Source: Candidatus Parcubacteria bacterium (GTDB lineage: Bacteria > Patescibacteriota > Patescibacteriia > Patescibacteriales > UBA12075). From it: DNA of 64,000 nt. Positions 1 through 64,000 of this stretch are shown here, in pieces. A program made the translations under genes and the position numbers. The DNA lies in NCBI GenBank assembly GCA_963814275.1, contig CAWFCE010000002.1, positions 298,537 through 362,536 on the forward strand, given 5' to 3'. Within the stretch, counting starts at the first letter, position 1, and every line of letters begins with the position of its first letter. The notes beneath the pieces are model-generated. The model was given only the letters and a program-made list of their open reading frames with translations, made no database searches and was not told the DNA's origin.

Positions 1-658
1 AAGTCCGCAATATGCCGTCTTTTTCCACTCCCAGGCAGTTATCGGCTGATCCGACCATGCCGACATCGGTAATTGCGGCCATCCCTTTTGCGCTTATACG
101 CGCATCGGCGGTCTGGACGTGGGTATGGGTACCGATTATCGCGCTGGCGCGGCCGTCGGCATAATGGGCCAAAGCGATTTTTTCCGAAGTCGTTTCGGCA
201 TGTATATCTACAATTATAGCAGAACGTGAATTCTTAGGCAAGTGATTATCCGCTAATATTTCATCCAATTTAATAAAAGGATTTTCCGGCTGCAGGGGCA
301 TAAACACCTGTCCGATCAGGTTAATCAAGAGTATCTTTGCACCGTTCTTTTCCAAAATGACCTGGCCTTTGCCAGGAACCGCGTTATTTGTGTTTGCCGG
401 GCGTAGAACCGGCAAATTGTCGAAAATAGCCAGTTGTTTTTTGTTTTTGAAGGCATGGTCGCCAGTCGTGAAATAATCAATCCCCGCCCCCCTTAATTCT
501 TCCACGATTGTTTCGGTAATGCCGGAGCCGTGGGCGCTGTTTTCGGCATTGGCAAACACAAAATCGAGACTGTGTTTATGGATGAGTCTGGGTAATAATT
601 TTTTAACGGTTTCCCGGCCAATCCGGCCGACAATATCACCGATGAATAATATTTTCAT
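1..658 (-). CDS. ymdB: YmdB-like metallophosphoesterase (2',3'-cyclic-nucleotide phosphodiesterase family); C-terminus runs off the left edge
   Basis: My own translation from the ATG at 658-656 gives MKILFIGDIVGRIGRETVKKLL...FVFANAENSAHGSGIT...TTGDHAF...IIGTHTHVQTAD. These are metallophosphoesterase motifs, and the gene sits in the classic position directly downstream of rny. It is absent from the ORF track because it has no stop codon inside the window. Confidence 0.8.
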   Translation of the reverse strand, partial: MKILFIGDIVGRIGRETVKKLLPRLIHKHSLDFVFANAENSAHGSGITETIVEELRGAGIDYFTTGDHAFKNKKQLAIFDNLPVLRPANTNNAVPGKGQVILEKNGAKILLINLIGQVFMPLQPENPFIKLDEILADNHLPKNSRSAIIVDIHAETTSEKIALAHYADGRASAIIGTHTHVQTADARISAKGMAAITDVGMVGSADNCLGVEKDGILRT

Positions 659-742
659 TTCCTGAGGATAATTAAAAACTTAGAAGAAAAAATAAATACT
701 ACATTTTATGCTAACATAACCTTATATTATTGGCAAGTAATT

Positions 743-775
743 AAAAACAAAAAACAACCGTTTGGTTGTTTTTTG
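743..775 (-). terminator. Rho-independent terminator after rny
   Basis: The stem aacaacc/ggttgtt (753-759 / 764-770) is followed on the minus strand by a T-run (A-run 743-752 on plus). It lies 25 nt past the rny stop. Confidence 0.65.
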
Positions 776-799
776 TTTGATATGTAAGTTGTCTGATTA

Positions 800-2314
800 T
801 TATCGGGCGAATTCGATCACGCGCATTTCGCGGATGACATTGACCTTGATCTCACCCGGGTACTTGAGTTCGCTTTCGATCTTTTTGGCGATCTCGCGGG
901 CCAGGTTATAGGCTTCGATATCATTGATCTCTTCGGGTGTGACAAATACGCGGACCTCGCGGCCGGCCTGGATGGCGTAGGATTTGTCCACGCCGGTAAA
1001 TGAGCTGGCGATTTTTTCCAGCTCTTCCAGGCGCTGCAAATAGCGTTCGTAGGTATCGGAGCGGGCGCCGGGTCGGGCGCCGGACATCGCATCGGCGATT
1101 TTTACTATTATCGATATCAGTCCGCGCGGCTTATCTTCGTGGTGGGTTTCGATCGGGGCAATAATATCTTCGGGCAAGCCGAATTTTTTGGCGATATCGC
1201 GTCCGATTTCGGGATGCGTCCCCTGGACTTCGTGGTCAACCGCTTTGCCGATATCGTGGAGTAGGCCGGCTTTCTTGGCAATTGTTACGTCCGCGCCCAA
1301 TTGCTCCGCCAAAAGGGCGGAAAGGTGGGCGACTTCCAGCGAATGGCGCAAGGCATTTTGCCCGTAGCTGGTGCGGTATTTCAAGCGGCCGATGATCGAT
1401 ACCAGCTTCGGATCCAAACCGGCGATGCCCAGTTCATAGAGGGCGTCTTCACCCGCTTTTTTGATGTCCATTGCCAATTCCTTTTTGGCGTCCTCGATCG
1501 CCGCTTCGATCTTGGTCGGATGGATGCGGCCGTCGAGGATCAGTTTGTCCAGGGTTTTTTTGGCGATGTGGCGCCGGATCGGCGAAAAGCCGGATACCAG
1601 GATCGAATTGGGCGTATCGTCTACTATGATTTCCGTACCGGTCAGCTGTTCGATCACTTTGATGTTGCGGCCTTCCCGGCCGATGATCCGCCCTTTCATT
1701 TCGTCGTTGGGCAGATCGACTGTTGTGGTCGTGATCTCAGGCGTGAAATTGGAAACCAGGCGCTGCATTGTGCTGGCCATAAGTTCCCGTGATTTTTCTT
1801 CCAGTACATCGGTCGTTTCGTTCTCCAGTTTGCGCAGTCGCGACATCAGCGATTCCTGCATCTGGCCTTCGATGTTTTTCATGATCACTTCGCGCGCCTC
1901 GTCCTTGGACATTTGCGCGATCTTTTCCAGCTTGTCCAGCTGGTCTTGCTTGATCTGTTTGATTTTTTCTTTTACTTCTTCGACTTTGGCGATCTTGTCA
2001 TAGAGTTTTTGCTGTTTGTCCTGGAGTTCTAGAAGTTTTTGGGAAAAAACGGTTTCCCGTTTTTCTAGCCGTGATTGCAGGTTGCCGATATCCTGGCGCC
2101 GTTTTTTTTCATCCTGCTTGGCTTCCTCGATGATTTTCAATGCTTTTTCCTGGGCCTTGAGTACCAATTCGTTCTGCTTGTTCTTAACCTCAGTAAGAAT
2201 TTTTTCCGCCCTTTGTTCGGCGGATTTGATCTTGGTATCGATCCGTTGCTGCCTGATCCAGTAGCCGACAAAAAAACCACCCCCGAGGAATACGGCATAC
2301 AATACATATTCCAT
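800..2314 (-). CDS. rny: Ribonuclease Y
   Basis: 504 aa with an N-terminal TM helix, a long K/E-rich coiled coil, a KH domain (GRIIGREGRNIKVIEQLTG) and an HD domain (RHSLEVAHL...LLHDIGKA). Confidence 0.95.
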   Translation of the reverse strand: MEYVLYAVFLGGGFFVGYWIRQQRIDTKIKSAEQRAEKILTEVKNKQNELVLKAQEKALKIIEEAKQDEKKRRQDIGNLQSRLEKRETVFSQKLLELQDKQQKLYDKIAKVEEVKEKIKQIKQDQLDKLEKIAQMSKDEAREVIMKNIEGQMQESLMSRLRKLENETTDVLEEKSRELMASTMQRLVSNFTPEITTTTVDLPNDEMKGRIIGREGRNIKVIEQLTGTEIIVDDTPNSILVSGFSPIRRHIAKKTLDKLILDGRIHPTKIEAAIEDAKKELAMDIKKAGEDALYELGIAGLDPKLVSIIGRLKYRTSYGQNALRHSLEVAHLSALLAEQLGADVTIAKKAGLLHDIGKAVDHEVQGTHPEIGRDIAKKFGLPEDIIAPIETHHEDKPRGLISIIVKIADAMSGARPGARSDTYERYLQRLEELEKIASSFTGVDKSYAIQAGREVRVFVTPEEINDIEAYNLAREIAKKIESELKYPGEIKVNVIREMRVIEFAR

Positions 2315-2627
2315 ATTCGCTATAGATCTCTAAATCCAAGGAGTGGCAGTTATAACCTTTGTATTTTGCCGAATTACAAAATCGCCGATACCATATCGAC
2401 TGTATTGGCGTTCTTTCTGTTAGCGCCGGCGTATGCGATTTGTTGAGGCAAAATATGAATTATGAACACAAGATTGATATAAGTCGAAATTCGCTAAGGT
2501 TATACTTGATCTTTCATTTCCTCGGATTCGAGATTTTTATTTATTAATTCGTATCCTAATTATTTCAGGATCACAGTTTCTATACTAACACAGAGGGACC
2601 GGTTTGTAAAGCCGGGAGTTCGGCGAG

Positions 2628-3206
2628 TTATTTCACGATTATTTTATCGATGATCCCGTATTTTTTCGCTTCTTCGGTGCTCATAAAACGGTCGCGATCT
2701 GTATCTTTTTCCACTTTCACGATCGTCTGATTGGTGTGTTTGGCCAATATTTTATTAAGCTGATCCTTCAGCTTGAGGATATATTCCGCGCGGATCTTGA
2801 TATCGGTTGCCTGGCCCTCGAATCCCCCCATAATTTGGTGGATCATTACCTGGCTATTGGGCAGGGCAAAACGCTTGCCCTTGGTGCCTGAGGCCAGCAG
2901 GACCGCTCCCATCGAAGCCGCCATGCCGATACAAATCGTGGAAACGTCGCTTTTGACGTATTGCATCGTGTCATAGATCGCCATACCTGCAGTAACCGAT
3001 CCACCGGGCGTATTGATATAGAATTTGATGTCTTTGCCTTTGCTTTCGGCATCCAGAAAAAGGAATTGGGCAATAATGATGTTGGCCGTATGGTCATTGA
3101 TCGGTTCACCCAGGAATATTATCCGGTCTTTCAACAGCCGGGAATAGATATCGTAGGCCCGTTCGATATGGCCTGATTTTTCGATAACGGTTGGTATCAA
3201 AGGCAT
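2628..3206 (-). CDS. clpP: ATP-dependent Clp protease proteolytic subunit
   Basis: 192 aa. [19 protein letters not shown], the catalytic Ser region [17 protein letters not shown] and MIHQIMGG are textbook ClpP motifs. Confidence 0.95.
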
Positions 3207-3307
3207 AAATTTAGTAATTAGTAATTAGTAATTGGAAATTTGAATAATATCCATATATGATTAAATATGATCCAAATTACCAATTTCCAGTTTCTAATTT
3301 CATTATT

Positions 3308-4291
3308 TTAGATTATATCCCACCCATCTTTTGATTTGACCAATTTGGCGTCGAGGACGAAGGCGCTGGCGCGGGGGTGGCCGCCGCCGCCCAGTTCCCG
3401 GGCGAGCTTAGAGATATCGATCTTTGGGTTCATGCTGCGCAGACTGCCCTTGATTTTGCCATCGTCCATTTCGCGCAATACCAGTATGGCATCGGCATCC
3501 GATATATTGGACAAGAAGCCCGGTACGCCTTCCATCTCTTCGTCGGTAGCGCCGGTTTCCCTGAAGTCATCGCGGGACAGCACTGTGATTGCCATATTGA
3601 AGCGTTTGTTAAGATACAGGCGGTGCATGGCAATGCCCCAGATCTTCATGCCGCCGATCGATTTGTTCCGCCAGGTGTTTTCCATAATCAGCGGAAAGCG
3701 GGCCCCGTAAAGCAGCATATCCGAGGCGATTTTGATCGTTTTGTCGGTGGTGGCGTCGTAGAGCAGGTTCCCGGTGTCGGTCAGGATCCCGGTAAGGATG
3801 CAAGTGGCCAGATTCTTGTTGATGCGGACCAGATTGGTACGCAGAAAGTCGAAAATGATCTCAACGGTCGAGGATGCTTTGGGATTCCTTATTTCCAGGT
3901 TGGCATAATCATGGACCTTGGGATGATGGTCAAATTCGATAACGAACTGGTCTTTGCGCCGTGCCTGGATCTCTTCGGTCAGAGAAGTGCGGGAAAGCTG
4001 TCCGCAGTCCAGGACGATGATAACATCGAATTGCCCGACATCCAGCAATTTTTTATCGGTAATTATCTTATCGATATGGGGCAGAAATCCGAACTGGGGC
4101 GGAGGGATATCGTGGCAAAAAGGCAAACAGTCCTTTTCCAGGAGCTGCATCAACTCGATTATCGCGCACATGGCAGCCAAGGCATCGCCGTCCGGCCGGT
4201 CATGGGTTACTATCAGGACGCGGTCGGCGGTGGTTATTTGGCCCAAGGCCTTAAGGTACTTGGGGGCAAGCATGACCGTAGCGGGTGTCAT
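3308..4291 (-). CDS. DHH/DHHA1 family phosphoesterase (NrnA-like oligoribonuclease/pAp phosphatase)
   Basis: VTHDRPDGDALAA, VIIVLDC, EFDHHP and the C-terminal DHHA1 motif GGGGHPRASAF. It sits downstream of infB-rbfA, as in many bacteria. Confidence 0.8.
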   Translation of the reverse strand: MTPATVMLAPKYLKALGQITTADRVLIVTHDRPDGDALAAMCAIIELMQLLEKDCLPFCHDIPPPQFGFLPHIDKIITDKKLLDVGQFDVIIVLDCGQLSRTSLTEEIQARRKDQFVIEFDHHPKVHDYANLEIRNPKASSTVEIIFDFLRTNLVRINKNLATCILTGILTDTGNLLYDATTDKTIKIASDMLLYGARFPLIMENTWRNKSIGGMKIWGIAMHRLYLNKRFNMAITVLSRDDFRETGATDEEMEGVPGFLSNISDADAILVLREMDDGKIKGSLRSMNPKIDISKLARELGGGGHPRASAFVLDAKLVKSKDGWDII

Positions 4292-4340
4292 CGGTTTGTT
4301 ATTGGATATTATTTAATTAGATTGGGAAATATTGAAAAAT

Positions 4341-4667
4341 CTAGTTCAATTCATCGAATACTTTTTCGATGTTGGCGGCGTAACGTTCGGCTGAATCGAT
4401 TTTCCAGGAAAAATTCGGGATAAACTTCATTTTGAGCTTGCTTTTCAATTCACGGGAAAATTCCGAGCTATGGCGGCGGAGATTCTTCAGCACCGTACCG
4501 GATATATTTTCCGGTAGAACGGAAATGAAAACAGTGGCATATTTGAGATCGGCGCCGCATTTTACCCGGATTACCGTTATTAGCCCTTGGTCCAAAGGCA
4601 GCTTAGCCGATATCATTTGGGCCAGTTCGGCCCGAAGCAATTCGTTGATCCGGTCGATTCTTGACAT
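4341..4667 (-). CDS. rbfA: Ribosome-binding factor A
   Basis: 108 aa. RIDRINELLRAELAQMI...ITVIRVKCGADLKYATVFISV is the typical RbfA pattern, and the gene lies immediately downstream of infB. Confidence 0.85.
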   Translation of the reverse strand: MSRIDRINELLRAELAQMISAKLPLDQGLITVIRVKCGADLKYATVFISVLPENISGTVLKNLRRHSSEFSRELKSKLKMKFIPNFSWKIDSAERYAANIEKVFDELN

Positions 4668-4713
4668 GGTGGCAGAGAATTATTTTTTGAAATTATGGCT
4701 TTAAAGTTTGTGC

Positions 4714-6687
4714 TTATTTCAACTGGCTGATTGATTCGATTTCTTTGATGAATTCCAGTATATCGTCTTCAGCGAGAGGTTCCTTGGTTTCCAGCTGCAA
4801 TCCGCATTCCTGGCCGGATTCGACCCGGGAAACATTCTGTTTGCCCGATTGGAGCTGGATGACCCGGCCTTTGCCGACCATTTCCTGGCCGCGGTGTATT
4901 TCTATGGTGGCGTCAGTTTCGGCGGTGCCGTTTACCACTTTGCCGCCGATAATCTGCTGGTTCTTTTCCGTGCGGAATATCGCCAGAACTTTTAATTTGC
5001 CCAAGACAACCCTTTCGACCGTCGGTCGGATTCTGGCTTGCATTAATTTTTTGATATCGTTGATCAAGTCGTAAATTATCGAGTAAAGCCGAATATCGGC
5101 ATTCGTTTCCCGGGCCATATTTTCCATTTGCGGCGCCAATTTGACATTAAAGCCGACGATAACCGCCCCGGCCGCTTCCGCCCTCTTCAAATCGCCATCG
5201 GTAATATTGCCGAGTCCTTTGTGGATTATTTTGACCTTAACATCCTTAGTGTTGATCTTTTCCAGCGATTCTTCGATTGCTTCCGCCGATCCCAGCACAT
5301 CGCTTTTGATCACGATGTTGACGGTGGCAATATCGTCGGACGTATCTGTCTCGGCTTCGGCATTGGCCGCTGTGCCGTTTAGGGTGATTCCCTTTATCCT
5401 TTTGTGCCTGATGCGTTCGCCTGAGCCGACTTCAATGATATCGCCCACTTGCGGCATCGCCTTAAGGCCGATGATTTGCGCGGGCGTCGACGGGCCGGCT
5501 TCGGCGATCATTTCTCCGCGGTAGTCCTTCAATGCCCGGACCTTACCGACGGCGATCTTATTGGCGATCAGCTCATCGCCGGTTTTTAACGTTCCGTTTT
5601 GGACCAATATCGTAGCGATCGGACCGGCGCCTTTGTCGATATTCGATTCGATGATCGTGCCGATGCCGGGCGAATGCGGGTTGGCCTGAATATTGTCCGA
5701 TTCCGTTTCGGCAGCCAGCAAAACCAGGTCCAAGAGCTCATCAATGCCGGTCCCTTTGAGGGCTGATATGGGCGCGCAAATGATCTTTCCGCCCCAATCC
5801 TCGGGCATGACGCCTAATTGGTTGGATAATTCCTGCTTGACCTTGTCGATATTGGCTTCCGGCTTGTCGATCTTGTTGATGGCGATAACATAAGGGATTT
5901 TGGTGGCTTCGATTATCTTGAAGGCTTCGATCGTCTGCGGCTTGACCCCGTCGTCGGCGGCTACGACCAGGATCGCGATGTCAGCGATCCGGGCGCCGCG
6001 GCTGCGCATGGCCGTAAATGCTTCATGGCCGGGTGTATCGATGAAGGTGATCAGTTTATCGTTCTTTTTCGCCTGATAAGCGCCGATGTGCTGGGTGATC
6101 CCGCCCGCTTCCCCGTCTACGATATGGGTTTTGCGGATGGCGTCCAGAAGCTTGGTCTTGCCGTGATCGACATGGCCCATTACCACAATTACGGGGGGTC
6201 GGGGTTCCAGATCGGTTTCCTGGGCCAGATTTTCTTTCAGCCGGTTTTCTTGGCCGGCAGTATCTGTATCTTCATTTTCCAGTTTATTGACTGTCAGTCC
6301 CAACTCCTGGCCGACCAGCCAGGCGGTTTCATAATCGATTTTTTCGTTCAAAGAGGCGAAAATTCCGTTTTTCATCAGTTCCGAGATAACCGCGCTGACC
6401 GGCACATTAGCCAAATGCGCCAGCTCTTTGACCGCTATATAATTGGAAATAGTGATCGAGGTTTTAGCCTGGACCTTTACCTTTTCCAGCTTCGTTTCCT
6501 CGGCGGCTTTTTCTTTCTGCTGCTCGATCTGCCGCCGGAGGCGCGGCCAGTCCCTGATTATTTGCGTGGCTACATTGCGGTTAATTTTGATCGCTTTTTG
6601 GCCGATATCATAACCGAATTGCGGCAGATAATTGCGCAATTCATGCGGATTGATCCTAAGTTGTCGGGCTAATTCGGAAATGTTCAT
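4714..6687 (-). CDS. infB: Translation initiation factor IF-2
   Basis: 657 aa with G-domain motifs [20 protein letters not shown] and NKIDK, plus C-terminal IF2 domains. Confidence 0.95.
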
Positions 6688-6855
6688 ATAATATTATGCC
6701 AATATGCGAATTAAGGCGAACGCCGCGAATCGCGGATCAGCAATCAGTAAATCAAAAACAAGGATGATTTCCTTGCATGGGTTACTTGAATTTTATTAAA
6801 CTTTACAATATTATTTAGATAAAGTCAAATAAGAATACGATTACACGAATCAATA

Positions 6856-7560
6856 ATGAACGCACAAATATTTATAAATATGGATAATGAAAAATCAGGT
6901 TTTTTATTAATTAATAAGCCGAGCGGGCCGACGTCGCACGATATAGTCAATCAATTGCGCCGTGTTACGGGAATAAAAAAGATCGGCCATGCGGGCACGC
7001 TGGACCCTTTCGCCAGCGGGCTTTTGATCATGGCGGTCGGACGCGAGGCTACCCGGGAAATCAGCCATTTCGTTAAATTGGACAAAATGTATATCGCGAC
7101 ATTGCGGCTTGGTGCGGTAACAGACACCTTTGATCGAGAAGGAACCATTAAAACATCGAATGTCGAATGTCGAATGTCGAATGCAAAATTAGAAAAAATT
7201 CTGCGCCAGTTCATAGGTAAACAAAAACAAATTCCGCCGATGTATAGTGCCAAGAAGATCGGTGGTAAAAAGCTGTATCAGCTGGCCCGCCGCGGCATTA
7301 CGATCGAACGCGAACCGGTAGACATAGAGATATATGACATTGAATTAGCCGGATACGATTGGCCTATGCTCAAAATAAAAACCCGCGTTTCGAGCGGGAC
7401 TTATATACGGGCATTGGCGCGTGATATCGGATTGGCTCTCGGTTGCGGAGCCTATCTCCACGCGCTGGAACGAACCGCCATCGGCGGCTATAGTATATTG
7501 GATGCGTCCGGTCTTGATGCCCTTAAGGAGGATAATTGGCAAAAAAAGTTGTTTGTATAG
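6856..7560 (+). CDS. truB: tRNA pseudouridine(55) synthase
   Basis: GFLLINKPSGPTSHD, the catalytic Asp region GHAGTLDPFASGLL and QIPPMYSAKKIGGKKLY. The start could instead be the second Met at 6880. A heptamer repeat tract lies at 7156-7184. Confidence 0.9.
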   Translation: MNAQIFINMDNEKSGFLLINKPSGPTSHDIVNQLRRVTGIKKIGHAGTLDPFASGLLIMAVGREATREISHFVKLDKMYIATLRLGAVTDTFDREGTIKTSNVECRMSNAKLEKILRQFIGKQKQIPPMYSAKKIGGKKLYQLARRGITIEREPVDIEIYDIELAGYDWPMLKIKTRVSSGTYIRALARDIGLALGCGAYLHALERTAIGGYSILDASGLDALKEDNWQKKLFV

Positions 7561-7566
7561 GCAGGG

Positions 7567-8334
7567 CTAAGGGTGAGTTTGCGGGTTTAAACGCATAAAA
7601 ATATCGCCATTTTCCTGAAAATCAATTTTATTTATTATCTCAATAAACTTATTTATCTCCAGCCAGTCTTCCTGCTTGAATTCCGGGGAATCAGTGGCCA
7701 CGAAATTAAACCGGTAATCGCCAAGTTTGGAAATCAAATGGAGACAATCGAGCGTATCCGTTTTTGCCGCTGAATTGAATTCGATTGACATCAGGGGCAG
7801 GGGCGCGCTTAATCCGCTTAAGACCTGGTATTCGAAATTCTCCACGTCGATCTTAATGTAGTCCGGCCGGCCGAATTCCTTTATCAATTCATCGAGAGTT
7901 GTTATCGGTACTGTGATGGATTTTCGCCAAAGTTCTTTCTTAAAGCCGGTTTCTTTGTGTTTGGCGGAAAAAGTCGATACGGTTGGCCGGTTGTGGCAGA
8001 TGAAGAAAGGCAGCTCTCCCGGCCGATTGCCCACCCCCTTTTTTACTATTATGACTTTTGTGTCATTCCTAAATCTGTCAGCGAGGCGGCTCGCGACTTG
8101 CGGGTTTGGCTCTACGGCCACAACCTTTTTCGCCAATTGCCGGAAGATATCGGTATGGTCGCCGAGATGGGCGCCGACATCGAATACCAAAAAATCTTCG
8201 GCAAGTATTTGGCCGTATAACAACCGTAGCCTTTTTTCTGAATGGTCGAATAATTTCTTGTATATCGGACGTAAAAGATAGATAACTTGTTCCGGCAAAA
8301 AACGATTGATATAGAATAAGAATTTTTTCATCAT
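7567..8334 (-). CDS. FkbM-family SAM-dependent methyltransferase
   Basis: VFDVGAHLGDHT (SAM-binding loop), VVAVEPNP and IKIDVENFEYQVLSG match the FkbM family pattern. Confidence 0.75.
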   Translation of the reverse strand: MMKKFLFYINRFLPEQVIYLLRPIYKKLFDHSEKRLRLLYGQILAEDFLVFDVGAHLGDHTDIFRQLAKKVVAVEPNPQVASRLADRFRNDTKVIIVKKGVGNRPGELPFFICHNRPTVSTFSAKHKETGFKKELWRKSITVPITTLDELIKEFGRPDYIKIDVENFEYQVLSGLSAPLPLMSIEFNSAAKTDTLDCLHLISKLGDYRFNFVATDSPEFKQEDWLEINKFIEIINKIDFQENGDIFMRLNPQTHP

Positions 8335-8353
8335 CCGGTTTGTTTTAAGTTAT

Positions 8354-9265
8354 TCAATTGATTTTATCGAGCCAAGTCGCTTCCCGGCCATAGCCTTGTT
8401 CTTGCATCAGCGAGCCGCAGTGCTTGTTCAATATTTTCGCCCTATCCGCCCCCCAATCGTTCCACTTCGGAATGACATCAAAGGGGGCGGGGTGTATTCG
8501 CCGTTTAAGCATATCTTCAGCCAAGTTTTTTTGGCTGGACGTCAGGGGGAGATTAAGCAAAAATTCAGCCATTTGGACCAGTGTTTGCGGCATCTGTTCG
8601 CTATTGATAATATCTTCGAATCGGTACAAGCGTACATGGGGATTTTGTTTGACAGCATCCAGGGCATAGCGGTTGATATAATTCCACGACCAGGCCAGCT
8701 TCTCGAAATTATCGTATTTTTTCCAGGCCGCCAGATGCGCCCGGTCATTGACCATTTTCGGTGTCGGCCGGTTGCCCAGCCAGACATTGATATCCCGCGG
8801 ATCGAAAAAATTCTTTTTATTCATCCATGACCGGACCCAGTCGCGGGGGTCGCGGATGATATAGGCCGCCCGGCAGTTAGCGAAAGCCAGCGGCAGGACA
8901 TCCAGCAGGCCGTAATAATGGTAGCTGCTTTCGACATATAAGCGGCCGGGCAGAGAATTGACGAATCTGTTCCGCACCTTGACCAATCTGGCAGCGGCTT
9001 CTTCAGCCGTTATTTTTTTTGCCAGCCTGAGGTTGGAAATATATTCGATATCACGCCGGCCGATCAGCTTTTTCAGGACTGCGCCGGCCAACCCATAAAG
9101 CCGGATCGCCTGCCAGGTTTTTTTCGTAAACAAAGTATTGCGGTCGATCATACCAGGTTCGTGCAGGACCGTATCGCCAGGCGCCAACGCCCGGAACAGG
9201 GCGGTCATGAACGTCGTACCGGTCCGGCCGAGGGACGTGATGATGATGCTGGTTTTTTCGATCAT
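8354..9265 (-). CDS. Sulfotransferase family protein
   Basis: A 5'-PSB-like loop (SLGRTGTTFM) and a 3'-PB-like motif (IIRDPRDWVRSW) are characteristic of PAPS-dependent sulfotransferases. Confidence 0.65.
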   Translation of the reverse strand: MIEKTSIIITSLGRTGTTFMTALFRALAPGDTVLHEPGMIDRNTLFTKKTWQAIRLYGLAGAVLKKLIGRRDIEYISNLRLAKKITAEEAAARLVKVRNRFVNSLPGRLYVESSYHYYGLLDVLPLAFANCRAAYIIRDPRDWVRSWMNKKNFFDPRDINVWLGNRPTPKMVNDRAHLAAWKKYDNFEKLAWSWNYINRYALDAVKQNPHVRLYRFEDIINSEQMPQTLVQMAEFLLNLPLTSSQKNLAEDMLKRRIHPAPFDVIPKWNDWGADRAKILNKHCGSLMQEQGYGREATWLDKIN

Positions 9266-9317
9266 ATTTTCAGGTATTATTTTGTTAGCACCGGTTGGTT
9301 GCGCGCAGTAGCCAATT

Positions 9318-10304
9318 TTATTCTGGTTCGTTCCCCTCTTTCGAGCGGTTTTTATGCGTTAGCCAGGGAATTATAAAAATGACTGAGATTATCGGTAGCC
9401 AGGCCAGGGTGCTTACGCGGTCGACCAAAGCGACCAGCGCGGCCTGGTCGACATTCCCGGCAGTGAAGCCGGCCGTTATGGCCATGGCTGCTTCGCGGAT
9501 GCCGATGGCCGCCGGTGTGAAGGTAACGAAAGACGCGATATTACCTGCCGCCCCGATCGTGGCGGCGGTCAGGAACGAAATACCGCCGTAAAAAATGTGA
9601 TACAAATACCAGAGTTTGGCGGCAAATACCAGGTTGGCGGCGATAGCATACGCCATGACCGGCATGAACAGACCGCGCCGGCGGAACGATTGCCACTGTC
9701 CATGCAGTTCGTACATTATTTTTTTTGCTACCGGCGGTAATAATACGGCGGGAAAGCAGATCGCGGCCAGGGCCGCGCCGGCGGCGCAAATCATGGCTCC
9801 CAATAGCCATAAATTCACATGGGAGAACCGCCAGGCAATAAGCAGCAGGGCAGTAATACCGACGAGGGCGGCGCCGAGCACAGCCGCTATGATCACGAAT
9901 ACCGAAAGCATGACGAACAGGCGATAACTCAGCGCGTAGCGTTTTTTGAGATAAACCCCCCTGAATACGGGGCCGCTTTTTATCAGGATATGGTTCATCA
10001 GGCGGTTCAATGCCGCCAGTCCCAGCCAGTCCGGAACCGACAAGCGGAAACCGAGCGAACGGAGAGCGACCATAAAAACCGAAGCGTTCAGGACCAGATT
10101 GATGATCGTGAGCACTGAAATGATCAGGATGTTCACGGGACTCAATTTTGTCAGGATCACGAAATCCTCACCATGACGGTAGATATATACGGCTAACGCC
10201 GCCAATGCCGCCAGAGTGAAGGCGATCTTCCCGGCCAGCCGGTATTTTTCGAATTTTCCGGCAGCGCGATCGCCGTTATTCATTTTTTCGCTGACGTTCG
10301 TCAT
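9318..10304 (-). CDS. Polytopic membrane protein, LPG-synthase-TM / flippase-like (UPF0104-like)
   Basis: 328 aa with ~8 predicted TM helices and an overall pattern resembling the lysylphosphatidylglycerol-synthase TM/flippase-like family. A 4-nt overlap with the upstream GT gene suggests translational coupling. Confidence 0.5.
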   Translation of the reverse strand: MTNVSEKMNNGDRAAGKFEKYRLAGKIAFTLAALAALAVYIYRHGEDFVILTKLSPVNILIISVLTIINLVLNASVFMVALRSLGFRLSVPDWLGLAALNRLMNHILIKSGPVFRGVYLKKRYALSYRLFVMLSVFVIIAAVLGAALVGITALLLIAWRFSHVNLWLLGAMICAAGAALAAICFPAVLLPPVAKKIMYELHGQWQSFRRRGLFMPVMAYAIAANLVFAAKLWYLYHIFYGGISFLTAATIGAAGNIASFVTFTPAAIGIREAAMAITAGFTAGNVDQAALVALVDRVSTLAWLPIISVIFIIPWLTHKNRSKEGNEPE

Positions 10305-11449
10305 ATGAGAGTATCGTATAATCGCCGGTGGGCCGCAGCCGCCCGGGACCAGGAATATTTTTCCTTGTATTCATTCAGTTTACGCGTCAGTTCCAGGCAG
10401 GCGGTTTTGTCGCTCAGGGCGAAGGACAGTTTGCCGGCCAGGTCGCCGCTATCGCCCGGCCGGGCGATAAAGCGGCGGTCACCGATTATTTCCGCCAGGT
10501 CGCCGACAGCCGTCACCACCATCGGACGGGTAAGCGCTAATGCTGTTTTGACCAGTCCGCTTGAAGCGTCAAAACGGCGATAGGGCAGGACGACTACATC
10601 CGCGACCGTTAACAACCGGGCGATTTCTTCTGCCGGAATATAGTATAGCTTTTTAACGATATACGGAGCCAGATCCAGTTCGTCAATTATTCCCTGGTAA
10701 ATATCCCAGCTACCCCATACCGTGCCGGCGATGATCAGTCGGGAAGAGGGATCATTCTTGATTACTTGGGACCAGGCCTTGAGCAGGACATCCAGGCCCT
10801 TGTAGGGGCGGATACTGCCGAAAAAAAGACAATATGTTTTAGACGGATCGAGCGCCAGTTTGTCCATGATCTCGGCGCGCGATCCGGTGATGGGCGGCAG
10901 TTGGCTGTCATATACACCGATGGGAATAACCGCCACGTCATCAGTTTTTATCCGGTATAGAGAGATTGCCTGACTTTTGTTCTGTTCGTTGTGGACGATG
11001 ATTTTATCGCACATCCTGACCAGGACACCCGTTAATATCGCGCCCAGGCCTCTTTGCTCGTGCGGCGTGACATTGTGGAGCGTCAGGATGGCCGGCCGCT
11101 TTTTTGTGAACCGGTTTACCAAGAGTATAGTAAAATAGACCGGGAACAGGATATGGGTCCACCATTGCAGATGGATGATATCGCCGGTAGCGGTCAGGGC
11201 GGCATCTAACCAGGAAAACGGATTGTACCAGGCCAATATCCGTTTTTCTACGCAGTTGCCGCTATCGTAGCGGCAATTTTTTCTTTCTTCATCGATCGCG
11301 CCCCCGGGGTAAAGCCATTCGGGATAAAGATTTTTGAAATTGACCAGCTCGAGCGGCAGATCGTTCGCGGCCAGTGAACGGGTGAGATGGTCGCTGTAGA
11401 CGCTGATGCTTTTTTGCGGATAAAACGCGGAAATTAATGTGACTTTCAT
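10301..11449 (-). CDS. Glycosyltransferase, GT4 (GT-B fold)
   Basis: 382 aa with the C-terminal GT1/GT4 signature ...ADVVVLPYRRFDASSGLVKTALALTRPMVVTAVGDLAEII. Confidence 0.75.
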   Translation of the reverse strand: MKVTLISAFYPQKSISVYSDHLTRSLAANDLPLELVNFKNLYPEWLYPGGAIDEERKNCRYDSGNCVEKRILAWYNPFSWLDAALTATGDIIHLQWWTHILFPVYFTILLVNRFTKKRPAILTLHNVTPHEQRGLGAILTGVLVRMCDKIIVHNEQNKSQAISLYRIKTDDVAVIPIGVYDSQLPPITGSRAEIMDKLALDPSKTYCLFFGSIRPYKGLDVLLKAWSQVIKNDPSSRLIIAGTVWGSWDIYQGIIDELDLAPYIVKKLYYIPAEEIARLLTVADVVVLPYRRFDASSGLVKTALALTRPMVVTAVGDLAEIIGDRRFIARPGDSGDLAGKLSFALSDKTACLELTRKLNEYKEKYSWSRAAAAHRRLYDTLI

Positions 11450-11456
11450 AGGTTTG

Positions 11457-13988
11457 TCAGTTTATCCGGTAGATCATATAGATACCGTCATCATAAACTA
11501 AATCCGTTTTAGTATCGAGAAATTTGCGGAAGGCATCGAGATCATCGTAGATACTGGGGCCCGCGCCCTCATATTGCCGGCGGTAGTCCGCCAGGCTGAT
11601 CCCTTTTATCTCCGGCCAATATTCGAACATGGTGTACATGTAGGAATGGACGATATACTTTATGTTATTTTTTTTCAGTAATTCATAATAATAATCGTTG
11701 CCATTTCGCAGGGCATAACCGGCTATCCCCAGATATGGATCGACATTAACCACCGTTTCTTGCGGGTTATCTATATAGGCCGCGCGGAAATCGCCGACGA
11801 CAATCGCTTTACCGCCCGAATCGGCGATCCGTCTGTTGAGATCTTCGGCCGCTTTGGCGAACGGGACAAAGCGGTAAAGGGCGTTATTGTCAGTTTCACT
11901 GCGCAAGAGGAACGGCAGATTGCCGTACACCGTAATATTCGTGATGAAGACCAGCGCCATTACCGGCAAATAAATTCGCGCCAGGGAGGGGAAGCGGACG
12001 AATAATACGGAAGCGAGCAGATATAGGATAATAAGCAGGGGGTAGAGATACCAAATTCCGCCGAAGCTGACTTTCTGCCAGGCGGCCAGGGCGACAATTA
12101 CGGCGGGCAGGATGATCATCAGCGCCCGGTATTTTCTCACGAAAAATAACAGGGGAATAATCACGATCAAGCCGAGAAAACCGGCATCATGCGAAGGCAC
12201 GTCGAATATCCGGTAGCCGATCGACTGATGCCAGAGAGCGCGCAGAATGGTAAGAGGGTTTTTGCCGGTCGCGGGATAGTCCAGTTTGAGCTGCATAACT
12301 TCTTCTCCGCGCATTCGTTGGTAGCCGGGCAAGCCGCTATCGTTCAAGTAGCCGCCGGTAGCGCCGGGCAAGCCGAAGATCTTTTGCGGATAAAGCGGAT
12401 TGGCGAAAACAACCGTGTTTTTTATCGCCCAAGGTGAAAATGCGGCCAGGGCAAGGACAACGGCAACGGCCAGGGAAATGATTGTTTGACGCCACTGTGA
12501 ACGCCTTCTGGCCAGGGCGGCAATCGCAAAAGACGCCAGTAACACTGCGGCAAAAGGGATGGCGGTATATTTGATGCCGACGGCAATGCCCGTGAACAAT
12601 CCGGCCAGATAGAGATATTTCTTGTCGAATGTGTCCAGCCAGAGCCATAAGAGCAGAAGGATATGCAGCAAATACAAAGCCAGCCACAAATCGACTTTGG
12701 CGGTATGAATGAAGTAAATGTTTATCGGGATGAATAAAACCGTTGCCAGGGCTATCAGGGCATGCTGCCGGCCGAAAAATCTGTCGGCAATCGCGAATAC
12801 GCTTAAAATAATCAGGAAAAACGCCAGCCAGGAATGAAGCATTACGAGCGGAGGGCCGCCAGCCAGAATGGCGATCGAATAAAGCATTTCGACGTTCTGT
12901 CCCATGTTGGCGTGGCCGTAATAACCGAGCGGGATATATCCGCCCTGGCCGACATACGCCATTGGGGCGGCAAAATAAGTATTCAGACTGTCGGCATCAG
13001 CCGGCGCGGGCCAGTAGCTGGTAACGAAAAAAAGCGAAGCGAAGAACAGCGTCAATATGGCTATTGCCGCGAGCCAGGCCCGGCCAGGCGTATCGTATTC
13101 CATCGTCAATATCGTTTGGACAGGCTGTTTGTATATTTTTTTCAAATAAGGCCAGCTGCACGCCAGGATCAGGAGGGCGAGGACGGTTATCGCCGCCGCG
13201 TTCAGCCAGCCGCCTAAGGCCAGAAAAAAAGTGCCCAGCATAAACGGAATCAGACCGATCGTAATCGAAATCAAACCGGTCGCGAGGCTGCGGTCCGGGG
13301 CCAGCCCGAGCCGGTCGAGTAATTGACGGCCAAAAATATGGGTTACTGCGAGCAGGACAACAAAATACAAGGCAGCCATTATAAGCCGTTGCCAAAGCGA
13401 GATAGCCGAAAAAATTACCGATGAGTCGATCACAAATATAGAGGAAAGCGGATTGGCCGGCAAATAGGCCAGCAAAGCGGTTGCCGTCAAAATGACAGCG
13501 AAGCCCAACGTGAACTTCCATAAACCGCGCCGGCACAGCCGGACCAAAAAAAGAATAGCGATAAGTAGCGACAGAGACGCGATGATATTCGGAATGGTTT
13601 CCGGCCGGCCGATCAATTTTTCCGGGTTGCCGGCCAGCCCCGAGATCTTGGCGGTTATTGCCAAAAACCAGCTCAAAAACACGAAGACAAAAATTATATC
13701 AGCCTGGTTCAGTTCGATCACCCGGACATTTACGAGCCGCGCTATCGCTTTGCGTATGTCGGCAAAATCGAACCGGTATAACGGACCCTTGCGAAGCAGA
13801 ATGACAAAGATAACAGGGAATATAAAAAAGCAGGCAATCGCTAAAGGGAATAGATACCGATGGTTATAGCAATACAAAAACATGGGTACAAAGACCCATA
13901 TCATTAAGAGCGCCGTTTCCCAGTGCTGGCGCAGGAAAGATTCTGTCTTTTTCGGCGTGTTATTCATCGGTCCCGCCATTTTCATCAT
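11457..13988 (-). CDS. Large polytopic GT-C-like glycosyltransferase (ArnT/PMT-like) with a C-terminal soluble domain
   Basis: 843 aa with more than 15 hydrophobic helices followed by a ~170-aa soluble tail. It is embedded between polyprenol-phosphate-sugar-type GT2 genes. The family assignment is an inference from architecture. Confidence 0.5.
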   Translation of the reverse strand: MMKMAGPMNNTPKKTESFLRQHWETALLMIWVFVPMFLYCYNHRYLFPLAIACFFIFPVIFVILLRKGPLYRFDFADIRKAIARLVNVRVIELNQADIIFVFVFLSWFLAITAKISGLAGNPEKLIGRPETIPNIIASLSLLIAILFLVRLCRRGLWKFTLGFAVILTATALLAYLPANPLSSIFVIDSSVIFSAISLWQRLIMAALYFVVLLAVTHIFGRQLLDRLGLAPDRSLATGLISITIGLIPFMLGTFFLALGGWLNAAAITVLALLILACSWPYLKKIYKQPVQTILTMEYDTPGRAWLAAIAILTLFFASLFFVTSYWPAPADADSLNTYFAAPMAYVGQGGYIPLGYYGHANMGQNVEMLYSIAILAGGPPLVMLHSWLAFFLIILSVFAIADRFFGRQHALIALATVLFIPINIYFIHTAKVDLWLALYLLHILLLLWLWLDTFDKKYLYLAGLFTGIAVGIKYTAIPFAAVLLASFAIAALARRRSQWRQTIISLAVAVVLALAAFSPWAIKNTVVFANPLYPQKIFGLPGATGGYLNDSGLPGYQRMRGEEVMQLKLDYPATGKNPLTILRALWHQSIGYRIFDVPSHDAGFLGLIVIIPLLFFVRKYRALMIILPAVIVALAAWQKVSFGGIWYLYPLLIILYLLASVLFVRFPSLARIYLPVMALVFITNITVYGNLPFLLRSETDNNALYRFVPFAKAAEDLNRRIADSGGKAIVVGDFRAAYIDNPQETVVNVDPYLGIAGYALRNGNDYYYELLKKNNIKYIVHSYMYTMFEYWPEIKGISLADYRRQYEGAGPSIYDDLDAFRKFLDTKTDLVYDDGIYMIYRIN

Positions 13989-14922
13989 ATTGCCGTTTTT
14001 TTAATAACAAAAGGATTTCTTCATTCAATTTCCGGTTGCGGGCGATCAGATCGCCCAAAAGGCCGAGTATTATCGTAAAAAATCCCATCAAGATGAGGAT
14101 AGCCGACAGGATAAGCGACTGGATGCGGCTGCCGCCGGCGCCGGCGAGCGATAAATAGATATGCCTGAGCCCAAGCAAGATGCCGGGAAACATAATAAGA
14201 AGGCCGAAATAAAAAAGCGTTTTTAGCGGCTTATACATTAGTACCGACCGGATGATCGTGGACGAAGATTTTTTTATGTGAGTAAACAGATTGTTGATCA
14301 GGCGCGATGATCTATCGGGGCGCGGCCTAACCGTTATCGGCATGTTGGCAATGGCCAAATTCTTGTATATCGCCTGGATGATCGTTTCGTGGGTGTAGGT
14401 ATAGCCGGAATTTATATTGAGCTGCATTGCCAGCGAACGTGAAAAGGCGCGGAAACCGCAGGAAAAATCGTTGATTTCCGACCCGGTAAGACGCTTCAGG
14501 ATCCAATCGCCGAATAGATTGCCGTATCTGTTTCCCCAGGGCATTTCTTTCCGGTTCCTGACCTGGCGGTCGCCGACTACGAGATCAGCCCGGCGGCGGA
14601 TGATCGGTTCGATCAAACGCGGGATCTCGTTGGCGTCGAACTGGTTGTCGCCGTCGATATTGACGATAATTTCGCCGCCGCCCAGGAGAGCGGCATCCAG
14701 GCCGCGGGAAAAGGTCTTGGCCAGGCCCATGTTCCTGCCACTTGATATCACTTTGTCTGCCCCGGCAGACGCGGCAGCTTTTGCCGTGTTATCTTTCGAA
14801 CCGTCGTCCAGAACGTACACTTCGGTCTGGCTTATGCCCGGGGTCTGCCGCGGGATGGACCGGACGACCGCCCCGATCGTCCGCTCTTCATTATAAGCGG
14901 GTATGATAACGATTAGCTTCAT
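13960..14922 (-). CDS. GT2 glycosyltransferase, polyprenol-phosphate sugar synthase-like with C-terminal TM helices
   Basis: IIPAYNEERTI, LDDGSKDNT and NIDGDNQFD (DXD) are present, with two C-terminal TM helices as in DPM1/GtrB-like enzymes. Confidence 0.8.
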   Translation of the reverse strand: MKLIVIIPAYNEERTIGAVVRSIPRQTPGISQTEVYVLDDGSKDNTAKAAASAGADKVISSGRNMGLAKTFSRGLDAALLGGGEIIVNIDGDNQFDANEIPRLIEPIIRRRADLVVGDRQVRNRKEMPWGNRYGNLFGDWILKRLTGSEINDFSCGFRAFSRSLAMQLNINSGYTYTHETIIQAIYKNLAIANMPITVRPRPDRSSRLINNLFTHIKKSSSTIIRSVLMYKPLKTLFYFGLLIMFPGILLGLRHIYLSLAGAGGSRIQSLILSAILILMGFFTIILGLLGDLIARNRKLNEEILLLLKKRQYDENGGTDE

Positions 14923-14962
14923 ATAATCTTGATTTCCTAATTTCTAATATCTGGTTTCTGCA

Positions 14963-15721
14963 TCAAGCATCATTTTGTTCTGCTGTCTTCTTGTCTATTT
15001 TGTAACGCCCGCGCACACGGTTAAGAAAAATACCGAGAACTTCACGCAGAGTGACAAAATATCCGCTAAGACCGACCCGGCTGACCGGCCCGTTGGTCCA
15101 GCGGACCGGAATGATGGCGATTCGGTAGCCGGCCGATCTGGCCAGCATCAATATCTCGGCATCGATCGCCCAGCGGTCCAATGTCGTATGAGGGAGAAGC
15201 GTGGCAGCAGCTTGGGCGCTCAGTACTTTGAAGCCGCATTGAGTGTCCCAAATACCTTTGACCGAAAGCGCCTGGAAGATCAGGTTGCCAACTTTACCGA
15301 AAGCCCGCTTCCACCGGGCCTGGGACCTTACTATCCTGCTCCCGGCGGCATCACGAGGATGGCGGCTGCCGATAACGATATCGGCATTGTTTCTGAAATG
15401 CGGCCAGACCGAATCCAAATGGTCGATGGTCGTGGCGTTATCGGCGTCTATAAACAGACGAAAGTCGCCACCGGCCTGGAGCAATCCGGTGCGGATAGCT
15501 GCGCCCTTGCCTCGGTTTGATTCATGCTCGACTAATTTTATCATCGGAAATTTCGCCGCCAGTTCCCGCGCGGTATTTCCTGTCCGGTCGGTCGAGCCGT
15601 CATTAACGATTATTATTTCATAGGCATAATTTTGCCTATCCAGGTATTCGCGGAAGCGGCCGATGGTTTGTTCCAGGCTTTTTTCTTCATTATAGGCGGG
15701 AATGATAATTGACAACTGCAT
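14963..15721 (-). CDS. GT2 glycosyltransferase (dolichyl/polyprenyl-phosphate beta-glucosyltransferase-like)
   Basis: IIPAYNEEKSL, VNDGSTDRT, NRGKGAAIRTG and IDADNAT are classic GT2 motifs. Confidence 0.8.
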   Translation of the reverse strand: MQLSIIIPAYNEEKSLEQTIGRFREYLDRQNYAYEIIIVNDGSTDRTGNTARELAAKFPMIKLVEHESNRGKGAAIRTGLLQAGGDFRLFIDADNATTIDHLDSVWPHFRNNADIVIGSRHPRDAAGSRIVRSQARWKRAFGKVGNLIFQALSVKGIWDTQCGFKVLSAQAAATLLPHTTLDRWAIDAEILMLARSAGYRIAIIPVRWTNGPVSRVGLSGYFVTLREVLGIFLNRVRGRYKIDKKTAEQNDA

Positions 15722-15858
15722 AATCGAGATAAATAGCTTAAAATTTGGCGGCTCTATATCTAATTATATTTTATCCAATTTTAAATAAATATTCCATACT
15801 TCTCGGTTTTCTCGAAACGGCAGGATCACCAGGCAAAAGGTCCGATACGGGCAATATA

Positions 15859-17485
15859 TTATTCCGATGCTAAACGGTGATAGACCACGCTGTAGTCATC
15901 GGCATAAGCCAATTCCCAATCGGCGGCATCATCCAGTATATTGTAGATTGTTTTATCCATTTCGTTATCCGCGTCGCTTGGATTATTCGCATAGCCGAAT
16001 AATAAGCGTTCGTACCAGCGGTATGTTTGCGGGTGTTGCGCCGGCAGCAATGCCAGGCCGATATTGAATTGGTCCATTTTGTCCAATGTCAGTTCGGGAT
16101 CGTAAAATTCGAAATATTCTTCCAGAAAAGTATGCCCGGCGTAAGGGTATTGCGGAAAGCGCCCATCGATGAAAATTTGTTTTTCCGGCCAATTCCATAC
16201 CAAGTAGCCGCCCCAGGCATATGAGTTGAATATATTATTTTTAGCCAGGTCAGGATTTTGTTTTATAAATTCCAAGGCGGAGCAGGGGTATTGGCGGCAG
16301 AATTTCGGCGAAACGAAAGGGTTATTGGTAAAGTCGGTTTTCAATATTTGTGTTGACATCGCTAATAATAAGCCGAGTGTGACGTAAATTCTGATAAATG
16401 TGTTGTTAACGATGAATTGTTTGATTTTTTCCGGCACTTCGAATATCGCATCAGCCGCCAGGGTCAATGCCGGAAAGGAAACGATGAAAAAAAGCGGAAA
16501 ATGGCGGCGGGATTTTATGGCCAGGGCCATAAAAAAAGAGGGAAAGGAAAAATTGCCAAGGGGGTAATTTTTTCAAACTCGGACTGGATCTTAGTGAGAG
16601 GAAATAAAGGCCGAACAAGGAGGCGGCGACAGCCAGAAGTATGGTTTGATGGATGAAAACAGGATGAGCCCAAGCCGGCAGCCACTCATTGATATGTTTC
16701 AGATAATAAGAATTGCCATAATCGGTTAGAAATGAGTATAACTTGTAATTATAAGGCGTCAAAAAGGTGGCGCCGACAGACAATACGAAGACGGTAATCA
16801 CGCGCCTGAAATCCTGCCGGCTAAGCGGCTGGTCCTTCTGGAAATAAGCGGGCCAGTGCCAGCGGGCAGTCAAAGGAAATATCAGCTTGAAAGAAAGCCA
16901 AAGCGGAATAATGAAGAGGCCGATGAGAAAACTCCCATGCAAATTCGCCCAAATCGCGAAAAGCGGTATCAGCCAAAGCAAGGTCATAGGCTGCCTTTTC
17001 CGGTCAAAAGCTTCAATGATCATAACAACCAGCAGCAGGAATAAAATCGCCAGTTCCTGCAGTCTGACGCCCAGGCTGGGCAGAGAAGCGTACATACCGG
17101 ATAACAATAGTATTGCAATCAAAATCCGGGGATTTCGCGGACTAAAAAATTTCAAAGTAAAACGATGCAGCAGAGCCAGGGTCAAAACAACCAGTAAGGC
17201 AAAAATTATATTGAGACCCGCATATCCCACGCTATCATACAGCCAATAGATAGTAGCGTTAAACAGCCATTCGTGATCGACCCATTCCGCCCCGTTTAAG
17301 GGAAAATTATAATAATCAAGGTGCGGAACGGATCTGTCCGTTAATATTTGCTTGCCTACCGCAATGTGCCAACCGAAATCAGGGTCTAAATAAGAAAAAG
17401 AGTTTTTAGCTAATATTAAAAATAAAAATAAATAAAAAAAGACTATAATCAGCTTATATTGCCAGTGTTTTTTATCCATAGCCAC
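15859..17485 (-). pseudogene. Polytopic membrane protein (possible GT-C-like) split into two overlapping ORFs by one extra base in an A7/T7 run
   Basis: ORFs 16451..17485 and 15859..16530 overlap by 80 nt in different frames. Removing one T from the T7 run (plus A7 at 16531-16537) joins them: ...FLSLFF + MALAIKSRRHFPLFFIVSFPALTL.... The corrected length is 1626 nt, or 542 codons. Confidence 0.6.
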
Positions 17486-17569
17486 AGTGTTTTTATGAAT
17501 CGAGTAGACTTACGCAAAATTTACTATGTAATAAATACTATCATATTTAAAAAAGGCTGGCTATAAAAT

Positions 17570-17598
17570 TTGTTAGTAGGGTGAAAATTTGGTATAAT
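17570..17598 (+). promoter_or_regulatory. Sigma70-type promoter for the first pilin gene
   Basis: TTGTTA (17570-75), a 17-nt spacer, then the extended -10 TGgTATAAT (17590-98). It lies ~110 nt upstream of the SD sequence (agggggtg) and the ATG at 17709. Confidence 0.55.
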
Positions 17599-17708
17599 AA
17601 AATAAATGTTAATAACTTGCCCAGGCAATCGAAAGATGGCCTCAAACTAAGTATCTTATAGAACGATAAAGATATTAATTTTTAATACAACTAGAAAGGG
17701 GGTGAAAT

Positions 17709-18101
17709 ATGAAAAAGATTTTTTTCAATCTCACCATTTCTCTGGTATTATCCGTTTTTATCCTATCTTTGGCGGCCATGCCTTTGCTGGCAGCGACTGA
17801 CGCTAATATCGGATTGAATTACGCGCAAAACTTCGGCTTGAAGTCACAGAATGGCGATGTCCGGGAAGTTGCCGTGAGCATTGTCCGCTATTTGATGACT
17901 TTTCTGGGGATTATCGCGACAGTAGTAATCCTTTTGGGCGGCTTCCGCTGGATGACAGCGGCCGGCAATGAGGATAAAGTGGCTGAAGCCAAGAAGCTTC
18001 TGGTAGCCGGTGTCGTCGGTTTGATCATTATTTTAGCGGCCTTTGCAATCGTTACCTTCGTGGTCGGCATTACCAATAACGCCATAACCGGGAAGTTCTA
18101 G
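17709..18101 (+). CDS. VirB2/TrbC-like two-helix pilin-like protein, paralog 1
   Basis: Signal peptide (LSLAAMPLLAA), then LNYAQNFGLKSQNGDVREVAVSIVRYLMTFLGIIA-TM1-GGFRWMTAAGNEDKVAEAKK-TM2. The two TM helices around a short charged loop match the VirB2/TrbC architecture. A strong SD precedes the start. Confidence 0.8.
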   Translation: MKKIFFNLTISLVLSVFILSLAAMPLLAATDANIGLNYAQNFGLKSQNGDVREVAVSIVRYLMTFLGIIATVVILLGGFRWMTAAGNEDKVAEAKKLLVAGVVGLIIILAAFAIVTFVVGITNNAITGKF

Positions 18102-18250
18102 TTTTTTCAAACTGAAAAACTCGGTTTATAAAAGTCCGATTACCCGATATCTGGCGAGAGGATGAACCTGCTCGCAGCGGCGCATCGGAAATGGCTGGCA
18201 CATGAGTGACCAGTTTATATACATATAATTCAAAGTAAACATCTAAAATT

Positions 18251-18634
18251 ATGAAAAAAATTTATCTAAAATCGTTAATGTTCGTATTGATGTTCTCAAT
18301 GCTGACTTTGGCGGCCATGCCGGTTCTGGCAGCTGAAGCCGACCTCGGCTTGAATTACGCCATGAATTTCGGCCTCCAGGCGCAGAATGGCGATGTCCGC
18401 GATGTTGCCGTTAGCATCGTTCGTTATCTGATGACCTTCCTCGGTATTATCGCCGTTATCATTATCTTGATCGGCGGTTTCCGCTGGATGACCGCAGCCG
18501 GCAACGAGGATAAAGTAGCCAGCGCCAAGAAAACGATAATCGCCGGTGCAATCGGTCTGGTTATTGTAATTGCCGCGTTCGCTATCGTTACCTTCGTGGT
18601 GCAGTTTACCAATAACGCCTTGTTTACCAGTTAA
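18251..18634 (+). CDS. VirB2/TrbC-like pilin-like protein, paralog 2
   Basis: Same architecture, with GGFRWMTAAGNEDKVASAKK. It is closely related to paralogs 1, 3 and 4 at the protein level, with many synonymous DNA differences. Confidence 0.8.
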   Translation: MKKIYLKSLMFVLMFSMLTLAAMPVLAAEADLGLNYAMNFGLQAQNGDVRDVAVSIVRYLMTFLGIIAVIIILIGGFRWMTAAGNEDKVASAKKTIIAGAIGLVIVIAAFAIVTFVVQFTNNALFTS

Positions 18635-18690
18635 TTATCCTTAGGATATTAGGAGGCGCTAAATAAAATTTTAGCGTAAATAATAATTTT

Positions 18691-19074
18691 ATGAAGTATA
18701 AGCAACGATTAGCTATAAGTTTTGTGCTTATCTTATCGAGCATTTGCGTTATCGCCATGCCTGTTCTGGCAGCCGATCTTGATTTGGGCATGAACTACGC
18801 CCTGAATTTCGGCCTCCAGGCGCAGAACGGCGATGTGCGCGATGTTGCGGTTACCATTGTCCGTTATTTGATGACATTCCTGGGAATAATCGCGGTAATT
18901 ATAATATTATACGGTGGTTTTCTCTGGATGACGGCTGCCGGTAACGAGGATAAAGTAGGCCGCGCGAAACGTATTATTATCGCCGGCGCGATCGGTCTGG
19001 TAGTAATCATCGCTGCCTTCGCTATCGTCACATTCGTTATTCAGTTCACTAACAACGCCCTGTTTACCGCATAA
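18691..19074 (+). CDS. VirB2/TrbC-like pilin-like protein, paralog 3
   Basis: Signal peptide, then LNFGLQAQNGDVRDVAVTIVRYLMTFLGIIA and GGFLWMTAAGNEDKVGRAKR. Confidence 0.8.
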   Translation: MKYKQRLAISFVLILSSICVIAMPVLAADLDLGMNYALNFGLQAQNGDVRDVAVTIVRYLMTFLGIIAVIIILYGGFLWMTAAGNEDKVGRAKRIIIAGAIGLVVIIAAFAIVTFVIQFTNNALFTA

Positions 19075-19131
19075 CGAATTATCCGGCAATACCCATTCTA
19101 ACGCTTGTCTGGGAGACAAGCCGATCTATAT

Positions 19132-19527
19132 ATGGCAATCAAAAGAAAATACAATATTGCCATGACAATATGCGCTATTATTGTCTTATTGGTGACATTC
19201 GCTAAGGTCGTTCCCGTCCATGCGATCGATATCGGTCTTGATTATGCCAAGAATATCGATTTGCCGGAAGCGGGCGATGAGGATATCCGTACTACCGCTG
19301 TCAATATTATCAAATACCTGATAACATTTTTGGGTATCATTGCGGTGGGGATAATGCTCTATGGCGGTTTTATCTGGATGACGGCTGCCGGCAATGACGA
19401 TCGAGTCGGTCGGGCTAAGCGGATTATAATTGCCGGTGCGATCGGCCTGATCGTAATTCTGGCCTCTTACGCTATCGTAAATTTTGTATTCCAGATAGCG
19501 CAAAATGCAATTAATGGAGATATATGA
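19132..19527 (+). CDS. VirB2/TrbC-like pilin-like protein, paralog 4
   Basis: The track ORF begins at a TTG (19105). The ATG at 19132 (MAIKRKYNIAMTICAIIVLL) is more plausible. Core motif GGFIWMTAAGNDDRVGRAKR. Confidence 0.75.
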   Translation: MAIKRKYNIAMTICAIIVLLVTFAKVVPVHAIDIGLDYAKNIDLPEAGDEDIRTTAVNIIKYLITFLGIIAVGIMLYGGFIWMTAAGNDDRVGRAKRIIIAGAIGLIVILASYAIVNFVFQIAQNAINGDI

Positions 19528-19616
19528 TACGTCGGGGGGCCGGTTTCCGGCCCCCTGTCTGGATCTTTCGGCCGTACCTGAATAAAAATACAAAATCTTG
19601 TGATATATAGGCAAAT

Positions 19617-20054
19617 ATGAAAACAAGGGCAACAAAAACAAAAAAAATACAATATAAAGTTACAATGACAGTAGCCGTATTGGCTATTTTTATTTTTGGA
19701 CTAAGCGCCATATGTCCTGTTTTGGCTGGTTCGGGCGTAGATAATGCGATCGGCGGGCTCAAAAAATCCGGCAGCTGGGCTTACGATAATGCTGATGGGA
19801 CTAGTGATCCCAAAAGTGTTGCCACCGATCTCCCCTCGGCCATCGGTAAGGTGGTAGGCGCGATCCTGGCTTTTATCGGCGTATTATTTCTGATCCTGAT
19901 AATTTACGGCGGTTTTACCTGGATGGTTGCGCGCGGCAATGAATCGGAAGTCACCCGGGCCAAAGACATGATTCAGGCAGCTGTTATCGGCTTGGTCATA
20001 GTTCTGGCTGCGTACGCGATCACCACATATGTGGGAAGCATAATTAGCGGTTAA
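19617..20054 (+). CDS. VirB2/TrbC-like pilin-like protein, paralog 5
   Basis: Signal/TM segment, a divergent ectodomain, then the core IYGGFTWMVARGNESEVTRAKD followed by TM2. Confidence 0.75.
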   Translation: MKTRATKTKKIQYKVTMTVAVLAIFIFGLSAICPVLAGSGVDNAIGGLKKSGSWAYDNADGTSDPKSVATDLPSAIGKVVGAILAFIGVLFLILIIYGGFTWMVARGNESEVTRAKDMIQAAVIGLVIVLAAYAITTYVGSIISG

Positions 20055-20127
20055 TTGCGGGATAAAGCAGTATTTATAAAGAATGTACAAAAAATAACAT
20101 TTCATAATTAAATCAAAATTTTAATTT

Positions 20128-20553
20128 GTGAAAAGCGTTTTAAGCAAAAGACGAATTAGATATATATATTTTACGATATTGGGATATTTATTGATTTATG
20201 CGCCGTATGTTTCGGCGGATACTGCTGCCGACCGGTTCAAGAGCTCAGCCGAGGCGACTGCCCGCGCTACCGGGCATTTGACTGCGAGTGGCGGGGGTAA
20301 GGGGATATTTTCCGCCAAAACGCTTCCCGAAGCGATTGGAGTAGTAATCAGTATTATACTGTCCATACTGGGAGTCCTCTTTCTGGGATTGATCGTATAC
20401 GGCGGATATCTCTGGATGATCGACCGGGGAGAACAGAAAGAAGCCCAAAAGGCGCGCAGTATCATAATTAATTCAGTGATCGGCCTGTTCATCGTTCTGG
20501 CCGCTTACGTGATTACGGATTTTCTGATCACAAACGTATTCAAATCGATTTAA
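20128..20553 (+). CDS. VirB2/TrbC-like pilin-like protein, paralog 6
   Basis: GTG start. Core VYGGYLWMIDRGEQKEAQKARS flanked by two hydrophobic helices. Confidence 0.7.
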   Translation: MKSVLSKRRIRYIYFTILGYLLIYAPYVSADTAADRFKSSAEATARATGHLTASGGGKGIFSAKTLPEAIGVVISIILSILGVLFLGLIVYGGYLWMIDRGEQKEAQKARSIIINSVIGLFIVLAAYVITDFLITNVFKSI

Positions 20554-20562
20554 GAGATAAAT

Positions 20563-20949
20563 ATGGCCAAAAAACTGATTAGTCTTATAGTGTTGCTCGC
20601 GGTATTTTCGGTCTTTTGCCTGCCGGCCTATGCCGGAAATTTGTCCGATGCCTGGACAAACGCCAAAACCGCGGCCGACAGCGCCGGATATAGTACCAGT
20701 AATACCAGCATCGACTCGGTAGTCGCTTTGGTGATAAATATAGCTTTGTCCATTTTGGGCGTGATTTTCGTGGGCCTTATGGTATACGGTGGTTTTCTCT
20801 GGATGACCGACCGGGGAAATGAGGACCAGGTCAAGCGGGCCCGCAACCTGATCTCGGCAGCCATTATCGGCCTCATTATCGTCGCTTCGGCCTACGCTAT
20901 CAGTATATTCGTTCTGACCCGGATAACCGAGAAAACGCTTGCCAAGTAA
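20563..20949 (+). CDS. VirB2/TrbC-like pilin-like protein, paralog 7
   Basis: Core VYGGFLWMTDRGNEDQVKRARN. It starts 9 nt after the previous stop. Confidence 0.75.
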   Translation: MAKKLISLIVLLAVFSVFCLPAYAGNLSDAWTNAKTAADSAGYSTSNTSIDSVVALVINIALSILGVIFVGLMVYGGFLWMTDRGNEDQVKRARNLISAAIIGLIIVASAYAISIFVLTRITEKTLAK

Positions 20950-21048
20950 TCGAGGTATATTGTCGCGTTTAAAATCCTCATAAATATTGCTTTTAATGTT
21001 ACTGTGTAGTAAAGTTAAAACTGGAAATAAAATAACGGCATTAAAATT

Positions 21049-21423
21049 GTGAAAAAATTCATTACTCAAATATTTATTTTGCTCGGACTGGTATTTGTCC
21101 TGCTTTTGCCTTATTTCGTTTTTGCGGCCGCGCCGAATCCGGTCAAACGGCTTAATGACATGCAGCCCGCCACCGGCTATGCCGCGGCTACGGAATATTC
21201 AATCGCGGAGATCGTCGGCTATATTGTCAATTCGGTCGTGGTCATCCTGGGGATGATCTTTACCGGACTGATTGTCTATGCCGGCTACAATTGGATGACC
21301 GCCGCCGGCGACGAGGGCAAGGTGCGCAAAGCCGGGGACACGATCCGCCAGGCAATCATCGGCCTGATAATTTTAGCTGGATCTTGGGCGATATATTTAT
21401 TTATTTTTGACCAGCTCATTTAA
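21049..21423 (+). CDS. VirB2/TrbC-like pilin-like protein, paralog 8
   Basis: GTG start. Core VYAGYNWMTAAGDEGKVRKAGD. Confidence 0.7.
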   Translation: MKKFITQIFILLGLVFVLLLPYFVFAAAPNPVKRLNDMQPATGYAAATEYSIAEIVGYIVNSVVVILGMIFTGLIVYAGYNWMTAAGDEGKVRKAGDTIRQAIIGLIILAGSWAIYLFIFDQLI

Positions 21424-21425
21424 GT

Positions 21426-21821
21426 ATGCCAAAAGTAATAAAAAACCTATATTATTTTTTAATTGCACTTTTGCTGCTTATTCCTGTAGATAGGTGTCTG
21501 GCTTTATCGTTAATAACGTCTGACGGAGCGGAGGGCATGAAGACTTATGAAGAAAAATTCCGTGGAGCGGCCGGGTTTAGTAGTGAAACAAGTATTGAAT
21601 GGATAGTCAGAGCGGTGATTGAAGGTTTTTTAATATTATTGAGTTTGATATTCATAATTTTGATAATTATTGCCGGCTACAACTGGATGACCGCAGCTGG
21701 TGAAGAGAATAAAGTAACGAAGGCGAAAGACACGATTAGGAGGGCGATCATTGGTTTGATAATTATTATTGCCGCCTATGGGATAACATATTTCGTCTTT
21801 AACATTTTACCTTGGGGCTAA
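21426..21821 (+). CDS. VirB2/TrbC-like pilin-like protein, paralog 9
   Basis: Starts 2 nt after paralog 8's stop. Core IIAGYNWMTAAGEENKVTKAKD. Confidence 0.75.
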   Translation: MPKVIKNLYYFLIALLLLIPVDRCLALSLITSDGAEGMKTYEEKFRGAAGFSSETSIEWIVRAVIEGFLILLSLIFIILIIIAGYNWMTAAGEENKVTKAKDTIRRAIIGLIIIIAAYGITYFVFNILPWG

Positions 21822-21851
21822 TAATTGTTAGTTAGAGAATAAAATAAAAAC

Positions 21852-21890
21852 AAGGCATTGAGTCGATCCGTCTAACTCAATGCCTTTTTA
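21852..21890. terminator. Bidirectional hairpin terminator closing the pilin array
   Basis: A 12-bp stem aaggcattgagt / actcaatgcctt (21852-63 / 21875-86) has a T-run after it on plus and an A-run before it. It lies between convergent genes. Confidence 0.7.
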
Positions 21891-21893
21891 AAT

Positions 21894-22271
21894 TCAGTGG
21901 CAGCGGCCATGCTTGCACCGCATTTGATAACTGTTACCCCAGGGGTCGGTTGAATAGTTTGTGGTAACCGTATCCCCTTGCCCGGTCTCGCTTCTCATTA
22001 TACCCCCAAATATATCAGGAGTATTATGAAACTTATTCGGGTCAGCAGTATATTCTTCTACCAACCCCGCTTTCGCATTAATGAAATGTCCCTCAGCGGC
22101 ATCTTTGTACGCCCGGGTAACAATACGGGGATCAGTTGAAAATATGCCGATGCTCTTGTTATTATAAATTGGCTTTCCTGTTGCCGGATCAGGAATTGAA
22201 ATATTGGTAAGGTTTGCGCAAGCCGCAAAAATTAAAACTATTAAAAGAACACTGAATCTGCATAATTTCAT
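21894..22271 (-). CDS. Small putative lipoprotein, unknown function
   Basis: The signal peptide carries a lipobox-like LIFAAC. The protein is 125 aa, and I recognise no domain. Confidence 0.5.
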   Translation of the reverse strand: MKLCRFSVLLIVLIFAACANLTNISIPDPATGKPIYNNKSIGIFSTDPRIVTRAYKDAAEGHFINAKAGLVEEYTADPNKFHNTPDIFGGIMRSETGQGDTVTTNYSTDPWGNSYQMRCKHGRCH

Positions 22272-22502
22272 TTTGAACCTCCTTTATCGAATGTTGTTAC
22301 TTTTATTGTTAATTAATTAGAATAAATTCTATAAATAAAATACTGTGGTGAATAGTTTAAAGTTACATAATACAAAATTTTATCATATTTTACCCTTTCT
22401 GTCAAGGTTGACGTGGACTTAAAACTATGATAAGATAAAGATATAGTAAGAAAATCCCTATGTGCACACCGTGCATGTGTAGGGATTTTTATTTAGAAAA
22501 AT

Positions 22503-23042
22503 ATGGCAACGCTTAAATATAAGGAAAAAAAGGTATTTTCCATAAAATTAGCCAAAAAAATTATTTTTTCGCTAATTATTGTGCTTATATTCGATTTTTT
22601 CCTATTCCCGGCTCCGACTTTGGCTGCCGCGCCGGTCGAATCCGGGGAAGAAGTAATTATCGATGGACCGGTAAATATTGAGCCAGAAGTGATGGATATT
22701 GTTAATAATTTGCCGGAAAACTCTGACCTGGAAGTGCTTCATACCAGTTATCATACGATTACCGCCTATAGTTCGGAAGTCAGCCAATGTGACGGCAACC
22801 CCTGCGTGACAGCTAACGGTTTTAACCTGTGTGAACATGGTATTGAAGATTCGATAGCGGCCAACTGGCTGAAATTCGGCACTAAGGTCAAAATACCTGA
22901 GCTTTACGGCGACCGGGTATTTGTGGTACGTGACCGTATGAACAGTAAATATGACAATAGAGTCGATATTTGGATGAAGGAGAAGGCGGATGCGAAGAAT
23001 TTCGGTATCCGCGTGGCTAAAATCGAGGTTTTAGACCACTAA
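22503..23042 (+). CDS. 3D-domain protein (MltA/RlpA-like barrel; putative peptidoglycan lytic transglycosylase), membrane anchored
   Basis: N-terminal TM helix, then HTITAYSSEVSQCDGNPCVTANGF...IAANWLKFGTKVKIPELYGDRVFVVRDRMNSKYDNRVDIWM. This matches the 3D-domain pattern (T.Y..., tA.G, vA.., GT.v.i, v.D.g, .iDi). Confidence 0.7.
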   Translation: MATLKYKEKKVFSIKLAKKIIFSLIIVLIFDFFLFPAPTLAAAPVESGEEVIIDGPVNIEPEVMDIVNNLPENSDLEVLHTSYHTITAYSSEVSQCDGNPCVTANGFNLCEHGIEDSIAANWLKFGTKVKIPELYGDRVFVVRDRMNSKYDNRVDIWMKEKADAKNFGIRVAKIEVLDH

Positions 23043-23070
23043 TAAATTTCACCCTTGCTAGCTAGCCGAT

Positions 23071-23096
23071 ATCAGCCTTCACGGGCTGATTTTTTA
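23071..23096 (+). terminator. Rho-independent terminator after the 3D-domain gene
   Basis: atcagcc-ttcacg-ggctgat followed by TTTTTT. Confidence 0.7.
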
Positions 23097-23183
23097 TCTT
23101 GTTTTGCCGCTAAATATTTGCTATGATAAATCTGTTAACTTACCGGTAAACTGCATAAGATTCGGCAAAAAGAATTTGGATAC

Positions 23184-23254
23184 GGCCTGATCGCCAAGTG
23201 GTAAGGCAAGAGTCTGCAAAACTCTCATCGCGGGTTCGACTCCCGCTCAGGCCT
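23184..23254 (+). tRNA. tRNA-Cys(GCA)
   Basis: Manual cloverleaf: acceptor ggcctga/tcaggcc, anticodon arm agagt-ctGCAaa-actct, T arm gcggg-ttcgact-cccgc. No encoded CCA. Confidence 0.85.
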
Positions 23255-23278
23255 CTGGGCATTAAACAAGAATTAAAA

Positions 23279-23303
23279 ACAAAGTAACTTACTTTGTTTT
23301 TTT
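23279..23303 (+). terminator. Terminator after tRNA-Cys
   Basis: acaaagt-aactt-actttgt followed by a T-run. Confidence 0.6.
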
Positions 23304-23334
23304 GTATAAAAAAACGTGGACTTTTCAACAAAAA

Positions 23335-23363
23335 TGTGGATAAATAGTTATTTATGTGGATAA
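23335..23363. promoter_or_regulatory. Two perfect DnaA boxes (TGTGGATAA = TTATCCACA) spaced 20 bp apart
   Basis: tgtggataa occurs at 23335-23343 and 23355-23363, with a weaker cgtggact at 23314. They lie inside an ~800-bp AT-rich ORF-free region. Confidence 0.5.
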
Positions 23364-23476
23364 CTTTTAAATATTTAAGTACACTATAGTTTGTACTTAA
23401 ACATTATTTAATTAGTTATCAACTTATAAAATATATTTGTTTTAACTTTAGCTTAAAATTATTCTCATCTATATGG

Positions 23477-23505
23477 TTGACCGGGTTTAAATAATATGGT
23501 ATACT
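23477..23505 (+). promoter_or_regulatory. Near-consensus orphan promoter inside the noncoding region
   Basis: TTGACC (23477-82), a 17-nt spacer, then the extended -10 TGgTATACT (23497-505). No ORF of 60 aa or more follows for ~560 nt. Confidence 0.5.
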
Positions 23506-24066
23506 AATATTAGTTAAAATAAAATCTGCACATAAACATTATATATTGTTACTACTAGCTTAAATATGGCTAGTCTCGACATAGCTATTCTGTCCTCAAA
23601 AAAGTTTATTTACGTTTAAGTACACTTTTTAGAGGACAGAACAAAAACAAAAACAAAAAAATGGTAAATTTTAATTCAAAATTATTTATTAGAGTTTACC
23701 AACTAGCAGGTAGTAACATGTTTATATAAGTCGGGATATGAACAATATATGACCCCTGAGAATGGGATTTTCTTGCTTATCACCAGATGAGTTAGATAAA
23801 AATTCTTAGGGATAGGGGTCAGTTATATAGGCCATTTACTTATTGTTTTATGCAAAAGAAGGGCCTCGACTGGCCCCTTTTATAATACAAAAAACCTAGT
23901 TTCTAATCCAATCATTAAAGTATAATGTTATAGTATTAGAATAAGTTTAAATTAAGGCCATTGCGAAGCAATTAGCAGGAAAGACCCTTGTATTTTTCTA
24001 AAAGTTACTATATAATTAGGGTGTAATAATCCTCTATAAAAGGGTTATTTATTTTATATTACTACC

Positions 24067-24468
24067 ATGACAGAAAATAAATCAAAAAAAGATAAGATTC
24101 TGGACCAGGCTACTATTGATGAGATCAAGAAAGATCTAATGGCGCGGCGGGAACAGGTGACTAAGGAATTGGCGGATTTATCCGGCAATGGGAAAGTCGA
24201 TGATGAATATAAGGCTAAATTTCCGAATTTCGGCGATAAGAGCGATGAAAATGCCCAGGAAATCGGAGAATATACTACGAATCTGGCTACGGAAAAACTA
24301 TTGGAAAAAACCTTGCGTGATATTGAAAATGCTTTGGACAGAATTGAAAAAGGCACTTACGGTATATGCAAATATTGCCACCAGCCAATCGGCAATAAGC
24401 GCTTACTGGCACGGCCGGTGGCAAGCGCCTGCGTTGAGTGTAAAACCAAACTGCAAAACTCTATATAG
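24067..24468 (+). CDS. DksA/TraR-family C4 zinc-finger protein
   Basis: 133 aa with a coiled-coil N-terminus and the C-terminal CKYCHQPIGNKRLLARPVASACVECK (CxxC-17-CxxC). Confidence 0.8.
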   Translation: MTENKSKKDKILDQATIDEIKKDLMARREQVTKELADLSGNGKVDDEYKAKFPNFGDKSDENAQEIGEYTTNLATEKLLEKTLRDIENALDRIEKGTYGICKYCHQPIGNKRLLARPVASACVECKTKLQNSI

Positions 24469-24496
24469 GTTTATGTTTGTTTTAGGAAACGAAAAA

Positions 24497-24934
24497 ATGG
24501 CTCGAACCGTTTGGTGCGCCATTTTTTTTGTTGCTCTTGACCGTTTTGCCAAGATGCTGTCACTTGCATATCTGATCAGGCATCAATTTCCCCTGCTTGG
24601 CAATATCCTGAAATTGGAATTTGCCAAAAATGTATACATTGCGTTTTCCCTGCCGCTTGGCGGGCGAGCCTTGCTAATCGTTATTTTTTTTATTTTGATT
24701 GTTTTGCTCTTGGCGATGGCTGATTATTACAAAAAACAACAATGGCGGAAAGTATTGCCCTTGTTGTTCGTATTTTTCGGCGCTTCTTCCAATTTTTATG
24801 ACCGGATCCGCTATGGTTTCGTAATCGATTATTTTTCTTTAAAATATTTTACGATTTTCAATATCGCGGATATGATGATAGTCGGCGGGGTGGTGCTATT
24901 TATATACTATGAGTTGAAAGCGGGCCGTAAATAA
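24497..24934 (+). CDS. lspA: Lipoprotein signal peptidase (signal peptidase II)
   Basis: Four TM helices and the motif FTIFNIADMMIVGG (FN.AD). The track ORF start at 24188 overlaps the dksA-like gene out of frame, and I rejected it. The alternative start is 24473. Confidence 0.75.
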   Translation: MARTVWCAIFFVALDRFAKMLSLAYLIRHQFPLLGNILKLEFAKNVYIAFSLPLGGRALLIVIFFILIVLLLAMADYYKKQQWRKVLPLLFVFFGASSNFYDRIRYGFVIDYFSLKYFTIFNIADMMIVGGVVLFIYYELKAGRK

Positions 24935-24957
24935 TTTTGTCGTCACAAGTCTTGCAG

Positions 24958-25413
24958 TCATTCCTTGGCCGGCTCTGATATATCGATATTTCGCCGGTTT
25001 TCGTCGATTGCTTCGAATTTGATATATATCGTACGCCGGGGCAGGATATCCCTGATACGGTCCGCCCATTCCACCACGGTCAGGGTATCGTCCTTGCCGA
25101 TAAAGTCCTCGGCGCCAATATCAATTATTTCATATTCAGTCTGGACTCGATAGGCGTCGATGTGGCAGAATTTTTTTATTCCGGGGTCGGCCGAAGCCGT
25201 ACGGACTTCGTACAAACGCATCAAATTGAAAGTCGGGCTGGAAACATTTTGCTTGATTCCCAGGCCATAGGCCAGACCCTTGGTGAATGCTGTTTTACCC
25301 GCGCCCAAAGGGCCGATCAAACCTATAATTTGTCCGGGTTTCAGGCCCTGGGCGTATTTTTGGGCAAAATTAAGGGTTTCCTGTTCTGAATTAGTGGTTA
25401 TTTGCATAATCAC
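24958..25413 (-). CDS. tsaE: tRNA t6A37 biosynthesis ATPase TsaE
   Basis: 151 aa with the P-loop GPLGAGKTAFTKGL, SPTFNLMRLY, HIDAYR and VVEW, which are TsaE/YjeE hallmarks. Confidence 0.85.
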   Translation of the reverse strand: MIMQITTNSEQETLNFAQKYAQGLKPGQIIGLIGPLGAGKTAFTKGLAYGLGIKQNVSSPTFNLMRLYEVRTASADPGIKKFCHIDAYRVQTEYEIIDIGAEDFIGKDDTLTVVEWADRIRDILPRRTIYIKFEAIDENRRNIDISEPAKE

Positions 25414-25444
25414 ATTATAGCGTATTTTGAGGTAAAAATAAAAC

Positions 25445-25529
25445 TTGACATAAGCGGCGTTTTATTATAATATTCACTAAGGCATATTTAACTAATATTT
25501 GAATAGAACCGGAGTGTTCTATTTTTGTA
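25445..25529 (+). promoter_or_regulatory. Putative rplS promoter plus a terminator-like leader hairpin
   Basis: TTGACA (25445-50) with TATAAT/TAATAT 15-17 nt downstream. The hairpin gaatagaac-cggagt-gttctatt plus TTTT lies at 25501-25529, just upstream of the rplS ATG. Confidence 0.35.
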
Positions 25530-25549
25530 TTTTAACTCATATCAATTAT

Positions 25550-25942
25550 ATGGCAGAAAAAAAAGCAACCGAAAAAGCAGAAAAGAAAAAAACAGAAAAG
25601 GGGGAAAGCGATAAGGCCGTTCTTCCGGATTTACAGCCGGGCATGACCGTACGCGTGTATCAAAAGATCAAAGAGCTCAATATAAAGGGCGAAGAAAAAG
25701 AACGGGTACAGTATTTTGAAGGGATGATTATTGCCAAAAAGCACGGTAAAGAAGCCGGCGGAAGTATTTTGGTCCGCAAAGTATCCGACGGTGTCGGCGT
25801 GGAAAAGATATTTCCTTTGCGCTTGCCGACGATCGAAAAGATCGAAATAAAAAAACAAGCGAAGGTCCGGCGGGCAAAACTGTATTTCTTGAAGCGCGGT
25901 TACAAAAAACGGCTTAAAGAGACGATCGTTACCGCCAAGTAA
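25550..25942 (+). CDS. rplS: 50S ribosomal protein L19 with a short K/E-rich N-terminal extension
   Basis: PDLQPGMTVRVYQKIKE...RVQYFEGMIIAKKHG...ILVRKVSDGVGVEKIFPLRLPTIEKIEI. I chose the ATG at 25550; the track's upstream TTG start is unlikely. Confidence 0.9.
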   Translation: MAEKKATEKAEKKKTEKGESDKAVLPDLQPGMTVRVYQKIKELNIKGEEKERVQYFEGMIIAKKHGKEAGGSILVRKVSDGVGVEKIFPLRLPTIEKIEIKKQAKVRRAKLYFLKRGYKKRLKETIVTAK

Positions 25943-25961
25943 TCATAGCTTGATCAAATAT

Positions 25962-25998
25962 TTTTCGCCTGATCAATCATTCAGGCGAAAATTTTTAG
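25962..25998 (+). terminator. Rho-independent terminator after rplS
   Basis: tcgcctga-tcaatcat-tcaggcga followed by aaaattttt. Confidence 0.65.
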
Positions 25999-26020
25999 TT
26001 ATATAAAATAATATATATTT

Positions 26021-26085
26021 GGGCGAGTGGTGGAATTGGTAGACACGCCCCGATTGCATCGGGGTGGCCGCACCCCGGTTTGTCG
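26021..26085 (+). pseudogene. tRNA-Leu-derived pseudo-tRNA (5' 28 nt identical to tRNA-Leu; anticodon arm replaced; no T arm)
   Basis: gggcgagtggtggaattggtagacacgc is identical to 26131-26158. It is followed by ccccg-attgcat-cgggg in place of the Leu anticodon arm, then tggccgca (shared), and then unrelated AT-rich sequence. Confidence 0.7.
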
Positions 26086-26130
26086 ATAAAGTATTAACAA
26101 CCATTTATTTTCAAACATATAATTACTTTT

Positions 26131-26214
<84 letters not shown>

Positions 26215-26384
26215 CGAAAACAACAATTGACAATTAACTTTTGACAGTTGACTGTTTTGTAAAGGCCAAGTTTCGCAAAACAGTGTTGACGATAGTTGTC
26301 GGAATAAATATATGGAGGTGTTTCTGAAATTGTTGAATGTTGTCTGGGTTAATTGTTAAATGTTAACTGTCAATTGTCGAAAAC

Positions 26385-26457
26385 GGACGCATAGCTCAGC
26401 TGGTAGAGCGCTTCGTTTACACCGAAGATGTCCGGGGTTCGAGTCCCTGTGCGTCCA
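26385..26457 (+). tRNA. tRNA-Val(UAC)
   Basis: Acceptor ggacgca/tgcgtcc, anticodon arm cttcg-ttTACac-cgaag, and T arm ccggg-gttcgagt-ccctg region. Confidence 0.85.
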
Positions 26458-26606
26458 CATCATAAAACTACCTGCACTCAGGTAGTTTTATGATGTGGAG
26501 GTATAGACTCCGAGAACCCTGCCTGATTATTCGCGTTATTTTTGTTAAATGATCATTTTATTTTCTAAATATTTTAGTTTCATCTTTCAATTTTAATTGA
26601 TGGCGT

Positions 26607-26641
26607 GGGGCTTCCGCCCCTTCGAGTCCCTGTGCGTCCAC
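26607..26641 (+). repeat. Duplicated 3' fragment of tRNA-Val preceded by the GGGGCTTCCGCCCC hairpin
   Basis: ttcgagtccctgtgcgtccac (26621-26641) is identical to 26438-26458 of tRNA-Val. It is preceded by ggggcttccgcccc (26607-20). Confidence 0.8.
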
Positions 26642-26841
26642 GTTCGCAAATGACGAGTTACGAATATCGAATGGCGAATATAATTTTATTTGGAATCGGC
26701 AGTGTGCGATTTCTGTCTTCTCGAGCCTTATGTACGCATAAACTGGAACAGCTGTGATATGGAGTGGTTTTTATTTTAATGTTAAATTAATCTAAAAATT
26801 ATATAATATTAAATATTAATTAATATTTAATTGCCATTTTT

Positions 26842-27120
26842 ATGCATCATGAACCACTTGAGAAATTATCCGTGCAAACCCTGGACCATAACCGGGCCAG
26901 CCGGTCTTTGAGGGAGGAGCTGGAGGCGATCGAATGGTACCAGGAGCGGATTGACGCCACTGTTGATGAAGAACTTAAGAAGATCCTGGCGCATAACCGG
27001 GACGAGGAGAAGGAACACGCCGCCATGCTGATCGAATATTTACGCCGCCAGGATCCGGAGTTTGCCAAAGAGCTCAAGGAAAATCTGTTCACCGACAAAG
27101 AACTGGGCAGCCATGATTGA
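26842..27120 (+). CDS. Encapsulated-ferritin (EncFtn)-family ferritin-like protein
   Basis: 92 aa. HEPLEKLS...RASRSLREELEAIEWYQERIDATVDEELKKILAHNRDEEKEHAAMLIEYLRRQDPEF...LFT matches, from memory, the Rhodospirillum rubrum EncFtn pattern (HEPLE, EELEA.DWY, HNRDEEKEHAAM, EWLRR). Confidence 0.7.
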   Translation: MHHEPLEKLSVQTLDHNRASRSLREELEAIEWYQERIDATVDEELKKILAHNRDEEKEHAAMLIEYLRRQDPEFAKELKENLFTDKELGSHD

Positions 27121-27154
27121 TTATTTGAATTGACCTTTCGTGTTATTGGAATAA

Positions 27155-27190
27155 AAAAATCCCGTCCGTTTTGCGTTCGGGATTTTTATG
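27155..27190. terminator. Bidirectional terminator between convergent genes
   Basis: The stem aaatcccg ... cgggattt has an A-run before it and a T-run after it. Confidence 0.65.
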
Positions 27191-27195
27191 TTTTA

Positions 27196-27756
27196 TTATT
27201 TTTGCAAAAGTTTTTCGATATAAGCGCTGATCTTCTTAAAGACTTCGTTTTTGTCCAAATGCGTGGTGTCCAGCACCAGATCGTAATTGACGGGATTGTA
27301 GACGTCAATATTGAAATATTTCCGGTAGCGCAGATTATCGCTTTGACGTCGCTCGCGATGGCTGCGAACAACATCGTCGACGCTTTGTATATTTCTGTCT
27401 TCGTTCCGTTCCTCGCTGTTTAGCAGTTCCTTGAACACCCGTTCCGCTCCGACACGCTCGGCCACGTCCAGGTAGAGCTTGACCGAATGGGGGATAAAAT
27501 ACCAGGAGGTCCGGCCTTCGATCACGAAATTGTCATCCGTTTCGCCCAGTTTTTTTTGATATTCGTCGACTTCCGTATCCGTCGAAGGATCGGTCTCGCC
27601 CAGCTTATTGTATTCGGCCAAGGTGAGGCCGCGTTCCCGGGCCTTTTGCCGCCGCAAACCGCCCATATAATAGCGCGGCCAGCCCAGTTTTTCCGAAAGC
27701 ATTTTGGCGATAGTGGATTTGCCCGAACCGGCCGGCCCGTTGATGGAAATAATCAT
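27196..27756 (-). CDS. Cytidylate kinase-like / AAA-family nucleotide kinase
   Basis: P-loop INGPAGSGKSTIAKML and the short archaeal-type CMP kinase-like layout (186 aa). Confidence 0.65.
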   Translation of the reverse strand: MIISINGPAGSGKSTIAKMLSEKLGWPRYYMGGLRRQKARERGLTLAEYNKLGETDPSTDTEVDEYQKKLGETDDNFVIEGRTSWYFIPHSVKLYLDVAERVGAERVFKELLNSEERNEDRNIQSVDDVVRSHRERRQSDNLRYRKYFNIDVYNPVNYDLVLDTTHLDKNEVFKKISAYIEKLLQK

Positions 27757-27892
27757 AAATTTTATTATTGTACGTGTAGTATAAAAATAAATTTGTTAAA
27801 TATGGTTTTCCCGGGAATTTTAATTATTGTCCGGTGGTCTAACGCTGATTACTGCGCCGATTTTACGCGGAAAATTTATTATGCGATAAGAT

Positions 27893-28612
27893 TTACTTCA
27901 ACTTATTTAAAAAGTCCGTTAATTCATCCGGCAGGTCGATCGTATATGAACGGCGCTTTCCGTCAAGGTCGTCGAATTCCAAATGGTGGGCGACCAGGAA
28001 TATCCGGCCAAGCTCCAGTTTTTTATTCTTGATGCGGGTTTTTTTCGTGCCGTAAAGGTCATCGCCGACCACCGGGTAGCCGTAAGCCGATAAATGGGTA
28101 CGGATCTGGTGGGTGCGACCGGTCCTGATCTTTATTTCAAGTAAAGTGTAATTGATGAAATGTCGGCGGACACAAAACTCCGTGATCGCACGCCTACCCA
28201 GGGGATTGGTTTCACCCTTGACGGTTTTGGGCAAAGCGGCCATTTTGTGGCCCTTACTGGAGCGCTGGATAAGAAAATCTATCTCGCCTTCATCGGCATC
28301 GACCGACCCGTAAACCAGGGCGGTATAGAGCTTAGTTACGGTGCGGCTTTTGAATTGGGATTTGAGGTGATCAAAGCTCGCCTGGGTGCGGGCGACCACC
28401 ATCAGGCCGGATACCAGCATATCCAGCCGGTGCATCAGGCCAGGCCGGTCGGGGTCTTCGCCGACCCGGGCGATTTCCGGGTAGTCTGCCAAAAGCTGGT
28501 TAGCCAGCGTTTCCGGCTGGTCTTTGATGTGCGGAGCGCCATGTACCAGCAGGCCGGATGGCTTGTTGATTACCAGGAATTCTTCGTTAGCCTCGATCAA
28601 GTGATATTTCAT
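27893..28612 (-). CDS. RluA-family pseudouridine synthase
   Basis: FLVINKPSGLLVH, the catalytic HRLDMLVSGLMVVA, and GRTHQIRTHL. Confidence 0.85.
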   Translation of the reverse strand: MKYHLIEANEEFLVINKPSGLLVHGAPHIKDQPETLANQLLADYPEIARVGEDPDRPGLMHRLDMLVSGLMVVARTQASFDHLKSQFKSRTVTKLYTALVYGSVDADEGEIDFLIQRSSKGHKMAALPKTVKGETNPLGRRAITEFCVRRHFINYTLLEIKIRTGRTHQIRTHLSAYGYPVVGDDLYGTKKTRIKNKKLELGRIFLVAHHLEFDDLDGKRRSYTIDLPDELTDFLNKLK

Positions 28613-29733
28613 AGAATTTTTTCAAACTCATCGGCCATTCGCCCGATGGTATATTTATTTTTGGCCAGCGCTTGGCCATTCGCGCTCAAATCCATACGCA
28701 GGCGTTTGCTTTGGTGTAGGCGGATGATCGTTTGGGCAAGCTCTTCATGGTTATCCGGCCGGTAAAGCAGGCCGGTTTGTTCATGTTTAATGAATTCCTC
28801 GATGGTTTCAACAGCCGGGCCGACCACGGGAAGGGCGGCCAGCAAGGCATGCAGCGTGCTATCGATATCATTGAGATGCCATGACCGGCCGGTAATGGCA
28901 TACACATCAAGGTTGGCGAACCATTTCCCCTTGAAACGCTGCTCGCCGACAAACCATACCAAAGTGGAAAGCTCCATTTTTTGCGCGAGCCATTGCAGCT
29001 GTTTGCGGTCGGGACCGTCGCCGATCACCACGATCTGCAGATTGGGAATCACGGCCAGGCAGATTTGCGCCGCTTTGAATAATAATTCCAGATTTTGCCG
29101 GTCATCAAGTTCGATAGCCGTACCGATACTGAAAAATTTGCGGTTTAACTGCCGCTTATTGGCGATCGCGATCTGGCTGAAGAGATTCTCCTGCCGCTGT
29201 TCCCGGCGGAAACGTACTCCGAGGGGCAGCAATATCGCCGCGGTATCGCCGTTTTGGCTTAATTTCCTTTGTGTTGCCGCTGTCAAAGCAATGGTTTTCG
29301 TCCAGGAACGCTGCCAAGCGGTGATTTTTTCCAAAAGCGGCGAATAGCTGTAATCGGCGTCGGGGCAGCGCATGATGATCAGGGGCATCTTCAGCACGCG
29401 GCAGGGCAGGGGAAGGATCAGCTTGCCGGCCGTGTGAAAACAGACGATAGCTTCGTGGTGGCGGCGGTATTTATAATACCAGATCAGGAAAATATGATAC
29501 AGCCAAAGTAACGGAAGGACGATGACGCCGGCAACAGCCCGCCAACCGCGGCCGAATACTGTCCGGGCTTTGATCAGCTTGGCCGTACAGCCGCCATCCC
29601 TGAATGTCCGGGCCAGCGCCGGGTCGATCGTGCGTACCGTCAGCCGATGGCCCCGTTCCTTAAGGCAGAGGAAAAAATCCGCCAGAGTGGATATGTTATG
29701 GACAGTATGGATAATGAGGATGCTTTTGGGCAT
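28609..29733 (-). CDS. Glycosyltransferase, GT4-like (GT-B)
   Basis: C-terminal half VVIGDGPDRKQL...FVGEQRF...LDVYAITGRSWHLNDIDSTLHALLAALPVVGPAVETIEEFI...TGLLY. There is a 4-nt overlap with the downstream gene. Confidence 0.7.
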   Translation of the reverse strand: MPKSILIIHTVHNISTLADFFLCLKERGHRLTVRTIDPALARTFRDGGCTAKLIKARTVFGRGWRAVAGVIVLPLLWLYHIFLIWYYKYRRHHEAIVCFHTAGKLILPLPCRVLKMPLIIMRCPDADYSYSPLLEKITAWQRSWTKTIALTAATQRKLSQNGDTAAILLPLGVRFRREQRQENLFSQIAIANKRQLNRKFFSIGTAIELDDRQNLELLFKAAQICLAVIPNLQIVVIGDGPDRKQLQWLAQKMELSTLVWFVGEQRFKGKWFANLDVYAITGRSWHLNDIDSTLHALLAALPVVGPAVETIEEFIKHEQTGLLYRPDNHEELAQTIIRLHQSKRLRMDLSANGQALAKNKYTIGRMADEFEKIL

Positions 29734-29750
29734 AAAAAATAGGCGTTATT

Positions 29751-31199
29751 TTATTTCGTTTTATTAAGCAGATCCATCATATCCTGTCTGGTCAAGCCGC
29801 GGAAAAAGTATATCAAGGGGAAATATACGGCCAGGGCGATCAGAAATATGGCTATCAGGTTGGCGGTGATATGGCTTTTAACGAGCCAGATCGCCACCGC
29901 CATGATCAAGGCAGCGGAGAGCGATTTGATAAATATGGTTAATTGCGGCAGGAAATGACTGTATTTCCAAACGATATAAAAGGATGCCAAGGCGATGGCC
30001 AGTTCGGAATAGATCGTGCCCCAGGCGGCGCCGAAATACGAATAACGGGGGATAGCGTACAAATAGAAGAAAACCGCGGTCATGGCGACAAACAGGTAAG
30101 CGCCGATGATATGCTTCTGTTTGCCCAGGGCGATAACCGCGTGGCTGAACATTATTCCCAGAAAAATGATGCCGGCGGCGCCGATCAGGATTTGCAGGAC
30201 CGGTCCGGACACGGCGAAATCGTTGCCGGCCACGAAGACCATAGCTTCGCGGGCGATCAGCTGGGTGCCGATAACGAGGGGAACGGCCAGGATGACCATG
30301 ACATCAAAGGCTTTTTGCAGGATCATCCGGTATTTTTCCCGGTCGCCGCCTATCCAGGCGGCGGTCAGGATCGGGAGAATGATCCCGGCGAACATAAAGG
30401 GGAAGGTGATTACCACGTCGATCACTTTGTAAGCGGCGCCGTAGATGCCCACTTCTGCGATAATCCCCAGCTGGCTTTGGCGCGGCAGGAGCGAGAGGAT
30501 CAGGGTGTCGGCTTTGAGATATATAAGATTAAGGATAATCGTTATCGCCAGCGGCCAGGAACGGAGGATGATGTCTTTGTAGACCGCCAGGTCGAAGCGC
30601 AGATTGAAGCGGACGAGCGAACGGGAGAAAAGGAAGTGCAGTCCGAAATTCACCGCGCTGGCGAATACCGTAGCCGCGATTATCCCGCTCAGGCCATAAT
30701 CGTATCGTATGGACAGGATAGTGGCGGCCAGCAAGACGAGACGGCTCACGACTTCCGCGATCGATACTTTTTCCAGCCGCAAATGCTTCTGGAACAACCC
30801 GACCAATATTTGGTTCAGCGCGATGAAGATAAAGGAGGCGGCTGCTACCCCGACAGCCATTTTGACCGCCGGGCCGTAAGGGAAAAGCATGACGATCAGC
30901 GGCGCTATGCCGAGGAGTATAATAGCGGTAAACAGACGCAAAGAAAGAAGATTGCCCAATAGGACCGGCTCATCCGCGCCGGGCCGTGAGATCATCTGGA
31001 CCGTGACCAAAGTTAATCCCAGATCGGCAATAATAGCGAAAAACGACAGGAAGGTAATGGCGGTCGTATATTCCCCGAAGCCTTCTTGTCCCAAGTAACG
31101 GGTAATCAGGGCAACGGTGGCAAGCCCCAGTCCGGTAGCAATAATTTTGCCGGCGAACTGGACTATTGTATTGTAGGCGACTTTGGTTGACAGGCGCAT
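29751..31199 (-). CDS. Oligosaccharide flippase (Wzx-like, MOP superfamily)
   Basis: 482 aa with ~14 TM helices. The N-terminus MRLSTKVAYNTIVQFAGKIIATGLGL is typical of polysaccharide biosynthesis/flippase proteins. Confidence 0.7.
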   Translation of the reverse strand: MRLSTKVAYNTIVQFAGKIIATGLGLATVALITRYLGQEGFGEYTTAITFLSFFAIIADLGLTLVTVQMISRPGADEPVLLGNLLSLRLFTAIILLGIAPLIVMLFPYGPAVKMAVGVAAASFIFIALNQILVGLFQKHLRLEKVSIAEVVSRLVLLAATILSIRYDYGLSGIIAATVFASAVNFGLHFLFSRSLVRFNLRFDLAVYKDIILRSWPLAITIILNLIYLKADTLILSLLPRQSQLGIIAEVGIYGAAYKVIDVVITFPFMFAGIILPILTAAWIGGDREKYRMILQKAFDVMVILAVPLVIGTQLIAREAMVFVAGNDFAVSGPVLQILIGAAGIIFLGIMFSHAVIALGKQKHIIGAYLFVAMTAVFFYLYAIPRYSYFGAAWGTIYSELAIALASFYIVWKYSHFLPQLTIFIKSLSAALIMAVAIWLVKSHITANLIAIFLIALAVYFPLIYFFRGLTRQDMMDLLNKTK

Positions 31200-31365
31200 A
31201 AGGTGGCTAATTTAGCCGAATTTTGGTATAATTATATTATGTTTTCTGCTGTTTGTTTGCTGCTTACTGTTTATTAAATCTTTTAAAGTATCTTGTGTAG
31301 CGAATAATCAGCAAATATTTTAGTATATCCGATAACAAGTTTGATTTAATTATAACATAATTTTT

Positions 31366-31776
31366 ATGAAAAAAGCCACGCGATTTTTAGCGTATAATTT
31401 ATTGGTTATAAGTTTATTTATTGTCCTGTTATCCGGCATACAGCCGGTCCAGGCGGGCTCGCTGTGGGACGCCCAGGACTCGTCGGTGAAAACCAGTCTG
31501 GGCCAGGCTTTCGGCCAAAGCAGCGCGCCCCAGGACGTCAGGGGCCTGATAGTCCAGATTATCAAAGTGTTCCTTTCTTTTTTGGGGCTTATTTTCATTA
31601 TTTATATCATTATCGCGGGGGTGAAATGGATGACTTCAGCCGGCAACGAAGAACGGGTGCGCGAGGCAAGGAGACAGCTTTTGCATGCCGCGATCGGTTT
31701 TACCATTATAATCGCTTCGTATGCGCTTACAGAGTTTATTTATCGTTATGTTATTTATTCTTTGAATCTGAAATAA
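31366..31776 (+). CDS. VirB2/TrbC-like pilin-like protein, paralog 10 (dispersed)
   Basis: Signal peptide, TM1, the core IIAGVKWMTSAGNEERVREARR, then TM2. Confidence 0.75.
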   Translation: MKKATRFLAYNLLVISLFIVLLSGIQPVQAGSLWDAQDSSVKTSLGQAFGQSSAPQDVRGLIVQIIKVFLSFLGLIFIIYIIIAGVKWMTSAGNEERVREARRQLLHAAIGFTIIIASYALTEFIYRYVIYSLNLK

Positions 31777-31825
31777 CGCAATTTTATTTTCGGGAATATT
31801 ATGTATTTTGGAATTTGGACGGCAT

Positions 31826-32833
31826 ATGTTCAATAAAATAAAAAAATCATGGCTTTGGTTCTCGCTACTGGTAATATTCCTGTTTGCCGTTTTTCTTCTG
31901 AGCCGGGGCTGGATATATTCGCCGGAGGAGCTCAGCTATGGCGTGACATTTTCGCCTCAACAGGCGACCGAGCTGGGGCTTGATTACCGGGAGGCTTATA
32001 CGGCCGTATTGGACGATCTGGGTGTGAGAAACCTCAGGTTGCCCGCTTATTGGGACGAGGTCGAGCCGGAGCCGGGGGATTTCGATTGGACAACCCTGGA
32101 CTGGCTGATCAGCGAGGCCGGTAAGAGAAACGCGCGCGTGATCCTGGCGGTCGGCGGCCGCCTGCCGCGCTGGCCGGAATGCCATTTTCCCGACTGGGCC
32201 GATGGCCTGGCCGAAACAGAACGTGAGCAGGCTACGCTTACCTATATCGAAACCGTGGTCAGGCGCTATCAAAGTAATAATACCATCGATACCTGGCAGG
32301 TCGAGAACGAACCGTTCCTGCCCCATTTCGGCGAGTGTCCGGAGCCTGATCCGGATTTTCTCGATGCCGAGATTGCCCTGGTCCGGTCGCTCGATTCCCG
32401 GCCGATCCTCTTGTCCGATTCGGGGGAACTGTCGCTCTGGGTGCCGGCAGCCAAGCGGTCGGATATTTTCGGTACTACTATGTACCGCGACACTTATTCG
32501 AATGTCCTTAAACGCTATATCCATTATCCGATCGAGCCGGGTTTTTTCCGCTTTAAGCGCAATATTACCCGCTTGTTCGCCCGGCCGGAAAAATGGATCG
32601 TGGTCGAACTGCAGGCCGAGCCCTGGGGACCCAGACCGTTCCAGGCGCTTAGTCCCGAGGAGCGGGATAAGACCATGAACCTGGAGAAATTCCGGGACAT
32701 CCTCGAGTTCTCCCGCCAGGCCGGCTTTCAGGAATTCTATCTCTGGGGAGTAGAGTGGTGGTTGTGGGAAAAGGAGGTAAATAATAATCCAGCACTCTGG
32801 GATGAAGCAAGGAAGTTATTTACTAGCACGTAA
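31826..32833 (+). CDS. Membrane-anchored clan GH-A (TIM-barrel, GH5/GH42-like) glycoside hydrolase
   Basis: N-terminal TM helix, LRLPAYWDEVEPEPGDFDW, and the acid/base motif WQVENEPF. The exact family is not resolvable by eye. I chose the ATG at 31826 over the track's TTG at 31808. Confidence 0.55.
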   Translation: MFNKIKKSWLWFSLLVIFLFAVFLLSRGWIYSPEELSYGVTFSPQQATELGLDYREAYTAVLDDLGVRNLRLPAYWDEVEPEPGDFDWTTLDWLISEAGKRNARVILAVGGRLPRWPECHFPDWADGLAETEREQATLTYIETVVRRYQSNNTIDTWQVENEPFLPHFGECPEPDPDFLDAEIALVRSLDSRPILLSDSGELSLWVPAAKRSDIFGTTMYRDTYSNVLKRYIHYPIEPGFFRFKRNITRLFARPEKWIVVELQAEPWGPRPFQALSPEERDKTMNLEKFRDILEFSRQAGFQEFYLWGVEWWLWEKEVNNNPALWDEARKLFTST

Positions 32834-32834
32834 T

Positions 32835-32967
32835 ACATAGCATGTAACACGCAGCACATAGCACATAGCACGCAGCACATAGCACATATTTCAACGTTTA
32901 TAACATATCTTGGAAATATTTCATGCTATGTGATGCGTGTTGCGTGCTGCGTGTAACGTGTTGTGTG
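32835..32967. repeat. Imperfect palindrome built from 7-nt words (catagca/cgcagca)
   Basis: The left arm acatagcatgtaacacgcagcacatagcacatagcacgcagcacatagcacat and the right arm atgctatgtgatgcgtgttgcgtgctgcgtgtaacgtgttgtgtg are roughly reverse-complementary. Confidence 0.8.
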
Positions 32968-32979
32968 ATAAATTATTTT

Positions 32980-33855
32980 ATGTCTAAACAAACAAAGATC
33001 TACACCATGGGCCTCGACATCGGCGCTACCAATATGCGGATCGTTCTTTTCGACGGGCTCAAGGCGGTAGCCGACGACCTCCTGGCCACGCCCAAAGACA
33101 ATCTGGACCATTTTCTGGTAATGGCCCGGGCCCTGATCGATCCGATGCTGGAAAAGGCGGCGGAAATGAAGGTCAAGGTGGCCTCAGTGGGAGTGGGTAT
33201 TGCCGGAACCCTGAATTCGGACCAAAACGTGATGCTGGCGTCGCCGAATCTGCCGATCCTCAATAAGGTCAATTTGCGCGAGCAGTTCAAGGCTGTGACC
33301 GACCTGCCGGTGTTTTTTGACAATGACGCGAGCTGTTTCGTGCGCGGTGAGGCGTTGGTCGGCGCGGGCAAGGGCTGGGACAATATCTACGGCATCACTC
33401 TCGGCACCGGCATCGGTGGCGGCTGGTGGTTCGGGGGCAAAGTATACGAAGGCGCCCACGGCGGCGGCGGCGAGCCGGGCGAGTTTATTATTGATTTTGA
33501 ACACGGAATCGGCCTGGAGGAGGCATACCACAAGATCATGCAGAGTAATCCCGCCCAAGTAGCCGAAGAGGCTTATCGCGGCGATGTGCTGGCGGAGAGA
33601 ACATTTGAAGAATTAGGACGGATGCTGGGGATCGCCTTTGCAAATATTGTCAATTTGATCGATCCGGAAATTTTTATTATTGGCGGCAGTGTGGTTGAAT
33701 CAAGCGCTCTTTTTTTATCCGAAGCGAAGAAGGCGATGCACGAGCATATCGAGTCAAGCGAAGCCCGGAAGAAGATCAAGATCGTCAAAGGCAAGCTGGG
33801 CGATCTGGCCGGCGCCATTGGTGCAGCGTTGCTGGCATCGTCACGTAACGCATAG
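32980..33855 (+). CDS. ROK-family sugar kinase (glucokinase-like)
   Basis: LDIGATNMRIVLF, GVGIAGTLN, DNDASCFVRGEA, and GTGIGGGWWFGG....GGGGEPGEF. The track's upstream extension merely translates the palindrome. Confidence 0.8.
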   Translation: MSKQTKIYTMGLDIGATNMRIVLFDGLKAVADDLLATPKDNLDHFLVMARALIDPMLEKAAEMKVKVASVGVGIAGTLNSDQNVMLASPNLPILNKVNLREQFKAVTDLPVFFDNDASCFVRGEALVGAGKGWDNIYGITLGTGIGGGWWFGGKVYEGAHGGGGEPGEFIIDFEHGIGLEEAYHKIMQSNPAQVAEEAYRGDVLAERTFEELGRMLGIAFANIVNLIDPEIFIIGGSVVESSALFLSEAKKAMHEHIESSEARKKIKIVKGKLGDLAGAIGAALLASSRNA

Positions 33856-33914
33856 CACACAACACATAGCATGCGGTAAATATTTTATGGCTGTAAAATA
33901 GATTTAAATAACAA

Positions 33915-33939
33915 AAAACGGCATTTGGCCGTTTTTTTA
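33915..33939 (+). terminator. Rho-independent terminator after the ROK kinase
   Basis: aacggc-attt(g)-gccgtt followed by TTTTTT. Confidence 0.65.
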
Positions 33940-33951
33940 TTTTTAATAGCT

Positions 33952-34304
33952 TTATCTTAAATTTGATATAATACTCCACAACATTGCTCCGATCTCATCT
34001 GCCGACTTTGCCAAAATTTGATGTTCGTCTTCTTTTATATAAGATTCAGAAAAAGAAAAATATAATAAATATTTCACCTCGCGCAAGGACCGTAGGATGT
34101 TTCCAAAAAATTCAGGTATAATCTGCATTTTTTACCTTTTCTGCGCGCGAACCCTTCGATGTAATTAAGTAAAATCGACAGAACCGCTCGCCTGATTTGC
34201 GAAACAACACAATACAATTCTTCTTTGGGAAATTTTTTTGCCGCCCTGTATACCCTTTTGACGAATAGATGCATTTTCCACTTAAGATTGGCATGAAAAT
34301 CCAT
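33952..34304 (-). pseudogene. Four-helix-bundle protein (23S rRNA intervening-sequence protein family), 1-nt frameshift
   Basis: ORF 34074..34304 (KMHLFVKRVYRAAKKFPKEELYCVVSQIRRAVLSILLNYIEGFARRKGK...FLETSYG) stops early. The next frame continues SLREVKYLLYFSFSESYIKEDEHQILAKSADEIGAMLWSIISNLR* to 33952. Adding one base gives 354 nt, or 118 codons. Confidence 0.7.
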
Positions 34305-34362
34305 ATCGTAAGCAGGAAAGGCAGTAATTAAATGTTGTGTGCTATGTGTTATGTGCTATGTG

Positions 34363-34779
34363 TCACGTCCCCAGCGGTTGCACCACTTTCACCAGTACGA
34401 AATTGACCATGGCGTAGGCCATGAAGATGACGACGATGCCGATGACGCTCCAGATAATGATATCGCGCCCTTTCTCGACCTGGTTCTTATTCCCGGCCGC
34501 CATCATCCAGGTAAACCCACCGTAGATGAACATGACCAAAGCAATAGAGCCGACAACACCCAGGACGGCATTGATGACTTTGCCGATATAAGAGTTGATT
34601 GTATCAGTTGTAACCGGATCCGAATTGCCGGTCAATGGGTTAGAGAGTGTAACAGGTGTGGCCGGTTTTTTAACGCCTCCTGTATTTGCGCCATCACCAA
34701 TTTCTGCCGTTGCAGTCAAGAATGGAGCAAATATTATGGCAATACTAGCAACAATTACAATTTTTTTAAAATAATTCAT
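34363..34779 (-). CDS. VirB2/TrbC-like pilin-like protein, paralog 11 (dispersed, minus strand)
   Basis: Signal peptide, TM1, the core IYGGFTWMMAAGNKNQVEKGRD, then TM2. Confidence 0.75.
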   Translation of the reverse strand: MNYFKKIVIVASIAIIFAPFLTATAEIGDGANTGGVKKPATPVTLSNPLTGNSDPVTTDTINSYIGKVINAVLGVVGSIALVMFIYGGFTWMMAAGNKNQVEKGRDIIIWSVIGIVVIFMAYAMVNFVLVKVVQPLGT

Positions 34780-34820
34780 CTCAATTATGTTATTGATCTT
34801 AACATTATTTTACCATTTAT

Positions 34821-34865
34821 AAAGAAAAAATAAAAGGAGAGAAACATGGAATGTATTCTCTCCTT
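34821..34865 (-). terminator. Terminator after the TPR-protein gene
   Basis: A 9-bp stem aaggagaga / tctctcctt is followed on the minus strand by a T-run (A-run 34821-30 on plus). Confidence 0.65.
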
Positions 34866-34894
34866 TGAATTATAATTGAAAAAACGTTTTAGGT

Positions 34895-35917
34895 TTATTG
34901 GAATGTGAGCCGGGCGTAGGCATCACCATTTTCCCTGACGAGTCGAAAGATTTCGTCAATTTTATATGGAAGCTCATTACGGTGGTATATTTTTCCGCTC
35001 CTGGTTTCGATATAATACTCCCCAAGCGTCATTTCGCGCTGGGTAAATATGTTGACGCACTTGGCAAGCATCCAAGGCGAAGCTTTGGTATCACCCCGCA
35101 AATCAAAATCAACCACATCGCCTGGTTTGTAAATTGTAAACTCAAATACTGCTTGAATAATGACTATTCTTAATTCGGCAGGGTAGTCTTCCATCGTCTT
35201 TTCCGCTACTGGAATAGGCAATTTGTTTAAAGCCGGCTTAGCTTCTTTAATAATGTCTGCTTTATAACTCTGTCCGTATTTAAGAGATAATTTAAAGAGT
35301 TTCATTTTGCCGAAGGCATCTTCCAAACTAACACCCGCTTCATACCAATTTTTTGATATTCTATCGCTTAACCCGTGGTCTAATTGCCATGATTTATCGA
35401 AGCATTTACTGGCGCTTGAATATTCTCCTTTCTTAAGTTCGTGTTCTCCCTTTTCTAATATATGCTCGGTAATCCATTGCTTGTTATCCGGTGAAAACGA
35501 TAAAATGTGATCATACAAAGTAAATGCATCCTCAATATCGCCAACTGCCAATTGGTAATTAGCCACATCGCTAATAAACTTGACTGCATTAGTTTTAACG
35601 GCCGGATTTGCAGATCCCCGCTTAAATGCGGAAATTGCCTTACCGCGGTCGTTTAATAGCCAGTAGCAGTACCCGAGAATTTCATTTGCCTTCGGGTCAT
35701 TCGGATCTTTGATAAGAATTTCTTTCAAATATCCAATCGCTTCGCCTGTTTTCCTTTGAGCGTCTTCATAAAAATTTGTTTTTGCCAGATTGCGCGCCTC
35801 AGAAAGCGCATCTTCGGCTTTGCCCAATTTAGTAATACTAAACGCATTTGCCGAAGTAACCAATGATAACCCGATTACCAAGTAAAGACTCAGAAGGATC
35901 GCACTTTTTAGTTTCAT
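34895..35917 (-). CDS. Secreted TPR-repeat protein with a C-terminal ~80-aa module shared with the upstream membrane protein
   Basis: Signal peptide (…LVTSANA/FS) and TPR-like repeats (AIGYLKEILIKDPNDPKANEILGYCYWLLNDRGKAISAFKRG). The C-terminal module is PGDVVDFDLRGDTKASPWMLAKCVNIFTQREMTLGEYYIETRSGKIYHRNELPYKIDEIFRLVRENGDAYARLTFQ. Confidence 0.7.
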   Translation of the reverse strand: MKLKSAILLSLYLVIGLSLVTSANAFSITKLGKAEDALSEARNLAKTNFYEDAQRKTGEAIGYLKEILIKDPNDPKANEILGYCYWLLNDRGKAISAFKRGSANPAVKTNAVKFISDVANYQLAVGDIEDAFTLYDHILSFSPDNKQWITEHILEKGEHELKKGEYSSASKCFDKSWQLDHGLSDRISKNWYEAGVSLEDAFGKMKLFKLSLKYGQSYKADIIKEAKPALNKLPIPVAEKTMEDYPAELRIVIIQAVFEFTIYKPGDVVDFDLRGDTKASPWMLAKCVNIFTQREMTLGEYYIETRSGKIYHRNELPYKIDEIFRLVRENGDAYARLTFQ

Positions 35918-36026
35918 GACATATTCTCCTTATTCCAGTAATATTTGTAGGTTAATTTTGAATTGTATAAGAGCTTTTATAATATTATAGTAATTATATA
36001 TTAACATATTATTAATATATTGTCAA

Positions 36027-36058
36027 TTAAAAAACGGAGGTCATTTCTGATCTCCGTT
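36027..36058 (-). terminator. Terminator after the membrane-protein gene
   Basis: aacggag ... ctccgtt is followed on the minus strand by a T-run. Confidence 0.6.
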
Positions 36059-36084
36059 TAAATGTACAATAAATATTAAAATTT

Positions 36085-37202
36085 TCAGGAAAATGTGAGC
36101 ACTGCGATAGCGTCACCATTCTCCCTGACGAGTCGAAAAACCTCGCCAATTTTATAAGGAAGTTTATTACGGTAATATATTATTCCGCTCCTGGTTTCGA
36201 TATAATACTCCCCAAGCGTCACCTCACGCTGGGTAAATATGTTGACGCAATCAGCCAACATCCAGGAGAAAACCTCGTCTCGCCAGTTAAATGAAATTCT
36301 GCTATATCCCCTGGGTAGTAGGTAATATAATCCTTAGTTGAATCGTTATTCTTTCCGGAAAAGAATTTTTTGATTGAGTCAAGGATGCTGCCGGCGGTAC
36401 GTCCGGTGACTGCCGTAACTGTGTGTTCGTTACGTTGTTTTAGAAGTTCTTCATATCTCTTTTGCTCACCGGACGTAATTGAAGCGATATTATGGTTTAG
36501 CTTATATATGTAAGTAGTCATGAAAGCAGCATCAATATCCTCCTTTATCGTTTTATTAATATCTTTCGCCTCATATACAAGACGGTCAACTTTGCTAACT
36601 GCCATTGTGTCATGCAGGCAGAAACCCAGAAACTTATAGGAGTATGACCTTGGGATCAGTAGCAAGAAACTGACTATGAGCGCGACGACACAGTAGAGAT
36701 ATATAAGCCGCTTAGCTATCTTTACTTTCATCCCCCAGACGAAGTCCATTAAGGCGAAAATGATCATCACCAAGAATATAATTGTAATACTCCGGGGATT
36801 GTTTTTAAACGATATGGTGCCGGCAGCCAACAATATGATTGAAATCCATAGCGTGGTGTGCCCAAGCGCGAGAAACCAGACTCCAACAATAGCGTTTTTC
36901 AGTTTCTCCGGCAGCGTTTTATCGTCTTGCAAGCTTATACCGATAATGCTTAATGGAATAAGTGCCGTCGGACGGGTCGCGATGATTATTGAGATAAACG
37001 CTATGAGAATGGCCAAAATAATGTTAGCCTGATACAAACCGATTAAATTAAATACAGTTCCAAAACCAGCCACAACTAACACCGCATAGAATAATGCCGA
37101 AATAAAACGACGGTGGTAATTATTAAGTATCGCCAGCGTATCACTTGGAAAATCCGTGCTTAAAACATATCTGATGTTATCCAGAATATTTTGGAAATTC
37201 AT
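36085..37202 (-). pseudogene. Polytopic membrane protein with the same C-terminal module, interrupted by a 1-nt deletion
   Basis: ORF 36219..37202 ends ...GDIAEFHLTGETRFSPGCWLIASTYLPSVR*. Shifting frame at ~36264 restores ...SPWMLADCVNIFTQREVTLGEYYIETRSGIIYYRNKLPYKIGEVFRLVRENGDAIAVLTFS* (stop at 36085-87). The corrected length is 1119 nt, or 373 codons. Confidence 0.65.
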
Positions 37203-37212
37203 ATCTCCTCCT

Positions 37213-37926
37213 TTATCTCCAGAAAATAAAAATATTGTATTTGCCGGGCATGTTGGCCTTCTTTTTGGCCATCACATCACGTAAATTGTGGATCCTTTGG
37301 CCGCCTACCTCTTGACCAAACCAATCGTCAATTGAGTTCACAATTGCTGTTGCTTTATCCGTCAAATGGAATTGGCCGTTTGTCTCAGTCGCTAAATCCC
37401 TCAAAGTTTTAGCCATTTCTCGAACCACATCCGAGGGTGCAATTGTTGTACCAAAGCCTTCTAAAACGGATTTAATTTGTTCTTCACTCAATGGAGCAAG
37501 CATCGCAATCAGCGCGCCTCCACGAACATTTTTCGTTGTCTTTTCCGTAGTGGTTTTTTCTTTTGCATCTTTGCCATCTCCCCTTTTTTTCGTAACGGAC
37601 TCCGTGACTTCAATTTCATCTCCACCGAAAATACGAATGATTTTGGTGCGTTGCTCCAAGCGTTCGTAACTTTTGATTACATTAGCGATTTTGACGATTT
37701 CTTCTGGCTTCACTTTATGATCTAATACAGCTACTCGTGCTGCCCCATCTAAGGCAAGCATTTCGTCGTTTATGCCGAATCCACCGAAATGTGTTTTTAA
37801 TGCTTCATGCGCCTTTTCACCCGCGACCTCCGTGGCTTTTTTTGTTAAGCCACTAAATAATTTTCTCAATACCTCGCCACCAAAAAAAAAGCTTAAGAAT
37901 TCTACAATTTCATTCCAGAATTTCAT
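37213..37926 (-). CDS. Hypothetical protein (237 aa), first gene of the 37.9-34.4 kb minus-strand cluster
   Basis: A long ORF with coding-like composition, 10 nt upstream of the next gene. I recognise no domain. Confidence 0.55.
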   Translation of the reverse strand: MKFWNEIVEFLSFFFGGEVLRKLFSGLTKKATEVAGEKAHEALKTHFGGFGINDEMLALDGAARVAVLDHKVKPEEIVKIANVIKSYERLEQRTKIIRIFGGDEIEVTESVTKKRGDGKDAKEKTTTEKTTKNVRGGALIAMLAPLSEEQIKSVLEGFGTTIAPSDVVREMAKTLRDLATETNGQFHLTDKATAIVNSIDDWFGQEVGGQRIHNLRDVMAKKKANMPGKYNIFIFWR

Positions 37927-37969
37927 TGCGGTCTCCTTCCAAATAGTCAGTTAGTATTATGTAATTGTC

Positions 37970-38130
37970 AAAGGACTCGTGCGGAAAAGAGTCCCCCTAT
38001 TTTCCTTTTCCGTTGTGGAATGCCCACGCTGTTCGGGTAGTGAAATTATGCCGGGCAAGTTTAGAGACCGCTTGCCTGGCGCGCATCCCCATGCTTGTGC
38101 CACTACCCGAAGAGCGTAGGTGTTCCGCTG
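37970..38130. ncRNA. GC-rich structured island (candidate ncRNA or 5' leader); identity unknown
   Basis: Hairpin ggactc-gtgcggaaaa-gagtcc (37972-93). Then a ~28-bp imperfect long-range stem (gtggaatgcccacgctgttcgggtagtg, 38019-46, against cactacccgaagagcgtaggtgttccgc, 38101-28) encloses the hairpin gccgggcaag-tttagagaccg-cttgcctggc. It sits in an otherwise AT-rich 680-bp ORF-free gap. Confidence 0.3.
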
Positions 38131-38612
38131 ATGTTTATTTCTACAAAGATAACTATTTTATTATAGTTAATTCTTTGATTTATATTCTGTCCGCGGATTT
38201 TACGCTGATATTTATATTTTATCTAATATTCAATAAAAATAACGCTTGGCTAGCGCTTTGATTATGAGTAGTTTATTTAATATTAGCTAAATTGTTCTAA
38301 TATTAGGTTGGGGCGCGCTAGTGAATATATTAATATAGCATAATAGTTTAATTTAGTCAAGGGCAATTTACCTTAAATCGGAGATCGGAGATCGTAAATC
38401 AGGCAATGTAAATTTAAAATAATTGATAATATTTATAAAATTGCTAAAATTAACAATATTAATGGACACAGATTTACGATACACGAACTACGAAAACATT
38501 AATATATTTGATAATTATAGCCATATTACTGCCATCTGCTGACTGTTTTCTGTTATCTTTAGATAAAATAAGGCGGGATCCTTGTGGGAGTCCCGCTTTT
38601 GTAGGAACATAG

Positions 38613-38693
38613 CTATTTAGCTTTGGCCGCTTTGTCTTTAGCCGGCTTTTTCTTTTTTTTATCCTTTTTGTCTTTTTTTTGTTTCTTAGCCAT
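38613..38693 (-). CDS. Unannotated 26-aa lysine-rich micro-ORF
   Basis: MAKKQKKDKKDKKKKKPAKDKAAKAK*. A perfect SD (aaaggagg) lies 7 nt upstream of the ATG, and the hairpin gcggga...tcccgc (38574-38597) with a T-run lies downstream. Confidence 0.45.
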   Translation of the reverse strand: MAKKQKKDKKDKKKKKPAKDKAAKAK

Positions 38694-38880
38694 CAAATTG
38701 CCTCCTTTAAAAGATTGTTAGGTACGAATTAATCGCAATATTAAAAAACCGCCTTAATGCGGTATATTTAAAATATATAATATTAATGTTAAAAGATAAT
38801 TAAGATTGATATAGAAATGAGGGCTTGGAACGAAAAGAGGTAATAAAAATCTGTTATCCTGCCTGACCGCAGGCAGGCTG

Positions 38881-39588
38881 TTACTTGCCCAGAGCTTGCC
38901 GAGGGGTCTGCTTTCCAGTTTTTTTCATCTGCTCCCGCCACTTCGCGATTTCCGCGTGGTTGCCGGAGAGCAGGACATCCGGTACTTTGTATTCCTTGCC
39001 CTCGTCATCGATAAAAACTTCCGGCCGGGTGTATTGGCCGTACTCGAGGACGCCCGGCTCGCTATGCGATTCATCGACCGGGCTTTCGGCATTGCCCACT
39101 ACCCCGGGTATCAGGCGGGTGATCGAGTCGACTATCGCCATGGCCGGAATCTCGCCGCCTGTCAGCACATAATCGCCGATCGAGACCTCCTCATCGACGA
39201 AATTCGTGATCCGTTCGTCGACCCCCTCATAGCGGCCGCAGACGAGGATGATATCGTTTAGTTCGGAGTACTCTTTCGCTAGTTGCTGGTTCCAGGTTTT
39301 ACCCTTGGCGGAAAGCAAGATGATTTTAGGCGGTAGGCAGTAGGCGGTAGGCAGTAGGGATTTTTTGATTGATTGAATCGCTTTATACAAAACATCCACC
39401 TTCATCACCATGCCGGCGCCGCCGCCGTAAGGCGTGTCGTCGACCGTGCGGTGCTTGTCTGCGGTCCAGTCGCGCAGATCATGGGTTTCGATCTCGATCT
39501 TTTTATCTTTTTGCGCTCGTTTAATTATGCTCTCGCTGAAGTAAGAGTCGAATATTTCGGGAAAAATCGTAATGATATGGAATTTCAT
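38881..39588 (-). CDS. trmD: tRNA (guanine37-N1)-methyltransferase
   Basis: MKFHIITIFPEIF, PYGGGAGMVMK, CGRYEGVDERI, SIGDYVLTGGE. A (taggcgg/taggcag) word tract lies at 39327-39359, encoding LLPTAYCLPPK. Confidence 0.9.
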   Translation of the reverse strand: MKFHIITIFPEIFDSYFSESIIKRAQKDKKIEIETHDLRDWTADKHRTVDDTPYGGGAGMVMKVDVLYKAIQSIKKSLLPTAYCLPPKIILLSAKGKTWNQQLAKEYSELNDIILVCGRYEGVDERITNFVDEEVSIGDYVLTGGEIPAMAIVDSITRLIPGVVGNAESPVDESHSEPGVLEYGQYTRPEVFIDDEGKEYKVPDVLLSGNHAEIAKWREQMKKTGKQTPRQALGK

Positions 39589-39719
39589 ATGATTGTTGGG
39601 ATGTTATTATAAATAATATTATCATACAAATCCCAAATATCCCAACTATCTCAAAACGCACAGAGCCACCCCGCTATACGGTGTGGCTCTGTGTTATTTT
39701 GATAGTCTTGATATTTGTC

Positions 39720-40049
39720 TTAGATCTTGAGGTCATCAACACTGGAAGTGTCGATATCAGCGGAATCATGCTCCCGGCGGGGTCCACGGGTGGAACCTTC
39801 CGGTTCGGTGATCTTCAAGTTCACGCGAGCATTGTTCTTAGCGCCAACGATCTTTAAGAGGGTACGAATCGCCTGCGCGGTCTGTCCGCGGCGGCCGATC
39901 ACATAGCCCATGTCAGCCGGGTTAATGTCGAGAGTCAGGAGGACTCCGCGTTCATCAACCGTGCGGGAGGTTTTTACGTCCTCTGGATGTCCGACGATGC
40001 TTTTCACCACAAACTCCAGAAACTGTTGGTCCAAGTTGGCTTCTGCCAT
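39720..40049 (-). CDS. KH-domain RNA-binding protein (YlqC/UPF0109-like)
   Basis: VVKSIVGHPEDV...INPADMGYVIGRRGQTAQAIRTLL. It occupies the conserved position between rpsP and trmD. Confidence 0.8.
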   Translation of the reverse strand: MAEANLDQQFLEFVVKSIVGHPEDVKTSRTVDERGVLLTLDINPADMGYVIGRRGQTAQAIRTLLKIVGAKNNARVNLKITEPEGSTRGPRREHDSADIDTSSVDDLKI

Positions 40050-40234
40050 AGGTTTGTTCTGATTTCTTCCAAATCGTCAGCGAGAATGCATTCATCTGCC
40101 GGTCCGATCTGAAAGAGTTCTTATTTAATTACTTCTGCTAATTACGAATCCGTTTTCAAAAGGTGAACCCCTAATTAGTATTTTTTATAATATCACATTA
40201 TTAATAATTTGTCAAGGGCAGTATTTTACCTTGA

Positions 40235-40678
40235 TTATTTGGCTTCTGCCGGTTTTTCCGCTTTTGGCTCTTCCTTAGCCGGAGCAGCCGTTTCTGCCGG
40301 CTTTTCTTCCTTGGCCGGTTCCTTGGTTTCGGCAACGGCAGGAGCCGGTTTTTCCTCAGGCTTTGCTTCACCAGCCGGTTTCGCGGCGGCTTCCCCTTCC
40401 GGTTTTTCCTGCTTTTTTGGCTTATATGAGCGTACTTTTTCGCCCTTTATGATCTCTTTGGCAATTAACAGGTTGTTTACCGTTGCCGACATGCCGGCAC
40501 CGTTTTTGAGCCAATGTTCAATGCGGTCCTGCTTGCAGGCCAGTTCCTTGGTGTAGGGATTGTAGGAACCCAAAATCTCCAGGGCATGCCCATAGGGGTC
40601 TTTGGATTTTTCGGATATCACCAAGCGATACATCGGTTTGTTCTTTTTTCCAATCCTGGAAAGTCGAATAGTCAACAT
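40235..40678 (-). CDS. rpsP: 30S ribosomal protein S16 with a ~60-aa K/E/P/A-rich C-terminal tail
   Basis: MLTIRLSRIGKKNKPMYRLVISE...GSYNP, followed by the low-complexity tail KPKKQEKPEGEAAAKPAGEAKPEEKPAP.... Confidence 0.9.
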   Translation of the reverse strand: MLTIRLSRIGKKNKPMYRLVISEKSKDPYGHALEILGSYNPYTKELACKQDRIEHWLKNGAGMSATVNNLLIAKEIIKGEKVRSYKPKKQEKPEGEAAAKPAGEAKPEEKPAPAVAETKEPAKEEKPAETAAPAKEEPKAEKPAEAK

Positions 40679-40867
40679 AATTATTTTAGATAACAGATAA
40701 CAGACAGCAGATAGCAGTCGTTAATCGTGTCCTATCCTTAGAATATTATAGAATAATTAATAAATATTAGCGTAAATATCAAGTAATGTCAAATTTATTA
40801 TTCTTTTATTTTCCTGAAGTTAACTGTTAATTGTCTACTGTCAATTGTTATATACCGCCCCTCGATT

Positions 40868-40975
40868 CGCTACGCTCCCGATAATGATTTCTGAGCGGGT
40901 AACCCCGTACGACTCGCTTACGCTCGCTACGGGGCAGGCGGGAATCGAAGGGGGCGGAAGCCCCAATCCATCATA
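40868..40975 (-). repeat. Degenerate 3' fragment of tRNA-Gly plus a duplicated 36-nt flank
   Basis: The 36-nt direct repeat cgctacgctcccgataatgatttctgagcgggtaac occurs at 40868-40903 and 41087-41122. Read on the minus strand, the fragment is ggggcttccgccccc-ttcgattccc-g-[ccccgta..tacgggg hairpin]-ttacccgctca. Confidence 0.75.
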
Positions 40976-41112
40976 AATCAATGGGCCGTGCAATTGTTAT
41001 GTTAAATTCTCAAGGTTGATTCGATAGTTTTAAAGCCTTTGGTCAGTCGGGTTCTCACCGAGACCCGCTCATAAATCACTATCGTCCGCTACGCTCCCGA
41101 TAATGATTTCTG

Positions 41113-41185
41113 AGCGGGTAACGGGAATCGAACCCGTATCTTCAGCTTGGAAGGCTAACATAATAAACCATTATACGATACCCGC
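41113..41185 (-). tRNA. tRNA-Gly(UCC)
   Basis: Minus-strand read: gcgggtatcgtataatggtttattatgttagccttCCAagctgaagatacgggttcgattcccgttacccgct, anticodon loop cttccaa = UCC. Confidence 0.85.
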
Positions 41186-41272
41186 AGTTTAGTTGAAAGT
41201 TATAAAGTATAAAGTTAAAAGTTTATTAGCAGGCTCTTTACAACTTGTCACTTGATAACTTTTAACTAAGGT

Positions 41273-41346
41273 GTCGGGGTGCCGGGATTCGAACCCGGGA
41301 TCTCCTACTCCCAAAGCAGGCGCCTTAGCCAGCTAGGCCACACCCC
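41273..41346 (-). tRNA. tRNA-Pro(UGG)
   Basis: Minus-strand read: cggggtgtggcctagctggctaaggcgcctgctttgggagtaggagatcccgggttcgaatcccggcaccccga, anticodon loop tttggga = UGG. Confidence 0.85.
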
Positions 41347-41351
41347 GGATT

Positions 41352-41423
41352 CAAATGACGAATGTCGAATTACGAATGTCGAAAGATATCCCATTCGTCA
41401 TTCGAAATTTGTAATTCGACATT
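41352..41423. repeat. Heptamer-word hairpin spacer (gaatgtc/gaattac words)
   Basis: aaatgacgaatgtcgaattacgaatgtcgaaag / cattcgtcattcgaaatttgtaattcgacattt form an imperfect palindrome between tRNA-Pro and tRNA-Phe. Confidence 0.8.
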
Positions 41424-41430
41424 TAAATTG

Positions 41431-41502
41431 TGCCGCGGGTCAGAATTGAACTGACGACACGTAGATTTTCAGTCTACTGCTCTACCACTGAGCTACCGCG
41501 GC
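41431..41502 (-). tRNA. tRNA-Phe(GAA)
   Basis: Minus-strand read: gccgcggtagctcagtggtagagcagtagactGAAaatctacgtgtcgtcagttcaattctgacccgcggca. Confidence 0.85.
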
Positions 41503-41505
41503 CAG

Positions 41506-41588
41506 AGAAAGTAGAAAGTATAAAGTTGAAAGTACAAAGTTATGGTATAAAATAGTACTTTTAACTTTCAACTTTATACTTTCTACTT
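41506..41588. repeat. Heptamer-word hairpin spacer (gaaagta/aaagttg words)
   Basis: agaaagtagaaagtataaagttgaaagtacaaagtt ... gtacttttaactttcaactttatactttctactt. Confidence 0.8.
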
Positions 41589-41593
41589 AATTG

Positions 41594-41666
41594 TTGCGGG
41601 GGTCGGATTCGAACCGACGACCTCCAGGTTATGGGCCTGGCGAGCTGCCAGCTGCTCTACCCCGCG
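41594..41666 (-). tRNA. Initiator tRNA-fMet(CAU)
   Basis: Minus-strand read: cgcggggtagagcagctggcagctcgccaggccCATaacctggaggtcgtcggttcgaatccgacccccgcaa. A C1:A72 mismatch is present as in bacterial initiators. The anticodon loop cccataa has C rather than U at position 33. Confidence 0.8.
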
Positions 41667-41675
41667 CTAATAAAT

Positions 41676-41741
41676 TTCGAATTACGAATGTCGAATTAGT
41701 AAATTTTTTTATTCGTCATTCGACATTCGTAATTCGTCATT
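41676..41741. repeat. Heptamer-word hairpin spacer
   Basis: ttcgaattacgaatgtcgaatta ... attcgtcattcgacattcgtaattcgtcatt. Confidence 0.8.
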
Positions 41742-41749
41742 TGTAAGTG

Positions 41750-41823
41750 TGGGCGCACATGGATTCGAACCATGGACCTCGTCCTTATCAGGGACGCGCT
41801 CTAGCCAACTGAGCTATGCGCCC
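41750..41823 (-). tRNA. tRNA-Ile(GAU)
   Basis: Minus-strand read: gggcgcatagctcagttggctagagcgcgtccctGATaaggacgaggtccatggttcgaatccatgtgcgccca. Confidence 0.9.
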
Positions 41824-42119
41824 GGTATTTTAAAAATAAATTTATTTAAGATTGTAAATATCATTAGGATTTACCCTGGCGGATAATAGAGCGAAATATG
41901 GACCCTTGCCCCGTCGGATGACGGGGTCGTCCTTATCAGGGACGCGCTCTAGCCAACTGAGCTATGCGCCCGGTATTTTAAAAATAAATTTATTTAAGAT
42001 TGTAAATATCATTAGGATTTACCCTGGCGGATAATAGAGCGAAATATGGACCCTTGCCCCGTCGGATGACGGGGTCGTCCTTATCAGGGACGCGCTCTAG
42101 CCAACTGAGCTATGCGCCC
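41824..42119 (-). repeat. Two identical 148-bp tandem units, each a tRNA-Ile pseudogene (intact 5' half, GC hairpin insert, decayed 3' half)
   Basis: The 5' half gggcgcatagctcagttggctagagcgcgtccctgataaggacga recurs ending at 41971 and 42119. It is followed by ccccgtc-atcc-gacgggg and ggtccatatttcgctctattatccgcc (compare ggtccatggttcgaatccatgtgcgccc). Confidence 0.85.
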
Positions 42120-42482
42120 GAAGCAAATTTCGAATTACGAATGTCGAATGTCGAATTTATTTTTTACATAAATTAAAATCATAATATTCGTGAATTCGTA
42201 ATCCCAACAAAAAAGATTGGTTCTAGCTAAATTGAAGGACCAATCTTTTTTGCTTGGTAAAAAAGGAACGGCCCCATAAACCGTTTATGGAGCTAGTAAG
42301 CACCAATTTGCTAGACCACCTTACGACTACCGTGGTAAGGATTTTATCCTGAATCAGAATAAATTCTGATCCATGTACCCTTCCGGAACTTCCGGAAAAG
42401 CCGACCGTAGGAATTCAGAACTGGAATTCGAAACCGAGATTTGGCATTCGACATTCGTAATTCGTCATTCCCGATGTCTCCC

Positions 42483-44078
<1,596 letters not shown>

Positions 44079-44618
44079 GAAAAGTTTTTTGACAGGTTTA
44101 CTTGCCTGTTTAAGCAATGTTGTGTAAACACGAACAGTGCTTAAGGAATATATGAGGAAAATGAGTTTCCTAATTGTTTGTACTTGGTTGTTGCAAATTG
44201 GCGCTTATTAGCGCCATATTATATTCGGTTGTTAATGACCGCAAACGCGATAAATTTGCCTTCCCGCCAGATAAGCAAAAAACAGACCTTACAGCCTGTT
44301 ATCAAGTGTAAGCGGGTCGGTTTTTGGTTTTGTTTTTAGATTGTCATGGATTTATCGCAATTTGTTATTGCAATAATAATATTAAAGGATTTGCCGAAAT
44401 CTGTCAAGGCAATTCAGATAGTAGATAACGGATAGCAGATAGCAGCCAATTTTTTATTTAATATTAAATGATTTATTTAATAAACGAGCTAATATTAGTT
44501 TCCCGGGGTGTGATTAAGGAAAATTATAAATTTATATACAATCAAATTCCGGTTATTTATCAAGAGTATTTGCACAGGTTTTGAACATATTTAAAATGCG
44601 TTTTAAAAAAATTATTTT

Positions 44619-44648
44619 TTGCGAATTATTAATTAAAAATGGTATAAT
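44619..44648 (+). promoter_or_regulatory. Candidate promoter for the GH1 gene
   Basis: TTGCGA (44619-24), an 18-nt spacer, then the extended -10 TGgTATAAT (44640-48), ~75 nt upstream of the ATG at 44724. Confidence 0.45.
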
Positions 44649-44723
44649 ATGTTAAATGGCAAACTAAGGATATACATTATTATTTCGCTAAGAGAATAAT
44701 TAATTATTAAATCACTGCCTGCA

Positions 44724-46661
44724 ATGTCTGACGATATACTTGATTTAAGGGATAATTCCGTTAAAGACGCGGAAGAAAAATTGGCATCGCCGAAGAGTGA
44801 GCATCGGCGGGAGTTTGAGGCGCGCTTAAAAAGATTGGACGAAAAAGGCGGGGAAGCGGCCGGGGAAGGCGGTGGGGAAGGCGCGGATAATATCATGCCG
44901 GAACCGAAAATCGACCTTCATAGCCAGGATCATCTGGCAAGCGCCAGCGGGAACGATGAGCCGTCCGACGAAACGCTTGATTTGCGCACTGACCAGACAT
45001 CAGCTAATGCCGTGGGCGAGGTTGTCGCCGCAAATAAAAAAGGAAAAAATGAAAAAGAGGATGAAAACCGGAACAAAGATATATCTGGACCCAAGATTGA
45101 TCTCCACAAATTGGACCACCTCTCAAGCGCGAGTGGTGACGATGAGCCGATGGATGAGGCGGTCGATTTGCGTTCTCCGAACGAACGCGTGGAAGTTTTA
45201 AAAACTATGATTTCCGAGCTGGAAGGCGAGCTGGAGAAAATGGAAGGAGCGGTGATTAAATCGCCGGTCAGAGAGCCCGAGAAGGAGAAAACGCCGGAGC
45301 CGGTAATAAAACTGGAAGCGGACATTGCCGATCAGGAAAACAATATTCCCGCGGTAGCGCTTGGGGCCGCAGCGAATATGGCGCAAGAACCGGAAGCTGC
45401 GCCTTTAGCACCCCCGCCGCCACCGCGGCCGACCAGAAAACTCAAGTTCCCCAATGGCTTCCTCTGGGGCACGGCTACCAGCGCGTACCAGATCGAAGGC
45501 GGGGTCAGCAATAACTGGAGCATGTGGGAGCGCTCGATCGGCCGCAAGCTGGAACTGGCCAAGACCAAGAAGAATGTCCATGATTTCATCTGCGGCCAGG
45601 CTTGCGACTCGTACAACCGTTATGAGGAGGATTTCAAGCTGGCCAAGGGCATGAACAATAATGCCGTCCGTGTCGGGATCGAATGGGCGCGGGTCCAGCC
45701 CAAGAAAGACACCTGGAACGTGGATGAGATAAACCATTACCGCGGCGTGCTCAAAGCGGCCAAGAAGCGCGGCCTTACCACCTTTGTCACCCTTTGGCAT
45801 TGGACCATCCCGAACTGGCTGGCCCATATCGGCGGCTGGGAAAACCCGGAAGTGGTCAATTATTTTTTAGCCTTTGTCGATGTCGTGGTCAAAGAATTCG
45901 GTGTTGAAATCGATTATTGGGTGGTCCTCAATGAACCGATGATGTTTGTTTACGGGGGTTATCTTAAGGCTTATCACCCGCCGCAGAAGCGCAGCCTGAG
46001 GAAGGCGGAAAAAGTAACGCGCCATCTGGCGCTGGCGTATTTAAAAAGCTATAATCTGATCCATAAGCATTTTATTGACGCCCAGGTTGGCATGACAAAC
46101 CTGCTGAATTATTTCGAGCCGGCGCATATCTGGAACCCGATTGAGCGGTTATTTGCCGGGACTCTGCACTATTTTTGGAATAAAAGAATTCTGGAAAAGA
46201 CCGCAAATAAATGTGATTTTGTCGGCGTCAATTATTATTTTCATGACCGGATGGTATGGTACCCGCCTTTCCGGAAGAACAAAAACGCATGGACAAACGA
46301 TAAAGGCTGGGAAATATACCCAAAAGGAATTTATCAGGTATTGAAATTTGCCGCCAAATACGGAAAGCCTATTTATATCCTGGAAAACGGCACGGCGGAT
46401 GCCGCCGATAAGCATCGGGAGCGGTATATCAAAGAACACTTGCGGTATGTCCATCAGGCGATCGCGGACGGAGCGGACGTGCGCGGTTATTTCCATTGGT
46501 CGCTTCTCGATAATTTTGAATGGAGCTTCGGCTATGAGCCGAAATTCGGGCTATATACGGTTGACCGCGAGACTTTTACCCGGACCCCGCGTCCGAGTGC
46601 GGAGGTCTATAAAAAAATCTGCAAGGAGAACGCGGTGGAAGTAGACGAAGTACAAAGTTAA
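44724..46661 (+). CDS. GH1 beta-glucosidase with a ~235-aa acidic repeat-containing N-terminal extension
   Basis: GH1 motifs: FLWGTATSAYQIEGG, TLWHW, the acid/base VLNEP and the nucleophile YILENG. The N-terminus contains two copies of PKIDLH..DHL.SASG.DEP.DE..DLR. Confidence 0.85.
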   Translation: MSDDILDLRDNSVKDAEEKLASPKSEHRREFEARLKRLDEKGGEAAGEGGGEGADNIMPEPKIDLHSQDHLASASGNDEPSDETLDLRTDQTSANAVGEVVAANKKGKNEKEDENRNKDISGPKIDLHKLDHLSSASGDDEPMDEAVDLRSPNERVEVLKTMISELEGELEKMEGAVIKSPVREPEKEKTPEPVIKLEADIADQENNIPAVALGAAANMAQEPEAAPLAPPPPPRPTRKLKFPNGFLWGTATSAYQIEGGVSNNWSMWERSIGRKLELAKTKKNVHDFICGQACDSYNRYEEDFKLAKGMNNNAVRVGIEWARVQPKKDTWNVDEINHYRGVLKAAKKRGLTTFVTLWHWTIPNWLAHIGGWENPEVVNYFLAFVDVVVKEFGVEIDYWVVLNEPMMFVYGGYLKAYHPPQKRSLRKAEKVTRHLALAYLKSYNLIHKHFIDAQVGMTNLLNYFEPAHIWNPIERLFAGTLHYFWNKRILEKTANKCDFVGVNYYFHDRMVWYPPFRKNKNAWTNDKGWEIYPKGIYQVLKFAAKYGKPIYILENGTADAADKHRERYIKEHLRYVHQAIADGADVRGYFHWSLLDNFEWSFGYEPKFGLYTVDRETFTRTPRPSAEVYKKICKENAVEVDEVQS

Positions 46662-46734
46662 AAGTTGAAAGTTTATAAAGTATGATGATTACTGCTTTAT
46701 ACTTTATAAACATTCAACTTTCAACTATATTTAT

Positions 46735-47700
46735 ATGTATATACTAGTTGCCGTTGCCTCATTCTTCATCAATGCCGGCGTCTATGTGGCCGACAAGTTT
46801 TTGCTGTCCAAGAAGATCCACTCGTCGATCACCTACGCGTTTTTCGTCGGGATCTGGAGCATCTTCAATTTTGTCCTGCTGTTTCTCGATCCCTGGATGC
46901 CGGATTTCCGCGAGTTTACCCTTGATCTTCTGGCCGGTATCCTGTTCCTGGTGACGCTTGTTTTCTGGTATAAGGCCCTCCACCAGAGCGAAGCGACGCG
47001 GGTGGTGCCGATCGTCGGAGCGCTCATCCCGATCTTCAGCTTCGTCTTTTCTTATATTTTCCTGGGCACCGCCCTGGGCGAGCGGCAGTTCCTGGCTTTC
47101 ATTATCCTGATTATCGGCGGCATCATGATCTCGGCCAAGCATACCCGGTTCTATTATATACGTGATATGCTGGACCGTTTCAAACGGATATTCGGCGACT
47201 TTCTCGGTCCGATCCATGCCCATTACCGGCCGACCCGGCGTTTGATCTTCAACTCGCTGACTTCCGCCCTGCTCTTCGCCGCCTATTACGTGTTGATCAA
47301 GTATATCTATACCACGCAACCCTTTATCGGCGGATTCGTCTGGAGCCGTCTGGGCACTTTCGTCGGGGTGATCCTGATGCTTTTCGTGACCGATTGGCGG
47401 AATTTGATCGTCCTAAACCAGCGCGGCAATAAAACCCCGAAGAATCTGAGCTTTTTCCTCTCTGTCCGGCTGGCGGCGGCGGTCGCTTTCATAATGCTCA
47501 ACTGGGCGATCAGCCTGGGCAATGTCGCGATCGTCAATTCGCTCCAGGGCACGCAGTATATTTTTCTGTTCCTGATCGTGTTGTTCCTGTCGCTCCGCTA
47601 TCCCCGGATCATGAAGGAAGAACTGGGTGGCGGGGTAATGTTCCAGAAAGGGATCGGTACGACGCTGGTGGTGTTGGGGCTGTATATGCTTATTACTTAG
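46735..47700 (+). CDS. EamA/DMT-like 10-TM membrane protein
   Basis: Two EamA-like halves, e.g. ALHQSEATRVVPIVGALIPIFSFVFSYIFLGTALGERQFLAFIILIIGGIMIS. Confidence 0.6.
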   Translation: MYILVAVASFFINAGVYVADKFLLSKKIHSSITYAFFVGIWSIFNFVLLFLDPWMPDFREFTLDLLAGILFLVTLVFWYKALHQSEATRVVPIVGALIPIFSFVFSYIFLGTALGERQFLAFIILIIGGIMISAKHTRFYYIRDMLDRFKRIFGDFLGPIHAHYRPTRRLIFNSLTSALLFAAYYVLIKYIYTTQPFIGGFVWSRLGTFVGVILMLFVTDWRNLIVLNQRGNKTPKNLSFFLSVRLAAAVAFIMLNWAISLGNVAIVNSLQGTQYIFLFLIVLFLSLRYPRIMKEELGGGVMFQKGIGTTLVVLGLYMLIT

Positions 47701-47771
47701 GCTTTAGGCAGTAGGCAATAGGATTGTAGGATGAAACGTAAATCTTGGATTTCAATCCATAGCATAAAAAG

Positions 47772-49352
47772 ATGCATATTCTAATTATCATTTTTTCCAT
47801 TCTATTTACTGTTTTAGCGGTCAAGCGTTTGAATTGGGCGGTTTTTTTGATGTTGGCCCTGCTGCCTGCTTATCAAATCCGATTTCAGGTTCTGGGTATA
47901 CCTTTTACTCTGCTTGAAACAATGATCCTGACCTCATTTGCTATTTGGCTCATCAGGAACTGGAAGCAGATATTAGAGAATTTAAAAAATAAAATAAAGA
48001 ACCGTTTACAAATTACAAATTACAAATTACAAATTACCACGCGTTATCCTTTCGACCTCGAGATTATCGCCCTGCTCATCATATCCTGGATCGCGATCGT
48101 GGTGGCCGGATTTTCGAATGAAGCGCTGGGAGTATGGAAGGCATATTTTTTCGAACCGGTGCTGGTGTTTATTTTGGTGATGAATGTTTTCGGTAATAGC
48201 GCAAAAGACGCAGACTTCACGCAAAAGGCGCAAAATGCCGCCCAGCCGAAATCGGGCAAGGGAATTGAGCCGGTTTTGTGGGCGTTGACTCTGGGGGCGG
48301 GTTGGATAGCGCTGTGGGCGATTATCGAGCGGATCACCGGCTGGACCGCCCACGGGAATTTTTGGCCGCGCGTGACCGGTCCGTTTCCTTATCCCAATGC
48401 GCTGGGGCTTTATTTGGGCCCGGTCTCGGTTCTATTGGTCGGTTGGATTTTGAACAAGATGCAAGACGCAAGATACAAGATACAAAATGACAAAATATTT
48501 ATTGTGCAAATTTTGTCTATTGCGCTTGTGGTACTATTGTCTTTGTTCGCGATCATGCTGGCCAGGAGCGAAGGGGCGATCATCGGGATCCTGGCGGCGG
48601 TATTGGTCATGGGGTTGTTTATGTCCGGTAGTAAAAGAAAGAAGGTCCGTTGGCTGCCGGCCGGCATTACCGGGTTAATATTACTTTTCGTTTTTATAAG
48701 CGCGCCGCTCTATCTCCTGGCCGTACCGCGCGACCAGTATTTCGATTTCCATAATGGCGGGCTTAATTACCTGTCGGACAAGATAATGCTTAAGGACTTG
48801 TCGGGGGAGATCAGGAAACAGCAGTGGCGGGAGACCTGGGCGATGATGAAAGACAATTGGCGCTGGCTGACCGGCACCGGCCTGTCCGGTTATCGGGCGG
48901 CGATCGCGCCGTACCACCAGCCGGGGATATTCTTCAACAGCGGCCGTGATCCGGAATTCCACCGCCACACGGTCTGGGACGAAGCCTACCGCAACGCGCA
49001 TTGGCAGCCGGTTGAGATATATATGTATCCGCACAATTTACTCCTGAATTTCTGGACGGAGCTGGGGCTGGCCGGAGTAATTTTGTTTATCTGGATAATC
49101 CTTAAATTTATTTATTTAGCGTTTACCAGTTACAAATTGCAAACCGCAAATCCAACCGGTGGCCCCCAAAAGGAATATTTACTTTTGGGTTTACTGGGTG
49201 CGATAATAGTTATTGTCGTCCATGGCATTGTCGATGTGCCGTATTTCAAAAACGATCTGGCGGTTTTGTTCTGGCTGCTGGCGGCAATGATGGGTTTTAT
49301 CGGAATATCCGCCCATATCAAAGAAAAAAAAGATAATATTGATGCAGGTTGA
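47772..49352 (+). CDS. O-antigen ligase-like (Wzy_C domain) polytopic membrane protein
   Basis: 526 aa and ~12 TM helices, with a large loop containing ...LARSEGAIIGILAAVL... and HPHNLLLNFWTELGLAG (Wzy_C-type H..N....E.G). A word tract (acaaatt)x4 lies at 48008-48038. Confidence 0.65.
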   Translation: MHILIIIFSILFTVLAVKRLNWAVFLMLALLPAYQIRFQVLGIPFTLLETMILTSFAIWLIRNWKQILENLKNKIKNRLQITNYKLQITTRYPFDLEIIALLIISWIAIVVAGFSNEALGVWKAYFFEPVLVFILVMNVFGNSAKDADFTQKAQNAAQPKSGKGIEPVLWALTLGAGWIALWAIIERITGWTAHGNFWPRVTGPFPYPNALGLYLGPVSVLLVGWILNKMQDARYKIQNDKIFIVQILSIALVVLLSLFAIMLARSEGAIIGILAAVLVMGLFMSGSKRKKVRWLPAGITGLILLFVFISAPLYLLAVPRDQYFDFHNGGLNYLSDKIMLKDLSGEIRKQQWRETWAMMKDNWRWLTGTGLSGYRAAIAPYHQPGIFFNSGRDPEFHRHTVWDEAYRNAHWQPVEIYMYPHNLLLNFWTELGLAGVILFIWIILKFIYLAFTSYKLQTANPTGGPQKEYLLLGLLGAIIVIVVHGIVDVPYFKNDLAVLFWLLAAMMGFIGISAHIKEKKDNIDAG

Positions 49353-49467
49353 AATATTTAACGGTTTTATGGTATTATGTAGGCGAATAACCCGTTAAAT
49401 AAACGGCGTTATTTTTTACCGTAAAAAGTAACAGGCATTTTAAGTTAGCGATTATTAAAGTATTTCT

Positions 49468-50223
49468 GTGGCCAAGCTGATACTACAAAAATTCATCGTC
49501 GATTCAGGCTTTTGCTCGCGGCGCCAGGCGACCGAATTGATCAGGGCGGGGAAAGTAACGGTAAACGGTGAAGTGGCTGAGCCGGGCATGAAAGTATTTT
49601 CCAATGACGATGTCCGGATAGGAAAGAAGCGTTTACCCGGCGAGCCGGAAAAAATCTACCTGATCATAAATAAGCCGGATGGCTATGTCTGCACGAACCG
49701 GACTTTTACCGGTGAGAAGAACGTTTATGACCTGCTGCTTGACCGCCAGGGAGAAAAAGCGTATCCGAAACAGCGCCTGTTCGTGGTTGGCCGTCTGGAC
49801 AAGAACAGCCGCGGCTTAGTGTTAATCACCAATGACGGCGATATGGCCCAGCGGGTGTCGCATCCCCGGTTCGGGCATGAAAAAGTATATGCAGTAAAAT
49901 TGCGGATGACGAATGACGAATGCCAAAAGAATAAAGATAGATTGATAAAGAACCTGGTAAAGGGGGTCGATATCGGCGAGGGAGACGGTGTTGTCAGGGC
50001 AAAAAAGGCTGAGTATTTGGGTGAAAATAAATTCAAAGTAATCTTGACCCAGGGGGTGAAACGGCAGATCAGACGGATGTTCAAGACTCTGGGCATCGAA
50101 GTCATCGATCTCAAGCGGACGCGTATCGGCTGTACCAAATGCGGCATTGAATTGGGCGATCTGCGCTGTGGCCGTTGGCGCAAACTCAAGCTGGAAGAAA
50201 TAGAAAAATTACAGGAGAGTTAA
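49468..50223 (+). CDS. RsuA/RluB-family pseudouridine synthase with an S4 domain
   Basis: GTG start. S4 domain: LQKFIVDSGFCSRRQATELIRAGKVTVNGE. Catalytic motif GRLDKNSRGLVLITNDG. A word tract gatgacgaatgacgaatgcc lies at 49905-49924. Confidence 0.85.
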   Translation: MAKLILQKFIVDSGFCSRRQATELIRAGKVTVNGEVAEPGMKVFSNDDVRIGKKRLPGEPEKIYLIINKPDGYVCTNRTFTGEKNVYDLLLDRQGEKAYPKQRLFVVGRLDKNSRGLVLITNDGDMAQRVSHPRFGHEKVYAVKLRMTNDECQKNKDRLIKNLVKGVDIGEGDGVVRAKKAEYLGENKFKVILTQGVKRQIRRMFKTLGIEVIDLKRTRIGCTKCGIELGDLRCGRWRKLKLEEIEKLQES

Positions 50224-50341
50224 TGGTCAAGTGCTAAAAGTCAAATTCGGAGAGGTGGCTCGAGTGGTTGCCCGCGACATAGCCGCTTGGCGGCTCGCGC
50301 GGGTCCGCGCACCCGCGAAGCGGGATGTCGCGGAAAGGCTT

Positions 50342-50587
50342 ATGTATTATACATATTTTTTATTTAGTAAAAACCATAAAAAGGTTTATGTCGGTTCGAC
50401 CGAAGATTTGAAGACCAGAATCAAAACACATAATGAAGGCAGGGTGCAATCGACAAGATATTATCGGCCATGGGTAATTGTGTATTATGAGGCCCATCGC
50501 AATAAAACATTGGCAAGAAAAGCCGAACTTTTCTATAAATCCAGCCAAGGCAGGCGGCAAGTAAAAAAGAAATTAGGTTTAGAGTAA
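50342..50587 (+). CDS. Small GIY-YIG nuclease (81 aa; 82 codons incl. stop), copy 1
   Basis: MYYTYFLFSKNHKKVYVGSTEDLKTRIKTHNEGRVQSTRYYRPWVIVYYEAHRNKTLARKAELFYK... carries the GIY (YTYFL) and YIG (VYVGST) motifs, the conserved Arg and the conserved Glu. The track's upstream extension translates the tRNA fragment and hairpins, so I rejected it. Confidence 0.8.
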   Translation: MYYTYFLFSKNHKKVYVGSTEDLKTRIKTHNEGRVQSTRYYRPWVIVYYEAHRNKTLARKAELFYKSSQGRRQVKKKLGLE

Positions 50588-50697
50588 TATTATTATAGAT
50601 TTCCGGAGAGGTGGCTCGAGTGGTTGCCCGCGACGTAGCCGCTTGGCGGCTCGCGCGGGTCCGCGCACCCGCGAAGCGGGATGTCGCGGAAAGGCTT

Positions 50698-50943
50698 ATG
50701 TATTATACATATTTTTTATTTAGTAAAAACCATAAAAAGGTTTATGTCGGTTCAACCGAAGATTTGAAGACCAGAATCAAAACACATAATGAAGGCAGGG
50801 TGCAATCGACAAGATATTATCGGCCATGGGTAATTGTGTATTATGAGGCCCATCGCAATAAAACATTGGCAAGAAAAGCCGAACTTTTCTATAAATCCAG
50901 CCAAGGCAGGCGGCAAGTAAAAAAGAAATTAGGTTTAGAGTAA
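50698..50943 (+). CDS. Small GIY-YIG nuclease, copy 2
   Basis: The protein is identical to copy 1, with one synonymous tcg-to-tca change. Confidence 0.8.
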   Translation: MYYTYFLFSKNHKKVYVGSTEDLKTRIKTHNEGRVQSTRYYRPWVIVYYEAHRNKTLARKAELFYKSSQGRRQVKKKLGLE

Positions 50944-51053
50944 TATTATTATAGATTTCCGGAGAGGTGGCTCGAGTGGTTGCCCGCGACGTAGCCGCTT
51001 GGCGGCTCGCGCGGGTCCGCGCACCCGCGAAGCGGGATGTCGCGGAAAGGCTT

Positions 51054-51300
51054 ATGTATTATACATATTTTTTATTTAGTAAAAACCATAAAAAGGTTTA
51101 TGTCGGTTCGAACCGAAGATTTGAAGACCAGAATCAAAACACATAATGAAGGCAGGGTGCAATCGACAAGATATTATCGGCCATGGGTAATTGTGTATTA
51201 TGAGGCCCATCGCAATAAAACATTGGCAAGAAAAGCCGAACTTTTCTATAAATCCAGCCAAGGCAGGCGGCAAGTAAAAAAGAAATTAGGTTTAGAGTAA
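51054..51300 (+). pseudogene. GIY-YIG nuclease copy 3, frameshifted
   Basis: gtcggttcgAaccgaag has one extra base relative to copies 1 and 2, and the frame breaks right after the YVGS motif. Confidence 0.75.
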
Positions 51301-51317
51301 TATTATTATAGATTTCC

Positions 51318-51408
51318 GGAGAGGTGGCTCGAGTGGTTGAAGGCGTCGCTCTCGAAAAGCGATGTGCGTGCAAGCGTACCGGGAGTTCGAATCTCCCCCT
51401 CTCCGCCA
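51318..51408 (+). tRNA. tRNA-Ser(CGA), CCA encoded
   Basis: ggagaggtggctcgagtggttgaaggcgtcgctctCGAaaagcgatgtgcgtgcaagcgtaccgggagttcgaatctccccctctccgcca, with a long variable arm. Confidence 0.9.
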
Positions 51409-51487
51409 TTCCAATTTTTGGTTTACGATTTTCGATTTAGATTATAAGCTTAATTCGAAAATCGAAAATCGTAATTCGAAAATTTCC

Positions 51488-51559
51488 GCACCCGTCGTTC
51501 AACGGATAGGACACAAGTTTCCGGAACTTGCGATCGAGGTTCGATTCCTCGCGGGTGCA
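51488..51559 (+). tRNA. tRNA-Arg(CCG)
   Basis: gcacccgtcgttcaacggataggacacaagtttCCGgaacttgcgatcgaggttcgattcctcgcgggtgca. Confidence 0.85.
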
Positions 51560-51798
51560 CCCTTCGACAGGCTCAGGGCAGGCCCTTCAGCTCAGTGACA
51601 CTTGCTCGGGGCAGACCCTTCAACATCGTACTGTTTGCTCAAGGCAGGCTGCCCGACTCTTAATTGATGGTTGAAAATTATTTTCCGCGTTTAATCCGCG
51701 TATTGATCAGCGTCCAATCAGCGGTAGAATGATTGATTGTTCGACTGCCGTGAATATCGTGGAAGCGGTAAAAAACTATCGTTCAAGGGTAATATTGT

Positions 51799-52635
51799 AT
51801 GTTCATCAAGCAAAATATTTATAAAAAATTGCCAAAACTCCTGAAACTGGACAAGCCACTGGTTGTTTTTGATATTGAGACGACCGGGCTCAACCTGCAT
51901 TCGGACAAGATCGTCGAGATCGCCTATATCAAAATATGGAGCAATGGCAAAGTCAAGCGCGACGATATGCTGCTTAACCCGGAGATGAAGATCTCGCTCG
52001 AGGCGGTCGCCGTGCACGGCATCCGCAACCGCTATGTACAGGACAAACCCAAATTCCGGGACAAAGCCCAGGAATTGTGGGAAATTTTCCATGACACTTA
52101 TTATTCCGGGTTCAATATCGTCAATTTCGACCTGCCCCTGATCCGCCGCGAGTTCATCCGCTGCGGCATGGACCTGGAATATACGCCGAAGCAGATCATC
52201 GACACCAGGGAAATTTTCCTGAAAATGGTTCCGCGCACTCTGTCATCGACCTACGAATATTATTGCAGCAAGGATTTCAAGCAATGGCACACCGCCCTGA
52301 TCGACACCGAGGTGGCGGCCGAAATCCTGGTCCGGCAGCTGGAGAAATACAAGGAATGCCGGGACTGGGAGTTCATCAATAAGATCCATATCGGGGAAGA
52401 GGAGGACTATCTGGATGCCACGAGGAAATTCTATTGGCTGCGCGGCGAAGCCTTTTTCGCTTTTTCCAAATACCGCGACAAGACCCTGAAGCAAGTGGCG
52501 AAAGAAGACCCGCGTTTTCTGGAATGGATCTTGACCGCCGATTTCAGCGATGAAGTGAAGAATATCGTCCAAAAAGCCCTGTCAGTTCATCGCCCGGCCC
52601 CATCCTTGATCCAGAAAATTAAAAATAAAATCTGA
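51799..52635 (+). CDS. DEDDh 3'-5' exonuclease (DnaQ/epsilon-like) with a C-terminal DUF3820-like domain
   Basis: Exo I: VVFDIETTGL. Exo II: GFNIVNFDLPLI. Exo III: WHTALIDTEVAAEIL. C-terminal: FSKYRDKTLKQVAKEDPRFLEWIL. Confidence 0.8.
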   Translation: MFIKQNIYKKLPKLLKLDKPLVVFDIETTGLNLHSDKIVEIAYIKIWSNGKVKRDDMLLNPEMKISLEAVAVHGIRNRYVQDKPKFRDKAQELWEIFHDTYYSGFNIVNFDLPLIRREFIRCGMDLEYTPKQIIDTREIFLKMVPRTLSSTYEYYCSKDFKQWHTALIDTEVAAEILVRQLEKYKECRDWEFINKIHIGEEEDYLDATRKFYWLRGEAFFAFSKYRDKTLKQVAKEDPRFLEWILTADFSDEVKNIVQKALSVHRPAPSLIQKIKNKI

Positions 52636-52637
52636 TT

Positions 52638-53105
52638 ATGGATATATTGTCGCATGCCCTGTGGACCAATCTGATCCTGAAGGAATTGCCGCCACTCGAG
52701 CGGGGAACTGCCATCGCCTTCGGCGAGCTGCCCGATCTGATCAGTTTCTCCTTCATCCTTACCCGCCATTTTATCCGCAAGATCACTTCCATCAAAGAAC
52801 CGCCATTGTCAGATATGCCGAAATATGTGTTTAGCCTTTACAATCTCACCCATAGCCTGATCGTCTGGCTGGGTGTTTTTTTGTTTTTGATGATTATCGG
52901 CCTGGATTGGTGGGCGCTGGCTTTTTTGGGTTGGGGAATCCATATTATTCTTGATATATTTACCCATACCGATGATTATTTTCCTACGCCGATCTTTTGG
53001 CCGCTGTCAAAATTCCATTTTTCCGGCATCAGATGGTCAAATAAGTGGTTCATGTTCGCCAATTATTGCCTGCTCCTAATTCTCTATTTGGTTTTTTATT
53101 TTTGA
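52638..53105 (+). CDS. Membrane-bound metal-dependent hydrolase-like protein (YdjM/DUF457-like)
   Basis: 155 aa with MDILSHALW..., an H-rich motif (GIHIILDIFTHTDD) and 3-4 TM helices. Confidence 0.5.
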   Translation: MDILSHALWTNLILKELPPLERGTAIAFGELPDLISFSFILTRHFIRKITSIKEPPLSDMPKYVFSLYNLTHSLIVWLGVFLFLMIIGLDWWALAFLGWGIHIILDIFTHTDDYFPTPIFWPLSKFHFSGIRWSNKWFMFANYCLLLILYLVFYF

Positions 53106-53231
53106 GGTCAAAATTTACGGTTAAATACTGATTTTAAAATATAAAATAACGGTAAATTCCAGGTAAAAAGGGGCAATAATCCGACGCCCTTTTAATTTGC
53201 CAAAAAAAACTTAAATAGCTACAATTAAAAT

Positions 53232-54260
53232 ATGGACGATTCAAATGAAGACAGAATAATAGCCGGCCAGGAGGCGAATGGCGATAATCAGCTGGATATT
53301 ACGCTGCGGCCGAAGAAACTCGAAGAGTATATCGGCCAGGAGCAGGTCAAGGCCAATATCCGGATCGCGGTCGAAGCCGCCCGGAAGCGCGGCGAGCCGA
53401 TCGAGCATGTGCTGCTTTATGGCGCGCCCGGCCTGGGCAAGACTACCCTGGCCCATATTCTGGCCAATGAAATGGGCACCAATATCCGCGTAACCAGCGG
53501 GCCGGCGATCGAGAAGTCGGGCGATTTGGCGGCCATCCTAACCAACCTCGCCGAAGGGGATATTCTTTTTATCGACGAGATCCATCGCCTGAACAAAGCG
53601 ATCGAAGAAATTCTCTATCCGGCGATGGAGGACTATGCCCTGGACATCATCATCGGCAAGGGACCGAGCGCGCGGACCTTGCGCATCGATCTGCCGCGCT
53701 TTACGATCATCGGCGCGACCACCAAAATGAGCATCTTGTCGGCGCCGCTCCGGGACCGGTTCGGCCTGGTCCATCACCTGCGTTTTTACGAGCTTGATCA
53801 TATCGAGGAAATAATCCACCGCAGCGCCAGGATCCTCGGCATCGCGATCGATGACGATTCCTGCCGCAAGATCGCGACCCGCGCCCGTCGGACGCCGCGG
53901 GTGGCCAACCGCCTTTTGAAGCGCGTCCGCGATTACTGCGAGGTCAAAGGCGACGGCACGATCGGGGAAGTGCACTGCGACGGGGCGTTTACTATGCTTG
54001 ATGTCGATGAATTGGGACTGGACTGGATAGACCGCAAGATCCTGGAGCTGATCATCGACAAATTCAACGGCGGTCCGGTGGGCCTGAATACGATCGCGGC
54101 GGCCACCGGCGAAGATACGGCCACGATCGAAGAGGTGTATGAGCCTTATCTGATGCAGCTCGGTTTCCTGGACCGCAGCCCCCGCGGCCGGATCGCGACC
54201 GACAGCGCCTATCGGCATTTGGGGAAGAAGCCAAAAGACAACCAACGTAAATTGGTTTAA
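53232..54260 (+). CDS. ruvB: Holliday junction branch migration helicase RuvB
   Basis: [13 protein letters not shown], Walker [15 protein letters not shown], Walker [10 protein letters not shown], and GATT....L..PLRDRFG. Confidence 0.95.
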
Positions 54261-54340
54261 TTCCTAATATCTAAATTATAATTTCTAATGAAATTTAAAA
54301 ATATATTAGGAATTATAATTTATAATTTAGGAATTATTCA

Positions 54341-54598
54341 ATGACTTTCTCCTTGTCATTACTTCTCTACCCCTATCTCGCTTTTCTCGCGGTCTGGCTC
54401 TTCTTCATGCTGACCGGCGTTTATCATATGCTCAAGTTCGGTTTGAAAAGTGTCCTGACCGTAGTGATGACTATTTTGTTCGTCTTGGTCGGAGCAGGAT
54501 TGCTGTCGGTTTCACTCGGCTATATTTCGCAAATCGATTGGCAAAAACAAGTAAGTATTTTCGGCACTGGAAACAACAGCGTTGAAAATATGGAATAA
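54341..54598 (+). CDS. Small 2-3 TM membrane protein, unknown function
   Basis: 85 aa and strongly hydrophobic, with coding-like composition. Confidence 0.45.
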   Translation: MTFSLSLLLYPYLAFLAVWLFFMLTGVYHMLKFGLKSVLTVVMTILFVLVGAGLLSVSLGYISQIDWQKQVSIFGTGNNSVENME

Positions 54599-54754
54599 CG
54601 GCGATATTGAATTTATATTTAGTGATAAACAGCCTGCAATTCTCAGCGTAAAATCAACGTTGCAATCCGCGACCTATCTGCGGTGAAAGGGTTTTAGCCG
54701 GAAGAAGTACGGTAATCATATATCTTTATATTTGAATTTTTCAAATAATATTCT

Positions 54755-55312
54755 ATGTTTTTGATCGACCATCTGCCCAACCAACAACCGGGTGAAAAGA
54801 TAATCCGGATCATCCGTCGGGATTTGTTTATTTTGCTTAAAAAGATAATAATGTTCCTGGGTCTTTTTTTGCTCCCCTTGATACTGCTTTTCGTTATTAT
54901 CTCGGCTGAGCCGCAGTTCCTGATCGGGGAAATATCATTGCCGCTCCTGGTCCTGGGCACAAGCGCCTATTATCTTTTTATCTGGGCGTTTTTCTTTTTT
55001 TCTTTTATCGACTATTATCTGGACGTCTGGTTCATCACCGATGAGCGTATTATTGATATCCAGCAGCAGGGCTTCTTTTCCCGGGTAATAAGCGAGCAGA
55101 AATTGTTCCGCATTCAGGACGTAACGAGCGAGGTCAAGGGGATTTGGCCGACCGTGTTCGCTTTCGGCGACGTCTATGTCCAGACGGCGGGCACTAAAAC
55201 CCGCTTCCATTTCGACGACGTACCCAAGCCGGACGAAGTCCGCGACCTGATCATCAAATTGGCCGAAAAACGCCGCCACGAGGTGCAAACCGAAGAAGAC
55301 CGGGATAGTTGA
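54755..55312 (+). CDS. Membrane protein with a bacterial PH (bPH_2/YdbT-like) domain
   Basis: PGEKIIRIIRRDLFILL, two TM helices, then ...YLDVWFITDERIIDIQQQGFFSRVISEQKLFRIQDV. The stop codon lies inside the first 'gatagttga' word of the downstream repeat. Confidence 0.6.
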   Translation: MFLIDHLPNQQPGEKIIRIIRRDLFILLKKIIMFLGLFLLPLILLFVIISAEPQFLIGEISLPLLVLGTSAYYLFIWAFFFFSFIDYYLDVWFITDERIIDIQQQGFFSRVISEQKLFRIQDVTSEVKGIWPTVFAFGDVYVQTAGTKTRFHFDDVPKPDEVRDLIIKLAEKRRHEVQTEEDRDS

Positions 55313-55394
55313 GATAGTTGAGATAGTTGAGATTGTTGGGATGGTTGGGATGGTTGGGATAATCAAATTTAATCCCAACCATCCTAACAATCCC
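55304..55394. repeat. 9-nt-word hairpin (gttgagata / gttgggatg)
   Basis: gatagttgagatagttgagatagttgagattgttgggatggttgggatggttgggat, then aatcaaattt, then aatcccaaccatcctaacaatccc. Confidence 0.8.
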
Positions 55395-56531
55395 ATGAAG
55401 CTAAATGATTTCGATTACAATCTGCCCAAAGAGCTGATCGCTCAGGAGCCGATGAAACCGCGTGACCATTCGCGGCTTCTTTTGTTGGACAAAGAGTCGG
55501 GCGAGATCGAACACCGACATTTCAATGACCTGGCGGACTATTTGCGGGCCGGTGATGTTATCGTAATGAATAATTCCAAAGTGTTTCCCGCGCGTTTGAT
55601 CGGCCAGCGCGAAGGAAGCGGCGGGAAAGTGGAAGTGTTTTTATTGCGAAACCTCTCCCCCCATTCCCCTCTCCTAGCCAGCAGAAGGGGTGGTATAGAT
55701 AAAGGTGAGGTTTGGCAGTGTTTGGTGGGCGGACATCGGCGCAAAGAAGGTTTGGCGGTAGAGTTCGAAAATGGATTGGAAGCGGAAGTTACCAAAAACA
55801 ATCAGGATGGCACCTTTGATGTCCGGTTCAATGAAAGCGGAAAGGTGTTAATGGATATTGTGAATAAAATTGGACAAATGCCGTTGCCACCCTATATTAA
55901 ACGTAGGGGCATTGCGCGCAATGCCCGTACGGACGAGGCGAATTACCAAACTGTATATGCCGATGACAGTAAGGTCGGGTCAGTGGCGGCGCCGACTGCC
56001 GGTTTCCATTTTACTCCTGAACTGATCGATAAATTGCAGAAGAAAGGCGTCCAATTCGAATATATTACCCTGCATGTCGGCCTGGGCACGTTCGCGCCGG
56101 TTAAGACGGATGACATCACAAAACACAAAATGCACGCGGAATGGGTCGAAGTTGAAGGTAAATTGTTGGCGAGTATAGCCAAGGCAAAAAAAGAGGGCCG
56201 GAGGATAATTGCCGTTGGAACCACATCGGTTAGAACACTGGAATCAATATATAAAAAAATTCTCAGTATAAATTCTGAAACAATAAATAAAATCGAAAAT
56301 CGAAAATCGAAAATCGAAAATTACCAAGGTTGGGTGAATATTTTCATCTATCCGGGTTATGAATTCAGGATTGTCGACGCGATGATCACGAATTTCCATC
56401 TGCCCAAATCGACCCTGCTCATGCTGGTGAGCGCGTTTGCGGGAAAGGAAAATATTGACAAGGCCTATCAATCTGCTATAAAGAATGGATACCGATTTTT
56501 TTCTTACGGTGATGCTATGTTGGTATATTAA
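55395..56531 (+). CDS. queA: S-adenosylmethionine:tRNA ribosyltransferase-isomerase
   Basis: MKLNDFDYNLPKELIAQEP, PLPPYIKR, GSVAAPTAGFHFT, AVGTTSVRTLES, IFIYPGYEF, ITNFHLPKSTLLMLVSAF. A (cgaaaat)x4 tract lies at 56291-56321. Confidence 0.9.
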   Translation: MKLNDFDYNLPKELIAQEPMKPRDHSRLLLLDKESGEIEHRHFNDLADYLRAGDVIVMNNSKVFPARLIGQREGSGGKVEVFLLRNLSPHSPLLASRRGGIDKGEVWQCLVGGHRRKEGLAVEFENGLEAEVTKNNQDGTFDVRFNESGKVLMDIVNKIGQMPLPPYIKRRGIARNARTDEANYQTVYADDSKVGSVAAPTAGFHFTPELIDKLQKKGVQFEYITLHVGLGTFAPVKTDDITKHKMHAEWVEVEGKLLASIAKAKKEGRRIIAVGTTSVRTLESIYKKILSINSETINKIENRKSKIENYQGWVNIFIYPGYEFRIVDAMITNFHLPKSTLLMLVSAFAGKENIDKAYQSAIKNGYRFFSYGDAMLVY

Positions 56532-56554
56532 CAATAAAATTGGAAGGAGCGGCC

Positions 56555-56773
56555 ATGCAATGTGAAAACTGTGAGAAAGGCGATGGATTTATCCCTATAA
56601 AAGGGATGAGATTTAAGGGAACGTATTATGCCCCGTATATCGCATGCAATCATATGATAAAAAAGTGTCCGGTATGCGGCAAAATCTGGCTCGTATTCGA
56701 CGACCCTTCTACTGGAAAGACCAGGTGGGAAGAGGTAATCGACCCGCTGAATGATCTTGAAAAAATTCATTAG
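56555..56773 (+). CDS. Small zinc-ribbon-like protein (72 aa)
   Basis: MQCENCEKG...CPVCGKIW contains two CxxC pairs. The SD ggaaggag lies 5 nt upstream of the ATG at 56555. Confidence 0.5.
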   Translation: MQCENCEKGDGFIPIKGMRFKGTYYAPYIACNHMIKKCPVCGKIWLVFDDPSTGKTRWEEVIDPLNDLEKIH

Positions 56774-56949
56774 ACCGTCATATTTCCCACCAGGGCGGCG
56801 CCATATTGTAGGCACCGCCTTTATTTTTAAATACAAAAGTATATGCGATGCAATATTCCGATTTTATCTTAGCTTGACTTTTCATGCGCTTTTGTTTATA
56901 TTTAAGAATATAATTCGTAATTTAATAGTTACATAACCATCCTTATAGT

Positions 56950-57153
56950 ATGTCAGTACCATCAAAAAGAAGGACATCGGGCAAGGTCGGGCGGCGGCGG
57001 TCGCATCATGCTCTCAAAAAAGTAACTTTGACCAAATGTCCGCAATGCGGCCGGGCAGTCGCTCCGCATCATGCCTGCAGCTTTTGCGGCAATTACAAAG
57101 GCAAAACTGTTTTGAAGATCAAAACCAAAGAAAAAAAGAAAAAAGAAGGATAG
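56950..57153 (+). CDS. rpmF: 50S ribosomal protein L32
   Basis: MSVPSKRRTSGKVGRRRSHHALK...CPQCG...HHACSFCGNYKG. Confidence 0.9.
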   Translation: MSVPSKRRTSGKVGRRRSHHALKKVTLTKCPQCGRAVAPHHACSFCGNYKGKTVLKIKTKEKKKKEG

Positions 57154-57234
57154 CTCTTATCTTTCTTTTTTTTGTTAATTAAATATGAATTCAGCGTAAT
57201 CACGAATAAATTATTCGCCTATTCGCATTATATT

Positions 57235-57693
57235 ATGTCTAATCGTCATTTAGCCAGAACCATCGCCATGCAGGCTTTGTTTCTTTGGGATTTTAACGGC
57301 AAGCGGGAAAAAAGCCTGGAGCCGGTTGTGGAAGGAATATTTCTGAACTTCGCGCCGCAATTCGACGATCACGGATTCGTTTATGACGTGGTCAAGGGAG
57401 TATTGAATAACAGCGTGGCGATCGATGCCTATATTACCAAGTATGCCACCGAATGGCCGCTCGACCAGATCACGATCATTGACCGCAATATCCTGCGTAT
57501 CGGAGTTTACGAGCTGGTATTGGATGACGATATCCCGGCTAAAGTCGCGATCAATGAAGCGATTGAGATCGCCAAGGCCTTCGGCAGCGAGTCGTCCGGC
57601 AAGTTCGTCAATGGCGTATTGGGAGCGATCTACAAAGACATGTTGAAAGCGACCGGAGGCACCGAGGCCGAAGCGAATAATAGACCAAGCTAA
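57235..57693 (+). CDS. nusB: Transcription antitermination factor NusB
   Basis: [20 protein letters not shown]...[12 protein letters not shown]...[19 protein letters not shown]...KFVNGVL. Confidence 0.85.
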
Positions 57694-57789
57694 TTGAAAT
57701 TAATATATGGTTATATGGTTATAAGGTTATATGGCCGCCGTAACTCGGTAGTCGATATAACAATATGACAATGTCACCATCCCGATCTT

Positions 57790-58482
57790 ATGCATGAAGT
57801 TCGCAGCTTAGCGAAACGGATTGGCGTCTCCTTTGACGACATCGATCTGCTCAGGCAAGCAGTAGTCCACCGTTCTTATTTGAACGAAAATCCCCAGTTT
57901 CCCCTGCCGCATAATGAACGTCTGGAATTTCTCGGCGACGCGGTATTGGAAATTATCGTAACCGAATATTTGTTCAAGCATTTTCCGGAAACACCGGAAG
58001 GTGATCTGACCAATTGGCGGGCCAGCCTGGTCAATTCCAAGATGCTGTCGATAATAGCGAATGAGATCGGCCTAGAAGATTACTTGTATCTATCGAAAGG
58101 GGAAGCGAAAGACAGCAACACCAAGGCCAGGCAGTATATTCTGGCGAACGCGGTCGAAGCGCTTATTGGCGCAATTTATCTCGACCAGGGGATAAAGGTG
58201 TCTAAAAAATTCGTCAAAACCAATATAATAGATAAGCTCGAATATATACTGGAAAACCAACTATATCTTGATCCAAAATCCAAATTCCAGGAAAAAGCCC
58301 AGGAAATATACAAGATAACCCCGCATTACAAAGTGCTGTCCGAAGTCGGACCGGACCATGCGAAAGTTTTCGAGGTCGGATTATATTTGAATGACAGATT
58401 GGTCAGCCGGGGCAAGGGTTCGAGCAAACAGGAGGCGCAGGTCAAGGCGGCGGATAAGGGATTGAAGAAAATGGAATGGTGA
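57790..58482 (+). CDS. rnc: Ribonuclease III
   Basis: Signature NERLEFLGDAVLE, followed by the C-terminal dsRBD (KSKFQEKAQE...GKGSSKQEAQVKAA). Confidence 0.9.
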   Translation: MHEVRSLAKRIGVSFDDIDLLRQAVVHRSYLNENPQFPLPHNERLEFLGDAVLEIIVTEYLFKHFPETPEGDLTNWRASLVNSKMLSIIANEIGLEDYLYLSKGEAKDSNTKARQYILANAVEALIGAIYLDQGIKVSKKFVKTNIIDKLEYILENQLYLDPKSKFQEKAQEIYKITPHYKVLSEVGPDHAKVFEVGLYLNDRLVSRGKGSSKQEAQVKAADKGLKKMEW

Positions 58483-58797
58483 GGCGAATGTCGAATGACG
58501 AATTTCAAATGACAAATAATTTTTGATCTCATGGAAGTCCGAAAATAGTTCGGGCTTCTTTTTGTTTAGGCGGAAATATGTTAAAATAAATAAAGACAGC
58601 TATTATTGTATTGTGATTATCTTAATATTAAGTAAAAGAATTGAGAAATTGTTTTATCAGTGTTTAATCCGCGTAGTAATCCGCGCTTGCCTGCCTGCCG
58701 GCAGGCAGGTAAGATCTGCGGTGAATAGGCTAGTATATAGAAAATACGCGTATTGAAGCATAAGGGATATTCGACGTTTCTCGTTCAGAATAATACT

Positions 58798-59850
58798 ATG
58801 ACGATTAAGGAACTTCTTAAATTTGCCAGTGAAAAAAAGGCTTCCGACCTTCATCTTGTCGTTGATTTACCCCCGGCGATCAGGATTGACGGCGACCTAT
58901 CGTTCATCGAAGGAAAAGATCCGATCAATAAGAAGGATATGGAACAAATGGTCGCTACCCTCTTGGATGCGAAACAATTGGAAAGATTCAAGACCAGCCG
59001 CGAACTTGATTTCGGCTTCGAGATGGATGGGTACCGCTATCGCGTCAATCTGCTTTTTGAGCGCGGCAATATGGGCCTGGTGGCCCGCGTCATATCCGGA
59101 CAGATCCCGAATCTGGATGAGATCAACATGCCGAAAGTCGTGTATAATCTCCTGGACCTGAAACAGGGCTTGATCCTTCTGACCGGTCCGACCGGCTGCG
59201 GTAAATCCACTTCTCTGGCGGCAATGATCGACTATATCAACAATAACCGATTTTGCCATATTATCACCCTGGAAGATCCGATCGAGTATGTGTTCAAGCC
59301 GAAAAAAAGCATGATCATCCAGCGTCAACTTGGAGCGGATATGCTGTCTTTTGCCGAAGGGTTGAAACACGCCTTGCGCCAGGATCCGAACGTCATTATG
59401 GTGGGTGAAATGCGCGACCTGGAAACGATCGCAACCACTATTACCCTGGCCGAAACCGGGCATTTGGTATTGGCTACCCTGCATACATATAATGCCGCCC
59501 AGACGATCGATCGTATCATCGATATATTCCCACCCCACCAGCAGAATCAGGTACGCCAGCAATTGTCGATGACTCTGGCAGGAGTAATTTCCCAGCGTTT
59601 GCTGGCCAAGGTCGGCGGTAGCCGGGTGGCAACCAGAGAGATCATGATCAACACGCCGGCGGTCGCCAATCTGGTCCGGGAAGGGAAGATTACCCAGATA
59701 AAAACCATTATCGAAACAAGCTCGAAAGAGGGTATGGTGTCGATGGATCAGGATATCCAGCGGCTGTTCAAGGAAAAAGAAATCGATAAAGATACGGCCC
59801 AGGGGCAGATGGACAATCCGGAACTTTTGGATAAATTCAAGCTGATTTAG
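58798..59850 (+). CDS. pilT: PilT-family type IV pilus retraction ATPase
   Basis: ASDLHL, Walker A GPTGCGKSTSLAAMI, the Asp box ITLEDPIE, Walker B IMVGEMRD, and the His box GHLVLATLHT. Confidence 0.85.
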   Translation: MTIKELLKFASEKKASDLHLVVDLPPAIRIDGDLSFIEGKDPINKKDMEQMVATLLDAKQLERFKTSRELDFGFEMDGYRYRVNLLFERGNMGLVARVISGQIPNLDEINMPKVVYNLLDLKQGLILLTGPTGCGKSTSLAAMIDYINNNRFCHIITLEDPIEYVFKPKKSMIIQRQLGADMLSFAEGLKHALRQDPNVIMVGEMRDLETIATTITLAETGHLVLATLHTYNAAQTIDRIIDIFPPHQQNQVRQQLSMTLAGVISQRLLAKVGGSRVATREIMINTPAVANLVREGKITQIKTIIETSSKEGMVSMDQDIQRLFKEKEIDKDTAQGQMDNPELLDKFKLI

Positions 59851-60092
59851 ATGGTGGATAGCAGAAGGCAGTTAACAGACGATAGAAATTAGTTGATGCA
59901 TAAATATTTTTCAAATCGTTTTGGATTTATTGAAGGAGTGTGGAGAAATTGTTAATATGTATTTTAAATTAAAGTATTATTATAAACGGGCAATAACAAT
60001 TGAATTGTTGTAAAATAATTTTTACTAGTTTTAGTTATTTTTTTAATAAATTTCTGATATCCGCTATCTGTTATTTGTTATCTGCCAAATTC

Positions 60093-60120
60093 TTGACATA
60101 TTCCCAAAATCCTGTATAAT
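60093..60120 (+). promoter_or_regulatory. Consensus sigma70 promoter upstream of 23S rRNA
   Basis: TTGACA (60093-98), a 16-nt spacer, then TATAAT (60115-20), ~430 nt upstream of the mature 23S 5' end. Confidence 0.55.
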
Positions 60121-60544
60121 GATAATTACCAAATAAAGACAAAATTAATAGTAATCATCTTTTATGAGTTACTCCATAACTACTAAATGCAAAAGCGGTT
60201 GATGCACTAGCTGGTTTAAAGTGTGGTCAAACCGCTTTAAAGCGGTTTTTTGTTTCAAATCTGGCTTAGTCCTTTCAATTAAAGAGAAAAACGGTCCAAT
60301 CGAATTCAGGAATCTATTAATCAACTCGGATGCTGTGAAAACAAATTCGGAGCATCCGGATATAGTTCGTAGATTCGGATTATGAGTTGAACTTTAACAA
60401 TTCAATATAGTCCGCAGTTCCCGACAGAACTGCGGACAATTAAGAGCATCAAACCATCCGGCATCGCAATGCCGGATAATCGAAGAGTCCGTTCATAGAG
60501 CGATCTATGGACAAAAACGTTTTTGAAACCAAAAACGTGGGAAA

Positions 60545-64000
<3,456 letters not shown>

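Follow-up and report, generated by a model that had tools for sequence, protein, structure and literature searches.

Tandem hairpin and GIY-YIG nuclease cassettes in front of a tRNA-Ser gene of a Candidatus Parcubacteria bacterium: candidate tRNA-targeting mobile elements

Why should a chromosome carry four beginnings of the same tRNA-Ser gene and only one complete gene? The question is raised by a window of 64,000 nucleotides (the whole stretch of DNA analysed here) from a Candidatus Parcubacteria bacterium, in which the 22-mer GGAGAGGTGGCTCGAGTGGTTG occurs exactly four times, at 50249, 50605, 50961 and 51318, with none expected from 100 shuffles. Tandem Repeats Finder (TRF) reports a period of 356, 3.1 copies and 99% matches over 50248-51339, and the last of the four 22-mer copies is the only one called as a tRNA by ARAGORN and Rfam, namely tRNA-Ser(CGA) at 51318-51408 (Rfam tRNA, 47.7 bits). 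In these respects the original prediction, which had been made from the letters alone and described repeated cassettes stacked before one intact gene, was accurate in positions and spacing.

Anatomy of the array

The array covers 50249-51317 and consists of three tandem cassettes of 356, 356 and 357 bp, as delimited by TRF and a three-copy alignment; like every window feature given below, it lies on the forward (+) strand. The order within each unit is tRNA nt 1-22, a 64-nt double hairpin (HP), tRNA nt 23-27, an 81-aa GIY-YIG ORF and a 17-nt spacer. In copy 1, the displaced tRNA-Ser 5' fragment (50249-50270), whose first base is the tRNA +1 position, is followed by a type I HP of 77% GC (50271-50334), identified by a covariance model and covariation at the D-loop site GGTTG|AAGGC. 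Then come the short arm AAGGC (50335-50339), an intact ORF of 81 codons plus TAA (50342-50587) and an AT-rich spacer leading from the stop codon to the next tRNA +1 (50588-50604). Copy 2 comprises the fragment at 50605-50626, the HP at 50627-50690, the short arm at 50691-50695, a second intact ORF at 50698-50943 (ORF list and alignment) and the spacer at 50944-50960. In copy 3 the corresponding positions are 50961-50982, 50983-51046, 51047-51051, 51054-51300 for a broken ORF, and 51301-51317 for a spacer that abuts the intact tRNA, nt 1-27 of which are the stretch duplicated in each cassette. The fragments are exact 22-mer matches, the HPs of copies 2 and 3 were recovered by the covariance model, and the short arms were defined from the sequence and an arm-length analysis.

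The GC-rich segment had been estimated at about 62 nt and placed directly before the ORF; the segment is there, with a length of 64 nt and with AAGGC between it and the ORF. Since this pentamer represents tRNA nt 23-27, the segment is inserted precisely inside a tRNA copy, which breaks off 5 nt further on. The near identity of the copies was also confirmed by alignment. Unit column 31, inside the hairpin, is A in the first copy and G in the other two. At columns 150-151 the three copies carry, in order, G, A and GA, which corresponds to a synonymous tcg/tca change (tca in copy 2) plus a 1-nt insertion. This insertion, at about 51110 and exactly at the polymorphic site, splits the reading frame of copy 3 into ORFs at 50967-51146 and 51037-51300, as had been predicted. 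The neighbouring genes are Wzy_C, RluB, RNase_T, YdjM and RuvB; the rluB-like pseudouridine synthase gene (49468-50223) served as an anchor for finding empty and remnant sites, and a tRNA-Arg(CCG) (51488-51561, ARAGORN) is the syntenic partner of the tRNA-Ser in relatives.

A tRNA intron, either group I or protein-spliced, was considered and rejected: the tRNA restarts at +1 after each cassette, in silico removal of the HP never restores a sole-copy tRNA, the HP-bearing tRNA copies are partial or redundant, and neither Intron_gpI nor any other Rfam family matches at the cassette. Classical integration at a tRNA 3' end does not describe the locus either, as the duplicated segment is the 5' one and the window holds no tyrosine or serine recombinase, integrase or transposase gene near the array. 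Both exclusions had already been proposed. No sigma-70-like promoter was found inside the array, a point against the explanation favoured below, and a promoter and terminator scan of it returned no site above the shuffle background, the 'terminator-like' matches falling inside the ORF. With no internal promoter or terminator detected, co-transcription of ORF and tRNA is likely; expression of the ORF probably relies on upstream transcription that reads through it, an RNase P cut at the tRNA +1 then freeing it.

A minimal nuclease and its double hairpin

The 81-aa product of the ORF (ATG at 50342, TAA at 50587) matches the Pfam GIY-YIG family PF01541 with an E value of 6.9e-16 and 58.8 bits (cutoff 22.6). 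Residues Y5, Y16, G18, R26, H30, N31, E50, E62 and K66 are invariant in 21 sequences; the two tyrosines of the GIY and YIG motifs, the arginine and the metal-binding glutamate are thus intact, a point on which the original prediction had staked its reading, and E62 aligned with the conserved Glu of UPF0213 proteins in a profile search. An AlphaFold2 model (pLDDT 93.7) shows a single domain with the beta-beta-alpha-beta-alpha fold (strands 2-9, 14-20 and 45-52; helices 23-31, 55-66 and 68-78), for which Foldseek matches at a probability of at least 0.84 were GIY-YIG domains only. The nearest solved structures in the profile search were the UPF0213 proteins 1zg2 (E 1.5e-8) and 1ywl (1e-7), followed by weaker matches to SLX1 (about 1.6e-4), I-TevI (0.018) and UvrC (0.51). 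The best fold matches were UPF0213 and SLX1 (TM 0.71, rmsd 1.5 A), with TM values of 0.64-0.71 for SLX1 against about 0.5 for I-TevI.

The protein belongs to the SLX1/UPF0213-like branch, closer than to I-TevI or UvrC. It is not SLX1 proper, as this single domain of 81 aa is not followed by a C-terminal RING/zinc-finger domain, and it does not have the I-TevI-type architecture, in which a catalytic domain is joined through a linker to a C-terminal DNA-binding domain, as the whole protein measures 81 aa. The NCBIfam model grpIintron_endo scored 23.7 bits, over residues 5-32 alone, against a cutoff of 56. The proposed kinship with classic homing endonucleases therefore does not hold in the I-TevI sense, and, with no DNA-binding domain, recognition of the tRNA-gene sequence by the protein alone is doubtful. 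It counts against the explanation favoured below that a domain of 81 aa may require a partner, as SLX1 requires SLX4. The ORF is under strong purifying selection (dN/dS of 0.06 and 0.10 in two close pairs), and its base composition is foreign (GC 35.8%, GC3 36.6%, compared with a GC3 of 59-69% in the neighbouring genes). An anti-phage defence system was also considered; matches to PADLOC defence models were short and confined to the domain level, spanning about 40 residues of much longer proteins at E 7e-6 or weaker, and the candidate was rejected as no model matched over most of its length. At an E threshold of 1e-10, a profile of the cassette protein family retrieved some 5,300 cluster representatives, and a literature search found no biochemical data for the cassette protein or for any UPF0213 member.

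The second part of the cassette is the HP, for which the copy 1 element scored 58.5 bits (E 2e-11) against the covariance model R1; the model places three HPs in the 64-kb window, all within the array. The original prediction had seen a cloverleaf here. Such a fold is possible in this copy, but the structure conserved across 22 homologous elements in covariation analysis is two adjacent hairpins, and, rather than a mere segment of the cassette, these form a separately recognisable element that also occurs without an ORF and co-varies with the ORF subfamily. In type I HPs, 93.6% of the cells pair, compared with 33-44% in slid controls, and compensatory changes occur in 15 of the 23 pairs, values that were reached by none of 500 shuffles; in type II HPs, 97% are paired and 10 of 16 pairs are compensatory. 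G-U pairs are rare in the stems, as would be expected if pairing were needed on both DNA strands.

HPs adjoin tRNA fragments in almost all loci and are inserted at YYG|AR in tRNA loops, with frequencies over 38 sites of 36/38 (Y), 35/38 (Y) and 30/38 (G) before the junction and 34/38 (A) and 38/38 (R) after it. Among the sites used are the boundary between D-stem and D-loop as well as the D-, anticodon and T-loops themselves. The left arm extends to the tRNA +1 in 22 of 27 upstream HPs, and the short arm, in which the tRNA resumes past the HP, has a mode of 6 nt; that tRNA sequence goes on for about 6 nt beyond the hairpin constrains the mechanism. ORF-less HPs lie within partial copies of tRNA-Ser, Arg, Gly and Thr next to intact genes, some HPs are inverted relative to the tRNA, and mirror-image ORF-less units with a 5-7-nt arm are found downstream of tRNAs. 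In two loci (L058 and L069) ORF-less HPs occur with no GIY-YIG gene in the available DNA, which is counted against the favoured explanation and makes mobilisation in trans an assumption. Rfam 15 gave no HP match in the window (E up to 10) or in six other loci, and permissive searches yielded tRNAs and tRNA-derived plastid or miRNA noise, with nothing on the HP. A hammerhead or other ribozyme, suggested by CUGAUGAG in one locus, was rejected because the motif is not conserved and Rfam was silent. In a scan of metagenome DNA with the 15-mer GAGCGGGTCCGCTCA, 80 loci were found, three of which were confirmed as HP by the covariance model, the others being chance matches in GC-rich DNA.

Recurrence at tRNA genes and variation among relatives

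The analysis was extended to 39 homologous loci from many Patescibacteria lineages, in 37 of which (35 of 37 family-1 genome loci and both of two extra loci) the next gene downstream is a tRNA-Ser on the same strand. The proposed linkage of a free-standing GIY-YIG element to tRNA-Ser is thereby very strongly borne out in other genomes. Across the family-1 loci the gap from ORF to tRNA-Ser ranges from 4 to 365 nt and all four anticodons are represented. Upstream, the usual layout is [tRNA 1..X]-HP-[~6 nt of tRNA], and, whichever of three tRNA positions the HP occupies, the ORF always starts within 6-26 nt of it and its short tRNA arm of approximately 6 nt. The target assigned by the original prediction, the 5' part of tRNA-Ser, needs widening on both counts: the D-stem/loop boundary, D-loop, anticodon loop and T-loop are all used, and tRNA-Ser is the main target, with tRNA-Arg, Gly or Thr taken occasionally through the common YYG|AR motif. 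Family 1 ORFs accompany type I HPs in about 30 loci and family 2 ORFs accompany type II HPs in seven of seven, one of them at tRNA-Arg, and no protein gene other than the GIY-YIG ORF accompanies HPs consistently. This co-variation of HP and ORF could stem from simple linkage, and not from recognition, which weighs against the favoured explanation.

Fragment and intact tRNA are of different types in four loci (L057, L018, L182 and L185), and two carry non-cognate arms (L003 and L021), which hints at co-conversion of flanking target sequence from a donor. In L187 a tRNA fragment stops exactly at a target site that lacks an HP. Distant homologues in Saccharibacteria (L033-L051) mostly have no tRNA neighbour; two lie upstream of tRNA-Lys with neither fragments nor hairpins, and one (L050) sits inside a 23S rRNA gene. 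The architecture is therefore restricted to particular subfamilies. A scan of viral contigs with the protein profile found no relatives, which also tells against the favoured explanation. Mobility is indicated by the synteny Wzy-RluB-tRNA-RNaseT-RuvB, which the window shares with relatives and which shows the site in three states: empty (L058/L059), occupied by an ORF-less remnant with the identical 22-nt fragment beside an intact tRNA of different type (L057), and filled with three cassettes (window). The empty site that the original prediction had proposed to look for thus exists, and the locus displays the presence/absence polymorphism typical of free-standing homing endonuclease genes. The 45-nt spacer of L057 was not significant as a leftover of the ORF 3' end (222 of 500 shuffles scored as well). 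A design that recurs at the tRNA genes of dozens of ultra-small Patescibacteria points to a family of tRNA-targeting mobile elements. A description of this GIY-YIG/HP/tRNA arrangement was not found in the literature, in line with the original prediction, which was aware of none.

Explanations and known systems

On balance, the array appears to represent three tandem copies of a selfish, homing-like cassette that rebuilds the tRNA it disrupts. The cassette, which is compact and widespread in Patescibacteria, combines two linked parts, an HP at YYG|AR in a tRNA loop and a minimal GIY-YIG nuclease gene; here the HP occupies the D-loop of tRNA-Ser(CGA) after nt 22, with the ORF running up to a complete tRNA copy. 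The essential tRNA would stay functional because its 5' part exists twice, once in the dead HP-bearing fragment and once in the intact gene. How it works is inferred, from the activity of the nuclease and its hairpin substrate to the route of repair and the succession of steps: in the manner of a free-standing homing-endonuclease gene or of fungal mitochondrial 'mobile ORFs', the nuclease would break DNA in or beside the tRNA gene, repair off a cassette-bearing template would copy the ORF plus the tRNA 5' part, and the resident 5' end would remain as a fragment. Given a protein that lacks a DNA-binding domain and a separate HP family for every ORF subfamily, the preferred version is that the nuclease recognises hairpin or cruciform DNA, with a predicted cut about 6 nt from its base. 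The triplication is probably recent and due to out-of-register repair or unequal recombination, acting first on the duplicated 22-27 nt and later on the 356-bp units. Insertion of the HP as the initial event would transiently kill an essential single-copy tRNA, a difficulty for this explanation, and because the intact tRNA retains YYG|AR sites, continued self-cleavage must somehow be avoided. A broader proposal, possible but put forward tentatively, is that a structure-specific, SLX1-like GIY-YIG nuclease and its cognate double hairpin form an unrecognised two-part class of mobile element, in which the hairpin, in place of a protein DNA-binding domain, positions the cut some 6 nt off its base, new YYG|AR sites in tRNA loops are seeded by hairpins, break repair spreads the gene and rebuilds the tRNA, and ORF-less hairpins are non-autonomous derivatives on several tRNA species.

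A classical, sequence-specific, free-standing homing endonuclease that cuts cassette-free tRNA-Ser, in line with the original prediction, and with the HP as a MITE-like passenger surviving only in dead fragments, would fit the strong tRNA-Ser linkage, the empty site, the ORF-less HPs and the L187 fragment that ends at the target site without an HP, and GIY-YIG enzymes do include homing endonucleases, with T4 SegB found in a tRNA cluster. We consider it unlikely, since the bare catalytic domain lacks the DNA-binding domain on which the specificity of I-TevI-type enzymes rests, the ORF always starts close to an HP and short arm (within 6-26 nt) at three tRNA positions, each ORF subfamily has its own HP family, and four tRNA-Ser isoacceptors plus tRNA-Arg, which differ in sequence, are served. 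The HPs resemble IS200/IS605 and REP elements, which typically have hairpin ends and insert beside a short motif; the HPs could have been moved by REP/RAYT-like HUH Y1 enzymes, by IS200/IS605-type single-strand transposition or by host recombination at palindromes, with the GIY-YIG protein as cargo or as a host repair nuclease, a function that purifying selection would also suit. The ORF-less HPs at tRNA-Gly, Thr and Arg with no GIY-YIG gene nearby speak for this, as does a weak Y1_Tnp match about 600 nt downstream in L180. However, no transposase or integrase gene surrounds the array in the window, no HUH Y1 transposase was found there or in 38 of 39 family-1 loci, the GIY-YIG ORF is the sole protein gene consistently HP-linked, and the foreign composition of the ORF, its variable presence among syntenic relatives and the HP/ORF co-variation leave such an origin little chance.

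A 356-bp circular mini-element entering by a Campbell-type single crossover in the 22-nt tRNA 5' homology, with arrays derived from multimers or repeated integration, would account for the direct repeats of tRNA nt 1-22 that flank the unit and for the perfect tandem register, and the cross of [HP-AAGGC-ORF-spacer-tRNA 1..22] with the chromosomal tRNA gives exactly the observed order. It is nevertheless very improbable: a recombinase gene is absent, a match of 22 nt is barely long enough for homologous recombination, neither circular nor viral copies were found, and the model accounts for neither the mirror-image ORF-less units downstream of tRNAs nor the constant short arm of about 6 nt at differing insertion positions. 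Scarcely credible is a host function at the RNA level, in which fragment and hairpin serve as leader, processing signal, tRNA-Ser regulator or intron-like insert. The constant shared strand of ORF and tRNA, their likely co-transcription and the conserved hairpin structure would suit it, yet removing the HP in silico restores no sole-copy tRNA from these partial or redundant copies, some HPs are inverted, G-U pairs are as rare as if both DNA strands must pair, Rfam has no match, and presence varies among syntenic relatives. The number of copies, finally, might be an artefact in which the assembler expanded a single, still real cassette or strain variants; the copy number of three here is based on one assembly. 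The near identity of the copies would allow this, and G, A and GA at one site might reflect strain differences or miscalled bases in a TCGA/TTCGAA motif. An independent Logan short-read contig (L056), identical in the rluB gene and its flank, breaks off after 8 nt of the first hairpin, exactly where flank-specific 31-mers would run out; if k is 31, which we take to be the Logan value, this fits at least two cassette copies in the reads, the second with a different left neighbour. Moreover, the window is part of a 1.27-Mb contig and several unrelated assemblies carry stacked or duplicated units (L008, L018, L017, L029 and L187), as two-domain read-through proteins (P0280 and P0281) likewise indicate, so an artefact appears quite improbable.

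The favoured reading, a cassette that rebuilds its target, finds its closest likeness in the mobile endonuclease ORFs (mORFs) of fungal mitochondria, which create 'gene hybrids' in Allomyces macrogynus atp6 and in Glomus atp6, atp9, cox2 and nad3, and in which a free-standing endonuclease ORF is likewise lodged in an essential gene (PMC3630166). In both, a duplicate gene terminus keeps the gene functional while the displaced native terminus stays alongside, and the two termini can differ in origin, as with the native-type fragment and different-type intact tRNA of L057; the layout here, [tRNA 1-22 + HP + 23-27]-ORF-[tRNA 1-91], is of this fungal type. GC-rich double-hairpin elements, as Paquin and others are said to have described in 2000, populate some of those mitochondrial genomes. 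The cassette differs in residing on a bacterial chromosome and not in an organelle, in targeting a tRNA gene and not a protein gene, in duplicating the 5' terminus as a mirror image of the C-terminal end duplicated by mORFs, and in its 81-aa SLX1/UPF0213-type nuclease with an integral, co-varying, cognate double hairpin. Phage T4 carries segB, a GIY-YIG gene that is likewise free-standing, within a tRNA cluster (PMC2330249). Such genes lie between or next to tRNA genes with no intron, and their intronless homing, a break-induced gene conversion of gene and flanks, resembles the proposed spread of the cassette (PMC2330249, PMC2988022); Seg proteins, however, have at least 200 aa with DNA-binding domains, belong to phage genomes and come without a hairpin element or a regenerating duplication of the target gene.

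SLX1 and UPF0213 (YhbQ/BH0048/EF2693) are closest to the cassette protein in sequence profile and fold. SLX1 is a structure-specific nuclease for branched DNA, the activity that a hairpin- or cruciform-directed cassette nuclease would need, but it differs in its C-terminal RING/zinc-finger domain and its work with SLX4, and for UPF0213 proteins no function has been established and no tie to tRNA genes or hairpins described. In the same phylum, rRNA genes of Patescibacteria contain small GIY-YIG ORFs in non-intron insertions, in or beside a structural RNA gene as here, for which neither a hairpin module nor a target duplication is reported and in whose description tRNA genes go unmentioned (PMC11270868). 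Integrase-borne islands and prophages share with the cassette the tRNA target, the regeneration of the gene by a carried duplicate, the leftover tRNA fragment at the other end and the possibility of tandem arrays; their duplicate is of the 3' part and they code for a recombinase of the tyrosine or serine type, whereas the cassette duplicates the 5' part in 356 bp with no recombinase. IS200/IS605, REP/RAYT and MITEs are, like the HP, small hairpin-forming DNAs inserted beside a short motif, with ORF-less copies outnumbering ORF-bearing ones; the HP differs in having no HUH Y1 partner and none of the usual terminal inverted repeats or target-site duplication, and in being always paired with a partial duplication of the target tRNA.

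If the favoured reading is true, the cassette would offer selfish elements in essential genes a third solution, a spare tRNA 5' end that rides on tRNA transcription, beside self-splicing (introns, inteins) and the spare 3' end brought by integrases. The minimal GIY-YIG proteins of the UPF0213/COG2827 group, which is large and uncharacterised, would gain a concrete and testable hypothesis of function, and, should the nuclease be guided by the hairpin, the cassette would amount to a structure-directed system of DNA targeting of very small size. The cassette would also explain the tRNA-gene fragments, broken contigs and odd 'tRNA-fused' ORF calls of messy Patescibacteria assemblies; contig ends host many of the loci.

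The tandem array and its unit

The first 22 nt of tRNA-Ser were confirmed on the + strand at 50249, 50605, 50961 and 51318, with 0 occurrences expected by chance and, as the original prediction held, only the last copy continues as a tRNA, an intact tRNA-Ser(CGA) at 51318-51408 (+ strand), followed downstream by tRNA-Arg(CCG) at 51488-51561. By using Tandem Repeats Finder, a 356-bp period with 3.1 copies and 99% matches was obtained. The expected near identity of the units is also found, the three of them, as assembled, diverging at just two places: an A/G change within the GC-rich segment, and a site reading G, A and GA in copies 1, 2 and 3, respectively, which is accounted for by a synonymous tcg/tca change and the insertion of 1 nt. 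This insertion, near 51110, shifts the frame and breaks the ORF of copy 3, as had been claimed.

The order within each unit is tRNA nt 1-22, a 64-nt GC-rich element, AAGGC, tt, the GIY-YIG ORF, a 17-nt spacer and the next tRNA +1. In copy 1, the GC-rich element (64 nt, 77% GC) occupies 50271-50334 and the ORF (81 aa, Pfam E-value 6.9e-16) 50342-50587. Since AAGGC corresponds to tRNA nt 23-27, the GC-rich element is a precise D-loop insertion in a tRNA copy truncated 5 nt later. The anatomy first described, a 22-nt fragment joined to a GC-rich segment, is thereby refined: the segment does not merely trail the fragment. The segment had furthermore been called a cloverleaf; a copy taken alone does fold as one branched hairpin, but the conserved structure is a double hairpin (HP).

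Ahead of the true ATG, the reading frame remains open across the tRNA fragment and the hairpin, so that ORFs starting with GTG are called, of 118 aa (50231-50587) and 110 aa (50611-50943). Several database homologues of 95-143 aa appear to have been lengthened in the same way, and these longer ORFs are probably gene-calling artefacts.

The double hairpin and its tRNA targets

In an alignment of 22 HP elements, 93.6% of the cells pair, against 33-44% with the partners slid, and compensatory changes are present in 15 of 23 pairs; the observed values were reached by none of 500 shuffles. The covariance model derived from this alignment detects HPs in almost all related loci, and its matches in the 64-kb window are the three array copies only. 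Through the comparison of 38 sites, the target was resolved as Y (36/38), Y (35/38), G (30/38), the insertion point, A (34/38) and R (38/38), counts that overstate independence, as the sites are phylogenetically related.

The association with tRNA genes extends to other genomes. One genome per species, mostly MAGs, was scanned, which returned 55 loci, all from Patescibacteria or from MAGs labelled otherwise. Among the loci with close homologues of the ORF, 35 of 37 have tRNA-Ser (anticodon CGA, TGA, GCT or GGA) as the next same-strand tRNA downstream, at 4-365 nt and mostly less than 45 nt from the ORF; the other two loci are accounted for by a contig end and an N-masked stretch, respectively, and two additional metagenome loci agree. 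The upstream order is nearly universal: tRNA-Ser nt 1 to X, HP, about 6 nt of tRNA, ORF, 2-30 nt and the intact tRNA-Ser, where X is 13, about 21 or 35/36, namely the D-stem/loop boundary, the D-loop and the anticodon loop, respectively. The nucleotides after the HP vary with the local tRNA (AGTGGC/AGCGGT at X=13, AAGGCA/AAAGTA at X=21 and AAAACY/AAAAGC at X=36), and thus represent target sequence, not element. In 22 of 27 upstream HPs the left arm starts precisely at tRNA +1, and the right arm is most often 6 nt long, varying from 3 to 11 nt.

HPs lacking an ORF present the mirror image, that is, intact tRNA, spacer, 5-7 nt of tRNA, HP and the tRNA sequence to its 3' end, and many of them are located in the T-loop. 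In the comparison locus L069, type I hairpins at 7012-7084 and 7879-7936 interrupt the T-loop, between GTT and CGA, of partial tRNA-Gly(CCC) and tRNA-Thr(CGT) copies adjoining intact genes, and no GIY-YIG ORF was found in the stretch 6800-8200. In loci L058/L059 (3440-3525), a double hairpin of another family, type II, lies in a duplicated 3' fragment of tRNA-Arg(CCG), directly past the intact tRNA-Arg, with its insertion point between GGTTCG and ATTCCTGCCGAGAGCAC; HPs therefore hit non-Ser tRNAs too. Removing the HPs computationally in no case regenerates a tRNA present as a sole copy; they are therefore not introns, in agreement with the original proposal.

Other placements were also recorded. 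The hairpin of L011 (2750-2833) follows tRNA nt 3, and its 3' end (GCGGA) provides the GGA that rebuilds the tRNA 5' end and leaves the gene intact. At L029 (2847-2912), the hairpin adjoins the discriminator base and its first bases are CCA. A distant GIY-YIG homologue of a Microgenomates MAG (L050, 2300-2900) lies within a 23S rRNA gene, with rRNA on both sides, which fits the non-intron insertions described for rRNA genes of Patescibacteria, known to carry small GIY-YIG ORFs (PMC11270868). Another distant homologue, from Saccharibacteria (L033, 2440-2790), has no tRNA neighbour and is flanked by an inverted repeat of about 20 nt seen by eye, CCTAGTAGTGAGCCTTCTGC ... GCAGAAGGTCTACAACTAGG, which places the ORF within the loop of a long hairpin.

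A minimal GIY-YIG protein and its hairpin partners

The protein belongs to the SLX1/UPF0213 branch of the GIY-YIG superfamily. Its 21 homologues share 60-72% identity, with Y5, Y16, G18, R26, H30, N31, E50, E62 and K66 invariant. In a profile search of PDB sequences, the top matches were the bacterial UPF0213 proteins BH0048 (1.5e-8) and EF2693, followed by SLX1 (about 1e-4), I-TevI (0.018) and UvrC (0.5). The AlphaFold2 model (pLDDT 93.7) shows one beta-beta-alpha-beta-alpha-alpha domain, best superposed on UPF0213 and SLX1 (TM 0.71, rmsd 1.5 Å, 73 columns) and more poorly on I-TevI; 81 aa leave no room for a DNA-binding domain. The dN/dS values of 0.06 and 0.10 in two close homologue pairs indicate that the protein is kept functional. 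No PADLOC defence protein was matched beyond domain level.

A second ORF subfamily has 43% identity to the first and more than 359 members. In 7/7 loci examined, the hairpin ahead of its ORF belongs to another family (consensus CCCCGTCATTCGACGGGG-CGCCCTGTCGAATGACAGGGCG), which the type I covariance model fails to detect. In this element, too, two hairpins are supported by covariation, with 97% pairing and compensatory changes in 10 of 16 pairs. It occupies the same anticodon-loop position of tRNA-Ser(CGA), and once lies in tRNA-Arg(CCG). The latter cassette, in L183 (630-1200), consists of a 5' fragment with two hairpins, the ORF and then the intact tRNA. A third ORF type with a third hairpin type was found in L008. 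As each ORF type has its own hairpin, the two travel together and probably also function as a pair.

The L183 contig, of 1.17 Mb, is labelled Kiritimatiellae and has a 23S_rRNA_IVP-family gene just upstream of the cassette. In L180, a family-2 cassette is followed, after about 600 nt, by a gene with a weak Y1_Tnp (IS200-like HUH transposase) Pfam match (1670-1894), the sole transposase-like neighbour observed in any locus.

Signs of mobility, proposed cycle and alternatives

The order Wzy_C, RluB, tRNA-Ser(CGA), tRNA-Arg(CCG), RNase_T and RuvB is kept in the nearest relatives, whose RluB is 62-64% identical. The empty site that was sought was found in L058/L059, the relative with the tRNA-Arg hairpin, as rluB, 5 nt and tRNA-Ser. 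In the syntenic relative L057, the 22-nt fragment is present in identical form; it is succeeded by a mini double hairpin of 30 nt, AAGGG, an ORF-less stretch of 45 nt and an intact tRNA-Ser(CGA) whose sequence is of another type. The base composition of the ORF is foreign (GC 35.8%, GC3 36.6%, against GC3 of 59-69% in the neighbours). Many related loci stop at contig boundaries, and a short-read contig with identical rluB and flank stops 8 nt into the first hairpin. Two different cassettes stand in series in L008 and L018, HP units are duplicated in L017 and L029, and L187 is a palimpsest of fragments. The comparison proteins P0280 and P0281, the top two matches among 1.84 billion representatives, are each a read-through product containing the same GIY-YIG domain twice; RFES or WFES occurs in the linker that precedes each start and corresponds to a translated tRNA T-arm (GG TTC GAA TCC), which suggests tandem units of tRNA plus GIY-YIG in other genomes.

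The data fit a homing-like cycle in which the putative nuclease would break DNA in or beside a tRNA gene and the break would be repaired from a cassette-bearing template; repair would copy in the ORF and an intact tRNA 5' part, leaving the resident 5' end behind. Cleavage is proposed to be directed by the hairpin or cruciform at a fixed distance from its base, and would detach the stump with the HP from the remaining gene, which would then be rebuilt. This reading is favoured by the constant length of the short arm, about 6 nt, on whichever HP side faces the intact gene, by a protein of SLX1-like affinities without a DNA-binding domain, and by the co-variation of ORF and HP. A classical sequence-specific homing enzyme, to which the hairpin would be an unrelated passenger, is unlikely, although it retains some weight. 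That other machinery moves the hairpins, the ORF being cargo or a host gene, is quite improbable. A host function at RNA level is barely credible, since the few HPs inverted relative to the tRNA and the scarcity of G-U pairs in the stems fit a DNA-level role better.

The triplication would have arisen from out-of-register repair or unequal exchange, initially between the 22-27-nt repeats and later between 356-bp units, and the near identity of the copies indicates that it is recent. Campbell-type integration of a 356-bp circle would also leave units in tandem, and is considered very improbable. The triplication is known from the assembly, and there is a small chance that the copy number was inflated by it, which would touch the triplication only. 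Neither promoter nor terminator was detected inside the array, which makes expression of the ORF by read-through from the rluB promoter region plausible.

The element was found to lack the defining features of the I-TevI, integrase, IS200/IS605 and intron families, which places it outside them, and it is filed as a putative new version of the free-standing homing-type elements; the original reading as a free-standing GIY-YIG element is supported. Its logic is closest to that of fungal mitochondrial mobile ORFs, which enter genes such as atp6 and cox2 and bring along a second copy of the gene terminus, while the native terminus stays (PMC3630166). Parallels also exist with free-standing GIY-YIG genes, for example segB, which lies in a tRNA cluster of T4 (PMC2330249). 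Group I introns have been described in Patescibacteria tRNAs, without this cassette (PMC13011429). In the literature searched, no description was found of an architecture combining tRNA fragment, double hairpin and minimal GIY-YIG ORF, in line with the earlier statement that no such tRNA 5'-end cassette was known to have been described.

Further features were observed in the neighbourhood. An AT-rich near-perfect palindrome fills the tRNA-Ser/tRNA-Arg spacer (51409-51487), with arms at 51413-51438 and 51459-51484 that are 88% complementary and made of TTCGAAAATCG-like repeats; its Rfam matches were spurious miRNAs only, and the corresponding spacer of L057 contains a similar repeat, cgacattcgaaaatcgacattcgaaaat (3790-3925). 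Right after tRNA-Arg, at 51559-51650, three imperfect GC-rich copies are spaced by 33 nt (ACCCTTCRACA ... GCTCRRGGCAGRC). In L058/L059 (1828-2390), a ParE-like toxin/RHH antitoxin pair, missing from the window and L057, lies between Wzy_C and rluB. Within the Wzy_C-like membrane protein gene of the window (47772-49352), a perfect 7-nt tandem repeat, TTACAAA (48006-48037, 4.6 copies), encodes a repeated LQIT stretch.

Follow-up and report, generated by a model that had tools for sequence, protein, structure and literature searches.

The window, that is, the whole 64,000-nt stretch of DNA that was analysed, comes from a Candidatus Parcubacteria bacterium (GCA_963814275.1 CAWFCE010000002.1:298537-362536) and contains a tandem array that ends at an intact tRNA-Ser(CGA) gene, which is followed by tRNA-Arg(CCG) (Table 1). 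The neighbours of the array are Wzy_C, RluB and RNase T. Each unit comprises, in this order, a 5′ fragment of tRNA-Ser, a twin hairpin, a 5-nt stub in which the tRNA sequence resumes, 2 nt, a GIY-YIG ORF and a 17-nt spacer, and the tRNA-Ser fragment of the first unit bears the resident upstream flank. Differences between units were found at 50279 (A/G, within the element), at 50398 (G/A, synonymous) and as a frameshifting 1-nt insertion in the third unit; on account of this near-identity, the units are regarded as very recent duplicates. The 64-kb window holds ten tRNA genes, and hairpin pairs occur in the array only; its rRNA genes are unlinked and carry insertions. No promoter-like site was detected by a window scan between the upstream gene and the array. 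An intrinsic terminator was rejected, as the element is followed by AAAGG, without a T run, and the terminator scan returned nothing there.

Table 1. Features of the array, with positions counted from the first nucleotide of the window.
Feature	Position	Strand	Basis or remark
Tandem array	50248..51339	+	TRF: period 356 bp, 3.1 units, 99% matches
Displaced tRNA-Ser(CGA) 5′ fragment (nt 1-22), copy 1	50249..50270	+	22/22 nt identical to 51318-51339 of the intact tRNA
Twin hairpin copy 1, hairpin A	50271..50303	.	CCCGCG..CGCGGG closing stem; apical AGCCGC-TTG-GCGGCT helix
Twin hairpin copy 1, hairpin B	50304..50334	.	TCCGCG..CGCGGA closing stem; apical CCCGC-GAA-GCGGG helix
Stub in which the tRNA resumes (aaggc = tRNA nt 23-27), then divergence	50335..50339	+	Identical to 51340-51344
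GIY-YIG nuclease ORF copy 1, 81 aa + stop	50342..50587	+	Pfam PF01541, E 6.9e-16; tblastn; AlphaFold pLDDT 93.7
tRNA-Ser 5′ fragment, copy 2	50605..50626	+	Part of the repeat unit (TRF)
Twin hairpin, copy 2 (G at 50635)	50627..50690	.	Hairpin finder, folding
GIY-YIG ORF, copy 2, intact	50698..50943	+	ORF list, tblastn
tRNA-Ser 5′ fragment, copy 3	50961..50982	+	Part of the repeat unit (TRF)
Twin hairpin, copy 3	50983..51046	.	Hairpin finder, folding
GIY-YIG ORF copy 3, pseudogene, +1 frameshift	51054..51300	+	tblastn match split over two frames; ORF list
Intact tRNA-Ser(CGA), end of array	51318..51408	+	ARAGORN; Rfam tRNA 47.7 bits

The original prediction had described a GC-rich 62-nt core that immediately follows the tRNA fragment in every unit and lies in the leader of the nuclease ORF. 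This placement was borne out: the core is present at 50272-50333, 50628-50689 and 50984-51045, follows the 22-nt 5′ copy of tRNA-Ser(CGA) with one extra C between them, ends 8 nt ahead of the ATG of the 81-aa ORF, and has a GC content of 73-78%, compared with 25-45% around it. The complete element is, however, slightly larger than this core and spans 64 nt (50271-50334).

The core had further been proposed to fold into a four-way junction, with a 9-bp outer stem that encloses three small hairpins. These pairings can be drawn, with the outer stem perfect in copy 1, and the core folds far better than shuffled sequence, both as RNA (-44.9 kcal/mol, z -5.2, none of 200 shuffles as good) and as DNA (-29.3 kcal/mol, z -5.5). 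Yet when the alternatives were compared over the 64-nt element, the junction was the least stable of three folds, at -40.9 kcal/mol in copy 1 and -40.5 kcal/mol in copies 2 and 3. The minimum-energy fold was a nested rod (-46.4 kcal/mol in copy 1, -46.0 kcal/mol in copies 2 and 3), while two tandem hairpins scored -42.2 kcal/mol in copy 1 and -45.9 kcal/mol in copies 2 and 3. The energies gave the junction no advantage over the rod and tandem folds, and among the copies in the window the rod equals or exceeds the tandem fold in stability. The A-to-G difference between units had been read as a change that preserves pairing in the outer stem. It carries no comparative weight, because the three units are sister copies, and it is uninformative about that stem; what the G does, at the site equivalent to 50279 in copies 2 and 3, is to give hairpin A more pairs when the element adopts the tandem fold.

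The decision between folds came from homologues, of which 55 genome and 80 metagenome loci (135 others in all) were gathered, every one via the GIY-YIG protein. Across 39 distinct closing-arm sets, 99.8% of cells kept tandem pairing and 115 cells showed double changes; the sets were chosen by a tandem-hairpin finder, a choice that favours the tandem fold. For the same 39 sets, the cross-pairing needed by the four-way junction or the rod was maintained in 79.7% of cells, about 20% being unpaired. As a counter to this finder-based selection, 25 long-type elements were aligned unguided with MAFFT and folded with RNAalifold, and the resulting consensus consisted of two tandem hairpins, with the end-to-end stem absent and the junction not recovered. 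Unconstrained folding likewise returned the tandem fold in 58 of 68 unique elements. Individual loci illustrate how the outer stem fails while the tandem stems are compensated: in L012, the first hairpin has changed to TCCGTT/AACGGA while the second retains TCCGCG/CGCGGA, and in L015 the outer stem would break at three of six positions. As an independent check, the ends set by the structure fall at exactly the nucleotide where identity to the tRNA breaks off. Homologues keep the tandem fold only, and neither the four-way junction nor the rod; the assignment of hairpins A and B in copy 1 is based on the fold energies together with the covariation of homologous hairpins.

These results also bear on the idea that a cloverleaf-like junction completes the truncated fragment into a tRNA mimic, which we consider very improbable despite the drawable pairings, the perfect outer stem of copy 1 and the strong folding relative to shuffles. 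ARAGORN and Rfam (E<=10) found no tRNA-like signal in the fragment plus element, their matches in the array region being the intact tRNA-Ser and tRNA-Arg only, and Rfam scans of the whole window at gathering threshold and of 50150-51500 at E<=10 placed no family there. Moreover, the outer stem is lost in homologues, the minimal 30-nt members of the family are unable to form a junction, and the same element turns up in D-, anticodon and T-loops as well as within a protein gene.

Most tRNA-linked homologues have a GC-rich insert upstream, which always consists of two adjacent hairpins. Whereas unconstrained tandem-hairpin finders gave thousands of chance matches, a constrained finder detected 82 twin hairpins in 538 kb compared with 0, 0 and 0 in three shuffles. 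The generic form reads TCnnGC...GCnnGA twice, without a spacer, over 30-84 nt and with many compensatory changes. A minimal 30-nt form is exemplified by TCAGCC-CGA-GGCTGA TCCGCC-TTG-GGCGGA, and enlarged forms, including that of the window, bear additional apical helices. A covariance model of the minimal 30-nt form, run on the window with filters off, yielded noise (best E 0.13) and did not reach the enlarged copies. The mean GC content of the twin hairpins is 68%, against 42% for the loci overall. That the window element is a 64-nt enlarged, lineage-specific copy of this GC-rich family is well supported. As the hairpin sequences are conserved across loci, repair-generated filler was ruled out as their origin.

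Several properties of the family concern the level at which it acts. G.U pairs are rare (22 of 1383), both strands are nearly equal in stability, and the TC...GA ends are self-complementary; an RNA-versus-DNA test of strand asymmetry gave 17 vs 7 (p 0.086), which is weak. Such properties fit a mobile DNA palindrome and not a dedicated RNA structure. They weigh against the hairpins acting in cis within the 5′ leader of the nuclease mRNA, where they would either block ribosome access or serve as a processing or stabilising structure, and so hold a potentially toxic nuclease low or part its mRNA from the tRNA fragment. The position of the window's element just ahead of the ATG speaks for such a role, as do the 40 of 70 tRNA-linked ORFs in which no more than 60 nt separate the end of a strict hairpin pair from the start codon (13 more have one nearby). 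With no promoter-like site upstream, read-through of fragment, hairpins, ORF and tRNA is plausible, and in the GIY-YIG enzyme I-TevI control of translation by a hairpin is established. Against it, the distance from the hairpins to the ATG ranges from 7 to >30 nt, no consistent Shine-Dalgarno motif or spacing is sequestered in homologues, and pairs are also located downstream of tRNAs without a following ORF and in frame within a protein gene. We therefore judge an RNA cis element rather improbable. The translational regulator of the original prediction may still operate where a copy abuts the ATG; it does not stand as a general role, given the hairpin pairs downstream of tRNAs, at ORF-less loci and inside a coding region.

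The twin hairpins are inserted into tRNA sequence. In 57 of 79 elements, the next 6 nt are the tRNA's own continuation of the 5′ flank, compared with 8-13 in permuted controls. A structure-blind search for split-tRNA junctions (8 + 6 exact nt) returned 1755 inserts, was swamped by chance and was dropped. The tRNAs concerned are Ser, Cys, Tyr, Ile, Arg and Pro-like, with 39 sites in the D-arm loop, 27 in the anticodon loop and 9 in the T-loop, and the consensus in the loop is YYG|AR; insertion occurs 3′ of the short YYG motif, and target duplication is absent. In the window, the insertion point is in the D-loop, between nt 22 and 23 of tRNA-Ser(CGA). The host of the hairpin pair is a displaced, non-functional tRNA remnant, and an intact tRNA stands alongside. 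A self-splicing or archaeal-type tRNA intron was discarded as an explanation, since an intact tRNA accompanies each interrupted piece and no intron family was matched.

Single loci can hold identical elements at more than one tRNA position (L013, 1571 and 2222; L069, 520 and 926), and in-frame copies of 30 and 60 nt occupy one shared site in the Wzy_C membrane-protein gene of two loci (L006 and L009), 1.1-1.5 kb away from the ORF. The view of the twin hairpins as a small DNA module that moves within patescibacterial genomes is well supported. REP/BIME with RAYT and IS200/IS605-derived palindromic elements would be expected to have an associated Y1 (HUH) transposase and a conserved tetranucleotide beside the hairpin; insertion 3′ of a short motif without duplication recalls IS200/IS605, and the ORFs of the window region include no transposase. 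An integrase island was likewise rejected, as the 356-bp unit contains the 81-aa ORF alone and repeats the 5′ end, not the 3′ end, of the tRNA.

The same layout recurs in dozens of independent Patescibacteria assemblies and with several tRNA species. In its left-hand type, the tRNA runs from nt 1 to the insertion point; then come the hairpin pair, a stub in which the tRNA sequence continues, the ORF and, 2-30 nt past the stop codon, an intact tRNA. The stub measures 5 nt (n=8), 6 nt (n=17), 7 nt (n=3) or 8 nt (n=2), with a mode of 6. The right-hand type is the mirror image and is located downstream of the intact tRNA, with a 5-7-nt stub, the hairpin pair and the 3′ part of the tRNA (L003, L013, L020, L021, L042, L132 and L138). 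Judged from these arrangements, the outcome would amount to the insertion of ORF, spacer and tRNA 1..n beside the hairpin pair, with duplication of ~6 bp; an equivalent description would have hairpins, stub, ORF, spacer and tRNA 1..n inserted together at n|n+1. The stub of ~6 nt could be inherited and not made at each event. One Logan contig (L136) stops at the hairpin.

The 81-aa product is a bare GIY-YIG domain, in which Y5, Y16, G18, R26, H30, N31 and E62, residues of catalytic type, are invariant in 21 homologues. By profile, the solved structures closest to it are those of the UPF0213 proteins BH0048 and EF2693 and of the SLX1 nuclease domain, with E values from 1.5e-8, the best UPF0213 value, to 1e-4; the relevant structures are PDB 6seh, 7cq2, 4xlg, 1zg2 and 1ywl. 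The predicted structure superposes on SLX1/UPF0213 with a TM score of 0.70, an rmsd of 1.5-2.6 Å and 28-30% identity, and its fold also matches I-TevI, although I-TevI and UvrC rank below SLX1/UPF0213. All relatives of the protein are from Patescibacteria (CPR), which, with the unlinked and insertion-bearing rRNA genes, places the source organism in that group, and none was found in viral contigs; an exact look-up of a 66-aa database entry (P0001) gave no record. SLX1 cuts branched DNA. It has an extra RING/PHD domain and a partner, SLX4, whereas the 81-aa protein lacks the extra domain. We know of no function for UPF0213 proteins, and the sources searched contained no link of SLX1 or UPF0213 to hairpin elements or tRNA genes. 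The company of palindromes extends beyond the tRNA-linked members: subfamilies not linked to tRNA are bracketed by inverted repeats of 14-23 nt in 36 of 49 loci, compared with 1 of 49 when shuffled, and one such relative (L050) is located inside 23S rRNA with inverted repeats on its flanks. The family as a whole therefore keeps company with DNA palindromes.

A link between a DNA structure and the nuclease was one of three roles put forward in the original prediction, alongside the tRNA mimic and the translational regulator, and it fared best. Watson-Crick pairing, strand symmetry, the nature of the element as an inserted module and the SLX1/UPF0213 affinity of the protein all point to it; contact between protein and hairpins is putative. 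Within loci that reach 1.5-3 kb to each side, 73 of 77 hairpin pairs are within 300 nt of an ORF. If an ORF is counted as tRNA-linked when a same-strand tRNA follows within 130 nt downstream, 53 of 70 tRNA-linked ORFs have a hairpin pair, as opposed to 7 of 54 others. Both associations derive from protein-ascertained loci only and are open to ascertainment bias.

The alternative at this point is that the palindrome is an independent selfish element (of MITE, REP or DHE-like type) without functional link to the nuclease, moved by host recombination or an unlinked enzyme. It would gather in remnants because these are dispensable copies of its preferred target, the cassette merely making the remnants, and the purging of insertions from functional tRNAs would explain the confinement. 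Hairpin pairs without an ORF nearby (L137 and L138), the distant copies in the Wzy_C coding region and several pairs within single remnants (L004, L005 and L120) are all in keeping with this account; there are also ORFs without an upstream pair (L005, L021 and L042). Random colonisation would not predict, however, the constant 5-8 nt between the remnant boundary and the nearest pair on both sides of the cassette. The proximity of nearly all pairs to an ORF, the palindromes tied to other subfamilies of the protein and the membership of the latter in the structure-specific SLX1/UPF0213 branch likewise oppose it, and we hold an independent palindrome to be unlikely.

Synteny indicates how the cassette is distributed. 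The window and two related genomes (L137 and L138) share the order Wzy_C - RluB - ... - tRNA-Ser(CGA) - tRNA-Arg(CCG) - RNase T. In L138, whose RluB is 62% identical, the cassette is absent from the site where the window has three, and a 3′ remnant of tRNA-Arg carries a second type of hairpin pair. In L137 (RluB 64% identical), the identical 22-nt fragment is followed by a minimal hairpin pair, the stub, 40 nt and a different intact tRNA-Ser, with no nuclease gene. More distant genomes (Wzy_C 28-49% identical) have a GIY-YIG gene at the same place, with 59-66% protein identity; the ORF adjoins tRNA-Ser(CGA) and Wzy_C in these, while the nearest relatives are without it. Such patchiness is what the gain-and-loss cycle of a homing element would predict. 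The displaced fragment is unlike the intact tRNA in four loci (L009, L061, L018 and L137), in two of which (L018 and L137) the resident tRNA was replaced. This mismatch implies that the incoming DNA brought its own tRNA or co-converted the resident one. Patchy distribution and replacement of the flanking target, by which homing endonucleases are recognised, are thus both found here.

Taken together, the element is probably, in our cautious estimation, a double-hairpin palindrome that is mobile, operates at the DNA level and is coupled to a nuclease cassette of the free-standing homing type. The hairpin pair seems to mark how a selfish cassette invades tRNA genes and leaves a working tRNA behind. 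In the proposed mechanism, the hairpins would extrude from DNA as a cruciform or as single-strand hairpins, and the structure-specific nuclease would cut beside them, about 6 nt from the hairpin foot. The break would be repaired by copying ORF and tRNA from a carrier allele, so that the nuclease gene could spread in the manner of free-standing homing endonucleases; the tRNA, which is essential and single-copy, would be restored, and the hairpin-bearing remnant would stay as a scar. Re-insertion may have given rise to the three units of the window, although unequal recombination between the 22-nt repeats would be the simpler route. In the transcript, the same hairpins, located 8 nt ahead of the ATG, may in addition reduce translation of the nuclease.

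A more specific proposal, which we advance tentatively and consider somewhat doubtful, is that the twin hairpin is the address label of structure-guided homing, and that palindrome and nuclease form a two-component element that reads DNA shape and heals the essential gene it invades. A mobile palindrome would first enter loops of single-copy tRNA genes; a minimal SLX1-like nuclease would then cut ~6 nt from the extruded hairpins; and repair would copy the nuclease gene and the intact tRNA from a carrier. Were the nuclease to recognise tRNA sequence instead of hairpins, the carrier's own intact tRNA would still be a target.

Among known systems, there are the double-hairpin elements (DHEs) of fungal mitochondria, whose mobility was inferred from their sporadic distribution (Paquin et al. 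2000, as summarised in PMC10085805). DHEs resemble twin hairpins in being short, GC-rich within an AT-richer genome and built of two adjacent hairpins, and in having several copies, some of them identical across sites, which lie between genes and in RNA genes (PMC10085805). The twin hairpins differ in being bacterial, in residing in tRNA loops or remnants, in their GIY-YIG linkage and in their ~6-nt stub, so the likeness is architectural only. The mobile GC clusters of yeast mitochondria, whose mobility is proposed to be aided by organelle-encoded endonucleases (PMC4478555), are comparable in that they, too, are palindromes rich in GC, which multiply, diversify through substitutions and mergers, and undergo exchange by recombination. 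They carry a putative target-site duplication, however, whereas twin hairpins are clean insertions, and they are not specifically tied to tRNA genes or to one nuclease gene (PMC4478555). What characterises double-hairpin elements and GC clusters, namely adjacent GC-rich hairpins, here supported by covariation, together with evidence of mobility, is found in the twin hairpins.

For the nuclease side, the closest parallel is SegB of phage T4, a small intergenic nuclease gene beside tRNA genes that is patchy among relatives and whose flanks are replaced; flank replacement at SegB-type sites fits break repair from a carrier allele (PMC2330249). SegB and I-TevI have a DNA-binding domain and recognise sequence, whereas the 81-aa protein described here consists of a catalytic domain alone, and this domain is of the SLX1/UPF0213 branch. 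The present cassette also differs from SegB in leaving a duplicated piece of tRNA with a hairpin pair at the junction, and its cleavage activity is presumed.

Rickettsia palindromic elements are longer than twin hairpins, at about 100-150 bp. They are palindromic repeats that can be inserted in frame in protein genes (PMC1166351, PMC1458961; review PMC10969869), as is the case for the Wzy_C copies of L006 and L009. They differ in that they are not twin hairpins and have no tie to either a nuclease gene or remnants of tRNA genes. Non-intron insertions with GIY-YIG ORFs have been reported in CPR rRNA genes (PMC11270868), in the same host group and with the same protein family; the subject of that paper is rRNA genes, with no mention of tRNA, and the tRNA-linked architecture with twin hairpins is absent from it. 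Our literature searches returned no account of minimal GIY-YIG genes coupled to twin hairpins within remnants of tRNAs, and the layout of tRNA piece, twin hairpin, ~6-nt stub, minimal GIY-YIG gene and intact tRNA appears, as far as we could find, to be previously undescribed.

In practical terms, twin hairpins break short-read assemblies and create tRNA pseudo-fragments and spurious ORF calls. If the proposed mechanism holds, a selfish gene can occupy an essential single-copy tRNA gene of a tiny genome and yet not kill the host. This would tie these bacterial elements to the long-puzzling mobile GC palindromes of mitochondria, and would suggest that the stand-alone UPF0213/SLX1-like nucleases, which are widespread, have DNA hairpins or cruciforms as a substrate. 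Should structure-guided homing prove true, the cassette would represent a two-component bacterial mobile element of an undescribed kind and would provide a function for the UPF0213 branch.

A second type of twin hairpin, marked by C..G ends, was seen in two of the loci gathered for comparison through the small GIY-YIG protein, L018 and L138 (the latter a syntenic relative of the window locus), and is exemplified by the sequence CCCCGTC-ATCC-GACGGGG CGCCCCGG-TGAATA-CCGGGGCG. One of these two copies sits within a tRNA-Ser fragment, in its anticodon loop, and has a different GIY-YIG ORF downstream; the other occupies the T-loop of a 3' remnant of tRNA-Arg, without an ORF. In comparison locus L020, hairpin pairs were found on either side of an ORF and a tRNA, identical in sequence save for their terminal base pairs, which are exchanged between the two (T..A/C..G versus C..G/T..A). 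In L011, a hairpin pair interrupts tRNA-Ser at position 3|4; because the GGA at its end restores the tRNA 5' end, ARAGORN still reports an intact tRNA, which starts inside the element.

Twin hairpins were also found within a protein gene. In L006 and L009, they occupy one common site of a Wzy_C/O-antigen-ligase-like gene, after ...FVNIF, and both are in frame. In the syntenic locus L137, RluB and the tRNA fragment have between them an ORF of 109 aa whose PRA-PH/MazG-like match is weak; this ORF is missing in the window and in L138.

Coordinates of hairpin elements, repeats and genes in the window and the comparison loci
Locus	Position	Feature	Detail
L018	3284-3325	C..G-ended twin hairpin	
L138	3467-3508	C..G-ended twin hairpin	
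L020	2910-2987; 3368-3445	flanking hairpin pairs	
L011	3250-3333	hairpin pair in tRNA-Ser	
L006	1867-1926	twin hairpin in Wzy_C-like gene, 60 nt	+20 residues, no stop codon
L009	1462-1491	twin hairpin in Wzy_C-like gene, 30 nt	+10 residues, no stop codon
L137	3254-3583	109-aa ORF	
L137	3780-3925	palindromic motif	
Window	42486-44084 (-)	16S rRNA gene	
Window	47772-49352	Wzy_C-like ORF	
Window	48006-48037	7-nt tandem repeat	TTACAAA x 4.6, perfect
Window	51411-51486	AT-rich palindromic repeats	
Window	60541-64000 (+)	23S rRNA gene	
Window	near 62765-62868 and 63009-63098	palindromic segments in 23S insertions	

Other repeats in the window comprise a tandem repeat within the Wzy_C-like ORF and AT-rich palindromic TTCGAAAATCG-type repeats between tRNA-Ser and tRNA-Arg, which are resembled by a motif in L137 and explain the weak miRNA-like Rfam matches. 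A Logan contig of the same organism from a short-read assembly (L136, ERR11571143) ends at 2129, exactly where the hairpin element begins, a break that is expected of a tandem repeat. The 16S and 23S rRNA genes of the window are unlinked, and the 23S stretch spans 3460 nt against model positions 1-2813 only, so that it holds about 650 nt of insertions, palindromic segments among them.

Subfamilies of the same small GIY-YIG protein without tRNA linkage were considered in loci L033-L051 and L067-L135 (for example L077, L118 and L130; also L050, whose copy is located within 23S rRNA). Inverted repeats of 14-23 nt enclose them in 36 of 49 loci, and the left arm often stops about 6 nt upstream of the ATG.
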